Source of the DNA: an uncultured delta proteobacterium
GTDB lineage: Bacteria > Desulfobacterota > Zymogenia > Zymogenales > Zymogenaceae
Direction of reading: 5' to 3'
Length of the DNA: 64,000 nucleotides
NCBI GenBank assembly: GCA_963735595.1
Contig: CAVTLK010000002.1
Coordinates: 192,001-256,000 of the forward strand
A program made the position numbers and the translations under genes. How positions within the stretch are numbered: position 1 is the stretch's first letter; the number at the start of each line of letters is the position of its first letter. Below are positions 1-64,000 of this stretch, in pieces. A model generated the notes under the pieces. That model was not told the DNA's origin. It made no database searches and was given only the letters and a program-made list of their open reading frames with translations.

Positions 1-1619
1 AAAGGATACGGCTGGCGGGAGGCTATCTCGGATGAAGTACGTCCGTCGGTACCGGGAGTTTATCACGAAGTTCTTTGAGCGTTGGGAGAGCGGCTTCGAG
101 AAAATCAACATGTCATACAAAAGGGCCCTCCTCTGGTGCCTCGATAACGGGAAGAAGACGGCGCTTGCCGCCGGAGTGCTTTTCATACTGTCTTTCTTCC
201 TTCTTTCCCTGGTGGGCGGTGAGTTCACCCCCTATACCGACCAGGGATACGTCAGCGTCCTGGTGGCCATGCCGCCCCAATCCACTATCGAGGAAACCGA
301 GGAGGTAATGGCGCGGATACGTGACATCGCGGTACAGCACCCCGAGGTGGTATCGGCCTTCACGTCGATAGGAGGCGAGAACCGGGGGATCAACGAGGGG
401 GAGTTGATCCTAAAGCTTGTACCCCTTTCCGATAGGGACATGATAACCCGGGATTTCGTTAATACTATTCGGCCTGAGTTTTCCTCAATCCCATCGGCAG
501 AAATATTCGTCCGCGGAGACCTCCAGTGGACCGGAATCGACCTCAGATATCACCGTAGAGGTGACCGGCCCGGATCTCGAAATTCTTCGAAAACTCTCGG
601 GTGAAATGACGGCCTTCATGGCCGGAACCAGCGGCCTTGTCGACGTGGATACTTCCGAGCAGGACCCCAAACCGGAGATCCGTTTTATCGCCGACCGATA
701 CCGGATCGCTTCGCTCGGCATCACCAGCCACGCTGTCTATTCGGCCCTCCGTGCGTCTTTCGAGGGAGAAATCCCCTCAGTCTTCAGGGAAAATGGACAG
801 GAATACGACATCCGCGTACGGCTTGCCGGTATCGACCGTCAGGACAAGGACTCGTTTTCCGAGGTGATGATCGGGACTCCGACCGGTGTCGTTCCGGTCA
901 GCCGCCTGGGTGACGTCGTTTCGGCGGCGGGGGAATCGGAGATAAAGCGAAAGAACCGAACCCGGCTCATCGAGGTCACGGCGAACATCGGCTCGGGAAC
1001 GCTCTCCGAATTCGAATCGGCGATCAAGGCAAAGCGCGACGGGATGGAACTTCCCGATGGGTACAATGTCGCGCTGGGCGGGGAGAGCGAAAACAAGGCC
1101 GAGGCCTTCGGCTCTCTTTTCCAGGCCCTCTTCATGGCCATCATCCTCACCTATATCGTGCTGGCGGCCATGCTCGAATCTTACGTACACCCGGTTACTA
1201 TTATGACCACGCTCCCCCTGGGGTTGGTCGGCGTATCCGTAGGCCTCTTCATCGGCAAACAGACCATCAACATCATGTCGCTGATGGCCGTCGTCATGCT
1301 GGTGGGTATCGTCGTCAATAACGCCATTCTCGTACTCGATTACACCAATGTTCTCAGGAACGAGGGAAAGCGCCGGAGGGAAGCGCTCGTTGAGGCCTGT
1401 TATACGCGGTTTCGCCCCATCGCCATGATGAACCTCGCGATCGCCCTGGCGATCGTCCCCCAGGTCACGGGCAACGCGGAGTCAGGCTTCCAAAAGGCGA
1501 TGGGCGTTGCCACCATCGGCGGTATCCTGGTCTCTACGATCTTTACCCTCTTCCTGATCCCGGTCATATACGAATATTTCGACCGGTTCACCACGCAGGG
1601 GAGGCTGGAAAGGGGGTAA
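1..1619 (+). CDS. RND efflux transporter permease (AcrB/AcrD/AcrF family), C-terminal part; 5'-truncated by the window, +1 frameshift at ~511-512
   Basis: ORFs 32..604 and 561..1619 join if one C is removed at ttcgtCCgcg (reading AEIFV-AETSSGPESTSDITVEVTGPDL). AcrB-type motifs GIVVNNAILVLD, RFRPIAM and LFLIPVIY are present. Confidence 0.9.
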
Positions 1620-1682
1620 AAACAGCCCGATCGAAGGTACTGTGGGACCTATTCCGCTTAAAACCTATATACGGAGGTCGAT

Positions 1683-1967
1683 ATGCTGTCGAAGATTCCC
1701 ATTGAGATTAGTAAGATAGCCGCCGGGGACGTTGACTGTGAGATTCTCCGGGCCGGCATTATTGCGGAGCTTGACGCGATAAACCTCTACGAGCAGATGG
1801 CGGCATTAGCCAAAAGCACCGACATCAAGCGGGTCCTCCTGGACATCGCGAAGGAAGAAAAAGAGCACGTCGGGGAATTCCTCACCCTTCTCCTGGAATC
1901 CGACAAGGAGCAGGCACACGAGCTTGAGGAGGGAAAAGAGGAAGTAAAGGAGCTCCTGGGAAAATAA
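1683..1967 (+). CDS. Small ferritin-like (encapsulated-ferritin/rubrerythrin-like) di-iron protein
   Basis: ELDAINLYEQ...IAKEEKEHVGEF pattern (E...ExxH); GGAGG RBS upstream; 94 aa. Confidence 0.8.
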   Translation: MLSKIPIEISKIAAGDVDCEILRAGIIAELDAINLYEQMAALAKSTDIKRVLLDIAKEEKEHVGEFLTLLLESDKEQAHELEEGKEEVKELLGK

Positions 1968-2098
1968 TCAGCGCGTCTCCGGTCAGGTCGGCCCGTTACT
2001 GCGGGCCATGACGAGACAAAACCGGGGAACTGCTTACCGGGAAAGCTTCCGCCGTTGGCCGCTTTTTTGCTCGGCGGCTCATGAATGGAGAGACTGCA

Positions 2099-3289
2099 AT
2101 GGCAATAGTCGAGATCAAACCGGGTATCTTCTGGATCGGGGTCGACGACAGGACAACCGATCTCTTCGAGGGCATCTGGCCGATTGCCGCCGACGGCATC
2201 GTAAACAACTCGTATCTCATCAACGACGAAAAAAAGGCGGTGATCGATTCGGCAAAGGCATTTCAGATCGAGACGTTTCTAGAAAATGTCGCGCGGGTTA
2301 CGCCCCCTTCCGAGATAGACTACGTCATCATAAATCACATGGAGCCCGATCATTCCGGCGCCTTCGAGGCGCTTTACCGGGCTGCCCCGAAGGCGGCCTT
2401 CCTGGGGACCAGGCGGATCACCGACCTCCTCAGGGAATTCTACGGCATAACGGACCGCGTCAGGGTAGTGACGGACGGCGAGGAGCTCGCCCTCGGGAAG
2501 CGGACCGTGAGGTTTGTCGAGACCCCTATGGTACACTGGCCGGAGACGATGATGACCTATGAGACGGCTGACCGCATTCTCTTTTCCGGGGACGGTTTCG
2601 GCGGGTACGGTTCCCTCGGGGACCGTATCTTCGACGATACGAGCGCGGATATAGATTTCTACGAGAAAGAGTCTCTCCGGTACTATACCAACGTCGTTGC
2701 GAAGTTCAGCGGCATGGTCAGGAAGGCCATCGACAAACTGGCGGCCTACGATATCGGGGTCGTGGCGCCGGCCCACGGGCTTATCTGGCGCGCGGAGCCG
2801 TCCCGTATCATCGATCTCTACCGGCGGTGGGCGGAATGCGCCGAGGGCAAGGCTGATCGCGCGATCACTATCGCCCACGGCACGATGTACGGCAACACGG
2901 ATCGAATGCTGCAGGAAGTCATTGCCGAGCTCGAGCGGATCGGCATCCCGTTTGAGGCGTTTGACGTCAGCCGAACGCACGCAAGCTATATACTTCCGTC
3001 GCTCTGGACGAAGACCGGGGTTATCGTGGCCGCGCCGACCTACGAGGCGAGCCTCTTTCCGCCGATGGTCTATGCGTTGGACATGGCCGAAATAAAGGGG
3101 ATCAGGAAGAAGAAGGTATTCCGTTTCGGCAGCTACGGGTGGTCGGGCGGTGCACAGAAGAAATTTGAGGGGGCCGCCGAGAGGATGGGATGGGAGGTCA
3201 TCGGCTCCTATGAGTTCATCGGAAGGCCGACCGCGGAAGATATAGACAAGTGCCGCCGGGCGGTCAGGGAGTTTGCCGAAGGACTGTAA
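2099..3289 (+). CDS. fprA: Flavodiiron protein (FprA family A-type flavoprotein)
   Basis: Metallo-beta-lactamase-like di-iron motifs NHMEPDHSG, VHWPET, LFSGDGFG and APAHG, plus a C-terminal flavodoxin domain (TMYGNT, FGSYGWSGG). Start chosen at the ATG after GGAGAG. Confidence 0.9.
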   Translation: MAIVEIKPGIFWIGVDDRTTDLFEGIWPIAADGIVNNSYLINDEKKAVIDSAKAFQIETFLENVARVTPPSEIDYVIINHMEPDHSGAFEALYRAAPKAAFLGTRRITDLLREFYGITDRVRVVTDGEELALGKRTVRFVETPMVHWPETMMTYETADRILFSGDGFGGYGSLGDRIFDDTSADIDFYEKESLRYYTNVVAKFSGMVRKAIDKLAAYDIGVVAPAHGLIWRAEPSRIIDLYRRWAECAEGKADRAITIAHGTMYGNTDRMLQEVIAELERIGIPFEAFDVSRTHASYILPSLWTKTGVIVAAPTYEASLFPPMVYALDMAEIKGIRKKKVFRFGSYGWSGGAQKKFEGAAERMGWEVIGSYEFIGRPTAEDIDKCRRAVREFAEGL

Positions 3290-3347
3290 TTGTCGGCGGG
3301 GACGCCGGGGCCCGCCCTGCTTTCCGTATGGACGCGGGCTGTGAGAT

Positions 3348-3384
3348 AAAAAAGAGGCCGGGACGTAGCGTCCCGGCCTCTTTC
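3348..3384. terminator. Bidirectional intrinsic terminator between convergent fprA and nucleotidase genes
   Basis: aaaaaagaggccgggacg-tag-cgtcccggcctctttc, a perfect long stem with A/T tails. Confidence 0.8.
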
Positions 3385-3408
3385 AATTACCCTTGTTACA
3401 CTTTCTGT

Positions 3409-5097
3409 CTACTTAGCCCCTTCGATAACGATCCTGCCTTCCACTGCCGGCTTAACGGGGTCTTTAGCCTTGATATATGTCAGCAGCGCATCGACGATAT
3501 CCACGGTCGTATCCTTCTTGACTGCCTTGATAAACGGGTAGAAGCCGTCACCGCCGGAGGCCGTCCATGAGGTGGTGAGCACCGTATAGCTCCTGGCGGG
3601 GTCGACCTTTACCCACGCGCCGTTTTCCTTGACCAGAACGTCCTTTACCCGCTCGCCGGGAAAGATGATCCGCTTTATGTTCCTGCCGTCGTATTCGCCG
3701 CAGAAGGGCCGGCCCGTCAGGTCTATGACAAACCTGAGCCCGCTGACCTGGAGGAAGCCGCCTTCAGCTACCCGCTCGGTGTCGGTAGAGCCGTCACCCG
3801 TTACCCTGATTGCCGAGGCGCTCAGCTCCAGAACGGTAACGAGGTCTTTTCCGGAGAGGGTGACCTCGTAGATCGTATTGGAAAACGGGTGGATATTCAA
3901 CAGCTGGCCGTAGGTAATGGGGCCCTTGGGGTATATCTGGTTTCCGCGGACGGTGCCGCCGTTGACCAGGGCGATCGGGTCCCGAGCCCCCTTCTTGGCG
4001 AACCAGTCGACCCATGCATCGGTGACGAGGTTGCCGAGGTTGGACTCCCTCTTCCTCACGACGTCGTTGAGGGCGTCCAGGTCGACGAGCGTCTCCCCAA
4101 CGGGCCTGTTCATGCGCTCATCGAGCCTGTCCTGGTAGGGCTTGAGGTAGGCCGCGATCGCGGGGTCGGAGCCGACCGACTCGTCCAGCAGGACCGTCTC
4201 CCACGCGGCGTTCAGGACTCTTCCTCCCGCGACGTCAAACGTGAGGACGCCCGCCTCCTTGGCGTTTACCCCCGCCTGGACGATGATAGTCTTCCATCCA
4301 CCGGGGCCCTCAACCGTCTCCTGGAAACTGTCGTGGCTGTGGCCGCCGACGATGACGTCGATGCCGGCGACCTCGCGGGCAGTCGCCTCGTCGAGGTCCT
4401 TGCCGACGTGGGTAAGCGCCACAACGATTTCGGCGCCATTTTCCCTGAGCACGCGCACCATCTCGGTGGAGACTGAGGTCAGGTCTTCGTCAACGGTGAC
4501 GTCGGTTCCCACCGAGGAGACCCGGGGAAGGTCCGGGGTCATGAGCCCGAAGAAACCGACCTTTATCCCGGCGACTTCCTTGATGAAGTAGGGAGAGACC
4601 AGCTTGGCAAGCTCCGGGTCGGCGATCGTGATGTTCGAGGAGACGATCGGGAAATCGGCCTTTCGGACGGCCTTTGTGCAGGCGTCCACCCCCAGGTCGA
4701 AATCGTGGTTGCCCAGCGTTACCACGTCGTAGCCGGCCATGTTCATCGAGGTGATCTCAGGGACCCCGTCAAAGGACCTGAAGAAAAAGCCCATGAGGTT
4801 GTCGCCGCCGGTGACCAGGAGCGTCCCGTCGGTCGATTCCCTCATTCGGTCGGCCACCGCGGCGATGCGGTCCATCCCGCCGACGACGATCTTCACCTTT
4901 GCGCCGTCCTTGGTAACCTGGGTCTCGTAGGGCAGGGTATAGCTGTGCAGGTCGGACGTGCCGACGATTGCGAGGTGCTTTGCCCCTTCCGGGGTCGCAG
5001 GGACGCCCGCGCAGGAGGCGATAGCAGTAACGAGGAAGAGGGACAGGAGTAACGCAGTCCCCCGTAAGAGGTTCCTGGTATTCACTCGGTGACTCAT
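3409..5097 (-). CDS. Bifunctional metallophosphatase/5'-nucleotidase (UshA-like), probable lipoprotein
   Basis: Motifs SDLHS, GGDN, LGNHDFD and GGHSH; C-terminal 5'-nucleotidase domain (ESNLGNLVTDA, NGGTVR, FLQVSGL); signal peptide with lipobox-like IASC. Confidence 0.9.
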   Translation of the reverse strand: MSHRVNTRNLLRGTALLLSLFLVTAIASCAGVPATPEGAKHLAIVGTSDLHSYTLPYETQVTKDGAKVKIVVGGMDRIAAVADRMRESTDGTLLVTGGDNLMGFFFRSFDGVPEITSMNMAGYDVVTLGNHDFDLGVDACTKAVRKADFPIVSSNITIADPELAKLVSPYFIKEVAGIKVGFFGLMTPDLPRVSSVGTDVTVDEDLTSVSTEMVRVLRENGAEIVVALTHVGKDLDEATAREVAGIDVIVGGHSHDSFQETVEGPGGWKTIIVQAGVNAKEAGVLTFDVAGGRVLNAAWETVLLDESVGSDPAIAAYLKPYQDRLDERMNRPVGETLVDLDALNDVVRKRESNLGNLVTDAWVDWFAKKGARDPIALVNGGTVRGNQIYPKGPITYGQLLNIHPFSNTIYEVTLSGKDLVTVLELSASAIRVTGDGSTDTERVAEGGFLQVSGLRFVIDLTGRPFCGEYDGRNIKRIIFPGERVKDVLVKENGAWVKVDPARSYTVLTTSWTASGGDGFYPFIKAVKKDTTVDIVDALLTYIKAKDPVKPAVEGRIVIEGAK

Positions 5098-5415
5098 GGT
5101 TCGCATCCTCTCGATTGTGTTCAAGAAAAACTGGCTTGTCCCGCCGCGGGCACCGCCCGGAGGACTAAAGGACAAAAGATATTGTTACTTGTGCCTGTAA
5201 CACTATCACAGAAAAAACGATTTATCAAGAATCGGTGATAGCATGTCTTGACTTTTTGAGGTACAAACCGGAATCCCGGTCCGGTCATCCTGGTCAGTAG
5301 ACCCGGCGGATTAACCGTGCGTAACACCTCATCTCAGTAATAGCCGTTTCCATCCCCTTGACCGGCCGTCAAAAAGGGGGTATGGTAACGGTAACGAAAA
5401 GCGGGAGGACCGACC

Positions 5416-5833
5416 ATGACCGAACGCATAGTAGTCTCCGAGGTGCTACCGGTAAAGCAAAAAGTTCTTTACGAGGCCTGGCTCGACAGCGACAAGCACA
5501 GCGCCTTCACGGGATCGCCGGCGGTTATCGACAAACGCGTCGGCGGAACGTTCACTGCGTGGGACGGGTATATCTCCGGCACCACGATCATGATCGAGCC
5601 GTTTTCCCGGATCATCCAGACCTGGCGCACCACTGAGTTTCCCGACGACGCCCCCGATTCGGAGATCGAGGTAGTCTTCGAGGAGGTCGCCGGAGGGCAC
5701 AAAGATAACCCTGATCCACACCGACATCCCGGACGGGCAGGGCGAGGCCTACCGGAAGGGGTGGGTAGACTTCTACTTTACGCCCATGAAACAATACTTC
5801 CAGGAAAAGTCAACGGGGCCGAACGCAGGCTGA
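5416..5833 (+). CDS. SRPBCC/AHSA1 (START-like) domain protein; +1 frameshift at ~5695
   Basis: N-part LYEAWLDSDKHSAFTG...VGGTFTAWDGYISG...IIQTWRT. Removing one G of ggaGGGcac restores the typical tail TKITLIHTDIPDGQGEAYRKGWVDFYFTPMKQYF, ending at TGA 5831-5833. Confidence 0.8.
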
Positions 5834-5877
5834 CGGACGCATAACCCGTCGTCCATCACTTAACGCGGAGGTTTAGA

Positions 5878-6980
5878 ATGAAGATCCTCTTTCTCGGCGG
5901 GGCAGGCGATATGGCCGCCACGATGCTGGATCTCATGGAAAAGGAGGCGGCCGTAAAAGCGGTCACTATCGCGGATCTGGATGAAGCCAAGGCCGACAAA
6001 AGGCCGCGGCCCACGGCAAGAAGTTTAGCGCCGCCAAGGCGGACGTTACCGACGCCGGGGCCGATAGTCGGCCTTATGAAGGGAAACGATGTCGTAATCA
6101 GCTACGTGGGTCCCTTCTACCGTTTCGAGGCCCCGGTGGCCGAGATGGCCATCGAGGCCGGGCGTGGACTATATCTCGATCGCCGACGACTACGACGCGT
6201 ATCTCGCCGTCGAAAGGCTCGACGCCAGGGCGAAGAAGAAGGGCGTAAAGATCCTTTCCGGATTCGGCAACTCACCGGGGCTCACCCAGGTACTGGCAAA
6301 GAAGGGCTACCTCACGATGGACGCACCCGAGGGTATCTCCGTCAACTGGGGCGCGGGCGCCAACGAGGCGGTGGGGCCGGCGAACCTCTTGCACCTGTTC
6401 CACCTTTTTACCGGTCAAGACCCTCCAGTGGCGCGACGGGCACGAGCAGTACGTGCCCTGTGGTAAGGGAAAGAAATACGTCGATTTTCCACCGCCCGTC
6501 GGGCGGCTCGCGATCTTTTACACCGGTCACGCCGAGTCAGTTACCCTCCCCAGGAACCTTCCGGGCCTCAAATTCGCGAGCGTCCACGGCGGGGCCAAAC
6601 CGGTATTCGACGTGAAGGTCGTTCGCTTTCTGGCCACCCTGGGTCTGACCAAGACCCACGCGCGCAGGCAGCGGCTCTTTAACATCGTCAAACCTATCCT
6701 CCCGCTGTTCCAGAGCAAGAGCGCCCCGGATAAATCCGTGGGCTACGTGGAGGTCTGGGGAAAACACAAGGGCAAAGAGAAACGGGTCCACTACACCTAC
6801 GTGGGGCACATCGCCTTTATCACGTCGGCCCCGTGCCTCCAGGCGGCGATATGGCTTGCCGGGGGGAAGTTCAAGGACCTTCCCGGAGGCGTCTATGCCC
6901 CGGAGCGGCTCATCAAGGACCCCGGTGCGTTTCTGAAGGATCTGCAGGGCAGGGGTGTGGAGATGGAGTACTTCGAATAG
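5878..6980 (+). CDS. Saccharopine dehydrogenase family NAD(P)-binding oxidoreductase; about 4 frameshifts (~6000, ~6060, ~6160, ~6415)
   Basis: Rossmann start KILFLGGAGDM, then VGPFYRF, YISIADD, GFGNSPGLT, GHAESVTLP and GGVYAPE spread across ORFs 5878..6615, 6164..6466 and 6453..6980. Confidence 0.8.
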
Positions 6981-7179
6981 GAGAAGGGGGCCGATCCGCC
7001 GCGAGTGGGGCATTCTTTCGGTCCGGGCTTTCCCATATTTGGTGGGGAAGAGGTAATGCCGGCCGGCGGGGTCCGACCGTTGCATGTAACCCGGCGAAGC
7101 GGTGACTCATTAGTCCCGGCGGTGGGACCCGCGGAAATACCGGCCGGCCTTTTTTACCGTAATGGAATAGCGCTCGGAC

Positions 7180-8250
7180 GTGAAACTACTCAACGGCATA
7201 CGGTATCTCGCCCGCTTTGGATTTCTCAAGACCATGGCCGGTCTGTGGGATAAGTATCCCTTCTTTCCCTTCTCCACTCTGAAAAGAACGTGGATAAAGC
7301 GCATCGGCAATGATGAATTCTTTATCCGCTGGGTGCTCCGAAGAATAGAAAAAATCGAGGCGGGTAAAAGGCCGTTTGTCCCGCCGATACTGTACGCGGA
7401 GAGCACGAACGCATGCAACGCACGCTGTATCATGTGCCCGCGCGACACAATGACCAGACCCATCGGTTTCATGGACATGGAGATGTATGAACGGCTGGTC
7501 AGGGAGGCGGCCCGCATGGGCGTCAACGAGGTCAGGCTGCACAATTTCGGGGAACCGCTGCTCGACAGGAATATCGAAAGGCGGATAAGGATGGCAAAGG
7601 ACGCCGGGATCCCCGTAACGACGTTTTACACCAACGCATCCCTCTTGACAAAGGAGCGGGCTAAACGAATAATCGAAAGCGGCCTGGACTTCCTCTTCAC
7701 CAGTTTTGACGCGCCGAGCAGGCAGGCATATGAGGAAACCACGCGTAACCTGCGCTACGAGAAGGTTAAGAACAATATCGAGAATTTCATCGCGATACGA
7801 AATAGTATGGGACGGCGAACACCCCGCGTGGGGATATTTATCCTGCGTCTTGCCGGACAGGCGGGGATAGACGAATTCGTATCGTATTGGAAGAACGTCG
7901 CCGACTTCGTAAGCGTCAATGATGTCAACAATTGGGCCGGGGAGATCGAGCTGGAGCAGGAAACCTTCAAGAGGGGCGGCGGGAAGATCCCCTGTTTTTA
8001 TCTCTGGAGGGGGCTCATTGTCCTCCAGAACGGAACCTGCTCGCCCTGCTGCGAAGACTTCGACGGCAAATACCCGACCGGCCACGTCGGACAATCCGAC
8101 CTGTTGGAAATCTGGCATGGAGACGAATACCGGGCTTTCAGAGACGCCCACAATAGGCTGGATTTTGAGGCCGTCAGGTTATGTTCCCATTGCATGATTA
8201 ACGACCTGTCGTACAAGGATCGGTACCAGTTGTTCAAGACCTGGCTTTAA
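7180..8250 (+). CDS. Radical SAM protein with SPASM/twitch domain
   Basis: CNARCIMC (CxxxCxxC), FGEPLL, C-terminal CFYLW...PCCED...CSHC. Confidence 0.85.
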   Translation: MKLLNGIRYLARFGFLKTMAGLWDKYPFFPFSTLKRTWIKRIGNDEFFIRWVLRRIEKIEAGKRPFVPPILYAESTNACNARCIMCPRDTMTRPIGFMDMEMYERLVREAARMGVNEVRLHNFGEPLLDRNIERRIRMAKDAGIPVTTFYTNASLLTKERAKRIIESGLDFLFTSFDAPSRQAYEETTRNLRYEKVKNNIENFIAIRNSMGRRTPRVGIFILRLAGQAGIDEFVSYWKNVADFVSVNDVNNWAGEIELEQETFKRGGGKIPCFYLWRGLIVLQNGTCSPCCEDFDGKYPTGHVGQSDLLEIWHGDEYRAFRDAHNRLDFEAVRLCSHCMINDLSYKDRYQLFKTWL

Positions 8251-8317
8251 ATAACGTTTCGGAACGGCACACGATGGCCGTAAGGCTGGACGGGTCATAT
8301 TCTGAAAGGAGAATTCT

Positions 8318-8809
8318 ATGTTCGATACAATCAACACGCGGCGCAGCGTCAGGTCCTGGATCGGTCGGGACGTGGACAAGAAGGACATTACCGATATCCT
8401 GGAGGCCGCGATGAACGCGCCCTCGGCGGGAAACGAACAGGCCTGGCAGTTTGTCGTTCTCTCCGGCAAGACGCTGGCCGACTACCTTGCCATCAACGGG
8501 AACTGCCCAAAAGGGGCGCCGGCGGGGATTCTCGTCTGCGGGGACAAGAAGGCCCAGAAGTACGAGGGGTTCTACCTGTATGACTGCTGTGCCGCGATCC
8601 AGAATATCCTGCTTGCGGTCCACGCCAAGGGGCTGGGGGCGGTCTGGACGGCGGTGTTCCCGGGAAACGACGTGAAGGTCAAACAGCTCCTCGGGCTCCC
8701 GGAGCATATCGTCCCGGTATCGTTCGTCCCGATCGGCTATCCGGACGGTAAGCAACCGGCCGCCGTCACCCGCTACGACGAATCGAAAATCCACACGAAC
8801 GGATGGTAA
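8318..8809 (+). CDS. Nitroreductase family protein
   Basis: TRRSVR, APSAGNEQAWQF, AIQNILLAVHAKGLGAVW, PIGYP. Confidence 0.9.
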   Translation: MFDTINTRRSVRSWIGRDVDKKDITDILEAAMNAPSAGNEQAWQFVVLSGKTLADYLAINGNCPKGAPAGILVCGDKKAQKYEGFYLYDCCAAIQNILLAVHAKGLGAVWTAVFPGNDVKVKQLLGLPEHIVPVSFVPIGYPDGKQPAAVTRYDESKIHTNGW

Positions 8810-8937
8810 CGGCTGACGGCGGCAAGTAGAACGCCGGCCGTACCGTCACTATTTGAATGAGAACCGAACTAAACCAAAAAATACTGAGGCCGGGGTGGCT
8901 TGCCCACACCGGCCTCGTATCATTCTTGCCTATTACG

Positions 8938-10632
8938 TTACTTTCGCAGCTTCTTCTTATCCAATTTTCCGACCGCGGTCAGCGGCAGGGCGTCCATGAA
9001 CTCGATGACCTTGGGGACCTCGTAGGGGGTGAGCTTTTCCTTGGCAAAGGCCGTGATGTCCTTTGTGAGGGCATCCTTGTCGTCCGCTTTGTGCTCTGCC
9101 TTGAGCTGGACGAACGCCTTGACGATCTCGGAGCCGGGCCGCTCCGGGTTTGGGACGCCGATCGTTGCGATCATGTCGATGGCAGGGTGCTGTGTAAGCA
9201 CGTCCTCCACCTTCACCGAGAACACCTTGAACCCGGAAACGATGATCATGTCCTTCGTGCGGTCAACGATCTTGAGGTAGCCCTCTTTGTCCATGACAGC
9301 AACGTCCCCGGTGTGCATATAGCCGTCCTTATCGATGGCGTGTTTGGTCTCCTCCGGCTTCTTATAGTAGCCGACCATCACCTGCGGCCCCTTCGCGCAG
9401 ATCTCGCCGGGCTGGCCGATATCCGCCTCTTTGCCGGTGGTGGGGTCCACGAGCTTTACGTCGGTATTGAGGATCGGAAGGCCGATGGAGCCGAGCTTCT
9501 TTTTGCCCCGGGAGGGATTACTGGCGATAAGGGGCGAGGTCTCGGACATTCCGTAGTTTTCGATGAGCTTTCCCTTGCCGACGATCGCCTCTAACTCCTT
9601 CTGAGATTCCTCGGGGAACGGCGAGGCCGAGGAGATGCAGGCGGAAAGCTGCGAATGATCCAGCTTCCTGAATTTGGGCTCCGCCATGAGAAGCTGGTAG
9701 AGGGAGGGGACGTTTATGAGGGCGGTCGGCCGGTACTTCGCGATCTCGCTGGTAATGTGCTTTGTATCCCTCGGGTTGGGGATCAAAACCTGAGTCCACC
9801 CGAGATAGTGGCCCATCTCGTTGATGAAAAGGCCTGCGATGTGAAAGAAAGGATAACCCGACAGCGCCGGGCCCTTGCCCTTCTCCCATCCAAGCCATGT
9901 TCCGACGACCAGAATATTAGACACGGCGTTGCGGTGGGTGAGCATCGCCCCCTTGGGGGCGCCGGTGGTGCCGCCGGTGTACTGGATGTAGGCGATATCG
10001 TCGGGCGATATCTTTATCGGGGGGTTCTTGTCGTAGAAATTCTTCGGCCTGATGACCTCCTCCATCGGGTAGACGGTCTTCCCGGCAAGCGGCGTTACCT
10101 TGCCGGTCGGGAACTTCTTGAGGAGCTTCCCGAGCACCCGCTTAACCGGAGGGAGGAACCCGCCAATGCTGGCGACCACTACGAGCTTGAGCTTAGGCAG
10201 CTCCGGGGCGATCTTCGTGAGACGTGCGGCGAAGATCGCGTCGAGTGTCACCAGGCCCTTCGCATCGGAGTCTTTGAGCTGATAGGCCATCTCTTCGGTC
10301 GAAAGGAGAGGAGAGACGCCGGAGACAACGCAGCCCGCTTTAAGCGTTCCCAACCAGGCAATAACATATTCGGGAATATTGGGAAGGTTGATTCCAACCA
10401 GGTCTCCTTTCTTGAACCCGTTCTTAATGAGCATATCGGCAAACCGGTTGGCCATGCGATTGAGTTTGCGGAACGAGATTTCGGTCCCCATAAACGCGAG
10501 GGCCGTTTTCTCCGGGAAGTTCTCGAACGTTGGCCCGAAGGCGTCTAACAGGTTGGTTTCCCACATCTTGGGGTTAAGATCGGCCAGTCCCTTGTCCCAT
10601 GATTTTTTCCAGATTTGCTCCCTTCTCGCCAT
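8938..10632 (-). CDS. Long-chain fatty-acid--CoA ligase (AMP-binding), paralog 1
   Basis: YTGGTTGAPKG, YGMSETSP, HTGD, DRTKDMIIVSGFKV, GKLDKK. Confidence 0.92.
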   Translation of the reverse strand: MARREQIWKKSWDKGLADLNPKMWETNLLDAFGPTFENFPEKTALAFMGTEISFRKLNRMANRFADMLIKNGFKKGDLVGINLPNIPEYVIAWLGTLKAGCVVSGVSPLLSTEEMAYQLKDSDAKGLVTLDAIFAARLTKIAPELPKLKLVVVASIGGFLPPVKRVLGKLLKKFPTGKVTPLAGKTVYPMEEVIRPKNFYDKNPPIKISPDDIAYIQYTGGTTGAPKGAMLTHRNAVSNILVVGTWLGWEKGKGPALSGYPFFHIAGLFINEMGHYLGWTQVLIPNPRDTKHITSEIAKYRPTALINVPSLYQLLMAEPKFRKLDHSQLSACISSASPFPEESQKELEAIVGKGKLIENYGMSETSPLIASNPSRGKKKLGSIGLPILNTDVKLVDPTTGKEADIGQPGEICAKGPQVMVGYYKKPEETKHAIDKDGYMHTGDVAVMDKEGYLKIVDRTKDMIIVSGFKVFSVKVEDVLTQHPAIDMIATIGVPNPERPGSEIVKAFVQLKAEHKADDKDALTKDITAFAKEKLTPYEVPKVIEFMDALPLTAVGKLDKKKLRK

Positions 10633-11073
10633 AAAATACCTCGCTGTATTGAGACAAAATATATAAGGATCTTCTGCCCGGTTATATCCGCTCCTCTTCG
10701 GTGGCTCGTCACCTTGCAGGGAAACTACGCGGTCGTTTCAATCATAAAAGACGGGCGCCCGCATGCCGTTAATTGAGAGGCGGGAGAATGGGGGAATGGG
10801 AGGATTGGATGGAAGCCGTACGAAAACGAAGGAAGAATAGAAAACCCCCGGTCGCCCGATCTACGGTAAGAAAGATAACGTAAAAAGCAGACCCAGTCAA
10901 GATGTTTGTACTGAAAGAAAAAACGTGAGACATGACTGAAAGAGTTTTACAACAACCCGTTCCTTTCGCCTCGGTTTTAGCGATGATACGCGATATTCGG
11001 ATTGATGCTGTTTAAAAGTGTGATAGAATAATCGTTACAACTTTAGCTCCTGCTATACTTCAAGAGGACATCC

Positions 11074-14000
11074 ATGAAGCGGGTGTTAGTTGTCGGAAAG
11101 TCGAAGTCCGCTACCGCTCAACTGAAACGTACCCTGACCTCCCTTGATTACGACGTGGCCGGGGTAGCCATGACCGGGGCGGCGGCACTCCTTAAAGTGG
11201 AGAGCCTCGCGCCCGACATCGTCCTTATAGATGCGGCCATTCCCGGAGAAATAGACGGAATCGATACGGCACGGCTGGTACAGGAAGGCCTTAGTACACC
11301 CGCTTTTCTCCTCGTAGATCATGCGGATGAGCAATCGATATCTCGCCTAAACCAAGCAAAACTATACAAATACTTCGTCAAACCGGTTAAAAAGGAAGAG
11401 CTAAAAGCCGGCATTGAGGACGCGCTCAAGAAATGGGAGACGAAAAGGGATATACCCAGGCTGTACGAGGAACTGGTCGAAAATACCTATGATCTGATCC
11501 ACGTACAGGACGGAGACGGGAATATTACGTTTATCAACAACGCGGTTACCGAAACGCTCGGATACTCTTACAAGGAAATCGTCGGAAAAAACGTAAAGGA
11601 TATCGTAACCTCCGAAACCTTTCGGCTGTTGAGGGATATACTCAAGAGGCGGCTCGCGGGAGAAGGCGCGCATGCATTTGAGATGCAGGTCTATGATAAA
11701 CAGGGTAACCTCAAGACCCTTGAGACTCGTGAACGACTCATATGGGAGGGTAATCGGATTGTCGAGATCCAGGGAATCTCGCGCGACATCACCGAACGAA
11801 AGCGTATCGAGAATGATCTGCTGCTGCTCAATCGTCTCAAGGAACAGCTCCTCGTCCCGCACGGCCCTTTCGAAAAGCTGAAGCTCATCACCGATAAGAT
11901 CGTCGAGATATTCAACGCCGATTTCGCTCGAATATGGATGGTCGGCCCCGGCGATCTCTGTGATAGAGGGTGCTATCACGCGGGCGCCGGAGAAGGTCCC
12001 CATACATGCCGTGATCGAAGCCGCTGCCTTCACCTGGTGGCCAGTTCGGGTCGGTATACGCATATCGACGGCAAGCAACACCGGCGCGTGCCGTTGGGTG
12101 CCTATAAGATCGGCCGGGTCGCATCGGGCCGGGATCTTAAATTCCTGACCAACGACGTGCCCCATGATCCGCGGGTGCACGATCATGCCTGGGCCAAAAA
12201 AATAGGCCTGGTCTCCTTTGCCGGGTACCGGCTTCTCTCGAAAGAAGGGGAGCCCATCGGCGTTTTGGCGCTTTTCGGTACGCACCCCATCTCCCCGCAG
12301 GAAGATGCCCTCCTGGAGGATCTGGCAAACACGACCGCCCAGGTTATCCAATCGTCCCTCGCCGAGGAGATCCTCCGGGAATCGGAGGAACGATACCGAG
12401 CCCTCTTCGAGAACGCCGCATTCGGTATTTTTCGCACACTTCCCGAGGGTAGGTTTTTGAAGGTTAACACAGCCTTCGCCAGGATGCTGGGTTATGAATC
12501 GTCAGATGAAATGATTTCATCGGTAAAAGATGTTTCAAGTGATATCTATCTGAAGCCCGGGAGCCGGAACAAGGTATTGGGTGAGATTACCCAAAGACGC
12601 GGGTGGGGGATCTTCGAAGAGCGTTTCCGACGCAAGGACGGCTCCGATATCTTCGTTAAACTGCATATACGTCCGGTGTACGGACCCGATAACGCCTTCC
12701 AATATCTCGAGGGGTTCGTCGAGGACATTACCGAAAGGAAGCGGGCGGAGGAGGCTACGCGGAGAGACCAACAGCTCAAGGATAAGATTCTTCAAACCGC
12801 TGCTGTGGCGATTGCCTTTGCCGAGAACAGGAAGATAAACTGGGGTAACGCGGCAATGGAACAGACCTTTGGCTTCTCGGACGCGAGTGAGTATATTGGG
12901 AAGGATATCTCAATCCTCTACGCTTCGGATGAGGAGTATCAGCGCATCGGGAAGCTGGTCTACGGGGGAGGGGGATCCGGGGCGATTATCGAGGCGGTGG
13001 CGAGGCTCAGGCGGGCCGACTCGACTGAATTTCTCGGGCTTTTACGGGCCAGCATTGTTGACCCGGCCGAACCCCTCAAAGAGGCCGTTGTCAGTTACCT
13101 GGATATAACGGAAAAGACAAAGGCGGAGGAGGCTATACGCAGAGACCAGCAGCTTAAAGAGAAGATACTTCAAACCGCTACCGTAGGGATCGCCTTTGCC
13201 GAGAACAGGAAAATAACCTGGGCCAACGCGGCGATGGAACAGACCTTCGGCTTCTCTAACGCCGCTGAATATGTCGGAAAGGATACCTCCATCCTCTATG
13301 CGTCGGACGAGGAATATGAACGTATTGGAAAGCTGGCTTATGAAGGGCTAAAATCCGGGGAGATCATCGAGGCCGTCGCGGGATTCAGGCGGGCTGACTC
13401 GACTGAGTTTCTCGGGCTTGTACGGGTCAGTTTTGTCTATCCCACCGACCCCCTCAGGGAGATCGTCGTCAGCATCTCGGATATCACGGCAAAGACGGAG
13501 GCGGAAGAGGCCCTCAGGGAGAGCGAACGGCGCTACCGCTTACTTGCCGAAAATGCAGACGATATAATTTTCATGATGAATGCCGACCTCAAATTCACCT
13601 ACATCAGCCCCTCGGTTACCCGGATACGCGGATTTACGGTCGAGGAGGCGATGACCCAGACGATAGAGGAGGCGCTCACGCCGGATTCGCTGAAGGTGAT
13701 GATGAGTCATTTCGAACAGGGGATAGCGGCGGAGGCCGACGGAACCGATGACCGTGTCTATACACAGAGAATCGAGCTGGAAGAGACGTGTAAAGACGGC
13801 TCTACAATCTGGACCGAGACTATGGTTTCGGTCTTGAGAGACGAGAATGATACGTTTTCCGGCCTGCTCGGCATTACCCGCGAGATCACCGAGCGCAGGC
13901 AGGCCGAAGTTGCGCTGGCGGAATCCGAAGAAAAATATCGGATGGTCGTGGAAAACGCCTACGAGGGTATAGCGGTCATACAGGAGAATGTCCTTGTATT

Positions 14001-16137
14001 CGCCAACAGGAGGCTCCTGGATATATTCGGCTATACCGAGGAGGAATTCCTGGGTAAAAGCTACAATGATTTTCTGGTCGCCGACGATCAGGGAGAAGCC
14101 GATGCCGAATACCACCGTAAAGTCTCCGGAGGCGGTTATTCATACCTTTCGCTCCTGCGGATCATCACCAAGGAGGGAGAAGTCAGATGGACGGAAGTCA
14201 GCGGAATCCAGATTCCGTGGGAAGGCAAGCCCGCACTTATCATCTTTGTTCGTGACGTCACCGAGCGGAAAGCAATCGAGCAGGCGCTGATTCAGAGCGA
14301 GGCAAAATACCGCGATTTGATCGAAAACGCCATTGACCTTATTTTTACCGTCGATACGGAAGGGAATTTTCTCGAAGTCAACGAATCGCTGTTGCGGGAT
14401 ACCGGTTATTCAAAGCAGGATATTGTATCGACAGGCTTCAGGGATTTCGTCCATCCCGAGGATGCAGGTATCGCCCTTGACGCCTATGAGAAGGGCAGGC
14501 AGGGATTACCCCACGAATTCGAGATGAGGGGGAAGAAGAAAGCCGGAACGTACGGCTGGTATTCGTTCGTCATCAGGCCGATCTTCGACATAAACGGTGC
14601 CGTTGAGTACGTGCACTGTATAGCACGCAATATCACCGACCGTAAAACGGCCGAGGAGGCCCTGATCGATTCGGAAAAGAAATTCAGGGGCGTGTTCGAG
14701 ATGTCCCGGGACTTCATGTTTATCTCCTCACTTTCCGGGGAGATACTGGACTATAACCCTCAGGCGAAGGGCTTCTTTGGGTACACTGACGAGGAGATCA
14801 AGAAGACCAATATTATAGATATTTACGCGAATCCCAATGAAAGGGACGCAGTGCTTGCGAAGCTCATGGCAGAGGGTTTCGTGGAGAATTACGAGATCAG
14901 TCTGAAAAGGAAGGACGGCTCGATTATAGACGCGCTGGTGACTGCGACGGTGCAAAGAGACAGACAGGGAGACATTACCGGTTTCCAGGGATCGGCCAGG
15001 GATATCACTCAAATGAAGCGGATGGAACGTCAATTACTTCAAGCCGAGAAGCTTTCGGGCCTGGGCACGATGATTTCCGGGGTGGCCCACGAAATAAACA
15101 ACCCTCTGACGGCGATAATGGGCAACGCCGAGCTCATGCTGATGAACGATTCCGCTGACTCCAATGACAGGAGGTCATTGGAGGTAATCCTCCACGAGTC
15201 GGAGCGGGCGGCTAAGATTGTCGGCGGCCTGCTTACGTTTGCGCGGGAGCATACTCCGGAACGCAGGATGATCAGCGTCAACGATGTCATCATGGAGGCG
15301 CATCGGTTGAGAGAGTATAGCCTGCGCGTCAGCAACATAAAGACGGAGCTATTCCTCTCCGACGATCTGCCGCTTACTTTTGCCGACCCTTACCAGCTCC
15401 AGCAGGTATTTTCCAATATCATGAACAACGCGCGCGACGCACTCATGGACGTGGGGGGGGGGGGGACGCTCACCATCAGGACCTTACGTAACGGCGCGAA
15501 GCTCCTCATCGAGTTAGAGGACGACGGCACGGGGATCACCACCGAAAATATGCAAAAGATATTCGATCCCTTTTTCACGACGAAGGATATTGGGAAAGGA
15601 ACGGGATTGGGCCTTTCCATCGCCTACGGAATCGTTGAAGAGCATAACGGGAAAATCGAAATCGAAAGCCGGCAGGGCAGGGGCGCCAAATTTACGGTTG
15701 AATTACCCATTGTTGACAGGGCCGAACGCGCAATGACAAGGGTTCCCGCGGAGCCAAAGGTCATAACGGGCGGGAGATCGATACTTATTGTTGACGACGA
15801 AAGAGACGTGTTGGAATTTGTATCACGTGCCCTGGCCCAGTACGGTTATGTTATCCAGACGGCTTCAACCGCCGAAGAAGCCCTGGCATTGATGTATACG
15901 CAGGCGTTTGACGCCGTCGTTGCGGATATCAAGATGCCCGGTATGGGAGGAAAAGAGATGTATGCATACGTCAGGGAGCATATGCCGGGCGCGGCGGAAA
16001 AAATACTGTTCATTACGGGGGATATTCTGGGTGATGAGACTCAGGCCTTTATTGCGGACACCGGCAACATGTGTATCAAAAAACCGTTCAAGATAGGGGA
16101 ATTTGTCGCCAGGCTCAACGAACTCATCATTCCATGA
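11074..16137 (+). CDS. Giant hybrid sensor histidine kinase (REC-PAS-GAF-multi-PAS-HisKA-HATPase-REC), 1687 aa
   Basis: Repeated PAS ends (DITERK), H-box GVAHEINNPL, N/G boxes ([26 protein letters not shown]), C-terminal receiver (IVDDE, DIKMPG). Confidence 0.92.
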   Translation: MKRVLVVGKSKSATAQLKRTLTSLDYDVAGVAMTGAAALLKVESLAPDIVLIDAAIPGEIDGIDTARLVQEGLSTPAFLLVDHADEQSISRLNQAKLYKYFVKPVKKEELKAGIEDALKKWETKRDIPRLYEELVENTYDLIHVQDGDGNITFINNAVTETLGYSYKEIVGKNVKDIVTSETFRLLRDILKRRLAGEGAHAFEMQVYDKQGNLKTLETRERLIWEGNRIVEIQGISRDITERKRIENDLLLLNRLKEQLLVPHGPFEKLKLITDKIVEIFNADFARIWMVGPGDLCDRGCYHAGAGEGPHTCRDRSRCLHLVASSGRYTHIDGKQHRRVPLGAYKIGRVASGRDLKFLTNDVPHDPRVHDHAWAKKIGLVSFAGYRLLSKEGEPIGVLALFGTHPISPQEDALLEDLANTTAQVIQSSLAEEILRESEERYRALFENAAFGIFRTLPEGRFLKVNTAFARMLGYESSDEMISSVKDVSSDIYLKPGSRNKVLGEITQRRGWGIFEERFRRKDGSDIFVKLHIRPVYGPDNAFQYLEGFVEDITERKRAEEATRRDQQLKDKILQTAAVAIAFAENRKINWGNAAMEQTFGFSDASEYIGKDISILYASDEEYQRIGKLVYGGGGSGAIIEAVARLRRADSTEFLGLLRASIVDPAEPLKEAVVSYLDITEKTKAEEAIRRDQQLKEKILQTATVGIAFAENRKITWANAAMEQTFGFSNAAEYVGKDTSILYASDEEYERIGKLAYEGLKSGEIIEAVAGFRRADSTEFLGLVRVSFVYPTDPLREIVVSISDITAKTEAEEALRESERRYRLLAENADDIIFMMNADLKFTYISPSVTRIRGFTVEEAMTQTIEEALTPDSLKVMMSHFEQGIAAEADGTDDRVYTQRIELEETCKDGSTIWTETMVSVLRDENDTFSGLLGITREITERRQAEVALAESEEKYRMVVENAYEGIAVIQENVLVFANRRLLDIFGYTEEEFLGKSYNDFLVADDQGEADAEYHRKVSGGGYSYLSLLRIITKEGEVRWTEVSGIQIPWEGKPALIIFVRDVTERKAIEQALIQSEAKYRDLIENAIDLIFTVDTEGNFLEVNESLLRDTGYSKQDIVSTGFRDFVHPEDAGIALDAYEKGRQGLPHEFEMRGKKKAGTYGWYSFVIRPIFDINGAVEYVHCIARNITDRKTAEEALIDSEKKFRGVFEMSRDFMFISSLSGEILDYNPQAKGFFGYTDEEIKKTNIIDIYANPNERDAVLAKLMAEGFVENYEISLKRKDGSIIDALVTATVQRDRQGDITGFQGSARDITQMKRMERQLLQAEKLSGLGTMISGVAHEINNPLTAIMGNAELMLMNDSADSNDRRSLEVILHESERAAKIVGGLLTFAREHTPERRMISVNDVIMEAHRLREYSLRVSNIKTELFLSDDLPLTFADPYQLQQVFSNIMNNARDALMDVGGGGTLTIRTLRNGAKLLIELEDDGTGITTENMQKIFDPFFTTKDIGKGTGLGLSIAYGIVEEHNGKIEIESRQGRGAKFTVELPIVDRAERAMTRVPAEPKVITGGRSILIVDDERDVLEFVSRALAQYGYVIQTASTAEEALALMYTQAFDAVVADIKMPGMGGKEMYAYVREHMPGAAEKILFITGDILGDETQAFIADTGNMCIKKPFKIGEFVARLNELIIP
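12748..13503 (+). repeat. Intragenic tandem duplication of one PAS module (~378-bp period)
   Basis: EEATRRDQQLKDKILQTAAVAIAFAENRKINWGNAAMEQTFGFS... and EEAIRRDQQLKEKILQTATVGIAFAENRKITWANAAMEQTFGFS... start at ~12748 and ~13126. Confidence 0.9.
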
Positions 16138-16220
16138 ACTGCGTCCCACGAGGGAAAGGCAATAATAGAAAAAAACGGGGTGGATATATCCACCCCGTTT
16201 CGATTTCGTGACCGTCCTGA

Positions 16221-17915
16221 CTATTTTCTCAGACGTTTCTTGTCGAGTTTACCCACGGCCGTCAGCGGCAGCGCGTCCATAAATTCAATGACCTTGGGCA
16301 CTTCGTATGGTGAGAGCTTCTCCTTGGCGTACTTATCGATATCCTTTTTGACGGCCTCGCGGTCGCCCGCGGCGAACTCGGGCTTAAGCTGAATGTAGGC
16401 CTTGACGAACTCGGAGCCTGGCCGATCCGGATTGGGAACGCCTATCATCGCGGCCATGTCGACGGCGGGGTGGCGGGACAACACGTCTTCGACCTTAACC
16501 GAGAAGACCTTAAATCCGCCGACGATGATCATGTCTTTGGTTCGGTCGACAATCCGCAGGTAGCCCTCGTCGTCCATAATTACCACGTCGCCGGTGTGCA
16601 TGTAGCCGTCCTTGTCCACGGCGTTCTTGGTCTCATCGGGTTTCTTGTAGTAGCCAACCATTATCATCGGTCCCTTGACCCACAGTTCACCGGGCTTGCC
16701 GTGTTCGGCCTCCTTACCGGTGGCAGGATCGACCAGCTTGACTTCCGTATTGAGTATCGGAAGGCCGATCGTACCGAGCTTCTTCTTACCCTTGGAGGGG
16801 TTCATGACAGTCAGGGGCGAGGTCTCGGACATCCCGTATACCTCCAGGAGCTTGGACTTGCCTACGATGGATTCAAGCTCCTTCTGGGATTCCTCGGGGA
16901 ACGGCGAGGCCGCGGATATACAGACCTCAAGGTTGCTATGATCCAGCGACTTGAACTTCGGGGTGGAAATCAGCAGTTGGAAGAGGGACGGTACATTGAC
17001 AAGGGTAGTCGGGCGATACTTTGTCAGCTCGTTGCAGATGTGCATGGTGTCTCTTGGGTTCGCGATCAACACCTGGGTCCAGCCCAGGTATATGCAGTTC
17101 TCATTGAAGAAGAGTCCCGCGATGTGAAAAAACGGGAATCCCGACAGCGCCGGGCCCTTGCCCGGTTCCCAGGAAAGCCATTTCTGGACGATCAACAGGT
17201 CGGCGACGGCGTTGCGATGCGAGAGCATCGCTCCCTTGGGTGCGCCGGTAGTGCCGCCGGTATACTGTATATAGGCGATGTCGTTGGGTGTTATCTTTAC
17301 GCCGGGGTCTTTGTCAGAGAAGGTCTTGGTCTTAATTACTTCTTCCATCCGATAGACGGTCTTTCCGGTAAGCGGCGTTACATCGCCGGTTGGGAACTTT
17401 TTAAGGAGCTTTCCAAGCACCCGCTTGGCCGGAGGGAGAAATCCCCCGATACTGGCCGCTACGATCACCGTGAGCTTCGGCAGTTTGTCGGCGATCTGGG
17501 TAACACGGGCCGCGAAGATAGCGTCCAGCGTAACAAGGCCCCTGGCATCCGAATCCTTGAGCTGGTACTCCATCTCTTCGGTGGACAGCAGCGGCGAAAC
17601 GCCGGAAACGACGCATCCGGCCTTGAGGGTCCCCAGCCAGGCAATAACGTATTCGGGGATGTTGGGAAGGTTAATGCCGACGACGTCTCCCTTCTTCAGT
17701 CCGGCGCGTATGAGCATGTCGGCGAAACGATTGGACAATGCGTCGAGTTCCTTGAACGTAATCTCGGTCCCCATGAAGGCCAGCGCGATCTTATCAGGGA
17801 ACCTGTTAAAAGTTGGCTTGACTGCGTCAACGAAATTGACCTCGAATAGTTTCGGGTCGAGATCGTTAAGCCCCTTGTCCCACGATTTTCTCCAAATCTG
17901 CTCCCTTGTTGCCAT
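16221..17915 (-). CDS. Long-chain fatty-acid--CoA ligase (AMP-binding), paralog 2
   Basis: Same motifs as 8938..10632 and colinear with it; start MATREQIWRKSW matches MARREQIWKKSW; GGGAGG RBS. Confidence 0.92.
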   Translation of the reverse strand: MATREQIWRKSWDKGLNDLDPKLFEVNFVDAVKPTFNRFPDKIALAFMGTEITFKELDALSNRFADMLIRAGLKKGDVVGINLPNIPEYVIAWLGTLKAGCVVSGVSPLLSTEEMEYQLKDSDARGLVTLDAIFAARVTQIADKLPKLTVIVAASIGGFLPPAKRVLGKLLKKFPTGDVTPLTGKTVYRMEEVIKTKTFSDKDPGVKITPNDIAYIQYTGGTTGAPKGAMLSHRNAVADLLIVQKWLSWEPGKGPALSGFPFFHIAGLFFNENCIYLGWTQVLIANPRDTMHICNELTKYRPTTLVNVPSLFQLLISTPKFKSLDHSNLEVCISAASPFPEESQKELESIVGKSKLLEVYGMSETSPLTVMNPSKGKKKLGTIGLPILNTEVKLVDPATGKEAEHGKPGELWVKGPMIMVGYYKKPDETKNAVDKDGYMHTGDVVIMDDEGYLRIVDRTKDMIIVGGFKVFSVKVEDVLSRHPAVDMAAMIGVPNPDRPGSEFVKAYIQLKPEFAAGDREAVKKDIDKYAKEKLSPYEVPKVIEFMDALPLTAVGKLDKKRLRK

Positions 17916-18679
17916 AGAATTCCTCCCACTGGTGAGAATAAAGAAGATGATGGTTCTGCGTGCTTCACCCGGAACGTGAGCACGATGGTAACGCGTCTCC
18001 CTGAATTTCCGTAGCGAAAAGGAAAGGTGACACCGCGGTAATCGGTCATTCCGGAGTCGGGTCAATAAGAGTAGAATAAGGGGATAACAGCGGGTGGAAT
18101 ATAGAGCCGCTTCCGACGTAGCCGCGTGTGGGAACGATAACCTATTTTAACGAGGACGTCAAGCCCTTTATCCCTGAATGTCACCATCTATACGCTTAGG
18201 ACTCAAGGCCGGGGCGGCTGAAGACACGGCCTGGCCGTCTTGATTATGGGAGGCCCTTTGCGTTAGCGTCGCTTGATCGGATACGTATCGGAAAGATCTC
18301 AATCCGCCACTCACTGTAAGGTCGGCTGGGCAGGTGGATCGGAGGGGTACTCCTGTCATTGAGGCGATGGAGAGGCAACTGACGGATGAACAATATCGGT
18401 GACGGGAGTCTCACGACCGTCAATCACGGGACATACAGGCACTTAAAATGGATACCGTATATAAAACCGCGGTACCACCGTTGCGGATTAAGACGTGTAT
18501 ATCGGTGCTGGAGCAGACACTGCGACCGGATGTACCGGGGCGGTAGAGATGGGGAGGCCGCCTAAAGTGGATTATCCGTTTTTCGTCTCGAGAGGAATCG
18601 GTACATCGAAGTGCCCCTGTGCAGAGGCACTAATGGACCTACAATCAGACCGAGAACGCGAAAGGCTTGCCCGCCTGTC

Positions 18680-19696
18680 TTACTGGCCCTCCATCGCCGT
18701 GCAGGCGTCTACTATTTTCAGGTCACACGCGGACTTGAAATCCTTTCTGGCCTCTTCTTTTTTGTTCAATTTAAGGTAGCTAACGCCCCGATTCCAGTAG
18801 GATTGGGCGAACTTTGAGTTAAGGCTTATGGCCTTGGTATAATCGGTAATGGCGCTGTCATAGTTGCCCATCTCGTAATATACGACGCCTCGGTTGTTAT
18901 AGACGATATAGTCATTAGGGGCAAGGGATATCGTCTTGTTATAGTCGGCTAACGCCTCCTTGTGTTTGCCCTGTTTCCAGTAGACGACTCCCCTGTTATT
19001 ATAGGCGGGCGCCGAGTTTGGCTCTATAGACAAGAGCTTGTTATAATCGGCGAGCGCTTCCTTATATTTCTGCATATTTCTGTAGGCCAGACCACGGAAG
19101 AGGTAGGCATCGGTCATCTTCGGCTCAAGCTCTATGGTTCGGTTGAAGAAGCTGACGGCGTTTTCATAGTCTCCCTTATCGACGAAATCGGTAGCGATCT
19201 TAAACCAATCGGCAGCGGTTCGGTTTTCTATACCTCCTTCGCCGCCGGAGGTGATCCCGCCGAGGGTCGAGGCGATGTGGTTGCAGGCCTTTTCAAGACC
19301 GAAATCGCAAGCCCTCTTGAAATCGGCCTCCGCCTCCTTTAGGCTGCCCATCTTTTCGTAAGTGAGCCCCCGCTGGTAGTACATCGAGCGGTTGGTTTTA
19401 TTCTTGTTGAGGAATTCGGTAAAATCCTTAACGGCGTTTTCATACTGCTCGGTGTGGAAATATGACATTCCCCGCATCCTGTAGGGCTCGGGCTCCGGAT
19501 TGGTTTTGATATACTCAGTCAGACACGAGATGCAGGCGTCATACTTCTTACTGTCGAAAAGGAGGGAGCATTCTTCAAACGATTTGGCCTTTGACGACGG
19601 GGCATAGCTGATATATAAAAAAAAGGAGAGCGAGGCGACGGCGATTGCGCTCAGGATAAGCAGTAACCTCTTCTTCCTTTTATCTTCTTTTGCCAT
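18680..19696 (-). CDS. Tetratricopeptide repeat protein with N-terminal membrane anchor
   Basis: Repeated AY(NN)RG...A..DY.KAI.L.P units; hydrophobic N-terminus after a KKRKKR-like basic patch. Confidence 0.85.
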   Translation of the reverse strand: MAKEDKRKKRLLLILSAIAVASLSFFLYISYAPSSKAKSFEECSLLFDSKKYDACISCLTEYIKTNPEPEPYRMRGMSYFHTEQYENAVKDFTEFLNKNKTNRSMYYQRGLTYEKMGSLKEAEADFKRACDFGLEKACNHIASTLGGITSGGEGGIENRTAADWFKIATDFVDKGDYENAVSFFNRTIELEPKMTDAYLFRGLAYRNMQKYKEALADYNKLLSIEPNSAPAYNNRGVVYWKQGKHKEALADYNKTISLAPNDYIVYNNRGVVYYEMGNYDSAITDYTKAISLNSKFAQSYWNRGVSYLKLNKKEEARKDFKSACDLKIVDACTAMEGQ

Positions 19697-20048
19697 TTCC
19701 TAATCCCCTTAAAGGTATATATCGGTGTTCAGGGCTGCCGGCCGCGGGTATACGGGATGCCTATCAGCATGGATATGCCGGATTGCCCCGTACAATTATA
19801 ATAACAATATGCCCGTAGGTCAAACATTTTGTACAACAATGTAAAACGGGGATACAATCACAGAGGATCGTACGAAATACCGATTCTGAGAAGGCGAGAA
19901 AATTTGTAGTATCACAAGACTATTTGCAGATATGCAATTATTTCGAACCACCGGTGATTTCCTATGATGACGTGCCGGCACCCTTAAAAAAACTATAATG
20001 ATATTATAGTGTTATGGAGGACAAACCAATACAGAGCGGTGGAGTTAA

Positions 20049-20064
20049 TGGCATGCTATTTGCT
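20049..20064 (+). promoter_or_regulatory. Sigma-54 (-24/-12) promoter for the pilin gene
   Basis: TGGCATGCTATTTGCT has GG-N10-GC spacing and lies ~37 nt upstream of the pilin ATG. Confidence 0.75.
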
Positions 20065-20100
20065 TATTCTATTATCAATACATCGGGGAATTAAAAAACC

Positions 20101-20547
20101 ATGAAGATGAACCGAAAAAGGTCGGCATTAATAGGCAGGCGGTCCGGTTTTACGCTTATAGAATTGATGATCACCGTAATGGTTCTCACGATCCTCGCGT
20201 CATTCGCTATTCCTCTTTACGTCAACTACAAAGCCGGGGCTATGCAATCGGAGGCGAGGGTCCTTCTGGAAAGCCTCTGGACGAGTGAGATCTCCTACTA
20301 TTCAGACAAGAGCGTTTATACCGGGGATTATACCGTTTTAGGGACCGATCCTATACACGATTCCAAGTACTATAAGAATTGGGATCTTTTTTCCTATCCG
20401 GCGGCGACGCTGCAGGATTTCGTTGCGACCTGCTCGACAAACCTTGACCGCGATATCTTTATGGATACCTGGCTGGTATCTTCGGATACCACACTGACCT
20501 CCGGGGAAAAGATCATCAACACCTTCAATGACGTCCAGGATCGGTAG
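20101..20547 (+). CDS. Type IV pilin (prepilin N-terminal cleavage/methylation motif)
   Basis: Basic leader ...RRSG|FTLIELMITVMVLTILASFAIPLY (G-1, F+1, E+5). Confidence 0.9.
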   Translation: MKMNRKRSALIGRRSGFTLIELMITVMVLTILASFAIPLYVNYKAGAMQSEARVLLESLWTSEISYYSDKSVYTGDYTVLGTDPIHDSKYYKNWDLFSYPAATLQDFVATCSTNLDRDIFMDTWLVSSDTTLTSGEKIINTFNDVQDR

Positions 20548-20713
20548 AACCTTCTATCGCCCGGCCGTGGCCGGGCCGACATTGACGGTCGCCGTAATCT
20601 CCTTTTCGCCTCGCGGAAAGGAGATTACTATTATGGCACCGCTCCCTGATCAGATCATTGTAGTAACCATACGCAATGAGCTTTGCGCCGCTGTGGGCCC
20701 GATCATAGGGGGC

Positions 20714-21886
20714 CTACTCAATAACCCAGTCTCCCGTTACACCAAAGACGGCACACATCACCGGATCGGGGGCGATCTGATCGGGGGCACGGAACCGGCA
20801 TCCTCCCCCGCAGTCATCGATGTGTGGGCACGGGCCACAGGTAAGCTCATCGGCCCTGGTGATCGGCATCGACCGCCAGCAATCCAGTAACGAGTCCGCC
20901 GCGTCACCGACGGGTTGATCGGCAAAAAAACCGCATTTAGCGCCCTGGCCCGACGGTAGCACCGTCATGAGATGGTGGCCGCAGGCGAAACCGGGCGAGG
21001 AATGGCTGCCTCCTCCAAAGGCGTACTTCATAAGAGGGGCCGCCATTTCGGGCGTAACCGGCAGGCGGTCGTTTCGGACGAATCTCCCGGCTGCGCACGG
21101 CACGTCGATTCCCCAGGATACCGCGTCGATCTCCTGAATAAAGGCGGCCATGCGGTCGAACTCATCCATGTTTTCGCGATGAATCATCGTGGCGATAGAC
21201 ACGGCGATCCCCGCCGCCCGCACCGACTCAATCCCTCGCATTGCCCTGCCGAAAGATTTCGGCCCCCGGATAGCCTCGTGGCCGTGCTCCCACCCGTCAA
21301 GGGATATCTGCACTTCCTGGACTGCGAGCCGGCCCGCGGCCCGGTGGTTGATCAGCGTGCCATTGGTGATGAGGACACGGCGCATTGGCCGCCCGGCGGT
21401 TTGATCGAGGAGTTCAAATATTCGGGGATACAGCATTGGCTCCCCCCCCGATATAAGAAGCTTGAGACCTCCCATTTTCTCGAACTGGTCAACGACCGAA
21501 AGGGCCGCATCAAACGGTAAATCGACCGGGGAGAGAGCATCCTGATAACAGTGAAGGCAGGTCAGGTTGCATCGGGGGGTGACCTGAAGCTCAAGGAAGC
21601 GAAGAGACGGCAGGGGAGAGCGTGCCGTCCTGACCGGACGAGGGGATGGTTCAGGCAAGACGTCAAGAATTCCTTCGGAAAGGCAGTAGGCTATGAATTC
21701 GTCGTCATTTGCCACCAACTCCCCGCGGGCCGTTCCATCGCAGGCCGAGAGGAACGCGAACGCATCGTCGTTAATCTCGAACAGGTCGTCCGTATCGATA
21801 CGATAGACATACGGCTGTTCGAGCATCTTGAGAGACGCTTTCGGGCTCAGGGAGAGATATCCCGATTTCCAGTCCCTACTATTCAT
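20714..21886 (-). CDS. Radical SAM/SPASM protein with N-terminal RRE/PqqD-like domain; putative peptide maturase
   Basis: CNLTCLHC, SGGEP, SPASM cysteines (ACG...KC...CGPCPHIDDCGGGC...VMC). The first ~85 aa (YVYRIDTDDLFEINDDAFAFLSACDGT...LSEGIL) resemble PqqD/RRE. Confidence 0.85.
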   Translation of the reverse strand: MNSRDWKSGYLSLSPKASLKMLEQPYVYRIDTDDLFEINDDAFAFLSACDGTARGELVANDDEFIAYCLSEGILDVLPEPSPRPVRTARSPLPSLRFLELQVTPRCNLTCLHCYQDALSPVDLPFDAALSVVDQFEKMGGLKLLISGGEPMLYPRIFELLDQTAGRPMRRVLITNGTLINHRAAGRLAVQEVQISLDGWEHGHEAIRGPKSFGRAMRGIESVRAAGIAVSIATMIHRENMDEFDRMAAFIQEIDAVSWGIDVPCAAGRFVRNDRLPVTPEMAAPLMKYAFGGGSHSSPGFACGHHLMTVLPSGQGAKCGFFADQPVGDAADSLLDCWRSMPITRADELTCGPCPHIDDCGGGCRFRAPDQIAPDPVMCAVFGVTGDWVIE

Positions 21887-22247
21887 GAGCGATTGTCCGC
21901 AACATTTCGGAGGTTACCGTCCCGGTGCGGTAGAGGGCACACAGGATCACGAATCCTCCGCAGGCAACGGCATCAGCCGGAGGGGTCGGAAGTCTGAAGT
22001 CGCAACCGTCAAGCACGAACGGGCACGACCGGCAGATAAGCTCGAACAAAAGGCGATCACCTCGCTGGGCGTTATCGACCTCTTCCAGCTCCGGGAAGCT
22101 TGCGATCGTCAGAAGGCCGTTTTCCATCAGCGATACGGCCATAAGCGCCGCGCCGCAGGCCATTTCGTCCTTCTGTCCTTCCTTAAAGAAGGCGCAGTAC
22201 GGCCGACAGATGAAGCCGGAAAACTCCTTTTTTATGGGTTTTGTCAC
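21879..22247 (-). CDS. Cys-rich hypothetical protein, translationally coupled to the radical SAM gene
   Basis: 122 aa, GTG start; ICRPYCAFF, MACG, ICRSCPF, GCDF, VACGG; overlaps the start of the rSAM gene by 8 nt. Confidence 0.7.
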   Translation of the reverse strand: MTKPIKKEFSGFICRPYCAFFKEGQKDEMACGAALMAVSLMENGLLTIASFPELEEVDNAQRGDRLLFELICRSCPFVLDGCDFRLPTPPADAVACGGFVILCALYRTGTVTSEMLRTIAHE

Positions 22248-22358
22248 TACCGAATTTCAACCTTGGGAAATAGTGTCGGGTGAAACGGGCGCGAACCGCC
22301 GGCGAAGAGAAGGCCGGAGATTGTCCGTCGCTTCGAGTAAAAAGCTGAGCGGCCGTTG

Positions 22359-22391
22359 AAAAAAAAGGGCCGAACGCTTCTTTCGGCCCTT
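22359..22391 (-). terminator. Intrinsic terminator after the peptide gene
   Basis: Minus strand reads AAGGGCCGAA-agaagcg-TTCGGCCCTT followed by a U tract (A run 22359-22366 on +). Confidence 0.85.
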
Positions 22392-22413
22392 GAGAGCGAG
22401 GTGCAGGAAATCT

Positions 22414-22476
22414 TCAGCAGGAACGACCACACTTACACAAGCCCTTGGCAACCTTTTGGACCTTCTTGATCTTCAT
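22414..22476 (-). CDS. 20-aa Lys/Cys-rich peptide MKIKKVQKVAKGLCKCGRSC; putative RiPP precursor (below the ORF-track cutoff)
   Basis: ATG at 22476 preceded by AAAGGAGGAGCC (strong SD); TGA at 22416-22414; promoter upstream and terminator downstream; co-oriented with the rSAM/SPASM gene. Confidence 0.75.
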   Translation of the reverse strand: MKIKKVQKVAKGLCKCGRSC

Positions 22477-22577
22477 GGCTCCTCCTTTGCCCGTGCGGGC
22501 ATATCGTTTATGAGCGATACACTACAAAGTCTTACAAACGCTTCTTTAATAATCCACCTTAAGCATAATTTAAAAAT

Positions 22578-22605
22578 ATTTTATCACTCAAAGGCGTAAA
22601 GTCAA
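22578..22605 (-). promoter_or_regulatory. Sigma-70-like promoter for the peptide/rSAM unit
   Basis: Minus strand TTGACT-16 nt-TAAAAT with an extended -10 TG. Confidence 0.55.
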
Positions 22606-22853
22606 GGAAAAAGTAATGATATCAATGTGTTACTATTTTCACGTTCGTAGCACGATTATAACGCCATCGCGTTTCTTTCTCACGATCGAGGTGGAAGATT
22701 ATCAGGACAAACCGGGCCGGATGTCACGACTATCCCCAGTGTACTATAACGTCTATATTGGGTGTGCATCAGTCAGTTATTCATTGACTTTAGCCGTCTT
22801 GTCTGATTAAAATGGAGCCGTCATTGATTATTCTTTTTCTAGGCGGAGCTACA

Positions 22854-24173
22854 ATGAAACTCTGTATGATCGGCACCGGTTATGTGGGCCTTGTTACCGG
22901 TTGCTGTTTTGCCGATATGGGCAACGATGTTATTTGCGTGGACAACAACCCGGAAAAGATAGAACGGTTGAAAAAGGGCGCCGTCGACATCTACGAGCCG
23001 GGGCTCTCAGATCTGATGAGACGAAACCTCTCCCATGACAGACTTTCTTTTACTACCGATCTGGCGCACGGGGTGAAAAGCGCGGAGATTATCTTCATCG
23101 CCGTGGGAACGCCCCCCAATGACGACGGGAAGGCCGATACTTCCCAGGTCATGAATGTCGCCCGGTCGATCGGAAAGGCCATGAACGGCTATAAGATAAT
23201 CGTGACCAAGAGCACCGTCCCGGTCGGTACGACGGAGTCGGTGGGAGATGCCGTTGCGCGGGAAACAAACCACCCATTTGATATCGTTTCGAATCCTGAG
23301 TTCCTGAAAGAAGGCGCCGCGGTGGAGGACTTCATGCGCCCGGAGCGGATCGTGATCGGTAGCCGGAGCCCTAAGGCTACCGAGGGCATGAGGGAGCTCT
23401 ACGCGCCCTACACCCGTACCGGTAACCCTATCCTGGTCATGGATATACGCTCGGCCGAGCTTTCCAAATACGCCGCCAACGCGCTATTGGCCACGAAGAT
23501 CTCCTTTATGAACGAGATCGCAAATCTCTGCGACCACCTTGGCGCCGATATCGAGTCAATTCGGCTCGCCATAGGCGCCGATTCGCGAATTGGTCATAAG
23601 TTCCTATTCGCGGGCGTAGGTTTTGGGGGATCGTGTTTCCCCAAGGACCTGTCGGCACTGATAGCTACTGCAGATACCGTTGCTTACCGGGCGGACATTA
23701 TTCGTGCGGTAAAGGACGTAAATGACCGCCAGCGCGACGTATTCGTCAACAAGATACGGACCCATTTCGGTGACAGCCTGAAAGACCGTTCCATCGCCCT
23801 CTGGGGCCTTTCATTCAAGCCCAATACGGATGACATCCGTGACGCGCCCGCCGTGTTTATTGCCGAAGGACTTCTTACGAGTGGCGCAAGGGTCAGCGCC
23901 TTTGACCCGGCGGGCACCGAGAATTTCCGCGCCCGGTTTGGAAAGAGCATTCGCTACGCCCGCTCCGCGTACGACGCCGTTAAAGACGCCGACGCGCTTT
24001 GCCTCCTTACCGAATGGAACGAGTTCAGGAATCCTGATTTCGAGCGGATGAAACGGACGATGAAGAGCCCCGTCATCTTCGACGGGAGAAATCAATACAA
24101 TCGGGAAGAGCTGGAGCGGACCGGATTCGTTTACTATTGCGTCGGCAGGCCTTCGGGGGAAATGCGCACATGA
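22854..24173 (+). CDS. ugd: UDP-glucose 6-dehydrogenase
   Basis: [53 protein letters not shown]. Confidence 0.93.
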
Positions 24174-25105
24174 CCGGATCTATCCTCGTTACCGGGGGCG
24201 CGGGCTTTATCGGCGTTCATCTCTGTGAGCGGCTCCTCGATGAGGGCAACGAGGTTGTCTGCCTTGACAACTTTTATACCGGTAACCGGCAACATATCAA
24301 TGACTTGTTGGCTCACCCGCGTTTTACGCTCATCGACCGGGACGTCCGTGATCCGGGAGATATACCGGCCGTCACCCGAATATATAACCTTGCCTGCCCC
24401 GCGTCGCCGATTCATTACCAGCGCGATCGGGTCATGACGGCCCTGACCTGCGTCATTGGCGCGGACCGGATGCTCAATCTTGCCGGCATGTTCGGCGCCC
24501 GGGTCCTGTTTGCGTCGACTTCGGAGGTCTATGGTGATCCGGCGGTTTCTCCACAGACCGAGTCTTACTGGGGAAACGTCAATCCCAACGGAGTGCGCAG
24601 CTGCTACGACGAGGGTAAGCGCCTCGCCGAGAGCCTCGCGGTCTCTTACTATGAACAGGCCGGCGTCGACATACGAATCGCCCGTATATTCAATACGTAT
24701 GGGCCGAGGATGGATGTCAACGACGGGCGGGTAGTCTCCAACTTTATTGTGCAGGCGCTTTCGGGAAGGCCGATGACGGTCTTCGGCGACGGGAGCCAGA
24801 CACGGTCGTTCTGCTACGTGTCTGACATGGTGGAAGGGCTGGTCCGGCTCATGGAAGGCCCGGCCTATACCGGCCCGACTAACCTCGGCAATCCCGAGGA
24901 GCGTTCCGTCCTCGAGTTTGCCCGCCTCATCAAGGAGATGACGGAAAGCCAATCGCCGATCGTCTTTGAGACCCTCCCCCCCGATGACCCGAAGGTGCGC
25001 CGGCCCGATATCAACAAGGCGTACGCCGAGCTCGGCTGGGAGCCTTCCGTATCCCTGGAAGAGGGGCTGAGGGAGGCGATCGCCTATTTCCGGACGATTG
25101 TCTGA
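24170..25105 (+). CDS. UDP-glucuronic acid decarboxylase (UDP-xylose synthase-like SDR)
   Basis: [57 protein letters not shown]. Confidence 0.9.
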
Positions 25106-25247
25106 ACAGAAGGGCCGTACCCGCGCCCAACCGCGGGTATGCAGGGACGGCCGATAGACGGTAATCCGGACACGGCTTGCGCGGGGCAACCTCTCGATTT
25201 CCACAGGGAACGGCTGCGCACTATCGTCGTTCTATCCGGTCATCCCC

Positions 25248-26666
25248 TTATCGGCTATTCGGCTGTTTAAGAAACCTCCCGTAATCGACGACCTTCCTCA
25301 ACGCCCACAGCGCCCGCGCAGACGAGGGGAACGTGGGGATCTTTGCCTCCACGAACCGGAGCCCGAGATCCTTTTCGGCCAGGGCAAAATAAAACTCCGG
25401 GATATCCGCGAAGATAACCGTCTTCCCCGTCGCCTGCCTGGCGGCTACCAGCTCCTCCATGAAGCTCCGGTTCGTTTCGGCGGAAAAGGTGCCCCCGATG
25501 ATCAGCAGCGCGTCCACGCCCGGGTCTTCCAGCACTATCCTGGCCGGCTCGGTATAGAGCCGGAAGTCGACCGAAGCCGAAAGCCCCACGTCCACCGGAT
25601 TGGCAACCGATGTACCGGTTTCCGGGATGATCGAGGTGATGCGCTGCCTGGTCGCCGGCGAAAGCTGCGCGAGTGAAAGGCCGGAGCGTTCCAACTCATC
25701 TGCCGCCGCCACCGCGAACCCCCCCGGTCCCGACAGGATAGCCACACGGTTTCCGGTTTCGGGGGGGATAAACTTAAAGGCCATGACCGCATCCAGGAGC
25801 CCGTCCATATCGGCGACCTGCACCGCTCCGGCCTGGGTAAGCGCCCCCTCCCAGAGGGACGGCAGACCCGCCAGCGACCCGGTGTGCGAGTGCGCGCTGG
25901 CCGCCCCGTATCCCGTCAACCCCGCCTTCCAGATTACAACCGGTTTTATACGGGAGACCCTTGCGAGCGTCTCGAAAAAGCGGCGGCCTTCCGGTACGCC
26001 CTCGATGTAGGCGGTGATGACGGCGGTCTTCGGGTCGGAAGCCAGGTACGAGAAGAAGTCCGACGGCGCGAGATCGGCCGCGTTGCCGAAGCTGACCGCC
26101 TTGGAAAAAAAGAGCCCCCGGGAGACGCCCCGGAGCACGATAAACGAGGTGAGGGACCCGCTGCCGGAAACGAGCGCCGTATCGCCCTCATCCATCGGCA
26201 TAGAGGGGAAAGACGACATGCGGGCCTCGGACGAATAGACCCCCATGCAGTTGGGGCCGATGAGACGGACGCCGCAGGCGTGCGCGTGCTCCACGAGCCT
26301 GCACTGCTCGTCTTGCCCGTCAACACCCAGCTCGGAGAACCCCGCCGTGAAGATAACCGCCGCCTTTGCACCCTTGACGCCCAGTTCTTCGATAACGGGA
26401 TAGAGGTGCTTCTTGGGCACCAGGACTACCGCCAGGTCGATCGACCCCGGGATGTCGGCGACCCGCCGGTAGACGGGCAACCCGTCGATCGTATCGATCC
26501 GCGGGTTTACCGGGTAGATAGTCCCCCGGTACCCGGCCGAGAGAAGCCCCATCAGAAAGAGGCGGCCCATCTTCATCCCCTCAGGCACACCAACCATGGC
26601 TATGCTGCGGGGATTGAAGGCGGCCTCCATTACGGAGTTGATATCGCCGGTGTCGTTTCGTGTCAT
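25248..26666 (-). CDS. Acyl-CoA synthetase (NDP-forming) alpha-type / CoA-binding protein
   Basis: FNPRSIAMVG, IYPVNP, TAGFSE, IGPNCMG, SHTGSLAG (phospho-His), NPVD. Confidence 0.85.
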   Translation of the reverse strand: MTRNDTGDINSVMEAAFNPRSIAMVGVPEGMKMGRLFLMGLLSAGYRGTIYPVNPRIDTIDGLPVYRRVADIPGSIDLAVVLVPKKHLYPVIEELGVKGAKAAVIFTAGFSELGVDGQDEQCRLVEHAHACGVRLIGPNCMGVYSSEARMSSFPSMPMDEGDTALVSGSGSLTSFIVLRGVSRGLFFSKAVSFGNAADLAPSDFFSYLASDPKTAVITAYIEGVPEGRRFFETLARVSRIKPVVIWKAGLTGYGAASAHSHTGSLAGLPSLWEGALTQAGAVQVADMDGLLDAVMAFKFIPPETGNRVAILSGPGGFAVAAADELERSGLSLAQLSPATRQRITSIIPETGTSVANPVDVGLSASVDFRLYTEPARIVLEDPGVDALLIIGGTFSAETNRSFMEELVAARQATGKTVIFADIPEFYFALAEKDLGLRFVEAKIPTFPSSARALWALRKVVDYGRFLKQPNSR

Positions 26667-26749
26667 AACGTAAACCTCCGCCGACCACGCTACCACAGGG
26701 GGGGCGGGAAGTAAAGCGTGAGATATCGTTTATCCCTGAAAAGCGGCGA

Positions 26750-26778
26750 TTGACAGGAGTACGCACAACGTTTACAAT
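26750..26778 (+). promoter_or_regulatory. Sigma-70 promoter upstream of the EEP gene
   Basis: TTGACA-17 nt-TACAAT. Confidence 0.6.
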
Positions 26779-26813
26779 AAACAGTAATGCTATAATCAAA
26801 CATCGAGGCCGTT

Positions 26814-27875
26814 ATGAGAAAGGTGTTACTTGCCGTACTGCTCGTCCTGGCAAGCCTTCCTGCCGCCGCCGACGAGATTACCGCCGTCACTATCAACGTA
26901 TGGTCGGGGATCGACTACGAGGGGACCCTGAAGATGGGTGAATACGAATCACGGGACGTCCGCGAGCAGCGCTACCAGTTGCTGCTTGCCGAATTAAAGG
27001 AAATCAACCCGGATGTCGTGGCGCTCAACGAGGCCAACCCGCTGCCGCGCTACGCCAGGCGGCTTGCCCGCGACCTTGATATGGATTTCGTCTATTCGGT
27101 CGGTATGGGAGGTTTGAGGGTCGGGCCGGTCGGCATTCCTACTAATTTCAGGGAAGGGGACGCGATACTTGCCAGGAAGGGCCTCGGACTTTCCCGCCTC
27201 GGGAAAGAGCGGCTCTCGGGCAAGGGTATCATCACTAATTTCGTCACGCTGCACGCCAGTGAATCCAACCAGGTGATCGGGGCGGCGATCGTCGTAAACG
27301 GTAAAACCGTGTATCTCTTTAACACACACGTGCACGCCAGCCCTCCGTATGACCAGGCGTTTTTGGACCGGCTGGACGGCCTGTTTCGGGAGGGTAAGCT
27401 GACCGAGGAGGGGCTTGCCCGTGCAAAGGCGTCAATCGCCGACGGGCAGAAGTGGCGGGCCGGCGAGATCGAGAAGCTGCTCGACTTTATCGCCCAAAAG
27501 ACCCCTGCGGGCGCCCCCGTCATCCTCATGGGGGACTTCAACGCCGAGGCCTATACGCCCGAGATGCAGCCGGTCTTCGATCGCGGATTTATCGATACGT
27601 TCGGGACAAAAAATCCGGACGATCCCGGCCACACCTGGAACCCGGCCGCAAATCTCAACAGCGTCTACTACGAAAAGCCGCGGGGGGAGCAAACCCCGGA
27701 AACAATTGCGGGAGGCCTCGATGACCTGGTATCCAAGCGTATTGATTTTATCTTTGCCGCCGGTCCGTTCCGGGTGGGCGACGTCGTAGAGAGCCGGGTA
27801 GTGTTTGACCGGGCGGTGAACGGTCGTCACCCGTCGGACCACTTCGGGCTGATGAGCGTGATACAAATCCCGTAG
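26814..27875 (+). CDS. Secreted endonuclease/exonuclease/phosphatase (EEP) family protein
   Basis: Signal peptide; TINVW, DVVALNE, NTH, ILMGDFN, RIDFIF, PSDHFGL. Confidence 0.88.
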   Translation: MRKVLLAVLLVLASLPAAADEITAVTINVWSGIDYEGTLKMGEYESRDVREQRYQLLLAELKEINPDVVALNEANPLPRYARRLARDLDMDFVYSVGMGGLRVGPVGIPTNFREGDAILARKGLGLSRLGKERLSGKGIITNFVTLHASESNQVIGAAIVVNGKTVYLFNTHVHASPPYDQAFLDRLDGLFREGKLTEEGLARAKASIADGQKWRAGEIEKLLDFIAQKTPAGAPVILMGDFNAEAYTPEMQPVFDRGFIDTFGTKNPDDPGHTWNPAANLNSVYYEKPRGEQTPETIAGGLDDLVSKRIDFIFAAGPFRVGDVVESRVVFDRAVNGRHPSDHFGLMSVIQIP

Positions 27876-27977
27876 CGGACCGAGTATTTTGAATAGGACG
27901 GCGGCTTTCATATTCGACAGAAGCCGAAGACGGAACGGAGCATGGGCGTAGACGTACGATGTACCGTGATTTCCCGT

Positions 27978-28409
27978 ATGTTTGGAATCCGGGGCGGCCT
28001 TTTTTCGCTCCTGATCTTGTGCGCATTGCTGCGGCCGGGTGGGTCGGCCGCACTCGATACCGCGAAAATCACGGTCGGCGGCGTGCCGCTCGTGGTCGAG
28101 GTGGCCGACGATGTGATGGAACGGTCGATGGGCCTCATGTACCGGGAGTCGCTGCCTCACGACCGGGGGATGCTCTTCGTCTACCCGGACGAGGTGTCCC
28201 TTGCTTTCTGGATGAAAAACACCCGCATCCCCCTCTCGATCGCCTTTGCCGACGCCGAAGGCGTGATCATCGCGATCATGGATATGTTCCCGGACGACGG
28301 GCGGGTGCGCTACCGGTCCCCCGGCCCGGCGAAATACGCCCTCGAGGTAAACCGGGGGTGGTTTGCCGAGGGGGGGATTAAAGTCGGAAGCAAGATAGAC
28401 CTGAACTGA
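27978..28409 (+). CDS. DUF192 family protein
   Basis: VEVAD...GLMYRESL...GMLFVY...FWMKNTRIPLSIAF...YALEVNRG. Confidence 0.88.
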   Translation: MFGIRGGLFSLLILCALLRPGGSAALDTAKITVGGVPLVVEVADDVMERSMGLMYRESLPHDRGMLFVYPDEVSLAFWMKNTRIPLSIAFADAEGVIIAIMDMFPDDGRVRYRSPGPAKYALEVNRGWFAEGGIKVGSKIDLN

Positions 28410-28426
28410 CGGTTTACGTTGACGGT

Positions 28427-29080
28427 CTATGTTGATCTGTCGTTGACGATTCCCGTGAGTAGACCTGTGAGCGCCGGAAGGTTTTCATCAATGTCGACGT
28501 CCCGGGATTCATGTATGCCGGCCGGAGTAAGCCCGAACCCGACCGAGTATCCCGCCGCCTCAAACATCGGGATATCCGAGCTGCCGTCGCCCACGGCGAT
28601 GACCTCGGAAGGGCTCACCCCGACCCGTCGGGCGAACCGGGCCAGCTCCTTTCCCTTGCCGTCGTGGGGGACGAGGACCTCGACCCCGCCGGTGAAGACG
28701 CCGTCCGCGGTAATCAGCCTGTTCGCGACGGCATAGTCCACCCCAAAATCGGCCCCGATACGGTCTGTCAACAGCGTCAAACCCGTGGAGATGAGTGCGG
28801 TCTTAAGACATAAATACCGGGCCGTCCCGAATAGCTCCCCGATCCCCTCCCGGTAGGGGAGGCGGGAGACGATTGCTGCGAGATCTTCCACCGGTCTCCC
28901 CGCCCAGAGGGCGGCGTCGCGCTCGCAAAACTCCCGGTAATCGATTGCGCCGGCAATGAACTCCTCCTGATAGCGCGCCGCATTGCCCTCCCAGAGGCCA
29001 AGCTCTTCGTGGATAAACTGCCAGACGCTCTTGTGGGTCGTGAGGACCCCGCAGACGTCCAGCGCCAGCGCCTTGTACAT
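28427..29080 (-). CDS. HAD-superfamily hydrolase (phosphoserine phosphatase-like)
   Basis: LDVCGVLT (motif I variant), LISTG, K, AVGDGSSDIPM. Confidence 0.75.
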   Translation of the reverse strand: MYKALALDVCGVLTTHKSVWQFIHEELGLWEGNAARYQEEFIAGAIDYREFCERDAALWAGRPVEDLAAIVSRLPYREGIGELFGTARYLCLKTALISTGLTLLTDRIGADFGVDYAVANRLITADGVFTGGVEVLVPHDGKGKELARFARRVGVSPSEVIAVGDGSSDIPMFEAAGYSVGFGLTPAGIHESRDVDIDENLPALTGLLTGIVNDRST

Positions 29081-29257
29081 CGGTATTGCCCTCCGTTGTC
29101 AGTATAGGCCGAGACCGTTGTCGAGTCAAGACGGCGGGTCGGTTTTTTCTTTTTCTCCCCGGTGCATCCTGTTATAATGATTCCCTGCCGGGTGGCTTGC
29201 CGATCGGCAGGGAATTACCCCTATAATCCCCATACCATACTCGAGAGGTTACCTGCC

Positions 29258-30409
29258 ATGCTCTACCAGATTTCGGAAGAACAGCGCATCATGCTCAACA
29301 CGGTTCGGGAGTTTTGCGAGAAGAACGTAAAGCCTGTTGAGGAGGAAAACGATAAGAAGGGGGGGTGCCCGGAAAAGCTCGTGGATGCGATGAAGGAGAT
29401 GGGGCTCTTCGGCTTCGGCGTGCCGGAGGCCTACGGCGGGACATTCAGGGACTATTTTTCGGTCACGCTGTTATCCGAGGAGATCTCCCGCTATTCGCCG
29501 TCGCTGGGGACGGTCATGGGGGCCTCGTCGCTCTTGTTCGGCAATAACCTGGCCCGGCACGGCACCGAAGAGCAGAAGAAGCGGTTCCTGCCCAGGATCG
29601 CATCGGGCGAGTGGATCGGCTGTATGGGGCTCACGGAGCCGGGCGCGGGGTCCGACGCCGTCTCGCTGACCACCCGGGCCGTCAAGGACGGCAATTCGTA
29701 CGTCCTGACGGGGACGAAGACGTTCATATCCAACGCACCGATTTGTGACGTGGCCTACGTCTACGCCACGCTGGACAAGAAACTGGGCGCCAAGGGGGTA
29801 TGCACCTTTGTCGTCGAGCGGGATACGCCCGGTTTTTCGGTGGGCAAGGAATTTGACAAGATGGGCCTTCGTTCCTCGCCGACCGGGGAGCTGGTTTTCG
29901 AGGAGTGCCGCGTGCCCGCTGAAAACCTCGTGGGCGGCGCGGAGGGGGTCGGCGTCCGGCAGATGATGGGCGGTCTGGACACGGAGCGGGTCTGCTGGAG
30001 CTCGCTGGCCCTGGGCCTCGCGCAGGGCGCTTTCGAGGAGGCGCTGGCATATTCCCAGCAGCGCGAGCAATTCAATACCCCCATCTTCAACTTCCAGATG
30101 GTCCAGAAGCTTCTGGCCGACATGGCCACCGAGATCGAGGCGGCGCGCCTCCTGGTCTATAACGGGGCCGCGATCATCGACCAGGGGGGCGACGGGCGGC
30201 TTGCCGCCTCCTACGCGAAGCTTTTTACCTGCGATATGGTCATGCGGGTGACCACCGACGCGGTGCAGGTCCACGGCGGCTACGGGTACACGAAGGAATA
30301 CCGGGTTGAGCGGATGATGCGGGACGCCAAGGTCTTTGCCATCGGCGCGGGCACCTCGGAGGTGCAGCGGATGATCATCTGCCACTACCTGAGGGGAAAG
30401 GGGATATGA
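29258..30409 (+). CDS. Acyl-CoA dehydrogenase (isovaleryl-CoA dehydrogenase-like)
   Basis: [49 protein letters not shown]. Confidence 0.9.
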
Positions 30410-30714
30410 CGGGGAGCGCTGCCGGCGGCCGGGGGGAAGAAAAGAGGCCGTCTATCTTCGGAAGAGCGGTGCGGTGGGTCAGGCGCGTCCCGATGGGGAT
30501 GATCCGGCTTTACCAGGCGACGATCTCGCCGGACCACAGCCCGCTGATGACGCGGCTCCTACGGGGAGGCGTATGCCGGTTTCACCCGACCTGCTCGCAG
30601 TACACCTACGAGGCCATCGAGAGATACGGGGTCTTCAAGGGGGGGGCGATGGGGATCTGGCGGATAGCGCGATGTAATCCCTTCAATCCGGGCGGGATAG
30701 ACCCGGTGCCGTAA
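30406..30714 (+). CDS. yidD: Membrane protein insertion efficiency factor YidD
   Basis: IRLYQ..ISP...[17 protein letters not shown]....[14 protein letters not shown]. Confidence 0.88.
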
Positions 30715-30758
30715 GCGATCCTAATAATCCGGGCGTTTCTAAGGGGACGCACGCCCCC

Positions 30759-31034
30759 CTAAAACTTGTTGAGTATCATCAATATCCCGATGATGATAAA
30801 GGCAGAGCCCGCCACGTAGTGGATGATATGCGCCGGGATGAACCGGGTGATCACCCCGCCCAGCAGCACCGCCAGGAGCGACGTCAGCACGAGGGCCAGC
30901 GCCGAGCCGAGGAATATCCACACTAACCCCTCTTTATGTTCGGCGGCCATCGCCATGACTGCAAGCTGGGTCTTGTCGCCCAGCTCAGCAATAAAGATCG
31001 TCCCGAGCACCGTAAAAAAGAGCTTCAGATCCAT
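30759..31034 (-). CDS. TMEM165/GDT1 (UPF0016) family, single-repeat form
   Basis: Signature IFIAELGDKTQLA; 91 aa with about 3 TM helices. Confidence 0.85.
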   Translation of the reverse strand: MDLKLFFTVLGTIFIAELGDKTQLAVMAMAAEHKEGLVWIFLGSALALVLTSLLAVLLGGVITRFIPAHIIHYVAGSAFIIIGILMILNKF

Positions 31035-31145
31035 CGCACCGCCTCCTATCTAAGGAACGATCGTCTAAAATACAACAACAGGCCGAAACAGTGGTTCCGG
31101 CCCGGAGATGAAAAGAATGCAGGGGGCGATGTCTATCGCGCCCCG

Positions 31146-32942
31146 CTATACCCTCGTATCGTGTCGTATCTCGTCGGCTTTCGGCTGCGGCTCTTCCTCG
31201 AACAGCCCCGCCTTTTCGATATAGAGGTTCAGGATATCGTGGGCGGTCTTCTCGTCCAATTTCCCGTTCATCGAGGGGGTCTCGAAGAACCGCTTGGGGA
31301 ACGTCAAACGTGAGAAATCGAAGCCCATATCCTTCTTGAGGCGGTTCTTGAGCCGCCAGATCTTTTCCCCGATGGCCGTCAGTTCCCCGGGGGTCTTTTC
31401 GATCCCGATGGAAGACAGGGCTTCCGAGACCAGGGCCTTATCGCCGTATATCTTGCGGGCAAACAGGCATATGTGGAGCGACGTGAGCATGTTCCGGTCG
31501 ATCTCCTCGGCGATGAGCTTTTTTACCAACTCTTCCTTGTCGAACTCCTTCATGCCCTGGTCCAGGGCGTAGCCGGCGTTGTCCAGGTGGGAGTGGCGCG
31601 TGCTGACCGCCTGTCCCACCATGGCACCGTAGCCGGTGTGGTAGCCGGTCATCTCGTGGTCGCCCAGCACCATCGCGTAGTCCTTCCCGCCGTATTTCTC
31701 CGAAAGATGGGAGAGGCCCATACCAACGTCCCGGTAAAAGTCGTTGGGCCGCGTGACGATGTATCTGATGATGTTCAGATAGGCAACGGCGTCCCCGAAC
31801 GAAACGTCGGTCTTAAGCATCTCCCTGGTGACGATACCGCGCTGGAACGCCTCGGTGATCCACGCAAGGAGTACGCCGGTGGACATGGCGTCCAATCCAT
31901 ATTCTTCCACGGCGTCGATGAGAGACAAAAGGTCGCTCTTTTTCCCCACCCCGATCATGCTGCCGAGGGCGAATATCAGCTCATAGTCGTAGCCCACACC
32001 CGCAAAGGTCGTCTCGTAGCCGGGGCCGAACTCCTGACGGAGCAGCGCGATGTGGATACAGCCGATGGGGCACCCGGAGCAGGAGATTTTCCTCAGCAGG
32101 ATCTCCTCGGCGAATGTGACGCCGTCTATCTCCTGCGCGTTCTCGAACGAGGTCTGGCTGAGGTTTCTGGTGGGAAGCCCACCGGCCGTGGAGAGCGGGA
32201 GAACGTTGACCGGAGTGCCCAGCTCGTGGTACTTCTTCATAGCGTCCGACTCAGTGGCGATCTTGAGGATCTTCTCGTAGACGCGGTTATACTCTTTGGG
32301 CTTGGAGATGGGGTAGGAGCGGTTACCGCCGACCACTATCGCCTTAAGGAGCTTGGAGCCGAAGACCGCGCCCAGCCCGAGCCTGCCGAAATGGCGATAG
32401 GTATCCACGTTGACCAGGGCAAAGCGCACCAGGCGTTCCCCGGCCTGGCCGATGCGGATGATGCTGCGCTTGCCCGAGCCGATCTTGGCTTCCCGGTCGC
32501 GCAACACCTTCCCGGTCCGCTCGACCTTCTCGCCCCACAGGAAACCCGCGTCCTTGATGTCGATTGAGCCCTGGGTGATTGCCAGGTAGACGGGCGAGGA
32601 GGCCCTGCCCTGGATAACGAAGGCGTCGTATCCCGCAAAGCGCATCGCCATGGCAAGCCTTCCGCCGGCGTGGGATTCCCCAAAGTTGCCGGTCAGCGGA
32701 GAGCGGAAGACGGCCGACGTCTTGGTGACGATGGGAAAGATGGTGTTCATCGGCCCGACGGAAAAGATAATGGGCTGATCGGGATCGAGGGGGTCCTTAT
32801 CGATCTTGACAAGCTCCGAGAAGAGCTTGGTCGCCACCCCGGAGCCGCCGATATATTCCATCAGGTCTTGACGCCGCTCGATCTTTACCCGTCGAGTGGT
32901 CAGGTCTATATATACAACCTTGATGTAGTCTCTATTCAGCAT
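31146..32942 (-). CDS. Aldehyde:ferredoxin oxidoreductase (tungsten AOR family)
   Basis: SPLTG..GESHAGG, GRLGLGAVFGSK.LKAI, CSGCPIGC, DYE, GLDAMSTG, ICLF. Confidence 0.9.
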   Translation of the reverse strand: MLNRDYIKVVYIDLTTRRVKIERRQDLMEYIGGSGVATKLFSELVKIDKDPLDPDQPIIFSVGPMNTIFPIVTKTSAVFRSPLTGNFGESHAGGRLAMAMRFAGYDAFVIQGRASSPVYLAITQGSIDIKDAGFLWGEKVERTGKVLRDREAKIGSGKRSIIRIGQAGERLVRFALVNVDTYRHFGRLGLGAVFGSKLLKAIVVGGNRSYPISKPKEYNRVYEKILKIATESDAMKKYHELGTPVNVLPLSTAGGLPTRNLSQTSFENAQEIDGVTFAEEILLRKISCSGCPIGCIHIALLRQEFGPGYETTFAGVGYDYELIFALGSMIGVGKKSDLLSLIDAVEEYGLDAMSTGVLLAWITEAFQRGIVTREMLKTDVSFGDAVAYLNIIRYIVTRPNDFYRDVGMGLSHLSEKYGGKDYAMVLGDHEMTGYHTGYGAMVGQAVSTRHSHLDNAGYALDQGMKEFDKEELVKKLIAEEIDRNMLTSLHICLFARKIYGDKALVSEALSSIGIEKTPGELTAIGEKIWRLKNRLKKDMGFDFSRLTFPKRFFETPSMNGKLDEKTAHDILNLYIEKAGLFEEEPQPKADEIRHDTRV

Positions 32943-33402
32943 TTTCCTGATCTCCCGCCTCCGAAGTATCCGGTTGACCTTCGTTGTGATCAAAGTGCTC
33001 CACGTATTCCATGGCCAGGCACTCGTGGGGGCAATGGCGGACACAGGCACCGCACTGGACGCATATGATCGGGATATGGAGCTCCTCGTCAAACGCGATA
33101 ACGTTTACGGGGCAGGCGTCCACGCACTTCTTGCACGCGAAGCAGGCCTTACGGTCAAACCGCACGCCTCCGCCTTTCCGGGGAGTGAGCGCCCCGCTCA
33201 TGCAGACGGCCGCGCAGGGCGGCGGGTCGCACCCCATGCAGATATCGGCCAGCATCTGGCTCTGGAAACCGCCCGCGGTTCGCACGCGTATCGCGCTGCG
33301 CTCAACCGAGAGGCTGTTGTGGCGCACCCGCGCACAGGTGAGCATACACCCCATACAGGCGATGCACTGCTCCATTTTGACGGCCCTTAACACCTTAGCC
33401 AT
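32932..33402 (-). CDS. 4Fe-4S dicluster ferredoxin-like partner of AOR
   Basis: CIACMGCMLTC, CMGCDPPPCAAVC, CFACKKCVDACP, CVQCGACVRHCP. Confidence 0.9.
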   Translation of the reverse strand: MAKVLRAVKMEQCIACMGCMLTCARVRHNSLSVERSAIRVRTAGGFQSQMLADICMGCDPPPCAAVCMSGALTPRKGGGVRFDRKACFACKKCVDACPVNVIAFDEELHIPIICVQCGACVRHCPHECLAMEYVEHFDHNEGQPDTSEAGDQENAE

Positions 33403-33602
33403 ATCGCATTCCCCTGGCGTATTCCTCTGCCGTATTCCTCTGGTGTATTCCTCCGGCTCCCTCTCTGTCAGGGAGGTCTCTTTCGTTGGGTGATTACGGC
33501 CGGATATCGTGATGGAAGAGTCGGCAGATTAACAATACTTCCGCTGTCGGACCCGCCGTATTTCTTATAGTATATCAAAACGAGAACGAAAAGTAAAGGA
33601 TT

Positions 33603-34007
33603 TCAGGATTTATCGGTCCGGGTCTTGCCGCCGCGCCGCGATTGGCAGACCGGCCAGAGGAACCAGGACAGGATCACGAAGGCGAGGTATATGCCCGTGA
33701 GGATGTAGATGATTACCAGTGAGACCCCGATATCCTCGATGTAGATAAGATGACGAAGCCACGTGATGATAAACGACCCGCCGTAAGAAAAGCCGGGGGC
33801 GTCCGAGCGCCGCAGGTACTCCTCGAGGTGGGTGAGGGGGCAGATCGTGCCGGTTACCTGCATGACGACCGTCCCGACGAGCGCGACGGCGTGGGCTATC
33901 CTCAACCGCCGCATACCGAAGGCAAGGGCGGCAGGAAGGCCCAGAATGATAAAGAGGATCCAGGCAAAATGGACGACGAGGACGATGTCGGAGAAAAGGA
34001 TTTGCAT
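33603..34007 (-). CDS. DUF2784 family membrane protein
   Basis: DIVLVVHFAWILF...H...ICPLTHLEEYLR...Y.GSFI. Confidence 0.8.
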   Translation of the reverse strand: MQILFSDIVLVVHFAWILFIILGLPAALAFGMRRLRIAHAVALVGTVVMQVTGTICPLTHLEEYLRRSDAPGFSYGGSFIITWLRHLIYIEDIGVSLVIIYILTGIYLAFVILSWFLWPVCQSRRGGKTRTDKS

Positions 34008-34049
34008 GGACTTGACAGATTATTGTTTTTCCGTAACGGAAAAGTAACC

Positions 34050-34175
34050 GTCATTGCGAGCCGCCTTTGGGCGGCGCGGCAATCCCCCGACTATATCATC
34101 GGGGCGTTGGCTGATTGAGGTGTTCGCGTAATAGTCAGGTGATTGCCTGGGTTGCCGAGTCTCCCTCATAATGAC
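34050..34175. repeat. Palindromic intergenic repeat (GTCATTGCGAG...GCAATC / GATTGC...ATGAC type), degenerate copy
   Basis: gtcattgcgagccgcctttgggcggcgcggcaatc...gattgcc...ctcataatgac; related to 35474..35593. Confidence 0.65.
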
Positions 34176-34189
34176 GCGTAAATGTGCGC

Positions 34190-35338
34190 CTACACTTTTT
34201 CGTACGGTGAAAAGAGCTTGCCGTGCTCGTCTATGGCGAACTTGTCGGTCATCTGGGCGATATAGTCCGATATAACGCGGATACTTCCCGTTTTGCTGAA
34301 CTCTTCGAAGACCGCCGGCGGCAGCTGTTCGGGGATGTCCACGTAGGTCCGAAAAAGGTCGGTGAGGATGCGCTCGGCCTTGCCGCTCATCCGCACCACC
34401 CGGAAGTGGCGGTAGAGGCGGCGCATGAGAAAGGCCTTGAGCTCTTCGTTGAGGCGGTTCATCTCTTCGCTGAAGACGGCGATGCGTTCAGGGGCGTTTC
34501 TGACGTCGTCCGCGGTATTAACACCGTGACGCTCGATATTGCGGCCGGCCTCGGCCACGGCATCGGTCACCTGCCGCCCGATGAGCCGGGAGACGGAGAC
34601 GAGCCGGAGGACCGTGTCGCTCTCGTCCGGGTGCTCGCTCAGCACCCGGTTAAAGGTATCCCGCCAGAGGGTAACCTCCATGATCTCGTCGGCGGAAAGC
34701 ATCCCGGAGGCCAGCCCGTCGTCGATGTCGTGGCTGTTATAGGCGATCTCGTCGGCGATGTCCACAACCTGGGCTTCGAGCGACCCATAGGGGTAGCCGG
34801 AAAACTCCGTTGCCCCGGCCACGTCGTAGTCGGTGGCGTGTTTGGCCAATCCCTCCCTGACCTCGCAGGTCAGGTTGAGGCCGGGGAAACCGGGGTATTT
34901 TTTCTCGAGCTCTTCGACGATCTTGAGGCTCTGGAGGTTGTGGTTGAAGCCCCCGTCCGAGGCCAGGAATTCGTTGAGCGTCTTTTCGCCGCTGTGCCCA
35001 AAGGGGGGGTGGCCCATGTCGTGCGCGAGCGCCACGGCCTCGGTCAGGTCCTCGTTGACGGCCAGCGACCGGGCGATGGTCCGGGCGATCTGGGAGACCT
35101 CGATGGTGTGGGTGAGGCGGGTGCGGAAATAGTCGCCCTCGTGGTAGACGAAGACCTGGGTCTTGTATTCGAGGCGGCGGAACGCGCTGGAGTGGATGAT
35201 CCGGTCCCGGTCACGCTGAAAGGCGGTGCGGATCTCGTCCTCGAGCTCCTTGTGTTTCCTCCCCCGGCTTTTAGCCGAAAAGGAGGCGTAGGGGGCCAGG
35301 TGGTCAAGCTCCCACCGCTCGGTGTCTCTTCTGTCCAT
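34190..35338 (-). CDS. dgt: Deoxyguanosinetriphosphate triphosphohydrolase (dGTPase)
   Basis: FQRDRDRIIHSSAFRRLEYKTQVF, RTRLTHT, AHDMGHPPFGHSGE, ADEIAY..HDIDD, DYIAQMTD. Confidence 0.93.
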   Translation of the reverse strand: MDRRDTERWELDHLAPYASFSAKSRGRKHKELEDEIRTAFQRDRDRIIHSSAFRRLEYKTQVFVYHEGDYFRTRLTHTIEVSQIARTIARSLAVNEDLTEAVALAHDMGHPPFGHSGEKTLNEFLASDGGFNHNLQSLKIVEELEKKYPGFPGLNLTCEVREGLAKHATDYDVAGATEFSGYPYGSLEAQVVDIADEIAYNSHDIDDGLASGMLSADEIMEVTLWRDTFNRVLSEHPDESDTVLRLVSVSRLIGRQVTDAVAEAGRNIERHGVNTADDVRNAPERIAVFSEEMNRLNEELKAFLMRRLYRHFRVVRMSGKAERILTDLFRTYVDIPEQLPPAVFEEFSKTGSIRVISDYIAQMTDKFAIDEHGKLFSPYEKV

Positions 35339-35473
35339 ACACTCAAATATTTCACACTATCGGGCGTTTCGTCAAGGGATTTCGTGGGGGGTATCAGCGA
35401 ATAGAAAAAGACGGGCGGCATATATTGCGCCCCGGAGTATTGGCAAGCCTACTGTAAGTACAAACGCCACTAT

Positions 35474-35593
35474 TGTCATTGCGAGGAGCGAAGCGACGTG
35501 GCAATCCCGGACGCGGTAACTACCCGGAAGCACGGTAGTATGTATATCATTATCCGAGATCGCCACGCCCCCTGAAGGGGGCTCGCGATGACA
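35474..35593. repeat. Palindromic intergenic repeat (MITE/REP-like)
   Basis: tgtcattgcgaggagcgaagcgacgtggcaatc...gagatcgccacg...ctcgcgatgaca; terminal and internal inverted arms. Confidence 0.75.
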
Positions 35594-35763
35594 ACTCCTT
35601 GGGAGTTCGCTTTGTCAGCAGTCGGGGCGGTATGTACGCCGCCCCTGCGGGTATATCATCGTTCGTTGCGAAAGCAGGTCGTCCTGCTATAGAAGTGAAG
35701 TCCGTGGATTCGCAGGGGCACCACATGTGGTGCCCGCTGCGTTTACGTTGCAGGGTAGCGTGA

Positions 35764-36988
35764 CTAGTTCTCCTTCTTCGGCTTCTCCTCAACCGCCGGT
35801 TTCTCTGTTCCCGGGAACGTGATGGAAAGCCGCTCTACCTTCGCACCGGCCGACGCCGATACCTCGAATACCTCTGGGGCCGTCCACTCTTTGGCGGCGA
35901 ACGCCGCCGTAACGGCCTCGGTAAAGGCGGGAAGGGCCGATTTCTTCAAGAGCGCCACGGCGCACCCGCCGAAGCCGGCCCCGGTCATCCGGGCGCCGTA
36001 GACGTCCGCGGTGCCGCGCGCGGCTTCCACCACGGCGTCAAGCTCCTTGCAGCTGACCTCGTAGTCCTCCTTGAGGCTCGTGTGGGAATCGTACATGAGG
36101 GCACCGAACTCGGCGACCGCCCCCTTCTTGAGGAGGTCCTTTGCCTTGAGCACCCGCCCGTTTTCGGTCACGACGTGCCGGGCACGTTTGAGGATCGTCT
36201 CCGAAACTAAAGCCTTGATCCTGTCGAGGTCGGCAGCGCTCGCGTCCCGCAGCGCCGACGCCTTCGGGTTTATCTTTTTTAACGCCGATACGGCGGCTTC
36301 GCATTCTGCCCGGCGGTCGTTATAGGCGCCGGCCCCCAGCTCGCGCTTGACCTTCGTGTCCACCGCCACGAAGACGGCGTCCTTCAGGTTCAAGGGGGAT
36401 ATGCTCGTGGCTCATGTCACGGCAGTCGATGAACAGGGCGTGACCCTCCTTTGCCATGAGGCTGGTCATCTGATCCATGATTCCGCACCTGACGCCGACA
36501 AACTCCGCCTCGGCGGTCCTGGCCAGGAGCGCCGTTTCTTCCGGCTTGAGGGGATGGCCGAACATCTCGGAGAGCATCAGGGCAGTCGCGACTTCGAGAG
36601 CCGCCGACGACGAGAGCCCCAGGCCGATGGGGACCTCCCCCAGATAATAGGCCCAGACGCCGTCGACCGCCCGGCCGCTCCTGATGAACTGGTCGGTAAC
36701 GCCCATGACGTAGTCAACCCATCCGCCGCGCCTGGCAAGCGGTTGACGGACGCAGAATTCCTCTATCGGATTAAAGCCGACCGATTTGATCCGCGCCAGA
36801 TCACCATACATCTGACGCGCCACCACGTGGGTGCGCCGCCCGATGGCCATAGGCAGGACGAATCCCTCGTTATAGTCGGTATGCTCACCGATCAGGTTGA
36901 TCCTGCCCGGGGCGCTGGCATAGACGCAGGGCACTTCGCTAAAAACGCTTCCAAACGATGTCACCATCAGGTAAAGGGTCGTATCCAT
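35764..36988 (-). CDS. galK: Galactokinase; +1 frameshift in a C-run at ~36394-36398
   Basis: APGRINLIGEHTDYNEGFVLPMAI, GLSSSAA, CGIMDQ, YNDRRAEC, GARMTGAGFGGC split over ORFs 36320..36988 and 35764..36393. Confidence 0.9.
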
Positions 36989-37112
36989 ATTACTGTCGCA
37001 CTCCTTTCTTATGAAGGGCTCATGAATTTTATAATCAATCCTACGCTAAAAGTAAAGGATAAAAAAACGTTTTGGACTTGCCCGGCCGTACCCTTTATGG
37101 GAAAATCTACCC

Positions 37113-37772
37113 ATGACCGATATTGACACTATCATCGGACGGCTGGAGGCCCGCTTTGGCATCCCGAAGAAGGGAAAGATCAAGGATCCCCTTTCGGAGC
37201 TGATATTTACCATCCTCTCCCAGAACACGACCGACATAAACAGAGACCGCGCTTACGAGAGGCTCCGAGGCCGGTTTGTCCGCTGGGAAGACGTGCTGGC
37301 GGCGGAAACGTCCGAGATCGAAGAGGCTATCAGGGTCGGCGGGCTCGGCCCCCAGAAGTCGAAACGGATCAAGGCGATCCTCGGCGAGATCTATGAGAAG
37401 ACCGGGACCCTCTCGTTAGACTACCTCTCGAAGATCGGGGCCGAGCAGGCGCGCAATACGCTGCTGGCCTTTAACGGCGTCGGCCAGAAGACGGCCGCTA
37501 TCGTGCTCCTCTTTTCCCTGGACATGCCGGCATTCCCGGTGGACACCCACATCCTCAGGGTAACCCGACGGCTCGGGCTTATCCCCGCGGGAGCCGACGC
37601 GGCCGCAGCCCACACGATCCTCGGCGCCCTGATACCCACCGATAAATACTACCCCGCCCATATAAACCTGATCATGCTGGGAAGGTCGCTCTGCAAGCCG
37701 AGAAACCCCCGCTGCGCCGAGTGTCCCCTGCTGGCGCTGTGCCGGTTCGGGCAGGAGTTTCTCAATCGATAA
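37113..37772 (+). CDS. nth: Endonuclease III-like HhH-GPD DNA glycosylase
   Basis: ILSQNTTD, GVGQKTA, FPVDTH, C-terminal CKPRNPRCAECPLLALC Fe-S motif. Confidence 0.82.
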   Translation: MTDIDTIIGRLEARFGIPKKGKIKDPLSELIFTILSQNTTDINRDRAYERLRGRFVRWEDVLAAETSEIEEAIRVGGLGPQKSKRIKAILGEIYEKTGTLSLDYLSKIGAEQARNTLLAFNGVGQKTAAIVLLFSLDMPAFPVDTHILRVTRRLGLIPAGADAAAAHTILGALIPTDKYYPAHINLIMLGRSLCKPRNPRCAECPLLALCRFGQEFLNR

Positions 37773-37921
37773 TTGTCCTTGCAATAGCCGACCGGATACG
37801 GGTATAATCACTAACAAGGCGGGCGGTTCTCAACAGTCCCGTCGGCACATAATCCCGAGGAACAACGGATCGGACCGCGACGGCATCGAGACCCCTGCGG
37901 TGCGATTTTCAGGGACAGACT

Positions 37922-38437
37922 GTGGATGCTATTGTAAAGTTCTACCTGCCGCATATCATATTCTTCGGCGCGCTCGTCGGAGTGTTCCTGCTTATCGCCG
38001 TCACCTACCTTCTCGTGGAACAAAGAAGGACGCTCCGCGAAATCGTAAAGACTTTTGACGAGTTCTCGGTGGTCGTTGAGAGCCTGATCGTCAAGATCAC
38101 CCCCCTCCTCCAGCAGCAGCTGGCAACCTTCGATAAGACCAAGGAATGCCCGCAATGCAAGAAGCTAATCGACGAGGCCTACGGGGCATGTCCGTTTTGT
38201 TCTCACCAGTTCGTCAAGAAGTATTTCGTCTCGGTTATCGGACCGGGCGATGAAAAGAAGCTGGAGACGGCCGCCGAAAAGCTCTCGACCGCCCTCAAGA
38301 TCGACTTCCACGAGATGAAGCACCGTCTCCGAATGGGATTCGAATACGCCATCCCCGACCACGCGAAGCGCCGGGAGTTTATGACCGCCGTGGAAAAGAT
38401 GGGCTGCACCGTTAGAGAGACCCTTAAGTGGGTATGA
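37922..38437 (+). CDS. Hypothetical membrane protein with zinc ribbon
   Basis: N-terminal TM helix; CPQC...CPFC; GTG start. Confidence 0.65.
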   Translation: MDAIVKFYLPHIIFFGALVGVFLLIAVTYLLVEQRRTLREIVKTFDEFSVVVESLIVKITPLLQQQLATFDKTKECPQCKKLIDEAYGACPFCSHQFVKKYFVSVIGPGDEKKLETAAEKLSTALKIDFHEMKHRLRMGFEYAIPDHAKRREFMTAVEKMGCTVRETLKWV

Positions 38438-38563
38438 GCCGCCACGCGCAAATGCCGTTTCTCTCGGAGCCCTGATTACTGAAGGATAAAGGGAAGTCGG
38501 TCGCCGAAACCGGGCGTTTTCGTTTTCGGCGCGTGCTTTAGAAATATTCCTTTGGAGGTCACC

Positions 38564-38764
38564 ATGAAGCTTTTAGCGATTTTGGCCAGGCTCCTTATCA
38601 TCGTGGCGGCGCTTGGTTTTGTTGCGGCGATAGCCGTCAAATTCATGGGCGGCACCCCGGTCGCCTTCGGGCTCTACCCGCGCTCGTTCATGAATTTCGT
38701 GGATGCCTGCCTCCTCTTTGCCATTGCGCTCTTGCTCTTGGAGGGTCCCGCGAAAAAGAAATAG
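38564..38764 (+). CDS. Small two-TM membrane protein
   Basis: GGAGG RBS; 66 aa, hydrophobic. Confidence 0.65.
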   Translation: MKLLAILARLLIIVAALGFVAAIAVKFMGGTPVAFGLYPRSFMNFVDACLLFAIALLLLEGPAKKK

Positions 38765-38841
38765 GGCGCGCGGATATCCACCTGCTTTTTCGCGGCGCGC
38801 GTGCGGCCTGTCGCCTCTCGGGCGCAGATAAGGAGGGAAAT

Positions 38842-39027
38842 ATGAGATTGCTTTCGTATCTCTTTCTTTTGGCCTCGCTGGTCGGTTTCGTACTGTGTGT
38901 TGTGGTAAGGCTCTTTTATCCCAATGGAATCTACGGGGTAGGTTTGGAATCGTTCTATTCGTTTTCTTTTTTGTCGGCCGTGTTGGTCATCGCTATGAGC
39001 CTGATTCGCGCGGCATCAAAGGATTAG
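38842..39027 (+). CDS. Small two-TM membrane protein
   Basis: AAGGAGG RBS; 61 aa, hydrophobic, architecture like the upstream ORF. Confidence 0.65.
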   Translation: MRLLSYLFLLASLVGFVLCVVVRLFYPNGIYGVGLESFYSFSFLSAVLVIAMSLIRAASKD

Positions 39028-39139
39028 CGGGTGGCGCCGCGCCGGCCCTCACCGGCGGCGGCTTCCCGCATGACAACGGGCGGTAAAAAGCAGAGGGGGG
39101 AATCAATCCCCCCTTTGTTATCTACGATAGCTCAGGAAG

Positions 39140-39424
39140 CTAGTATCTGCTGCGGTAGCCGCCACCGCCTCCCCTGCCCTGATCCCTGCTCTTGGGAGGC
39201 CGCGCCTCGTCCACATTTAGAGACCGTCCGGCGAATTCCGTACCGTTAAGCGCGTCCTTAGCGTTTTCGGCTTCGGACTGGGAACCCATCTCAACGAACC
39301 CGAAACCTTTTCCCTCGATGACCTTGGCTTCTTTGACCTCGCCGTGGTTGGTAAAAAGCTCGGTGAGCTCCTCGGACGTTACCGAGTAGCTGAGGTTTCC
39401 CACGAAAAGTTTGCTTCCCTGCAT
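39140..39424 (-). CDS. RRM (RNP-1) RNA-binding protein with Gly-rich tail
   Basis: KLFVGNL (RNP2), KGFGFVEM (RNP1), LNG..F.GR.L.VDEARP, GGGGGY tail. Confidence 0.92.
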   Translation of the reverse strand: MQGSKLFVGNLSYSVTSEELTELFTNHGEVKEAKVIEGKGFGFVEMGSQSEAENAKDALNGTEFAGRSLNVDEARPPKSRDQGRGGGGGYRSRY

Positions 39425-39623
39425 CCTTGACTCCTTTTCTTCTCTTATTTAATAATGGTCGGCACTGTAAGCTAATGCGAGGAAAGCGACATCGCAACAC
39501 ATCATTAAACGCGAGAATCGAACAACAAAAACGATTGAAAGGAAATTATTGATCATCACATGAAGCTTGTGGGTTCCCTTTCAAAGGCCGTCATCAGAAC
39601 CCTGTGTCCTGATTGCGGCCAAA

Positions 39624-39652
39624 ATTATATAAGCCGGCCTATTGGCTGTCAA
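39624..39652 (-). promoter_or_regulatory. Consensus sigma-70 promoter for the RRM gene
   Basis: Minus strand TTGACA-17 nt-TATAAT, a perfect consensus match. Confidence 0.8.
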
Positions 39653-39820
39653 GCGAAATATGTATAAACATAATTGGGTAAGAAGCGCCCGTTACGATCC
39701 AACCAACCGCTCTCGACCGACATTTTTGCAGGCGTGGCGCTTCTTACGTTGATTATTTTTTATCATGGCATATAATAGTAAGCGGGAAGACCTAAACGCT
39801 TCGATAACGGGAGACTTCAC

Positions 39821-42037
39821 ATGACGCGTGTTCTCGTTGTAGATGATTCCGAACTTATTCTCGCCCAGGTGGGAGACATCCTCGTAAAATTCGGTTATAA
39901 AGTGGTCGGAACAGCCTCGTCCGGTGTCGAAGCTATCGAGCGGGCGAAACGCCTTCACCCCGATATTACCCTGTTAGATATCGTGATGCCCGGCGAGATG
40001 GACGGAATAGAAGCTGCTCGACAGATCAGGTCCGAGCTGGATATTCCGGTTATCTTATTGACCGGCTATGAAGACGAAAAATCGATCGATCGAATTAAGG
40101 AAGTTCGCGCAGACGGCTATGTCATGAAGCCGGTGAGGCCCCTTGAACTGAAGGCTTCGATTGAAATTGCCCTGGGGAAAAGGGAATCGGAGAAGCGTTT
40201 CAAGGACCTTTACCGTGAAGTTGTTGAAAAGACGAGCGACCTTATATACGTGGTGGATGGAAAAGGTACGATAAAGTACGGAAACGACCAAATCGTGAGA
40301 ATAGCCGGATGCACGAAGGAGGATGCGATAGGCAGGAATTTCGCCACCTTTTTAACTCCCGAGTCGCTTACATACGCCGCCGAGGTATTCAGGAGGCAAA
40401 TAAAAGGGGAGAACGTCGGCCCGTTCGAACTCGATATCATGGACAGCATGGGCAACATCCACGTGTTAGAGATGAAAGAGCGGCTGATATGGGAAAACGG
40501 CAGGGTTGTTGAGGTCCACGGGATCGGCAGGGACGTCACCGAGCGAAAGAAGGTCGAGAATGAACTGAGGATATCGGAGGAGAAATTCAGGGGGGTTTTT
40601 GAGACCTCGCTTGACTTCATGTACATATCTTCCGTTGACGGGAAAATCCTTGACTATAACCCGTCGGCAAGGGACTTCTTCGGCTATACCGATGAGGAAA
40701 TCGAGGCAATGGCCGTGATTGATATCTATGCCGATCCGAACCAACGGCAGGATCTCATAGATACTCTCAAGCAGAAGGGCTTTATCCATGATTACGAGAT
40801 AAAATTGAGAAAAAAGGACGGGTCAATAATAGACGCACTGGCTACGATTACCGTCAGGAGGAACGGGGACGGAACCGTTACCGGATTCCAGGGATCGGTA
40901 AAAGACATCACCCAGAAGAAGCAAATGGAACGGCAGCTTCTGCAGGCGGAGAAGCTTTCCGGACTCGGAACGATGGTTTCCGGGATTGCCCATGAGTTGA
41001 ACAATCCCCTGACGGCGATCATGGGTAACGCGGAGCTTCTGTCGATGAACGAAGACGTTACGGACAGGCAAAAGAAGTCACTTGACGTGATACTGCAGGA
41101 ATCGTTACGGGCGGCCAGGATCGTCAACGGTCTCTTGATGTTTGCCCGCGAGCACGGACCGGAACGAAGGCTGATTAACGTCAACGATGCTCTAATGGAA
41201 TCGGTCAACCTGAAAAGATACAACCTGAAAGTTAATAATGTAGACCTGCAGTTGTCTTTGTCCGATTCCTTACCGCCGACACTTGCAGATTCACACCAGC
41301 TCCAGCAGGTTTTTGTTAATATCTTGAATAACGCCTGTGACGCCCTTGCAGCCTCGAAAGGGGGGACCCTGAAAATCGGGACGGAGCAAAAGGGGAAGCA
41401 GCTGAAGATAGTCTTCGAGGATGACGGTCCGGGGATACCCAGGGAAAACATCAAGAGGCTGTTCGACCCTTTCTTCACGACCAAGGAAATCGGAAAAGGG
41501 ACGGGATTGGGCCTTTCAATCGCGTACGGCGTTATTCAAGAACATGGCGGTTCCATCGAAGTCGAGAGCGAGCCGGGCCGGGGAGCGAGATTTACGGTCG
41601 AAATCCCGGTAGTCATTGGAAAGGGAATGGAATCGGTCGAGAAGAGAATATCGGCAATAGAGTCATTTCCCGGGAAATCTATCCTTGTCGTTGACGACGA
41701 AGCGGCGGTGTGCGATTTCCTTTCGGAGCTGCTGCAAAAAGAGGGTTACCTGGTCAAAGCCGCCTCCACAGCCGAGAATGCGATTCTGCTGTTAGATACT
41801 CATCCGTTTGACGCCGTGATAGCCGATATCAGGATGCCCGGCATGAACGGCATGGAGCTATATGGAGAAATCCTCAAGAATCATCCGGCAGTCTCGAAAA
41901 GGGTGCTCTTTGTGACCGGAGATACCCTGAGTGAGGAGGTACAGGTGTTTCTCAGGGTGTCGCATACACAAGCAATCTCAAAGCCGTTTACAACGGGAGA
42001 GCTTCTCGCGACGCTGAATCGGGTTTTCGAGGGGTGA
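39821..42037 (+). CDS. Hybrid sensor histidine kinase (REC-PAS-PAS-HisKA-HATPase-REC)
   Basis: VLVVDD/DIVMPG receiver, two PAS domains, [19 protein letters not shown]-terminal receiver. Confidence 0.92.
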   Translation: MTRVLVVDDSELILAQVGDILVKFGYKVVGTASSGVEAIERAKRLHPDITLLDIVMPGEMDGIEAARQIRSELDIPVILLTGYEDEKSIDRIKEVRADGYVMKPVRPLELKASIEIALGKRESEKRFKDLYREVVEKTSDLIYVVDGKGTIKYGNDQIVRIAGCTKEDAIGRNFATFLTPESLTYAAEVFRRQIKGENVGPFELDIMDSMGNIHVLEMKERLIWENGRVVEVHGIGRDVTERKKVENELRISEEKFRGVFETSLDFMYISSVDGKILDYNPSARDFFGYTDEEIEAMAVIDIYADPNQRQDLIDTLKQKGFIHDYEIKLRKKDGSIIDALATITVRRNGDGTVTGFQGSVKDITQKKQMERQLLQAEKLSGLGTMVSGIAHELNNPLTAIMGNAELLSMNEDVTDRQKKSLDVILQESLRAARIVNGLLMFAREHGPERRLINVNDALMESVNLKRYNLKVNNVDLQLSLSDSLPPTLADSHQLQQVFVNILNNACDALAASKGGTLKIGTEQKGKQLKIVFEDDGPGIPRENIKRLFDPFFTTKEIGKGTGLGLSIAYGVIQEHGGSIEVESEPGRGARFTVEIPVVIGKGMESVEKRISAIESFPGKSILVVDDEAAVCDFLSELLQKEGYLVKAASTAENAILLLDTHPFDAVIADIRMPGMNGMELYGEILKNHPAVSKRVLFVTGDTLSEEVQVFLRVSHTQAISKPFTTGELLATLNRVFEG

Positions 42038-42234
42038 GTCTATGCTCCTCCTTCTATCAAAACGTCTTCGCGGATACCGCCTATCTATCTTGTGACAATT
42101 TTGAGTAGCTTCTAAGTAAAAGAGGGCCACTTTTGTAAAAACAACAACGCCCTCACCAAACGGTAAGGGCGTTGTCAAAAAGTTTGGGCGGCTATACACC
42201 TGTCCGCTCGAGTATTCCAATCCTTTTACCTAAT

Positions 42235-43005
42235 CTATTTCACTTTAACCACAATAAAGGACTTTCCATCCGGGGAGACGAAGAAGTTCCGAGTCCCGTC
42301 AACCTGCAGGTTATAGAAGGTCCCCGTCTCGTTAACGTGCACGATTGAGGTGAGGGTGAATTTCTCGAGCTCGGCGCCGTCTAACGCGCTGAATCCGTAG
42401 AGGGTGGCATAGGGCTTCAGGGCCTGCGATTCGATCGTCGTTACCGGTGTAATCCTGGTGCTCGCCGGAGTGAGGCCGAATTCCTTGGCATAAAACGGGT
42501 GTCCCGCTGTTACCGTCAAGCCGCCGTTGAGGATATAGAAGCCGTTCTGCACCGCCGGGTCGTTGCCGAGCACGTCGCACGAGGTAAACCGCCTGGCGGT
42601 AAAATCATATCCCATGACCTTCTCGCCGGACGTGATATCCCGTATCATTTTCATCGAACCGTCGGCCATCATCACAAATGTGTTGCCGGAGAAGCACTTG
42701 GGCTTTGTCGGCACGGGATTTCCCTTATCGCGCCCGGCTTCGTTTGATGAGTTTGAGGACGGGGAAACATGGCAGATGGGCGTGCCGTTCTCGTCGGTTC
42801 CGACCACGAAGACGTCGTACCACCTGTTTTCCGCGAAGTTATAGACCGGCTCAGCCTTGCCGTCTATCACGTAGACGTTGGAGAATCCCTCGAGGGGCAG
42901 ACCCTCGGGACCGACGATAACCCCCTCGACGGCACCGGCCGAGATCGAAAAAGCGAGAACTAACATTAACGCCGAAATGATCGATAAAATAGCACGTTTC
43001 TTCAT
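42235..43005 (-). CDS. Secreted protein with C-terminal Hint (intein-like) domain
   Basis: Signal peptide (..ISAGA); Hint block A CFSGNTFVMMADG, block B TAGHPF (TxxH), block F FYNLQVDGTRNFFV; AAGGAGA RBS. Confidence 0.8.
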   Translation of the reverse strand: MKKRAILSIISALMLVLAFSISAGAVEGVIVGPEGLPLEGFSNVYVIDGKAEPVYNFAENRWYDVFVVGTDENGTPICHVSPSSNSSNEAGRDKGNPVPTKPKCFSGNTFVMMADGSMKMIRDITSGEKVMGYDFTARRFTSCDVLGNDPAVQNGFYILNGGLTVTAGHPFYAKEFGLTPASTRITPVTTIESQALKPYATLYGFSALDGAELEKFTLTSIVHVNETGTFYNLQVDGTRNFFVSPDGKSFIVVKVK

Positions 43006-43345
43006 AGCGATCTCCTTTGAATTGCGTAACAAATTAATAACATGCTTTTGGCAGGATGTCAATGAAGTAATATTACTAAAAGTAATATATAATAATCGTT
43101 AATTTACCGCCTGGACCTGCTTTTCACGTGACAGGGCAGGTGAACCGGTCCCGAGCCGGCGTAACCGCCTAAGGCCGCAGAGGACCGGCTGATTGCCCGG
43201 TCATCTATTGGTCTTTCATTTTGCAACCCCGTTGGCGTACTTAAATCGAAAATAGTCGTTACGTCCAGATACGCGAAAAAATAATATATTGTCAAAATTA
43301 GGTCGGAAAGATACAATACAGGACAGGGATATATTTTGTGCCAAT

Positions 43346-44026
43346 ATGAAACACCTCATCTATATCGTTGATGATGAGCCTGATATCGTTGAGATGATAT
43401 CGTTTCACCTCGAACGGTCGGGTTTTATGGCGCGCGGTTTCTATAACGGCCATGATTTATTCACGTCCCTGCAAAAGGCCATTCCTTCCCTTATAATCCT
43501 CGACCTCATGCTTCCCGACGAAGACGGTATCGAAATATGTAAAAAACTCAAAAAAGACGATAAGCTCTCCCATATCCCGGTGATCATGGTAACCGCGCGG
43601 GGTGAAGAATCGGACAAGGTCCTCGGGCTGGAAGTCGGGGCCGATGATTACATCACGAAACCATTTTCACCGAACGAGCTTGTCGCGAGGGTAAGGGCGA
43701 TTCTCAGGCGATACAAAGGCGATGAGGACAGGAAAACACTTACCATAGCCCAGGACTTCTTTATCGATCAAGAAAGGCACGAGACGTACGTCTCCGGCAA
43801 AAAGGTCGACCTCACGGTTACGGAGTTTCGGATTTTATCCTTGCTCGCCTCTAAGGCAGGCGTCGTTTTTTCGAGGGAGCAAATACTCGAGCATCTGTGG
43901 GGAAACGAGAAAATGGTAATCGATAGGACAATCGATATGCACATAAAAAACACGAGGAAGAAACTGCAGGGCGCATCCCGCTATATTAAGAATGTCAGGG
44001 GCATTGGGTATAAGGTGGAGATATGA
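43346..44026 (+). CDS. phoB: Phosphate regulon response regulator (OmpR family, PhoB/PhoP)
   Basis: IVDDE, LDLMLP, GADDYITKPFS, winged-helix RTIDMHI..RKKL, VRGIGY; adjacent to phoR-pst. Confidence 0.82.
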   Translation: MKHLIYIVDDEPDIVEMISFHLERSGFMARGFYNGHDLFTSLQKAIPSLIILDLMLPDEDGIEICKKLKKDDKLSHIPVIMVTARGEESDKVLGLEVGADDYITKPFSPNELVARVRAILRRYKGDEDRKTLTIAQDFFIDQERHETYVSGKKVDLTVTEFRILSLLASKAGVVFSREQILEHLWGNEKMVIDRTIDMHIKNTRKKLQGASRYIKNVRGIGYKVEI

Positions 44027-45753
44027 GGACGACCCTGTTTTTGAAATTTTTCCTCGGATTTTTGCTTGTTTCCGTATTGCTGGCGGCTTCGATATTCATT
44101 TTTTCCTCCCTGATTTTCTCGCAGTACTACGAGAGAACGCTTGAGAATAACCTCGTTGATCTTGGCGAAGTGATTGCGCCCGACGTTGGTGCGTTTATTA
44201 TGAGTGGAGATACGGCTTCCGTTCAAAAAGAGGTCGACGCAATAAAGACGAAGCTGAAAGAGCGGATCACGATAATCGACGTTACGGGCAGAGTCATGGC
44301 CGACTCTCAGCACGCCCCGGAAACCATGGAAAGCCATGAGCTCAGGCCGGAAGTCATCGAGGCCCTTGACGGGAGGACCGGTATATCCTACCGGCTCAGC
44401 CCGACGTTTCAGAAAAGGATGCTTTACGTCGCGGTGCCCGTTTTTGAAGGCGGGGCAGTTGTCGGCGTCGTGCGGGTAAGCGTATTCGCGCAGGACATTA
44501 ATACGGTTTTAGCCCATTTTCGTCACGAGTTTCTACTAACGCTCATTCTCATCTTATCCGTAGTCCTCATCCTTTCCTTTTTTATCTCTCGAAACTTCTC
44601 CAAACCAATACTGGAGATGAAAGAGGCGTCAAAAAAGGTGGCGGCGGGGGACTTCGGCATACGGGTTTTCTCAAACCGGACGGACGAAATACGGGACCTC
44701 GCGGAAAATTTCAACGAGATGGCGACCCACCTCGGATTGTTGTTTCGCGAACAGCAACAAAATAAAGAAGAGCTTCTCAAGATCATCTCATCCCTTGAGG
44801 ACGGCATAGTGGTATTGGATGAGAACGAGCGAATACGGCTCTTTAACGAGAGCTTCGATAGACTTGCGGGCGGCCAATGCAAGAAGGGTACTTTCTTCTG
44901 GGAGGCGATGCGCGAGTCGGCGGTGAGCGATCTGATTCAGGAAGTCAGAAAAAACGGTATCGGAGGGACGCGCGAGGCTACGGTGAAGGCACGGAGCTAT
45001 CACGTCAACGCTTCATACGTTCCAACCGAACGACAAATAGCCCTCGTATTCCACGACATAACAGAGGTAAAAAACCTCGCGAAAATGAAGGGCGAGTTCA
45101 TGACGAATATCGCCCACGAGATCAAGACGCCGCTGACGGCCATAACCGGCCTGATAGACATTATCGACGAGGTCTCGGAAAAGGAGCGCAAACACTATCT
45201 CTCCGTGATCAAGAGAAACACCGACCGACTGGTGGAAATCGTGCGGGACGTTTCCGAACTCTCCAAGCTCGAGGAAAAAAGCCTCCCCGTCGCGTTCGAA
45301 AAGGTTAACGTGAAAGAAGTCCTGGAGGAGGCGATATCGCTCTTTGAAAAGGAGACCGAGAAAAAGGATATCACGGTCACGACCGAGGTCCTGGGCGCCC
45401 CGATCGTCGCCGGAGACGCCGCCAAGCTGGAGCAGATGTTCATCAACCTGCTGGATAACGCGGTGAAGTACTCGCCGAACGGCGAGATATCCATCTCTCT
45501 TTCCCCACAGGGTGACGGCGTTGTCTTCTCGATACAGGACACGGGCATCGGCATCCCCGAAAAGGACCTGCCGCGGGTCTTTGAGCGTTTCTATCGGGCC
45601 GAGAAGTCGCGCTCCCGTGAACTGGGAGGGACGGGGCTGGGGCTGGCTATCGTGAAATATATCGTGCTGCTTCACAACGGGAAGATAGACATTCAGAGTG
45701 AAGAGGGCAAGGGGACGAAAGTCACCGTGCGGTTGCCGAAAAACGGCCGCTGA
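44023..45753 (+). CDS. phoR: Phosphate regulon sensor histidine kinase (HAMP-PAS-HisKA-HATPase)
   Basis: HELRPEV..AL extracytoplasmic motif, AHEIKTPLT, NLLDNAVKY, FERFYR..KSRSRE.GGTGLGLAIVK. Confidence 0.82.
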   Translation: MRTTLFLKFFLGFLLVSVLLAASIFIFSSLIFSQYYERTLENNLVDLGEVIAPDVGAFIMSGDTASVQKEVDAIKTKLKERITIIDVTGRVMADSQHAPETMESHELRPEVIEALDGRTGISYRLSPTFQKRMLYVAVPVFEGGAVVGVVRVSVFAQDINTVLAHFRHEFLLTLILILSVVLILSFFISRNFSKPILEMKEASKKVAAGDFGIRVFSNRTDEIRDLAENFNEMATHLGLLFREQQQNKEELLKIISSLEDGIVVLDENERIRLFNESFDRLAGGQCKKGTFFWEAMRESAVSDLIQEVRKNGIGGTREATVKARSYHVNASYVPTERQIALVFHDITEVKNLAKMKGEFMTNIAHEIKTPLTAITGLIDIIDEVSEKERKHYLSVIKRNTDRLVEIVRDVSELSKLEEKSLPVAFEKVNVKEVLEEAISLFEKETEKKDITVTTEVLGAPIVAGDAAKLEQMFINLLDNAVKYSPNGEISISLSPQGDGVVFSIQDTGIGIPEKDLPRVFERFYRAEKSRSRELGGTGLGLAIVKYIVLLHNGKIDIQSEEGKGTKVTVRLPKNGR

Positions 45754-45761
45754 AGAAAGAA

Positions 45762-45801
45762 ATCACACAAAATTTACACTGCGTTTATACGAAATTCTCA
45801 T
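45762..45801 (+). promoter_or_regulatory. Putative Pho box upstream of pstS
   Basis: Four units at 11-bp period: aTCACAC (45762), tTTACAC (45773), tTTATAC (45784), tTCTCAT (45795). Confidence 0.65.
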
Positions 45802-45851
45802 AGCAGGGCTATCCTCATTACAATACAGCACATTCTACAAGGAGGATTGTG

Positions 45852-46895
45852 ATGAACAGAGTAATGAGAATCGCGATGATGTTAGCGCTTGTGCTCGCCG
45901 GCTCCCTTCCGGCCTTTTCTGCCGGCAAGGAGATCATCGCCGCGGGGGCGACGTTCCCCTATCCCCTCTATTCCAAGATGTTTGATGCGTACAACAAGGA
46001 ATACGGGGTAAAGGTGAACTACCAGGGAATCGGCTCCAGCGGCGGTATCAAGGAGCTCACCAACAAGACCGTTGACTTCGCGGGGACCGACGCCTTTATG
46101 ACCGATAAGGAAGTAAACAAGGCCGGAGCTCCCATCGTTCACGTCCCAACCTGCATCGGGTCAGTCGTGTTAACCTATAATATCAAGGGCGTAACGGAGC
46201 TTTCCCTTTCACAGTCTGTTCTCGCCGATATCTTCCTCGGGAAGATCACCACGTGGAACGATCCGAGGATCGTCAAGCTCAACCCGAAGGCAAAGCTCCC
46301 CGATCTCCCGATCGCGGTCATTCACCGCTCCGACGGCAGCGGGACAACGAGTATCTTCACCGACTTCCTGGCGATGGTAAGCCCCGCGTGGAAGTCTAAT
46401 GTGGGTGCGGGCAAGACGGTCAATTGGCCGGCGGGCCTGGGCGCCGCCAAGAACAGCGGGGTCGCGGGGATGGTCCAGAAGGTCCCCGGCTCGATCGGGT
46501 ACGTGGAACTGGCCTACGCCATGGAGAACAAGATGCCCGTAGCCCTCATAGAGAACAAGAGCGGCAAGTTTATAAAACCGACGCTCGAGTCGACGAGCCT
46601 CGCGGCAAAGGGTAATATCCCGGACGATACCCGCGTGTCTCTCAACAACACGAGCGACCCGAAGGGATACCCGATCGCCGGGTTTACCTGGCTGGTCCTC
46701 TACAAGGAGCAGAACTACGGCGGAAGGACGATGGATCAGGCGAAATCGGTCGTTACGCTCATCAATTGGATGACCCACGAGGGCCAGAAATTCACCTCCC
46801 CGCTCCTGTATTCGCCCCTTCCAAACGAAGTGGTGAAGAAGGCGGAGAAGATCCTGAAGTCGGTCACCTATAACGGCAAACCGGTAACGAAGTAG
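45852..46895 (+). CDS. pstS: Phosphate ABC transporter substrate-binding protein
   Basis: GATFPYPLY, IGSSGG, DFAGTD, RSDGSGTT, GSIGYVE, YPIAGFTW. Confidence 0.93.
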   Translation: MNRVMRIAMMLALVLAGSLPAFSAGKEIIAAGATFPYPLYSKMFDAYNKEYGVKVNYQGIGSSGGIKELTNKTVDFAGTDAFMTDKEVNKAGAPIVHVPTCIGSVVLTYNIKGVTELSLSQSVLADIFLGKITTWNDPRIVKLNPKAKLPDLPIAVIHRSDGSGTTSIFTDFLAMVSPAWKSNVGAGKTVNWPAGLGAAKNSGVAGMVQKVPGSIGYVELAYAMENKMPVALIENKSGKFIKPTLESTSLAAKGNIPDDTRVSLNNTSDPKGYPIAGFTWLVLYKEQNYGGRTMDQAKSVVTLINWMTHEGQKFTSPLLYSPLPNEVVKKAEKILKSVTYNGKPVTK

Positions 46896-46954
46896 CGTAT
46901 GAAAAAAGGGGGGGGGATATTCCCTCCCCCCACCATTTTCGCTGGAATAAATAA

Positions 46955-47860
46955 GTGAAGAATACCTCAAAAAAAGTCGATCCCTTTATTATAAAAGAGA
47001 GGGCCTTCAAGCTGATCCTGCTGGGGGCTTCGCTCACGATACTGGCCCTCCTCGGCGCGATCTTTATAACGCTGCCTTTAGGCGCCCTCGAATCGATCAA
47101 GGAATTCGGATTCGGCTTCGTTATAGGCGGCACCTGGGACCCGATCCAGGAAATATTCGGCGCCCTGCCTTTTATCGTAGGAACGCTGCTGACGTCTTTT
47201 TTGTCCCTTGCTCTATCCATTCCGTTTTCGCTGGCCATTGCACTTTTCCTGGGAGAATATTACGGAAAGGGCATTATCCCCACTATCCTCAAGAGCGCCA
47301 TCGAGCTCCTCGCGGGCATCCCCTCGATAATTTACGGATTCTGGGGGATGTTCATCCTCGTCCCGATCGTCATGGAAATCGAGATAAAGGTCGGTGTGCT
47401 CCCCTATGGGGTCGGCATATTTACGTCGTCTATCGTCCTGACTATCATGATCATCCCGTATGCCGCCTCCATCGGGAGGGAGGTGGTACAGCTGGTGCCT
47501 AATGAGCTCAAAGAAGCGGCCTATTCCCTGGGGGCGACGAAATACGAGGTCATTCGAAGGGTTATCCTCCCCATCGCCCGGTCGGGGATTCTGGCCGGGA
47601 TGATTCTTGCCCTGGGAAGGGCCCTCGGGGAGACGATGGCGGTCACGATGCTCATCGGCAATACGAACAGCATCCCGACCAATATCTTTGCTCCGGCCAA
47701 TACCATGGCAAGCCTCATCGCCAACGAGTTTACCGAATCGGGCTCCGGGCTGCATCTTTCGAGCATCATCGAGATCGGTTTTGTCTTGTTTATCATCACG
47801 ATGATCATTAACCTCATCGGACGATATATTATCCATAAGACGAGCGTCGGGATTAACTGA
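46955..47860 (+). CDS. pstC: Phosphate ABC transporter permease
   Basis: ELLAGIPSIIYG, GRALGETMAV, IANEF. Confidence 0.92.
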   Translation: MKNTSKKVDPFIIKERAFKLILLGASLTILALLGAIFITLPLGALESIKEFGFGFVIGGTWDPIQEIFGALPFIVGTLLTSFLSLALSIPFSLAIALFLGEYYGKGIIPTILKSAIELLAGIPSIIYGFWGMFILVPIVMEIEIKVGVLPYGVGIFTSSIVLTIMIIPYAASIGREVVQLVPNELKEAAYSLGATKYEVIRRVILPIARSGILAGMILALGRALGETMAVTMLIGNTNSIPTNIFAPANTMASLIANEFTESGSGLHLSSIIEIGFVLFIITMIINLIGRYIIHKTSVGIN

Positions 47861-47861
47861 G

Positions 47862-48695
47862 ATGACGGTACGGGCAACATATATTCGCATCGTGAAGGAT
47901 CAGCTGTTTCACGCCCTGGTTATTCTCCTGGCGGCCTGTTCGATAGTCCCGCTCGCGCTGATCCTCTATTACATCACCGTCAAGGGTTTTAATGCCATTA
48001 ACTGGGAATTTTTAACGTCCCTTCCCAAGCCGGTGGGAGAAGTGGGCGGCGGTATCTCAAACGCAATTGCCGGAACGATCATGCTCGTCATAATCGCGTC
48101 CTGTTTCGCGCTTCCGATCGGCGTGATGACCGGCGTGTTTTTAAGTGAAAATAGGAATAGGAAGATTGCCCACGTAATTCGTTCTTCCGTGGAGATCCTC
48201 ATGGGTATCCCCTCGATTATCCTGGGGATTATCGCGTACGCCTGGGTAGTGGTCCCGATGGGCGGCTTTTCCGCCCTCTCGGGAGGCGTTGCGCTGGCCA
48301 TAATGATGCTCCCGGTCATTATCAGGTCTACCGAGGAGACACTCAATCTCATCCCGAACGATCTGAAAGAGGCTTCGCTGGCCATCGGGGTTCCCTACTA
48401 CCGGACGATCCTCAAGGTCATCATCCCGGCGGGGGCAAGCGGGATCATCACCGGCGCCCTCCTCGGTGTCGCCCGCATCGCAGGGGAGACGGCGCCGCTG
48501 CTCTTCACCGCGTTCGGCAGCCCCTGGATGAACCTTAATCTTTTCAAACCGGTCAACTCGATGCCCCTGTTGATATATTATTATGCGACAAGCCCGTATG
48601 AGGACTGGCACAACATTGCCTGGGGCGCTTCTTTTGTCCTGATTGTCTTTATTCTTGGTCTGAATCTCATTACAAAACTGGTCACCAGGAAATGA
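47862..48695 (+). CDS. pstA: Phosphate ABC transporter permease
   Basis: GGISNAIAG, GIPSI, ARIAGETAPLLFT, AWGAS. Confidence 0.92.
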   Translation: MTVRATYIRIVKDQLFHALVILLAACSIVPLALILYYITVKGFNAINWEFLTSLPKPVGEVGGGISNAIAGTIMLVIIASCFALPIGVMTGVFLSENRNRKIAHVIRSSVEILMGIPSIILGIIAYAWVVVPMGGFSALSGGVALAIMMLPVIIRSTEETLNLIPNDLKEASLAIGVPYYRTILKVIIPAGASGIITGALLGVARIAGETAPLLFTAFGSPWMNLNLFKPVNSMPLLIYYYATSPYEDWHNIAWGASFVLIVFILGLNLITKLVTRK

Positions 48696-49450
48696 AAAAC
48701 ATTATTCTACGGACGGAGAACCTTTCCGCATTCTTTGGGAAAGAAGAGGTGATCAAGAAGGTCTCCGTCTCATTCGAACGGAACAAGGTTACGGCGATCA
48801 TGGGCCCGTCGGGGTGCGGCAAGACTACCCTGATCCGCACCATCAACCGCATGCACGAGATCACGCCCGGCGCGACGATTACGGGGAAGATCTATCTCAA
48901 TGACGAGAACATCTCATCGATGAACCCGATCCTCGTGAGAAGGAAAATCGGGATGGTTTTCCAGCGCCCGAACCCGTTTCCCACCATGAGCATTTTCGAA
49001 AACGTCATCGCCGGATATAAGCTCAACAGCATATCGCTCTCGCGCGATGAAAAGAACGCGATCGTGGAGGATTCGCTCAACAAGGCGGCCCTGTGGGACG
49101 AGGTCAAAGACATCCTCCACCGTAAGGGGACGTTTCTTTCCGGCGGGCAGCAGCAGCGCCTCTGCATCGCCCGCGCGCTCGCCATGAAACCGGACCTCAT
49201 CCTGCTGGATGAGCCGACCTCCGCGCTCGATCCGAAGGCGACGGCAAGTATCGAGGAGCTGATAATCCTGCTAAAGGATACGGTCACGATCCTCATCGTG
49301 ACGCACAACACGGCGCAGGCTGCGCGGGTATCGGATTTTACCGCGTTCATGTACCTTGGCGAGCTTATTGAATATGGGACGACAACGAAGATGTTTACCG
49401 TCCCCGACCACAAGAAGACTGAAGAGTATCTTACCGGAAAGTTTGGTTAG
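48692..49450 (+). CDS. pstB: Phosphate ABC transporter ATP-binding protein
   Basis: GPSGCGKTT, FQRPNPFP, LSGGQQQRLCIARA, DEPTSALDP, YLTGKFG. Confidence 0.94.
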   Translation: MKNIILRTENLSAFFGKEEVIKKVSVSFERNKVTAIMGPSGCGKTTLIRTINRMHEITPGATITGKIYLNDENISSMNPILVRRKIGMVFQRPNPFPTMSIFENVIAGYKLNSISLSRDEKNAIVEDSLNKAALWDEVKDILHRKGTFLSGGQQQRLCIARALAMKPDLILLDEPTSALDPKATASIEELIILLKDTVTILIVTHNTAQAARVSDFTAFMYLGELIEYGTTTKMFTVPDHKKTEEYLTGKFG

Positions 49451-49459
49451 AGGAGCGCT

Positions 49460-50110
49460 ATGTTAGCAAGCAAAATTATCTCTTTGAAAAAGGACCTCGC
49501 CTTTTTCGCATCGCTGATCGAAAAGATGATCGAGGCAAGTATCCAGGGATTGAAAGAAAAAGACGTTCCAATGCTCAAAGAGATATTAGCGGTACATGAG
49601 CCGAAGGCAAACAGGCTCGAAAATGAAATCGATGAAGAGTGCATCGGCCTCATTGCCACGTTTCAGCCGAAAGCAAAAGACCTTCGCACCATCCTCATGG
49701 TGATGCGGATGAATAACGATTTGGAGAGAATGGGTGATCATGCGGAGAACATCGCCGAAAGCGCGATCTTTTTGGCCGAACGTCCCTTTGTCAAGCCCCT
49801 TGTTGATATTCCCCGGATGGCCGCGATAACCATAGAAATGCTAAAAGACGCGATAACGTCATTTATCGATGAGAACCCCAAGCTGGCAAAAGACGTGTGT
49901 ATGCGGGACAACCAGGTGGACGATCTTCATGAGCAGATCATTCGTGAGCTGATCACCTTCATGACGGGAGACCCGACGACAATCGAGCGATCGTTACATC
50001 TATTAAGAATCGGGAGGAATCTGGAAAGAACGGCCGACCTCTCGACGAACATCTGCGAAGATACGATTTTCATGGTAGAAGGAAAGGTTATAAAGCACCA
50101 TAAGAGATAG
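49460..50110 (+). CDS. phoU: Phosphate signalling protein PhoU
   Basis: QPKAKDLR, DLERMGDHAENIA, D..VD, LER.AD..TNICE. Confidence 0.92.
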   Translation: MLASKIISLKKDLAFFASLIEKMIEASIQGLKEKDVPMLKEILAVHEPKANRLENEIDEECIGLIATFQPKAKDLRTILMVMRMNNDLERMGDHAENIAESAIFLAERPFVKPLVDIPRMAAITIEMLKDAITSFIDENPKLAKDVCMRDNQVDDLHEQIIRELITFMTGDPTTIERSLHLLRIGRNLERTADLSTNICEDTIFMVEGKVIKHHKR

Positions 50111-50181
50111 GGTCTATAACACATACGCCATTAAAAAATAGGGGGTTAGATGTCTTTCTAACCCCCTGTCATTATTTCTAT

Positions 50182-50225
50182 GCGGCGTCGCAGCCCGGGA
50201 TTGATAGCCTTGGACACTCGGAATT
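50182..50225 (-). pseudogene. Degenerate tRNA-Phe 3' fragment (decayed att-like site)
   Basis: gcggcgtCGCAGCCCGGGATTGAtagccttGGACACTCGGAatt has exact 16- and 11-nt blocks shared with 52686..52731; hairpin agggggttaga/tctaaccccct at 50140-50167. Confidence 0.75.
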
Positions 50226-50631
50226 AGATAAGCCATTTTGAAATCAAGTAGCTCAAGAGTGCAGTAAGCGTACAAAGACACATGCCCCAGACTATGTCAG
50301 CTATAACGACGACCAATGGCCAGTTCTTAATCGTTGCCAGGTTCGACAAATCATAGGTCGCATAGGTAAAGAACCCAAACAGGGCACCCAGGACAGCGGC
50401 CTGTACCCACGAATTACTGTTCACCGCCGGCCGAACGGCAAAGATAAGGATGCCCACAATAAATATCAGGTAGAACGTGATGGCTGCCGCCCAATTGATA
50501 CTGGGACTTAGAATAAACCCAAGCTTTCTTTGGTAAAACCCCTTCGCGATAACACCCAGCCATAACATATCAATTGCGAAAAATACCGGTACCGTCAACG
50601 CGTAAAGCTTGAGGTAAAATGAAATACTCAT
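50224..50631 (-). CDS. DUF2177 family membrane protein
   Basis: IDMLWLG, AAITFYL, YATYDLSNLAT..NW....DIVWG. Confidence 0.85.
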   Translation of the reverse strand: MSISFYLKLYALTVPVFFAIDMLWLGVIAKGFYQRKLGFILSPSINWAAAITFYLIFIVGILIFAVRPAVNSNSWVQAAVLGALFGFFTYATYDLSNLATIKNWPLVVVIADIVWGMCLCTLTALLSYLISKWLI

Positions 50632-50790
50632 CGCATTCCCTCCTCTTAACGTTCTTGTTGGTTACTGTATGCCGTCAGTAAAAGGCTGAACTCCAACGGT
50701 CGGGTTCTAAGCTGCGTACCAGGCCTTGGCTATATCCTGAGAAAAGCTCTGACAATAACAGTCCTTCCTGTATTTTCCCTGTATACCTCC

Positions 50791-51570
50791 TTATCGCTTC
50801 TTGACAAACCAGGGGATCAAGACGCTTGTCCGCCTTCTGTATTCCTCGAAACCGGGGGTCTTTTCCATAAGTCGCTCGGTCATGGGTATCCCCGAGACGA
50901 GGACGATCATGAGCGTAATCGTCAGCGGGCCGACGAACCCGATCCACCCATAGGGAACCGACAGCGCGATAATATATATGCCCCACCACATCGTGATCTC
51001 ACCGAAATAGTTCGGGTGTCTCGTATAGCGCCACAATCCCCGATCCATGATGGTTCCCCGATTCTTTGGATTTGCCAGGAATTGGTCAAGCTGATAATCT
51101 CCCACGGACTCGAAGATGAACCCGGTCATCCAGATAAGAAGACCGCATGCATCGAGCACATTCAGGCTCCCGTCGCTTGTTGTGTTTATAATGAGAACCG
51201 GGCTGATGTTGACTAAAAGGATCGCTCCCTGGAGGAGGAAGACTTGAAGATAACTCCTCGGGACGAAGAAACGGCCCCACTCTTCCCGCCATTTTCGATA
51301 ACGTGGATCTTCCCCTCTGCCCCGGTTCCGACGAAAGATCCGTATCGAGAGCCTGCTTCCCCAGATCAGGACGAGGATGCAGGTCAGGAGCTGTCGCGGA
51401 TAAAAATTGCCGACAATCCACAACGTTAACCAGGCAACGATGACAAACCCAAATCCCCACGCGATATCGGCGACGCTGTTATCCTTGCGAATCAGTGCGA
51501 TGACGAAAAGTCCCGTCATGTAGCCGAAGATGATTATCGCCGCGATGAAGAACGTGTTTACCATTTCCAT
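50791..51570 (-). CDS. DUF1295 / steroid 5-alpha-reductase-like membrane enzyme
   Basis: DIAWG, EDPRY, ESVGDYQL, GLWRYTRHPNYFGE..WWG, SGIP. Confidence 0.88.
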   Translation of the reverse strand: MEMVNTFFIAAIIIFGYMTGLFVIALIRKDNSVADIAWGFGFVIVAWLTLWIVGNFYPRQLLTCILVLIWGSRLSIRIFRRNRGRGEDPRYRKWREEWGRFFVPRSYLQVFLLQGAILLVNISPVLIINTTSDGSLNVLDACGLLIWMTGFIFESVGDYQLDQFLANPKNRGTIMDRGLWRYTRHPNYFGEITMWWGIYIIALSVPYGWIGFVGPLTITLMIVLVSGIPMTERLMEKTPGFEEYRRRTSVLIPWFVKKR

Positions 51571-51657
51571 TGAAACACCTCCCCCTCCTCGTTTCCAACA
51601 AAGGCTGATCTCACAGGCATAGGAATTCTTTCTCGTAGATACGATACACGAGCTGAT

Positions 51658-52431
51658 TTACCTGCGAGGCAGGTTTCTCTCGAATCCCGACTTTATTATA
51701 TCTCTTATTTGTTCCACCGTGTCGTCAATCTTATCCCGGTCTTTTAGAGAGACCGAAACCGGCCGATGGATTTCCATAACGGCGCGACCGGGGAACAGCC
51801 TGGTCGTTCCGGGGGGGAGGATGGACCTCGTCCCCGAGATAGATACTGGGAGGATCGGTATACCCAGGTCCGTCGCCAGGGAAAAGGCTCCTTTCTTGAA
51901 AGGGCCGATTTCCCCCGTCTTGCTCCTTGTCCCCTCGGGTAAAATGACAACTGATGTCCCCTCCACGAGCTTTTTCTTGGCCGCCTCCAGGGAAGCGTTG
52001 GCGGCCTTGGGGCTGCTCCGGTCTATGTATATGTTTCCGCCCATCTTGCCGGCAAAACCAAATACCGGGACTTTTCTCAGTTCCTTTTTCATTACCCACT
52101 TAATGTCAATGCCGAGCCAGCCGTAGAGAACAAAAATATCGTATGAGCTTTGGTGATTTGAAACAATAACATATGACTGTCCCTTCTTGATGTTCTGTCT
52201 CCCGAGGACGGTCACACGCATCGGCGTGATATAGCTATTAAAGCGGGCCCACCAGACACCCGTCGTTCGATGGGCGACCTTGTCTCCACGGAGGATTACG
52301 ACGATAACGCCGAGAAACACGAAGAAAATAGTGGAAAGTATCAGTAAAGGGATGACGATTAGCCAGACATAGACCTGGTATATCCGGAAAGCGATTGGAT
52401 TTTCGCGGCGTAAAAATCTGCCCGGGGCCAT
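51658..52431 (-). CDS. Lysophospholipid acyltransferase (PlsC family)
   Basis: NHQSSYDI (HX4D), YIDR, LPEGTRS, FKKGAF. Confidence 0.9.
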   Translation of the reverse strand: MAPGRFLRRENPIAFRIYQVYVWLIVIPLLILSTIFFVFLGVIVVILRGDKVAHRTTGVWWARFNSYITPMRVTVLGRQNIKKGQSYVIVSNHQSSYDIFVLYGWLGIDIKWVMKKELRKVPVFGFAGKMGGNIYIDRSSPKAANASLEAAKKKLVEGTSVVILPEGTRSKTGEIGPFKKGAFSLATDLGIPILPVSISGTRSILPPGTTRLFPGRAVMEIHRPVSVSLKDRDKIDDTVEQIRDIIKSGFERNLPRR

Positions 52432-52684
52432 TACTGCTAACCTACTAAATACACTATTGTACTATTATAATAGAATACTTTTAAGAGTCAATGGTCGGGA
52501 AGTAGCTTCAGCTTTGCGGGGTTATTGGCTATTGAGGGAGTGGACAGCAAGAGAGTGGCGGAGGGTACAAGAAAGAATACCGAAATCCGCAGCCTAAACT
52601 CAGATTCCAATCGAAGCACCACCTGCGTATCCGGTAACACATCATAACAAAAGGGTTACGAAATATCGTAACCCCTTTATATCA

Positions 52685-52847
52685 GTGGTGCCGCAGCCCG
52701 GGATTGAACCGGGGACACTCGGATTTTCAGTAGCCTCGTCTTGACGATACTGTACTGACATCATTGTATTTTCAATTCCCTACGATGCCCTCGAGTGCCC
52801 CGGAATGCCCTCCAATACCCGGCTTTTGTAACACTTTTTGTAACAGT
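52685..52847 (+). repeat. ~163-bp direct repeat, copy 1 (att-like junction: tRNA-Phe 3' core plus structured arm)
   Basis: Matches 62056..62219; the first ~107 nt differ at one base. Confidence 0.95.
52686..52731 (-). pseudogene. 3' half of tRNA-Phe(GAA), anticodon loop to CCA; not a full tRNA
   Basis: Minus strand A-CTGAAAA-TCCGA-GTGTC-CCCGG-TTCAATC-CCGGG-CTGCGGC-ACCA; the 5' half (GCCGCAG..D-arm..TCGGA) is absent. Confidence 0.9.
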
Positions 52848-52925
52848 ATCAAACGGATAGGCATATCGAGTATCCTTATAGGAAGACCTTGGTTTGTCCT
52901 TCAATAATCCATCACCTGCCAAGTC

Positions 52926-54512
52926 TTAGAGGGTACGACGAATTCTGTCATCGAGTAGTAGCTTCTTCTCGATCGCCTTACGCACTGTTTTGGCAAGAAC
53001 GTTATAGTCAAAGGGTTTCTCAATATAGTCATAAGCACCGAATTTAACCGCTGCAATCGCCGAGTCCTTATCCGCGTTTCCGGTGATAATGACCACCTGA
53101 GAATTAGGAGACTTGGATTTTACTTCTTTGAGTACCGCTATGCCGTCTTTCTTCGGCATGACGATATCGACAACGATGACATCATGTCTTTTAGTACCGT
53201 ACTCCTCGATAGCCTGCTGACCGTTTTCAGCCAGATCGACGCTCAGAAAGCCGTCGTCCTCCAGATATTCCTTGATCGTCTTTCTTATATTCGGTTCGTC
53301 ATCGGCGATCAGTATCTTCGCGTTGAAAACATCCTCCTTATTGATCTCGGGCAAGGGGCTGGTTTCCAGCAGGTTGTCAATTACCTCATCCTCCGCAAAG
53401 GAAATCTCTTCTTTCTGGATAGAGTACCTTCGCCCTTTCAGTAGGTTCCAGATATAGTACGCAAGCTCCTCTATAAAGAAATCTTCGCCGTGCTCCGAAT
53501 GGCTTTTCTGTTTGACGACCTTCTCCGGTTTTTTCAGGAAGTACGATGCCCCCATAAAGAGGGATTTCAGTTTTGTTTTGGGATCCGCGACTGACGTCAC
53601 GACTATAACGGGCACGTAGGGATAGTTATCTCTCAAATACGCCATGAGATCGTTTCCGCCGTATTTTTCTCCTTCGTCGGAGAGCCCCTTGATTTCAAGT
53701 TCCGTGACAAGCACGGCCGGAATTCTCTGGGTTTCGTATTCAATAATTCTGCCGAGAGCTTCTTCAGCCGTACTAAAACGTACCGTTTCAAAACCGAATT
53801 CCGTAAGACCGTCGGCGACGGCCCTTCCCGTTTCGGGGTTATTATCCACGACCACCACGACTTCGTTCGGCCTAAAGGCTCCGATCCTCTTCGCAACGCT
53901 CTCAATGGTCATCTTGATTCTTTCGCTGGTGATATCGTTTTCGTTGGTGGCTATTCTCCTAACGGAGGCAAACAGGTTGCTATGGGGCATGCCCACCGCC
54001 GCTTGTACTTCGCGTCGCCTTGTTGGGCCCCCTTCTTGGCTTCCTTCTACTTTCTCAATATCTATCAATATCTCCTCGGGGACGTTTGAATAGGAGTCCT
54101 CGTAAAACCGATATAGACCGCTCCAGAGAAACATGCTTCTTAGAACTAATTTGGAGTTATCGTTTACTATACGGCAGAAAGACTCCCGGGACAGAAAGCC
54201 TTTTCCTACTAAGTGGGATTCCAGGATATTATTCGGTTCGACCTTCTGTACCTCTAATAGCTCATTGATCTGGGTTTCGCCGACAAGTCCCTGCCGGGTG
54301 AGGTTTTCTCTAAGAGTGGCATACATTCCTGGGGAAAAAACCATGGCAATGTAACCCTCGTAGAGCGCGATGAATCCGTCCCCGTCCCGGGAACTGATGT
54401 TAAGCTCTCCCGTGAGCCCGTTTGTTTTTATCGTCTTCAGGATAAGGGATAGCTGTCCGCTCTTAAAGCTCCCGGACGGAATGCGTTTATAGATTCCAAC
54501 AGCCTGGTTCAT
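52926..54512 (-). CDS. Response regulator with DUF4388-like N-terminal domain and two receiver domains
   Basis: N-terminal L..IL......LTGEL.I...G.I....G.I...W.G.Y.F pattern; atypical REC (VTELEIKG) plus canonical REC (IADDE, VDIVMP, GAYDYIEKP). Confidence 0.75.
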   Translation of the reverse strand: MNQAVGIYKRIPSGSFKSGQLSLILKTIKTNGLTGELNISSRDGDGFIALYEGYIAMVFSPGMYATLRENLTRQGLVGETQINELLEVQKVEPNNILESHLVGKGFLSRESFCRIVNDNSKLVLRSMFLWSGLYRFYEDSYSNVPEEILIDIEKVEGSQEGGPTRRREVQAAVGMPHSNLFASVRRIATNENDITSERIKMTIESVAKRIGAFRPNEVVVVVDNNPETGRAVADGLTEFGFETVRFSTAEEALGRIIEYETQRIPAVLVTELEIKGLSDEGEKYGGNDLMAYLRDNYPYVPVIVVTSVADPKTKLKSLFMGASYFLKKPEKVVKQKSHSEHGEDFFIEELAYYIWNLLKGRRYSIQKEEISFAEDEVIDNLLETSPLPEINKEDVFNAKILIADDEPNIRKTIKEYLEDDGFLSVDLAENGQQAIEEYGTKRHDVIVVDIVMPKKDGIAVLKEVKSKSPNSQVVIITGNADKDSAIAAVKFGAYDYIEKPFDYNVLAKTVRKAIEKKLLLDDRIRRTL

Positions 54513-54574
54513 CTCTTATGCACCTCAAAGATTGTGCGCCGCAGTGACACCCGGAGTCCCCTTCGGACTTGTTT

Positions 54575-57475
54575 TCAATCGTTAGATAGGACTTCACTCA
54601 ATACTACTAGTATATCTTGAATTTCAAAGGGCTTTTCGATATATCTGTTGCCCGTGATATTCAAGAACTGCTGCGTTTCCTGGCCGAGGACGTCGCCGGT
54701 AATGAATATAATTCTTTTTGCAAGATCGGGATTCTGATTGACCAGGTAAGCGTATAATTCCTTGCCCCCCATCGTCGGCATCTTTATGTCGGAAATAACA
54801 GCGTCGAACTTCCCTTTTTTCAGAATTTCGACGGCCTTCAGGCCATTGTTGGTCGATTCAACAAAGTAACCCTCGCCCGTGAGGGTCTCTGTGATCATCT
54901 CACGCAGGGTGTCTTCGTCGTCGACGATCAGAATTGTCATATTCCCGGCGGGTTTATTTAGCACTTTCCTTTCGTGTGTGACTATAGGTTCCACATGCCT
55001 TACTACGGGTAATTCAATAATGAATTTCGTGTACTCTCCTGCTTTGCTTTCCACTTCTATCATCCCACCATGTTCGGCGACGATGCCGTAAATAATGCTG
55101 AGGCCAAGCCCGGTACCCTTGCCTACTTCCTTGGTGGTAAAGAATGGATCGAAGATCTTTTTTCGGTTTTCCTCGGGGATGCCGTCCCCATTGTCGGTGA
55201 ATTCGATGCGTACTTCTCCGTCCATATAACGGGAGCCGATTGTTACCGTACCGCCTTTTTTATTTATAAGGGCATCATGGGCATTGTTGATGAGGTTGAT
55301 GAACACCTGCTGGAACTGGAAGGGGTCGACGGCCGTCTCGGGGAGGTCGGCTGCAAGATCCAGTTTTATAGCGACGTTATCCACCCGCAACTCATACTCC
55401 CTGAGTTTGCAGGATTCCATGATGATATCGTTAATGTTAAGTATCTTTCGTTCGGGTTTGTGCTCCCGGGCGAACGCCAGCAGGCCGCTAACGATCTTCG
55501 TGCACCGGATGGATTCTTTCTGGATTGTCTCCAGCTTCTCCTTATACTCGCTCGGGATTTCCTTTCGCGTCAGGAGCTGGGCGTTGCCGATAATGGCGGT
55601 CAGGGGGTTGTTCAGCTCGTGGGCGACGCCGGACAATATCCCGCCCAGGCTGGAGAGTTTCTCCATCTGGAGGATGCGCTCTCCCATCCTCTTGGCGTCG
55701 CTAACATCCCTGATGATACCCTGAATACTACTGATGTCCCCATCATCGTCTTTACGGGCCGTTGCCGTGATGAGACAGTCGACAAGCTCGCCGTTTTTCT
55801 TCTTTAAGATCACCTCATAATCCTTCACAAACCCTTCTCTGACTAGCTTCCTCATGAGCGATTCACGGTCACGCGGGTATTTATAGATATCATCTAACTG
55901 TATTTCAAGTAACAAATCCCTGGTATACCCGAGGAGTTCTTCACCGGTACGGTTGATATCGATGAACCTCCCCTCTTTGGTGGACAGGTAAATGACGTCC
56001 TTGGAGGATTCGAAGAGGTTTCGCCACTTTTCTTCCGACTCTCTGATCCTGATCTCCCCCAGCCGTTGGGACAGCGCCATCGCGACGCTGTCTGAAAGCC
56101 TTTCGAATAGCGAGATCAACTCCGGGGTGAAACATCCCTTTCTTTTATCGTTAAACTGAATCAGCCCGAACGTCTCGCTTCCGTAGCGCAGCGGGACGAG
56201 CGCCACCGACTCGTACCCCTCGCCGTTGCACCTGTTCCTTATGCGCGCCTGCCGATCATTTTCAGTAGTGGTTGCTAAAAGCCCGGTCGTGCTATTCGTC
56301 CAGTAACTCCCGTTCTTGGTGAAGAATGGCTTTGAGGGATCGAAACGCCCCCGTATGACGTTGCCGCACATGCACTCCAGTATCGGATTGCCCGCATCAT
56401 CGCGCAGCAATTGCCCCGATTCGTCATACGCGCACAGTCGCCTCTCCAGCTCGACGAATCCCTCATGGAAACCCTTTGTCTCGAAGTAGGGGAAATCCTC
56501 CCCGTCCTGAAGCCTGATGCCCACCGCCTCAACCCCGAACGACTCATGGAGAGCCGCTATTAGAGATTTTATGAGTTCGGTGATGTCGTACGTAGTATTA
56601 ATGGAGCGCAGGACCTTTAACGTTGTCTCGCGTTCATGTTCTAACTCCTTCTGCTCGGTGATGTCCTGGAAGGTCCCCGTGAGCTTTACCACCTTGCCGT
56701 TAGTCGTCACCGCCCGGCCGATCGCGCGGGTCCAGAGATGCCGCCCTTTCGCGCTGGTGAACGGGAGCTCAAGATCGTACGAGTCTCCCTTCTCGATGCC
56801 ACGGCGCATTGCCTCCTCAAGAACGGCCCGGCCAGGCTCATCAAAAAAAAGAGCCGCTTTCGACAGACGGATACTTTCTCCTTCGTCAACCTCGTGAATC
56901 CTGTAGGTCTCTCTCGTCCAGTGGACCTCCTTTGTGTCGGCTAAGAGCTCCCAGCCACCCACATGCGCCATGGTGCCGACCTCATTGAGCAGGGTTTCGC
57001 TTTCCAGCAACGCTGCCTCCGCCTTCTTCCTCTCCATAAGCTCCCGGCGAACTTCCTCAAGGAGCCGCCGGTTTTCCAACACCAGGCGTTGCTTTTCGAG
57101 AACGTCGGCGACCTTTCCCAGGACCTCATCCATGTTCAGCGGCTTGGTGATGTAGCCCGCCGCCCCCTCGTTGAGGGCGCGCACCGACGTGTCAAGGGAG
57201 GCGAATCCGGTGGCCATTATGACCGCAATATCGGGATTGATCTCCTTTAAAGGCTTGATCAGCTCGATCCCTAATATATCGGGAAGCCTGATATCTAAGA
57301 GGGCTAAGTTGAAGAACTTCCCCGTCACCGCGGCAAGCGCCTCCTTTCCCGTCCCGGCCGTGTGCGTCTCATAGCCCTTCTTCTTGAAAATCAAAGAAAG
57401 GCTCTTTCGGGTGCTCTCATCGTCATCGACGATCAGGATGTGTGCTTTCTCTTCCATCTTCGTGCCTGTTTTCAT
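54575..57475 (-). CDS. Hybrid sensor histidine kinase (REC-PAS-GAF-PAS-HisKA-HATPase-REC)
   Basis: IVDDD/DIRLP, VGGWE PAS, Cys-rich GAF ([12 protein letters not shown]), [18 protein letters not shown]. Confidence 0.9.
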
Positions 57476-58224
57476 CGTTTGCGGTATTTCTTACGCACTA
57501 TTTCATCCACCATTCTGAGGAGGACCTCGATGTCAAAGGGCTTGTAGATGCAGGTGTAGGCGTCGCTTTTTATGGCATCATTAACCAGTGTCTCCGTCTC
57601 CTGCCGATACGCGGTAGTCATGACGGCCACCGTTTCCGGACTGACCTTCTTGAGGGAAAGATAGGTTTCCAGGCCGTTTATCGTCGGCAGTTTCATGTCG
57701 ATGAAGATGATCCGGTATTTCTTCTTTTTTGCCATCCGGATCGCCTCTTCGCCCGTATGGGCGATGCCGGTCTCGTATCCTTTTCGCGTGAGGATATTTT
57801 TCAGGGTAACGCACGTGCTCTCGTCGTCATCCACCACAAGGATAAAGCCCCCGTCTTTGCTTTTCATCGCGTCGTCGATGAGGGCGGTCACCGTTTCGAT
57901 ATCTATGGGCTTGTACAGTACTCCGCCCACCCCTTCTCTCAGGGCTTCCTGGATCAGCTCATCGACCGCATACGCGGTCATCATCATGACGACGGCCTCG
58001 GGACGTATCTTCTTAATCTCTTTATATGCCTCAACCCCGTTCATGACAGGCATTTTGATGTCCATGAAGATGACGTCAAACGGCCTCTCCTTGACCCTCT
58101 CGATAGCCTCAGACCCGTCCTTGGCGGTGGCGACCTCGTACCCCTTGCGCTTGAGGATAAGAGAGATCGTCCGGGTCTGGCTTTCGTCGTCGTCCACGAT
58201 TAAAATAGCAGGATTCTTTTCCAT
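57472..58224 (-). CDS. Tandem double-receiver response regulator with no output domain
   Basis: Two REC domains (IVDDDE..MDIKMP..KP; VVDDDE..IDMKLP..KP). Confidence 0.88.
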   Translation of the reverse strand: MEKNPAILIVDDDESQTRTISLILKRKGYEVATAKDGSEAIERVKERPFDVIFMDIKMPVMNGVEAYKEIKKIRPEAVVMMMTAYAVDELIQEALREGVGGVLYKPIDIETVTALIDDAMKSKDGGFILVVDDDESTCVTLKNILTRKGYETGIAHTGEEAIRMAKKKKYRIIFIDMKLPTINGLETYLSLKKVSPETVAVMTTAYRQETETLVNDAIKSDAYTCIYKPFDIEVLLRMVDEIVRKKYRKR

Positions 58225-58225
58225 G

Positions 58226-60109
58226 TTACCTTCTCTCCCCGATGCCGACGGGCAGCCGGACCGTAAACGTGCTGCCCTTGCCGACCCTGCTCTTTACCTT
58301 GATCGTCCCCCCGTGGCCCTCGATCAGGGTCTTGGTGAGCGCGAGACCCAGGCCCACGCCCTTGGCCTTTGTGGTAAAGAGCGGCTCAAAGACCTTCTTG
58401 ATATTTTCCTCGGAGATGCCGGCGCCCGTATCCGTAACGGAGACGGCGACATGCCCGGCGTCTGAGGTTTCGGTCTTTATCGTCAATTTCCCCCCCTCGT
58501 GCATGGCCTGAGCCGCGTTTCTAATGATATTCCCGAACACCTGCCCAAGCTGATCAGGATCGGCAAGGACGGTCGGTAGCGATCCCCACTCGCTGGATAC
58601 GGCGACGTTTTCAGGCATGGTTATGCGGGACAACGACTCTTTGACCACCTCGTTGATATCGGTCTTTCGCATAACGGGCAGTTTTGGGCGGGCAAAGCTG
58701 AGAATACTGTTAATGATTCCCTCGGAAATCTCCACCTCTTTGCCGATGATCTCTATGGATTCGCTAACCTCGGGGTCCGGTTTCTCTACCGCCATCTTGA
58801 GGAAGTAGGCGGCGTTCTTGATGGCCCCCAGCGGATTTCTCAGCTCATGAGCCACTCCGCCGGCCAACTGGCCCAGAAGCGCCAGTTTCTCACCGCGGAT
58901 GAGTTGATCCTGGGCGTCTTTGAGTTTTTGGATCATCTTCTCAAAGGCAACGGCGAAACTGCCAAGCTCGTCCTTCCTCTTGAGTAGTTCGGGATCGACC
59001 TTCACGTCGAGTTTCCTTGAGGCGACCTCACATGTCATCACCGTCAGTCTATTGATTGGCTTAATAATCGACAACGATAAGGATATGACGATGAGTATAC
59101 CGGTAATAACAAACACGAGTGAAGTTATCCCCATCACCCTGCGCAGTGCTAATATCGGCTTGAGGACTTCTTTCGCGTCGTATGAGACCAGAAGGATCGC
59201 GTTGAGGCCCCGGTAACCGAGATACGGTTGGGAGCGGGCGTAGGAAAAGAGTTTTTTCTTGCCGCCTACTTTGGCTATGAAAAATCCGTCATTTCCTTTG
59301 ATCTCTTTATAGAAGCTCTTTCCCGACATGTCTTCGAGAAAGGAAAAGGCATTCGTCGCGTAGATAAGCTTGCCTTCCTGCGTGATCAGCCTGATTTCCA
59401 TCGTCTCGGAGGTTTTTTTTGAGATCTCCGCCTTGGTAACGACGTCCTTGAGGCTCAGGATGCCGCCGATCACCCCGATGAAGTTACCCTGGTCGTCGTC
59501 TACCCTGACAACGGTGTTGACCCCGTACGTATCCGAGCTCTCGTCGTAAAAGATATCGCTGACGAAAGAGCCTTTGTCCCGCGCGTTCTTCCAGTTATCG
59601 TACGTATCGTTCCGGTAACCGGATGTCCGGCCGGTAACGGCCACGGCCGCTCCGTATTTGTTCGTGACGATGATCTCGCTGAAGACGGTGTACCCGTATT
59701 TCCTGTCGTAAAAATCGATGAACTCGCTCCTCAGTGAGGCCGACAGCCTGTTATCCATGATCCCCCTCACGAAGGGGTCCTCCGAGCCGGGCGGGGCCGA
59801 AACCCATTCCTTGTCCCTTCGGCTTAGGTACTCCTCGATATCGGGGATACTCTGGAATTCCCTGTTCGATGCCTCGAGCGTCTCCTGCAGCAGGTCGTGT
59901 TTCGAATGTATTTGGAGAAGCTCAGTTTTATTATATATGTACTGGTTCATCCGATCGAGCATCTCCTCGGTGACAAGTACCGTGTTACTGCCGATGGATT
60001 GTTCCAACGCCTTCTGGCTCATAACCACCAGGTAGAGCGCCATGGCGACCATTAAAAGCAGCATCAGCAGAAAGCCGATAGAGAGCCTCGTTCCTATCTT
60101 CATGATCAT
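58226..60109 (-). CDS. Membrane sensor histidine kinase (Cache-like periplasmic domain, HAMP)
   Basis: Two TM segments, HAMP (DELGSFAVAF), GVAHELRNPL, FEPLFTTK, GLGL. Confidence 0.9.
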   Translation of the reverse strand: MIMKIGTRLSIGFLLMLLLMVAMALYLVVMSQKALEQSIGSNTVLVTEEMLDRMNQYIYNKTELLQIHSKHDLLQETLEASNREFQSIPDIEEYLSRRDKEWVSAPPGSEDPFVRGIMDNRLSASLRSEFIDFYDRKYGYTVFSEIIVTNKYGAAVAVTGRTSGYRNDTYDNWKNARDKGSFVSDIFYDESSDTYGVNTVVRVDDDQGNFIGVIGGILSLKDVVTKAEISKKTSETMEIRLITQEGKLIYATNAFSFLEDMSGKSFYKEIKGNDGFFIAKVGGKKKLFSYARSQPYLGYRGLNAILLVSYDAKEVLKPILALRRVMGITSLVFVITGILIVISLSLSIIKPINRLTVMTCEVASRKLDVKVDPELLKRKDELGSFAVAFEKMIQKLKDAQDQLIRGEKLALLGQLAGGVAHELRNPLGAIKNAAYFLKMAVEKPDPEVSESIEIIGKEVEISEGIINSILSFARPKLPVMRKTDINEVVKESLSRITMPENVAVSSEWGSLPTVLADPDQLGQVFGNIIRNAAQAMHEGGKLTIKTETSDAGHVAVSVTDTGAGISEENIKKVFEPLFTTKAKGVGLGLALTKTLIEGHGGTIKVKSRVGKGSTFTVRLPVGIGERR

Positions 60110-60121
60110 CTCCTCCCATCC

Positions 60122-61219
60122 CTATCTCAGGTATTCGATTTTACCGTCGACAATCCGAGCCGGGTACAGGGGATAGTCCATATCATGCCCGCCGGGCTTG
60201 ACCGTGATATCGCCGAATACGCCGGGATACGTAAGTCCGCCGGACAACAGCTTCCTAACGGATTCTCTTGATAGCTCCTTTTCTTCGAGGAGGCCCGGCA
60301 GCAGTTTGATAAAATCATACCCGGTAGCTGCCTGTTGGCTCAGCGGTTTCCCATACCGTGTCTCGTATTTCTTCTTCAGTTCTTGAACTAAAATAAAATC
60401 AGGATGATACAGGATGGATGTGGCGATATTTACACCGTTGGCCTCGGGAGTTGTCTCAGCATACATGGAGAAACCCGAGACCGCGAGAATAGAACCTTTA
60501 TAGCCGCTTTTTTTCAGCTCTTCGATTGCTGTCCTTGCGCTATTGGCGAAAGCGACGACGTAGATCGCCTCCATATCCTTTAGCCGTCCGATCTTATCTC
60601 CAAATATGGGATTTGATGTGTCAAAGGATTCACCCTGCACGATCCCGCCCGTCTTTTCAAACTGAGCTTTCAGCGGATCATAAACGGAGCGGCCGTACTC
60701 GTCATTCTGGTAGAGGATTCCGACTTCTTTAGCCTTTAAATCCTCCAACAAGTACAGGGCGATTTTCGCTTCATCATCGGAGGACGTATAGTATCTGAAT
60801 ACCCAGTCGTTCTGTTTCGACAGTTCGGGATCAGATACCACCACGCCGACCAGGACTACCCCGTGCTCCTTAGCCAGAGGGGCCAGCGCCATGGAAACTG
60901 AGCTGTTTGTAGAGACGTACAAAAGGGGATGGTAGGTTGACTCAATCTTCTCGAAGACCTTTTTTGCCTCTTCCGGGTCGGATTTGCTGTCCTCGACGAT
61001 CAACTCCAACTTCCTCCCGTTTACACCGCCCCATTCGTTGATCTCGTCAACCGCCAGCATCATGCCATCCCTAACCTCTACAAGATGAGAGGACGCACCG
61101 GTGAGCGAGATGATAGCGCCGATCTTGATGGTCTCCTTCTTAAAGGAGCATGTCGCGGCGAAAAGGCAGATTGTCGCCGTAAACAGAAAGATCAGTAACA
61201 GAGAGAGCATTTTTTTCAT
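60122..61219 (-). CDS. Periplasmic substrate-binding protein (LivJ/LivK-like type 1 PBP) without adjacent permease
   Basis: IKIGAIISLTG, EIN..GGVNGRKLELIVEDS, NDEYG, GYD. Confidence 0.85.
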   Translation of the reverse strand: MKKMLSLLLIFLFTATICLFAATCSFKKETIKIGAIISLTGASSHLVEVRDGMMLAVDEINEWGGVNGRKLELIVEDSKSDPEEAKKVFEKIESTYHPLLYVSTNSSVSMALAPLAKEHGVVLVGVVVSDPELSKQNDWVFRYYTSSDDEAKIALYLLEDLKAKEVGILYQNDEYGRSVYDPLKAQFEKTGGIVQGESFDTSNPIFGDKIGRLKDMEAIYVVAFANSARTAIEELKKSGYKGSILAVSGFSMYAETTPEANGVNIATSILYHPDFILVQELKKKYETRYGKPLSQQAATGYDFIKLLPGLLEEKELSRESVRKLLSGGLTYPGVFGDITVKPGGHDMDYPLYPARIVDGKIEYLR

Positions 61220-62055
61220 TTACGGTCTCCCGTTTCTTATATGATGCATGGCCCATCGCGGTAGCCTGTCTCTCAATAGGCCGCCTGGTATACGCGTTTT
61301 CGATAGATCGACGCACTGAAGAATACAAATCGTACTTTCGCGTTTACTGCATCAGGTTATTTGTATTAATAAACTCGCGAAGGTAATCTATCAACAAGAA
61401 ATCCATCGATACTCAGCGTTTCTTCTTCTTGCCGGTCAAAAAAAGGAGATTCTGGGCGACTCGTCGGCTGCTTGCTAGGCTTTCTGCATACAAGGCGTCC
61501 GTCTTATTCGCGTGATCTGCGTAGGTTGTGGTGTGAGTTGAATGAAGAGTATTCGAACGGTATCGTGCGGAGGTGGCCGAAGTGACATAGCAAACATTGA
61601 TGATCCAAGTAATAGTAATCACTTATCGTTGAATTATTAAAACTTACTATATATTTTACTATATTGAAATGACTTTGTCAAAATAAATGGTTTAAAGGGC
61701 AGGGCTGAAATTAATAAAGAAGAACATTCCGAATAGAACTGGCTCATTTCTTTGCATAAATGAATTCAATTACCGCCGAAACGCCCAGTATACTCCTCCC
61801 GGATACCTTCGGTGGTGTGCTTGGTATAACGCCCGTTTTTGATTGTCGAATGATACGGGAGCCGTTTAAGCTTCGCAAGGTTATTGGTATCGTTAGGAGA
61901 ATAAGCGGCAAGGGGATGATAAATAGCGGGGCACTAAGAATAGAATTCAGGGCCAAATCCCGACATACATCAAGTTATTTCAAATATATCCTATAACACC
62001 CATAGCTATTCATAAAAGAGGGATTAGGTGCATACCTAATCCCTCACTATGAACG

Positions 62056-62219
62056 GTGGTGCCGCAGCCCGGGATTGAACCGGGGACACTCGGATTTTCA
62101 GTAGCCTCGTCTTGACGATAATGTACTGACATCATTGTATTTTCAATTCCCTACGATGCCCTACATTGCCCTAGAATGCCCTACAATGCCCCGGTTTCTG
62201 TAACACTTTTTGTAACAGT
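62056..62219 (+). repeat. ~164-bp direct repeat, copy 2 (att-like junction)
   Basis: Matches 52685..52847; preceded by hairpin gagggattagg/cctaatccctc at 62018-62045. Confidence 0.95.
62057..62102 (-). pseudogene. 3' half of tRNA-Phe(GAA), second identical copy
   Basis: Identical to 52686..52731; 5' half again absent. Confidence 0.9.
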
Positions 62220-62621
62220 TTTGTAAATGACAATCAGAGTATTGATTTAAGTTAGTGTGTCTCGGAAGCAGTACCTGATTTACAGTACCGCCTGCGTGCG
62301 CGGGCTCGTTCTCTGATACTAGTCGACACTATTCAACCCCAGGTTATATCGCCTATGGACCAATAAAATCATACCTATGGGCCGGACATATATGATAATA
62401 AACTGACTTTATTTTCAATTGACCAAGTATACAGTATTCGATACTATACTAATCAGCCAATGAAATAATGAGAGAGGGTTTTTCGCTGTTTTATTAATAT
62501 GATCTAAACGAGAGCTTGATTTGTCTTTCTTATCTTGATTGCTAAAAAAGGCAGTGATCTTTCTTGGTGGTAATGCCTTCGTACAATCAAATAGTGCCAA
62601 CAACAAAATTAGGGGGAGAAA

Positions 62622-62987
62622 ATGAAAAAAACCGCTCTTTCTTTTGTGCTGGTATTAATCGTGCTTGTTTCTTTTATGCTCGGCCGTGCTAACGCGGGTG
62701 ACATTTCACTATATGGTGAAGACCTGTACGATTCCGAGGGTTATAATTATGGCGTGAATTACTATGCCGACAACAACACCGGTTCGGACCTTTACGCCGT
62801 CGTCTATATTACGTCTCAAGAGAACGTAAACGGTGACTGCGTGTACGGTATGATACTACTGGCTCCGTATGAATCGCATGTCCTTGTCGGCTCATTCGCA
62901 ACCGCCGATTATAACTACGGGTGGTCTGTCAATATAAGCGCTAATTACGGCCCCAGCCCGGAACAGGTGGACGCGCCGCCGTACTAA
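62622..62987 (+). CDS. Hypothetical secreted Tyr-rich protein
   Basis: GGGGGAG RBS; signal peptide ending ANA; 121 aa. Confidence 0.7.
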   Translation: MKKTALSFVLVLIVLVSFMLGRANAGDISLYGEDLYDSEGYNYGVNYYADNNTGSDLYAVVYITSQENVNGDCVYGMILLAPYESHVLVGSFATADYNYGWSVNISANYGPSPEQVDAPPY

Positions 62988-63198
62988 CCCGTCCTTAGTG
63001 AAACGTTTTCCGACCGCTCGATTACGATGAATTGAACGGTCTCTTCTCGGGAATGGGTAATACGGGAGATGTGTGCCTTTCGGCTGACCCGAGCAGGCGC
63101 GTTGTTGATTGTAACGGCGCACGGATGCCGGTGGCCTGTTGATAAGGACGACATACTTTTTTGCCTTATTGTGTGCCAACTAACGGTGAGGTGACATC

Positions 63199-63654
63199 AT
63201 GAAAAAGGCGTTTGCGGTTTTCTTTGTTCTCCTTCTCGGGTGCGGCATGGTCGGTAGTGCTGTCGAGTTTTCCACCGTGGCCGAGGGGACCCACGCGGCG
63301 GGGATCACCGGGAAGGTCAACGAGGTCTTTACCGACCAGGCGTCCTTTTACGCCTTCTGGAAGCTGGTTTCGGCCGGCACGACCCCCGAGCCTGCCGCGC
63401 CGGCGATAGACTTCGCGAAAGATATGGTCATCGCGGTCTTCCCGGGCCAGATGAACTCGGGCGGGTACACCGTCGAAATCACCGAAGTAACGAGCGACCG
63501 CAAGAAGCTCATGGTAACGGTCGTTGTGACCAAGCCCACGGGCTTCGCGACGACGGTCATGACCCAGCCCTACCACATCATTAAGGTCAAGAAGACAGAA
63601 CTTCCGGTCGATTATACGTGGGAGGAGCGGACTTCGGATTCAGCTAATGAATGA
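63199..63654 (+). CDS. PrcB C-terminal domain protein (protease complex subunit PrcB family)
   Basis: IDFAKDMVIAVFPGQMNSGGYTVEI...TVMTQPYHIIKV; signal peptide; GAGGTG RBS. Confidence 0.8.
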   Translation: MKKAFAVFFVLLLGCGMVGSAVEFSTVAEGTHAAGITGKVNEVFTDQASFYAFWKLVSAGTTPEPAAPAIDFAKDMVIAVFPGQMNSGGYTVEITEVTSDRKKLMVTVVVTKPTGFATTVMTQPYHIIKVKKTELPVDYTWEERTSDSANE

Positions 63655-63755
63655 GGATGCTCGAAAACTTGCTTGATCATGTGTTTCAAATCAGATTTCT
63701 GAGTTGGGAAGGTATGTAAGACGGATTTGCCGCATTATCTCAGAAGGAGGAGGAT

Positions 63756-64000
63756 ATGGAAATTGAATATCTTGTTTTTGTTCTGTTTCCTCTATTGGTT
63801 ATGTTGCTACAGGTTGCCCTGTACGTCCTGGTCAGCGTTTTCGCTCCGAGCTTGTTATTATGGAAAACCGCAAGTATTGCACGGGCAGGCGACCACGCAT
63901 TTAAGAAGGCCCTCGTTACGTCCCTGAAAGCCACTCTCGTGATCTGGATTGCGGTCATTCTTCTTGTTTTAATGTTTTATAAGCCGGGAGTAGTCATGCC
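63756..64000 (+). CDS. Hypothetical membrane protein, truncated by window end
   Basis: AAGGAGGAGG RBS; frame MEIEYLVFVLFPLLVMLLQVALYVL... stays open to position 64000. Confidence 0.65.
   Translation, partial: MEIEYLVFVLFPLLVMLLQVALYVLVSVFAPSLLLWKTASIARAGDHAFKKALVTSLKATLVIWIAVILLVLMFYKPGVVM

What the first reader, a model, noticed from the sequence alone, without database searches (positions are those of the whole stretch)
20714..22605. Candidate new RiPP system: hidden 20-aa Cys peptide + Cys-rich accessory protein + RRE-radical SAM/SPASM enzyme
Seen in sequence: on the minus strand, promoter (22605-22578), SD AAAGGAGG, ORF MKIKKVQKVAKGLCKCGRSC (22476-22414, missed by the ORF track), terminator, a 122-aa Cys-rich ORF, then a radical SAM/SPASM gene. 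The first ~85 aa of that enzyme look like a PqqD/RRE leader-binding domain. Established knowledge: RRE-bearing rSAM/SPASM enzymes install thioether or C-C crosslinks on short neighbouring precursors (sactipeptides, ranthipeptides/SCIFF). Inference: the peptide has a basic leader (MKIKKVQKVAKG) and a tiny core (LCKCGRSC). It loosely recalls the N-terminal half of SCIFF peptides but is less than half their length and has only 3 Cys. I do not recognise this three-gene arrangement as a named family. No transporter or protease gene is adjacent.
Basis: partly seen in the sequence, partly recalled or inferred. Interest (0 to 1): 0.85.

Follow-up and report, generated by a model that had tools for sequence, protein, structure and literature searches.

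The report
Tiny cysteine-peptide radical-SAM system of anaerobes
A real but unannotated 20-amino-acid gene travels with one dedicated iron-sulfur enzyme and a small cysteine protein across several groups of anaerobic bacteria and archaea; the enzyme likely modifies the peptide's cysteines to make a small, probably metal-binding molecule that I could not find described.

Summary
Observation confirmed. The 20-codon ORF is a conserved gene (M-x-I-K/R-K-V-x-K/R-x5-C-K-C-x-x-S-C-stop). In 401 genomes of the window's phylum, 43 carry the peptide and 44 the enzyme; all 43 overlap, 41 side by side. It also occurs in Nitrospirota, Archaeoglobi, Thermoleophilia and Chloroflexota. The enzyme models as RRE + radical SAM + seven-Cys SPASM, aligning end to end with SuiB and SkfB, but reaches no NCBIfam family cut-off. 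The 122-aa protein is a doubled three-Cys module that is half-size in some lineages and fused to the enzyme in others. No transporter or protease is conserved. Extra His17 peptide copies sit beside CopA-type ATPases or YHS proteins (7 of 10 loci versus 0 of 140). Not SCIFF, not SbtA/SbtM, no selenocysteine. The chemistry is untested: thioether ring most likely (0.45), thiooxazole metal ligand next (0.25). No paper found in 10 searches. This scan reported the same system five times before on other DNA; the copper lead came from one of those notes and was retested here.

The parts
22578..22605 (-). sigma-70-type promoter-like site (TTGACT-16-TG-TAAAAT)
   Evidence: consensus match only
22481..22488 (-). 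Shine-Dalgarno sequence of the peptide gene
   Evidence: SD core at 136 of 147 homologous genes against 146 of 735 control ATGs
22414..22476 (-). 20-aa precursor peptide gene: basic N-terminal leader strand, core C14-K15-C16-x-x-S19-C20
22357..22391 (-). intrinsic-terminator-like hairpin with T run after the peptide gene; likely sets a high peptide-to-enzyme transcript ratio (inferred)
   Evidence: similar hairpin after 86 of 147 homologues against 9 of 144 controls
21879..22247 (-). 122-aa accessory protein: tandem duplication of a ~57-aa three-Cys module (C14/C18/C31 and C72/C75/C96) plus C82-D83; predicted metal or Fe-S binding
   Evidence: no Pfam/NCBIfam family (5, 6); no clear PDB fold
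21635..21871 (-). RRE-type domain of the enzyme (residues ~6-84; three-strand sheet followed by three helices in the model)
   Evidence: weak PqqD hits in 3 of 44 homologues
20714..21886 (-). 390-aa radical SAM/SPASM enzyme: CxxxCxxC at 106/110/113, SPASM Cys 302, 318, 350, 353, 359, 363, 378, all invariant in 92 of 92

Best explanation
The locus encodes a conserved 20-residue peptide, a dedicated radical SAM/SPASM enzyme with a predicted leader-binding (RRE) domain, and a cysteine-module partner protein; the enzyme likely grips the peptide's basic N-terminal strand and likely joins a core cysteine sulfur to a nearby carbon (thioether ring), giving a small peptide that probably stays in the cell and probably binds metal. 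Shown: the three genes, their conservation, the strict co-occurrence of peptide and enzyme, the invariant C-K-C-x-x-S-C end, the enzyme's cluster-binding cysteines, the duplication and fusion of the partner. Predicted from the model: RRE fold. Inferred: residues 2-8 pair as a beta strand with the RRE; auxiliary cluster I has three fixed Cys ligands (302, 318, 363) and an open site for a substrate thiolate; the deoxyadenosyl radical takes a hydrogen from Lys15, Ser19 or the terminal Cys20, and C-S closure follows (-2 Da per ring), leaving at least one free thiol or His17 as metal ligand. Inferred: the partner holds Fe-S or Zn through its three-Cys modules and serves the enzyme as electron carrier or substrate-thiol chaperone. 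That peptide and enzyme are a substrate-enzyme pair I put at about 0.85; the confidence below is for the whole thioether mechanism.
Against: No modification has been shown. The His-Gln pair that follows the auxiliary-cluster Cys in CteB (PMC10288494, part 3) is absent: Gly/Thr/Ala/Ser then Phe/Leu. The core has no conserved Asp, Glu, Asn, Thr or Gly of the kind that usually accepts a thioether. C264 or H295/H305 could fill the fourth site; I had no coordinates to check. The RRE was not folded or searched alone, and its sequence hits are weak (best Pfam PqqD E 0.018; none in PDB). The copper link concerns extra His17 copies, mostly from one lineage and from short contigs; the window's own peptide has Gly17 and no copper gene nearby (its P1B ATPase is on another contig). 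The partner also occurs in 9 of 51 genomes with no intact enzyme, so it can exist without this pathway. The profiles and patterns were built partly from these same genomes, and the 43 genomes are kin (25 genera).
Confidence: 0.45

Rival explanations
1. The enzyme oxidises Cys at C-beta, as anSME and SbtM do, and converts Lys-Cys (K15-C16) or another Xaa-Cys into a 5-thiooxazole (-4 Da, thiol kept). The product would be an oxygen-independent counterpart of the copper-binding captophorins.
For: SbtM shows that a SPASM radical SAM enzyme can make thiooxazoles (PMC9204691, passages). Captophorin precursors are grouped by Lys-Cys and Cys-Lys motifs and bind copper (PMC12668002, passages); C-K-C here is invariant. 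His17 copies lie in CopA/YHS neighbourhoods. This chemistry needs no acceptor side chain and keeps the thiols that copper needs. anSME is the best PDB hit of the SPASM profile, narrowly (E 6e-4 against 5e-3 for CteB). The CteB His-Gln pair is missing.
Against: The enzyme is no closer to SbtM than to others (60.6 bits against cut-off 350). Real SbtA/SbtM loci fetched here are unrelated in peptide (hhalign probability 1.3%; 3 of 60 column shuffles scored as high) and their enzymes' N-termini do not match the RRE profile. Only one radical SAM thiooxazole enzyme is known to me. Most copies have no copper gene nearby (0 of 140).
Confidence: 0.25
2. The enzyme acts on the free C-terminal Cys20 by oxidative decarboxylation (MftC-like, -46 Da), and the C-terminal few residues are the source of a small cofactor, with optional tailoring by the neighbouring cupin, second radical SAM, methyltransferase or ATP-grasp enzymes.
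For: Cys20 is always the last residue: the fixed-length pattern found a peptide in 43 of 44 enzyme genomes. Several Arg residues are invariant or nearly so (R96, R169, R364, R366) and could bind a carboxylate (inferred). MftC decarboxylates its peptide's C-terminus (PMC10114670, passages). Mostly single-copy, lineage-tracking distribution without export genes. Cupin in 25 of 44 enzyme genomes against 11 of 357 others.
Against: No peptidase is conserved; none of the optional enzymes is in the window's genome; mycofactocin model score 83.6 against cut-off 265.
Confidence: 0.12
3. The peptide is not covalently modified: it is a miniature thiolate metal-binding peptide or sulfur/metal donor that docks on the RRE, and the enzyme's true substrate is the cysteine-module protein or a small molecule.
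For: Solo copies in metal-export neighbourhoods could act unmodified. SPASM enzymes can modify Cys-rich proteins (CrpC, PMC13692751, abstract and section 8). The partner is nearly always in the genome (42 of 44; 5 of 5).
Against: The partner is fused to the enzyme in 11 of 75 loci, folds confidently by itself (pLDDT 88) and occurs without the enzyme, unlike a substrate. The peptide tracks the enzyme exactly, and genomes with solo copies mostly keep the enzyme.
Confidence: 0.13
4. The ORF is a chance frame, an attenuator leader, or the truncated start of a selenoprotein read through its TGA.
For: The window's ORF ends in TGA, the genome has tRNA-Sec, and a terminator follows.
Against: 99 of 147 homologues end in TAA or TAG; the frame beyond TGA is not conserved in four close relatives; no TGA at position 16 in the metagenome scan and none at 14 or 20 in 113 clean ORFs; the peptide also lies downstream of the enzyme or far from it, which an attenuator could not.
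Confidence: 0.02

Closest known systems
SCIFF / ranthipeptide systems (CteA-CteB, Tte1186, PapA-PapB; TIGR03974, NF047865)
   Same: RRE-radical SAM-SPASM architecture with seven SPASM Cys; Cys-rich precursor; anaerobic hosts. A short basic leader and C-x-x-S-C spacing in SCIFF peptides are recalled, not tested.
   Different: 20 aa with three Cys; enzyme far below the family cut-off (not in the best 25, so under 52 bits against 425); no His-Gln after the auxiliary Cys (120); partner protein unknown in SCIFF clusters (recalled).
Sactipeptide maturases SkfB, AlbA, StsB (NF045574)
   Different: StsB score 88 against cut-off 625; no C-terminal acceptor stretch after the cysteines, since Cys20 ends the chain; no transporter or protease.
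SuiB/StrB (streptide, Lys-Trp crosslink)
   Same: Best end-to-end structural match (TM 0.68; 350 residues); an invariant Lys in the core.
   Different: No aromatic residue is conserved in the core; about 14-17% identity.
SbtA/SbtM thio(seleno)oxazole system (TIGR04081/TIGR04082)
   Same: SPASM radical SAM enzyme acting on Cys of a short peptide in the same phylum.
   Different: Different enzyme family and N-terminal domain, different leader, Sec repeats absent here.
Captophorins (fontiphorin, oxazolin, bufferins; MNIO-made 5-thiooxazole copper peptides)
   Same: Lys-Cys / Cys-Lys motifs; link to copper handling (PMC12668002, passages).
   Different: No MNIO/DUF692 enzyme among the neighbours examined; radical SAM enzyme instead; no hydrophobic signal stretch; hosts are anaerobic lineages.
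Mycofactocin (MftA-MftB-MftC) and PQQ (PqqA-PqqD-PqqE)
   Same: Short conserved peptide, RRE, SPASM enzyme, no export genes, housekeeping-like spread.
   Different: No Val-Tyr or Glu-x3-Tyr motif; no conserved peptidase; scores far below cut-offs.

Membership tests
RRE-dependent radical SAM/SPASM RiPP systems (broad class) | radical SAM CxxxCxxC motif and SPASM cysteines | tested here: met
   ten Cys invariant in 92 of 92; SPASM profile hits anSME and CteB
RRE-dependent radical SAM/SPASM RiPP systems (broad class) | RRE (PqqD-like) domain | tested here: met
   three strands + three helices at pLDDT >89 (88); aligned with the N-termini of SuiB and SkfB; weak PqqD hits 3 of 44; domain not searched alone
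RRE-dependent radical SAM/SPASM RiPP systems (broad class) | conserved short precursor gene tied to the enzyme | tested here: met
   43 of 44 enzyme genomes, 0 of 357 others
RRE-dependent radical SAM/SPASM RiPP systems (broad class) | enzyme modifies the peptide | not testable with these tools
   needs in vitro or co-expression mass spectrometry
SCIFF / ranthipeptides | enzyme over TIGR03974 or PapB cut-off | tested here: not met
   not among the best 25 (under 52 bits; cut-offs 425 and 340 as listed); no member of 92 better than E 1e-31 for any model
SCIFF / ranthipeptides | six-Cys, ~45-residue precursor or CxxxD/E motifs | tested here: not met
   20 aa, three Cys, no conserved acidic residue (43, 80); 0 of 20 peptides hit a SCIFF model
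SCIFF / ranthipeptides | His-Gln after the auxiliary-cluster Cys (CteB positions 5-6) | tested here: not met
   G/T/A/S then F/L (120) against CteB His363-Gln364 (117)
Sactipeptides | enzyme over a known sactisynthase cut-off (StsB, AlbA) | tested here: not met
   StsB 88.4 against 625 (5); AlbA best E 5e-23 (54); sactisynthases are divergent, so this does not exclude the chemistry
Sactipeptides | S-C-alpha linkage | not testable with these tools
   needs MS/NMR
SbtA/SbtM | enzyme over TIGR04082 cut-off | tested here: not met
   60.6 against 350 (5)
SbtA/SbtM | TIGR04081 leader and Gly/Ser-Sec repeats | tested here: not met
   no match in the window's genome; 1 of 20 peptides at E 0.099 (136), not upheld against 14 fetched SbtA loci
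Captophorins | MNIO (DUF692) enzyme in the cluster | tested here: not met
   none among the window's genes or recognised in the recurring neighbour clusters; not searched genome-wide
Captophorins | Lys-Cys or Cys-Lys motif in the precursor | tested here: met
   C-K-C invariant
Captophorins | copper-related context or binding | tested here: inconclusive
   7 of 10 His17 solo loci, 0 of 140 others; binding untested
Mycofactocin / PQQ | enzyme over cut-off and class-specific peptide motif | tested here: not met
   83.6 against 265 and 59.3 against 381 (5); motifs absent

The most novel reading that the evidence does not exclude
An oxygen-independent route to a copper-binding thiooxazole peptide: anaerobic bacteria and archaea use this radical SAM enzyme, served by a previously unknown three-Cys metal module, to make a cytoplasmic counterpart of the captophorins, with extra His17 precursor copies recruited into copper-export operons.
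Probability: 0.2. Interest if true: 0.82.

Novelty: new variant of a known kind. Interest (0 to 1): 0.62.

Why it matters
It is one of the shortest radical SAM peptide substrates I know of, is missed by gene callers (two peptides looked up are absent from 15 billion predicted proteins), and is kept almost unchanged from sulfur-cycling bacteria to Archaeoglobi. That points to a cellular role rather than a bacteriocin. The substrate can be bought as a synthetic 20-mer, so the chemistry is cheap to test. The partner is an unassigned cysteine module with no clear structural match; if it feeds electrons to the enzyme it bears on the open question of how these enzymes are reduced in vivo (raised in PMC9204691). 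If the product binds copper, it would show how anaerobes handle copper without oxygen-dependent enzymes.

Full report
Observation. On the minus strand lie a promoter-like site (22605-22578), a strong SD (22488-22481), a 20-codon ORF (22476-22414), a terminator-like hairpin (22391-22365), a 122-aa ORF (22247-21879) and, overlapping it by 8 nt, a 390-aa radical SAM gene (21886-20714). The flanks are a pilin-like gene and UDP-glucose dehydrogenase. Neither the peptide nor the 122-aa protein has a Pfam or NCBIfam family; the enzyme's best NCBIfam score is 106 bits against a cut-off of 500, and none of 92 homologues does better than E 1e-31.

The peptide is a gene. I first selected loci by the 122-aa protein, without reference to the peptide. 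All 6 matches among 61 genomes had a 20-aa peptide upstream. Named hosts are Thermodesulfobacteriota, Nitrospirota, Archaeoglobi, Thermoleophilia and other Actinomycetota, Chloroflexia and Nitrospinota. A metagenome scan gave 120 more, 113 clean. Across 147 distinct genes the consensus is M-x-I-K/R-K-V/I-x-K/R-x5-C-K-C-x-x-S-C-stop, with synonymous codon variation, all three stops, SD at 136 of 147 (control 146 of 735) and a terminator at 86 of 147 (control 9 of 144). Lys15 was unconstrained in two patterns and was Lys in 47 of 47 and 113 of 113 matches. Selenocysteine is excluded as a family trait, although the host has tRNA-Sec.

Peptide and enzyme go together. In the same 401 genomes of the window's phylum, 43 have the peptide (reversed pattern 0) and 44 the enzyme. 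All 43 overlap; 41 are within 1.5 kb on one strand, 30 upstream and 11 downstream; the exception has its enzyme at a contig edge. The profiles were built partly from these genomes and the positives are kin (25 genera), so I give no statistic; the 357 double negatives are the independent part. Of 75 real long loci chosen by peptide alone, 60 contain the enzyme; of 10 solo-peptide genomes tested, 8 have it elsewhere, one as a fragment, and two small assemblies (1.4 and 2.0 Mb) do not. A quick tree of 86 enzymes groups them by host lineage, with peptide subtypes following.

The enzyme. The model (pLDDT 94) shows strands 17-21, 25-29, 34-37 and helices 40-47, 55-58, 62-70 before the barrel. SuiB aligns over residues 11-385 and SkfB over 15-367, whereas anSME aligns only from 94; that the N-termini of SuiB and SkfB are RREs is established knowledge. 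Sequence evidence for the RRE is weak (PqqD in 3 of 44, best E 0.018; NF038044 in 10 of 44; nothing in PDB). The three radical SAM and seven SPASM cysteines are invariant in 92 of 92; C264 (83), H295 (87) and H305 (92) are candidates for a further ligand or base. The two residues after C318 are Gly/Thr/Ala/Ser and Phe/Leu, not the His-Gln of CteB (PMC10288494).

The partner. At least 213 clusters at 50% identity match it. Seven Cys and D83 are nearly invariant. Its halves align with each other (probability 94%), and a ~57-aa single-module form in archaea and other lineages aligns with both (98%). Among the 75 loci it is separate in 29, fused to the enzyme's N-terminus in 11, half-size in 7 and missing in 13; in 5 of 5 such genomes tested it lies elsewhere. 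It is in 42 of 44 enzyme genomes, but also in 9 without an intact enzyme. It folds confidently with no clear structural match. Metal or Fe-S binding and an electron-transfer or chaperone role are inference.

Other neighbours. No transporter or protease recurs. Optional genes are a His-rich cupin (25 of 44 enzyme genomes, 11 of 357 others), a second SPASM enzyme without RRE (9 loci, two phyla), a methyltransferase-cupin pair behind a second peptide copy (2 loci) and an ATP-grasp protein in one lineage. None was found in the window's genome.

Copper link. Of 151 pattern-selected loci over 1 kb, 10 have a His17 peptide without enzyme or partner. Four lie beside a CopA-type ATPase (one over the TIGR01511 cut-off, three fragments at contig ends) and four beside a Pfam YHS protein, 7 of 10 in all; 0 of 140 non-His17 loci do. 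The YHS profile and ATPase query came from those loci, the contigs are short, and the cases are mostly one lineage. In 3 of 5 such genomes an ordinary Lys17 copy also exists. The window's own peptide has Gly17 and no copper gene nearby.

Mechanism. Substrate-enzyme pair: about 0.85. Chemistry: a thioether ring is the commonest outcome for Cys-rich precursors (PMC10114670), fits three fixed ligands at auxiliary cluster I, and PapB can close Cys onto a C-terminal residue at the C16-C20 spacing (PMC12373016); I give 0.45. Against it are the missing His-Gln and the lack of usual acceptor residues. Thiooxazole formation at Lys-Cys, as by SbtM (PMC9204691) and as in copper-binding captophorins (PMC12668002), explains the invariant Lys and the copper context; 0.25. 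C-terminal decarboxylation 0.12; unmodified peptide 0.13.

Comparison and novelty. It works like an RRE-dependent SPASM RiPP system but fails membership of SCIFF, known sactipeptide, SbtA/SbtM, mycofactocin and PQQ families. Ten literature searches found no description. What I saw of papers: PMC9204691, PMC10114670, PMC12373016 and PMC12668002 passages; PMC13692751 abstract and section 8; PMC10288494 parts 2-3 of 8 and a word search of its spreadsheet, not its SI PDF. Haft and Basu 2011 and Lewis 2021 were not held. The enzyme family may be an unnamed node in published networks. Five earlier notes of this scan describe the same system from other genomes; they are repeats, not independent support. 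Verdict: real, a new variant of a known kind, interest 0.62.

Noticed in passing
window 11074-16137 (+): 1687-aa hybrid sensor kinase with N- and C-terminal receiver domains, many PAS-like repeats and a Cys/His-rich GAF-like insert (read from the sequence; not scanned).
   Followed up: no
window 20101-20547 (+) and 18680-19696 (-): Solitary type IV pilin-like gene (N-methylation motif) and a TPR protein, divergently arranged around a strong promoter-like site at 19823-19795.
   Followed up: no
L022, L023, L026, L029, L173, L176 (families f21 and f62): The cysteine-module protein is kept with its cysteines in 8 genomes that lack both enzyme and peptide; in four loci read it lies between a methyltransferase-like and a pseudouridine-synthase-like gene (names from reading the sequence). 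It may have a role of its own.
   Followed up: partly
L174:2489-2938 (G188): Partner gene followed by only the first residues of the enzyme; no peptide or enzyme found in this genome: apparently a decayed locus.
   Followed up: partly
L063:1198-2622 and P0155: The partner domain is fused to the C-terminus of a receiver-PAS-kinase-like protein, divergent from the enzyme gene; possibly a chimera.
   Followed up: no
L186:2440-3698 and L067:490-1735: Second peptide copy (GTG start in L186) followed by a methyltransferase and the cupin: a satellite tailoring cassette.
   Followed up: partly
L002, L003: In both same-genus genomes the enzyme gene is frameshifted (2 and 3 pieces); assembly error or decay not resolved.
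   Followed up: no
L062, L064, L074, L101, L232, L263: His17 peptide copies are followed or flanked by secreted Met/Gly-rich proteins (one with a weak Metal_resist hit) and, in two, a YHS-thioredoxin reductase fusion.
   Followed up: partly
L327-L340: SbtA-family precursors in 22 of 301 genomes; several show repeated Ser-Ser-Sec or Gly-Ser-Gly-Sec motifs, others Cys only, wider than the Geobacter range described in PMC9204691.
   Followed up: no
L199-L201: In several Nitrospirota the partner gene sits apart from the enzyme, directly behind a CutA-like gene (name from reading the sequence).
   Followed up: no

Follow-up and report, generated by a model that had tools for sequence, protein, structure and literature searches.

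Related systems

Tandem stacks of integrase-less islands at tRNA genes are already known. CIMEs, as described in PMC5704250, are elements that lost their integration and transfer genes, keep their att ends and stack in tandem at one target gene. The units reported here, located in a window of 64,000 nucleotides (the whole stretch of DNA analysed) from an uncultured delta proteobacterium of the family Zymogenaceae, share with CIMEs the lost integration and transfer genes, a retained attR (units 2 and 3) and the tandem arrangement at one target, while they differ in ends that are standardised over the family and over seven tRNA types, in the stump of a second recombinase and in having no adjoining active element in this genome. 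Dehalococcoides ssrA islands (PMC3146451) are likewise arranged in tandem with target-gene repeats, and for 15 of them, which have no integration module, cis-mobilization was proposed. The units resemble them in being tandem, repeat-separated and devoid of the integration module, but the Dehalococcoides islands are described with a tmRNA target, a serine integrase and a 20-bp repeat, whereas the units point to tyrosine integrases, the anticodon loop, a 115-bp arm and many tRNAs.

In the anticodon-centred islands of the Islander collection (PMC4383910), an intact tRNA stands with a displaced 3' fragment, crossover takes place in the loop and integrases switch targets; a fragment in the same orientation and a crossover subsite at the loop are found for the units as well. 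Tycheposons of Prochlorococcus (bioRxiv 10.1101/2020.12.28.424599) are described as carrying cargo at several tRNAs, with tandems separated by partial tRNAs, outward remnants and swapped integrase modules. The use of several tRNAs, tandem copies and older remnants pushed outward are common to both, while an integrase and, in many cases, a replication module belong to the tycheposons themselves, and neither was revealed in the units.

In integrons, an integron integrase gene lies beside the array and attC-type hairpins separate the cassettes. The units share with them the array of interchangeable gene packets; unlike integrons, they have no integron integrase and no attC-like hairpin, comprise several genes each and are joined at tRNA halves. 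A literature search, with subscription journals mostly outside its coverage, found no publications on Zymogenaceae.

Organization of the stack

The stack consists of three tandem units (2.5, 9.4 and 3.8 kb) and an empty arm-only scar adjoining the intact tRNA-Phe(GAA) gene. Each unit is ordered as tRNA half, hairpin, broken small-recombinase stump, cargo and arm, with the arm missing from the oldest unit. The features are listed below in window coordinates, or in contig coordinates where marked G000:C2.

50115-50167, minus strand: one arm-type motif at 50115-50122 with a terminator-like hairpin at 50140-50167, past the last tRNA fragment and facing the phoU end
50183-50225, minus strand: decayed tRNA-Phe 3' half, oldest attR; arm deleted, partly retained in the G003 copy
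50224-50631, minus strand: unit 1 cargo, DUF2177 membrane protein (PF09945, E 5e-47)
50791-51570, minus strand: unit 1 cargo, DUF1295 membrane protein (PF06966, E 3e-71)
51658-52431, minus strand: unit 1 cargo, acyltransferase (PF01553, E 6e-33)
52476-52592, minus strand: unit 1 3' stump covering roughly codons 125-165 of the gene for the 186-aa tyrosine recombinase (blastn E 2e-9; nhmmer E 4e-7)
52633-52674, minus strand: unit 1 left end, with a terminator-like hairpin at 52653-52674 and one decayed arm-type motif at 52633-52640
52686-52731, minus strand: tRNA-Phe(GAA) 3' half, positions 31-76, 46/46 against the intact tRNA
52732-52847, minus strand: unit 2 right arm, 83/94 against the arm of the G001 full element, in which target-specific bases next to the loop are joined by five repeats at 10-bp spacing (52774-52820) and by paired arm-type repeats (52827-52846)
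52926-61219, minus strand: unit 2 cargo, five signalling genes (DUF4388 with two receivers; hybrid PAS/GAF histidine kinase; double receiver; dCache-HAMP histidine kinase; periplasmic binding protein)
61771-61918, minus strand: unit 2 3' stump covering roughly codons 137-186 of the gene for the 186-aa tyrosine recombinase (tblastn E 3e-8; nhmmer E 2e-16)
61992-62045, minus strand: unit 2 left end, with a terminator-like hairpin at 62018-62045 and one decayed arm-type motif at 61992-61999
62057-62102, minus strand: tRNA-Phe(GAA) 3' half, positions 31-76, 46/46 against the intact tRNA
62103-62219, minus strand: unit 3 right arm, 87/95 against the arm of the G001 full element, with five 10-bp-spaced repeats (62145-62191) and paired arm-type repeats (62199-62218)
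62622-62987, plus strand: unit 3 cargo, 121-aa protein with signal-like start, no family
63199-63654, plus strand: unit 3 cargo, PrcB C-terminal domain protein (PF14343, E 5e-12)
63756-64000, plus strand: unit 3 cargo, first part of a WG-repeat membrane protein of 485 aa (PF14903, E 6e-103), continuing to G000:C2 257213
G000:C2 257408-257600, minus strand: unit 3 stump (blastn E 4e-14; nhmmer E 1e-18), beyond the window
G000:C2 about 257620-257773, minus strand: arm-only scar, matching the arm at 72% along 72 nt, beyond the window

An earlier note, made from the letters of this DNA, had reported three tRNA-Phe 3' halves in the same orientation, two of them with about 115 bp of extra shared sequence. 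Our analysis recovered two copies of a 163-bp repeat (52685-52847 and 62056-62219) that are 93% alike, with 11 of 164 alignment columns differing, every one outside the tRNA part, and one decayed copy (50189-50225, 84% over 37 nt). The latter reached a local score of 41, compared with 20-28 for the best matches of 20 shuffled queries elsewhere in the window and 23-24 for the real query elsewhere in it. Since both full halves begin at tRNA position 31, identity begins one base ahead of the anticodon loop, in agreement with the limit that the note had proposed. Its third segment from about 62220 corresponds to unit 3, and the intact gene that it expected to the right was located by ARAGORN on the minus strand at G000:C2 257827-257902, 1.8 kb past the right window end, as the single tRNA-Phe(GAA) gene of the genome.

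With regard to the features by which Islander recognises islands, an intact tRNA and a displaced 3' fragment in the same orientation enclose the stack, and the crossover subsite lies at the anticodon loop in both full copies. The integrase gene within the island was absent, just stumps of a second recombinase being present. Pfam searches of 8 ORFs in units 1 and 2 together and of 3 ORFs in unit 3 revealed no integrase, excisionase, phage or conjugation families, and Rfam gave no match. The view that the units are free of integrase and mobility genes thus held for Pfam families, but decayed 3' pieces of a small recombinase gene lie in every unit. Such remnants had been named in advance as evidence against the note's interpretation; they come, however, from the small second recombinase rather than from the integrase.

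Full element and attachment arm

In the family genome G001 (contig C48), we identified a full 46-kb element with a paired arm repeat at both ends. It contains IntB, an integrase of 376 aa that is flanked by the arm repeat, together with a core, an unbroken small recombinase gene, cargo and the same right arm. Its ends are of the Ala type, and an excisionase-like HTH accompanies IntB. Compared with this parent form, the units lost integration and transfer genes, as CIMEs did, and attR is kept in units 2 and 3, while that of unit 1 is decayed and its arm lost. No relaxase or capsid family was matched among the tested core ORFs of the G001 element, and neither a transfer origin nor a packaging signal was identified.

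The paired arm repeat was also detected after IntB-type genes at tRNA-Pro(TGG) in G009 and at tRNA-Asn in G004. Across the family, fragments of seven tRNA types adjoin the 115-bp arm; the bases next to the loop are specific to the target, and 16 junctions show a fixed arm-to-loop spacing. Arms were 88-96% identical to that of the G001 full element, those of units 2 and 3 88-92%. At the left ends of the units, the tRNA half and the hairpin are kept; of the paired repeat at the arm site, units 1 and 2 have a single decayed copy left and unit 3 a near-whole pair. A deletion series connects full element and units: in locus L154, the integrase is cut at its 5' end and the small recombinase is whole; in G004:C201, the last 44 integrase codons are followed by the stump; and in G004:C162 and the window units, the arm motif is followed by the stump.

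IntB was not found in the 93%-complete assembly. Genome-wide, none of the recombinase genes matched: one is XerD-like, another is XerC-like and split, and the third is an island integrase (C5 908598-909728) whose arm repeat differs. This last one was rejected as a helper because of its different flanking repeat and its identity of 25% to IntB. The search suggested in the note for the intact tRNA-Phe and the nearest tyrosine recombinase located the tRNA, but no matching integrase in or beside the units or elsewhere in the assembly. As no IntB variant adjoining tRNA-Phe was found in 10 family genomes or in the genome_contigs and viral_contigs collections, we infer the enzyme for the tRNA-Phe site. 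Viral contigs contained no IntB relatives. Seven arm-motif matches were seen in viral contigs. A search for IHF sites by consensus gave two-mismatch matches only and was set aside.

Small recombinase and its stumps

Every unit begins with a 3' stump of the 186-aa tyrosine recombinase gene. In 31 of 38 copies, the gene starts at codons 102-141, and in only 4 before codon 100, with breakpoints varying from codon 51 to 169; these start points are local-alignment starts blurred by decay, and because the copies are related, the clustering does not represent 31 independent events. The catalytic R-K-H-R-H-Y set was invariant in 16 aligned homologues of the intact protein. Stumps revealed 62-65% identity to intact genes, compared with 84% between the two intact genes, and several stumps were nearest to intact genes (89% and 88%). 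Only 1 of 20 inner branches of the stump tree was well supported. G004:C76 carries a near-whole pseudogene, and a metagenome scan with the small-recombinase alignment led to one true family member (L154) among 80 kept loci, the others being distant (29-38%).

A tRNA piece was absent within 420 bp upstream in 14 of 35 partial copies. Cassettes targeting the small recombinase gene itself were considered and found unsupported, with no common upstream sequence seen by eye. SSV-type elements have their att site inside the integrase gene; a split-integrase model of this kind was rejected, as no open frame spans arm, tRNA half and stump.

Cargo and junctions in relatives

The close relative G003 independently displays the same phoU flank, unit 1, junction and right flank. 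Unit 1 only is common to both genomes (93.5%), in line with the proposal that the oldest unit stands leftmost, and an unrelated 9.9-kb unit occupies the place of units 2 and 3. A fixed gene order in relatives, which would have spoken against mobile cassettes, was thus not found. The unit 1 cargo was also met upstream of the 115-bp arm in two other genomes: at tRNA-Arg(TCT) in G001, and in G004 at a piece of tRNA-Pro. The unit 2 cargo as a block was absent from 9 of 9 family genomes, with domain-level matches of at most 1.1 kb only.

Two tandem Phe units in G004 are alike in terminator (42/42) and junction (49/53), with unshared cargo. The junction of the new G003 unit matched that of unit 1 in 43/66 positions and the intact gene in 26/57, and the unit 2 junction was not clearly closer to the other Phe units (30/64 to 33/65). 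A test of shared derived bases in the three Phe units was weak (28 columns versus 16-24 expected). The scar beside unit 3 revealed 68-72% identity to tRNA-Arg scars in G001 and G005, compared with 43-53% to right arms. Shared cargo and shared cut-down left ends were found at different tRNAs. Inverted att pairs at tRNA-Arg(TCG) in G003 were discarded, lying inside fold-back palindromes of 19 kb and 8.4 kb.

Origin of the stack

The stack is best read as a CIME-like accretion stack rather than an integron. We consider it likely (probability about 0.6) that the three units are CIME-like deletion derivatives of a family-wide tRNA-targeting element, probably mobile after the loss of the integrase. 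The paired arm repeats would be bound by IntB-type enzymes, with crossover taking place within the anticodon loop and a tRNA target that differs by variant, and each arrival would restore the tRNA and push older units outward. Large deletions from the tRNA side would have removed integrase and core, ending within the final third of the gene for the small recombinase. More tentatively, a passing full-length relative may then have supplied the integrase that excised the cut-down units and inserted them anew, and their cargo may have been swapped via RecA-type crossovers in the shared stump and arm. Support comes from old left ends (stumps 62-65%) beside fresh right ends (arms 88-96%, tRNA halves 46/46) and from cut-down ends re-used across cargoes and tRNAs (the G004 pair, the G003 unit and the Arg scars). 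Against it counts that the left arm of units 1 and 2 is one decayed repeat, which should hinder integrase-driven excision, and that the small recombinase may decay inside a still active element, as suggested by the G004:C76 pseudogene. In the present genome, the stack is most likely fixed cargo.

It is rather unlikely that full elements with their own Phe-specific integrase arrived, lost the core afterwards and never moved again, which corresponds to the three-step CIME route given in PMC5704250. Breakpoints from codon 51 to 169 and several stumps closest to intact genes indicate that deletions occurred more than once, and the left arm sites are decayed. Decay in place leaves unexplained the fresh arms and perfect tRNA halves beside stumps diverged by 35-38%, and the occurrence of one post-deletion junction or scar with different cargo and at different tRNAs. 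A programmed excision of the core by the small recombinase or another enzyme at a site in its own gene, locking the cargo, is favoured by the clustering of starts at codons 102-141 and by the catalytic set kept in the intact protein. We regard it as improbable, since the junctions spread over about 40 codons without converging on a single base, the joined upstream DNA varies (arm motif, integrase tail, scar, cargo ends) and the clustering overcounts events in related copies whose alignment starts blur with decay.

The integron-like platform of the earlier note, on which one resident integrase loads and shuffles cassettes, took its appeal from tandem units with near-identical ends and unrelated cargo, and now appears very improbable. 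The small recombinase and IntB scored 69 and 80 bits against an integron-integrase cut-off of 265; arms folded with z-scores of -2.6 to -0.5, one of four beating all shuffles, without a stable shared hairpin; the bases by the loop vary with the tRNA target; and no matching integrase lies in or near the window (assembly 93% complete). Its idea of an integrase acting in trans stands in part, as spread without an own integrase is plausible, but seven tRNA types, target-specific bases and the missing integrase argue against a single enzyme. Split genes resembling indel errors here and fold-back contigs elsewhere in G003 could hint at a collapsed or duplicated repeat in the assembly; the chance of this is close to negligible, as the copies differ at 11 positions, their flanks are unique and G003 matches independently.

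Significance

Beyond the known stacking of such islands, the standardised ends, the stump cut mainly at codons 102-141 and the signs of spread after integrase loss are new in detail. The case also adds a series of forms in an uncultured family, resolved from the full element down to the mini-unit, and a single arm used at seven tRNA types. Since Islander and TIGER demand an integrase gene for each island, the units without one would be skipped, and islands of this class are missed by integrase-requiring catalogues. The junctions provide a natural set of integrase sites with a constant arm and a changed target, useful for studying tRNA switching by tyrosine integrases, and the system permits a direct test of whether decayed islands are mobile via a borrowed integrase.

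For the family as a whole, a wider reading can be proposed, which we consider less likely than not: a cassette economy of standard-ended, non-autonomous mini-elements, moved by helper integrases that share arm recognition and differ in tRNA target. The standard left end would then consist of tRNA half, terminator, arm motif and recombinase stump, and the right end of the 115-bp arm. Stump and arm would serve as homology hooks for cargo exchange with full elements, and the stump would be a kept part rather than debris.

Stack of units behind tRNA-Phe(GAA)

Alignment of the two full copies of the 163/164-bp repeat (tRNA half plus an arm of about 115 bp) revealed differences in 11 of 164 columns, none of them inside the tRNA part, which in both copies matched positions 31–76 of tRNA-Phe(GAA) perfectly (46/46). 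Together with a third, decayed copy, which scored 41, whereas none of 20 shuffled queries exceeded 28, this bore out the two full and one degenerate 3' halves described in the earlier note. The intact gene was located by a whole-genome check where the note had expected it, to the right; since it is the sole tRNA-Phe of the source genome (G000), lies 1.8 kb beyond the window and is accompanied by three half copies, the arrangement represents a three-unit stack. The proposed third segment right of 62220 was also recovered, as unit 3.

Features of the stack (window positions unless a contig is named)
50189–50225, decayed third copy
52685–52847, full repeat copy
62056–62219, full repeat copy
C2 257827–257902, same strand as the repeat, intact tRNA-Phe
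Unit 1, 2.5 kb, cargo acyltransferase, DUF1295, DUF2177
Unit 2, 9.4 kb, cargo five signalling genes
Unit 3, 3.8 kb, cargo three proteins, predicted exported or membrane

The units displayed a G+C content of 48.5–50.7%, compared with 60.7% across the 10 kb right of tRNA-Phe. In the direction of the tRNA, every unit starts with a terminator-like hairpin after the tRNA half (each with its own sequence), followed by an arm-type motif and a broken tyrosine recombinase piece. The claim that the units carry no integrase needs correction for remnants, as a stump of a small tyrosine recombinase opens each of them, but it stands insofar as no integrase was found inside or beside them. Directly behind the intact tRNA-Phe lies a scar free of cargo, consisting of a terminator, the arm in full and a core that is short and decayed.

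Cassette content, which the note had proposed to compare, varied between relatives (nine genomes, G001–G009, of Candidatus Zymogenaceae). G003 has the same flanks and unit 1 (93.5%), followed by a single unrelated 9.9-kb unit with GH94 domains; the arm is partly kept at its oldest junction. Its PhoU is 98% identical to that of G000, where a 275-aa protein with a Hint-type domain (42235–43062, minus strand) adjoins the pho/pst operon. Genes behind tRNA-Phe differ in G002 and G005, and a second tRNA-Phe half was found in neither. Unit 2 as a block was absent from all nine relatives, and two unit 3 genes occurred singly elsewhere (79–80%). Unit 1 cargo was also recovered upstream of the arm in G001, about 110 bp away at tRNA-Arg(TCT), and in G004, where the arm borders a tRNA-Pro piece and a DUF2177-like gene intervenes; no arm was seen near it in the short loci examined from G007 and G008. 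Two G003 loci (L040, C3; L041, end of C2) are fold-back palindromes (19 kb and 8.4 kb, respectively) that probably stem from misassembly, and their arm-side cargo is 81–85% like G000 tRNA-Met cargo (C2 722283–724413).

Parent element and small recombinase

On G001:C48, a 46-kb island at tRNA-Ala(GGC), which may be composite, displays the order tRNA, hairpin, paired arm repeat, integrase IntB (376 aa), core, intact small recombinase, cargo, right arm and tRNA-Ala 3' half, its right arm being the one common to the window units. The core encodes an excisionase-like HTH, weakly VirB4/HerA-like ATPases, a Cas4-like nuclease, which adjoins the HerA-like ATPase (L113–L114), an FtsZ/tubulin-like protein, an SNF2-like helicase and a DUF6094 methyltransferase; among the core ORFs tested, none matched a relaxase or capsid family. 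The element also encodes a 1120-aa protein with an excisionase-like HTH, and its best recombinase matches were archaeal XerA-type models.

IntB-type genes of G009, at tRNA-Pro(TGG), and of G004, at tRNA-Asn, are likewise followed by the paired repeat, and four further IntB-family genes have different repeats; therefore, the paired repeat marks one IntB subgroup. The 10-bp repeats of the arm may be excisionase sites. The paired repeat is probably bound by IntB; phage and ICE integrases typically have arm-binding domains, according to bioRxiv 10.1101/542381. Parent element and window units are linked by a deletion series, namely a 5'-cut integrase of another type with the whole small recombinase (L154), the last 44 IntB codons with a stump (G004:C201), and only arm motif and stump (G004:C162 and the window).

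In its whole form, the small recombinase has 186 aa and consists of the catalytic domain only (PF00589, residues 8–172), with catalytic residues conserved among aligned homologues. Its 72 matches included 17 close relatives (58–91% identity), two of them short pieces. A profile search of G000 and fetched family loci, picked via arm or recombinase matches, gave 41 distinct matches, of which 38 were kept after leaving out a contig edge, a local duplicate and one weak match. These genes start at codon 1 (3 copies), codon 51 (1), codons 102–141 (31) or later (3), and a tRNA or tRNA piece lies within 420 bp upstream in 21 of 35 partial copies, with none in 14, e.g., at G000:C2 365585–365747 and C1 1007707–1007857. 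A protein search of ten whole family genomes likewise recovered no more than a single intact copy, a near-whole one and a long partial one.

PF00589 searches of G000 revealed a XerD-like gene, a XerC-like gene split into two frames (C2 414456–414963; whole in G003, 316 aa), possibly by an indel error, and, at tRNA-Arg(TCT), an island integrase of 376 aa. The latter was rejected as a helper, being 25% identical to IntB with a differing repeat. Its element (C5 908536–941710) shares core blocks at 92–96% with the G001 tRNA-Ala element, but its integrase is of a different type, which suggests a swap of the integrase module; the contig stops inside this element, about 800 bp ahead of the predicted position of the small recombinase. 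Whole or long IntB members were present in 4/10 family genomes (G001, G007, G008, G009), and the other six yielded only short tails or distant recombinases, including G000, whose assembly is 93% complete.

One arm at several tRNA targets

The 164-bp repeat matched in 9/9 relatives, with the non-tRNA arm covered at E < 1e-10 in seven; beyond the family, matches (17/31 genomes) were confined to the tRNA part. Over 16 aligned junctions, the arm keeps a constant distance to the anticodon loop, and likeness ends at the outer repeat; the targets are tRNA-Phe(GAA), Ala(GGC), Arg(TCT), Arg(TCG), Pro(TGG), Pro(GGG) and Pro(CGG). In the ten positions that precede the loop, the bases track the target (three Phe, three Arg-TCT and two Pro-TGG junctions alike, respectively). 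This combination of fixed spacing and target-dependent bases points to several target-specific integrases with a common arm, at odds with the single integrase proposed to serve the array; PMC4383910 states that tRNA integrases switch target often, consistent with one arm at many targets. G000 also carries the arm beside a tRNA-Arg(TCT) fragment (81%, 107 nt) and partly beside its Thr and Leu islands.

G000 tRNA islands with no integrase match
C1 133568–151775, Thr(CGT), likewise opening with a small-recombinase stump
C5 50629–60976, Leu(CAA)
C1 645402–648466, Pro(GGG), two fragments
C2 714353–724532, Met(CAT), two fragments

Probable movement after integrase loss

Stumps are 62–65% identical to intact small recombinase genes, which share 84% with each other. 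For late movement we count the contrast of these stumps with arms 88–96% identical to that of the full element and with the perfect tRNA halves. Between G000 and G003, likeness of the left ends is 89% in the orthologous unit 1 and 62–63% in the younger units, which therefore do not occupy one and the same slot. In G004, two units in tandem have terminator and junction in common, but not cargo, and the unit 3 scar is closer to those found at tRNA-Arg in two further genomes (68–72%) than to right arms (43–53%). Against late movement stand a shared-derived count of 28 for the three Phe units (16–24 expected), a star-shaped stump tree, decayed left arm sites, and the failure to find a Phe-side IntB in family genomes, other genome contigs or viral contigs. 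Altogether, we consider it probable (roughly 0.7) that the units spread after core loss. A borrowed integrase would insert cut-down units into new slots, and RecA could swap cargo via stump and arm; both at work are favoured over either alone.

Place among known systems

The stack is real and mostly explained by a known kind of island accretion. It works like CIME accretion and the Dehalococcoides ssrA islands lacking a module, as described in PMC5704250 and PMC3146451, respectively, and differs from the islands of Islander, which, by PMC4383910, must each have their own integrase. The suggested integron-like cassette platform did not hold up against integron tests. A literature search found no paper naming Zymogenaceae. 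That integrase-less units with standard ends are moved by helper integrases aiming at different tRNAs is a tentative and rather doubtful idea. An arm common to the whole family, a stump that recurs and the repeated use of cut-down ends set this stack above a routine decayed island.
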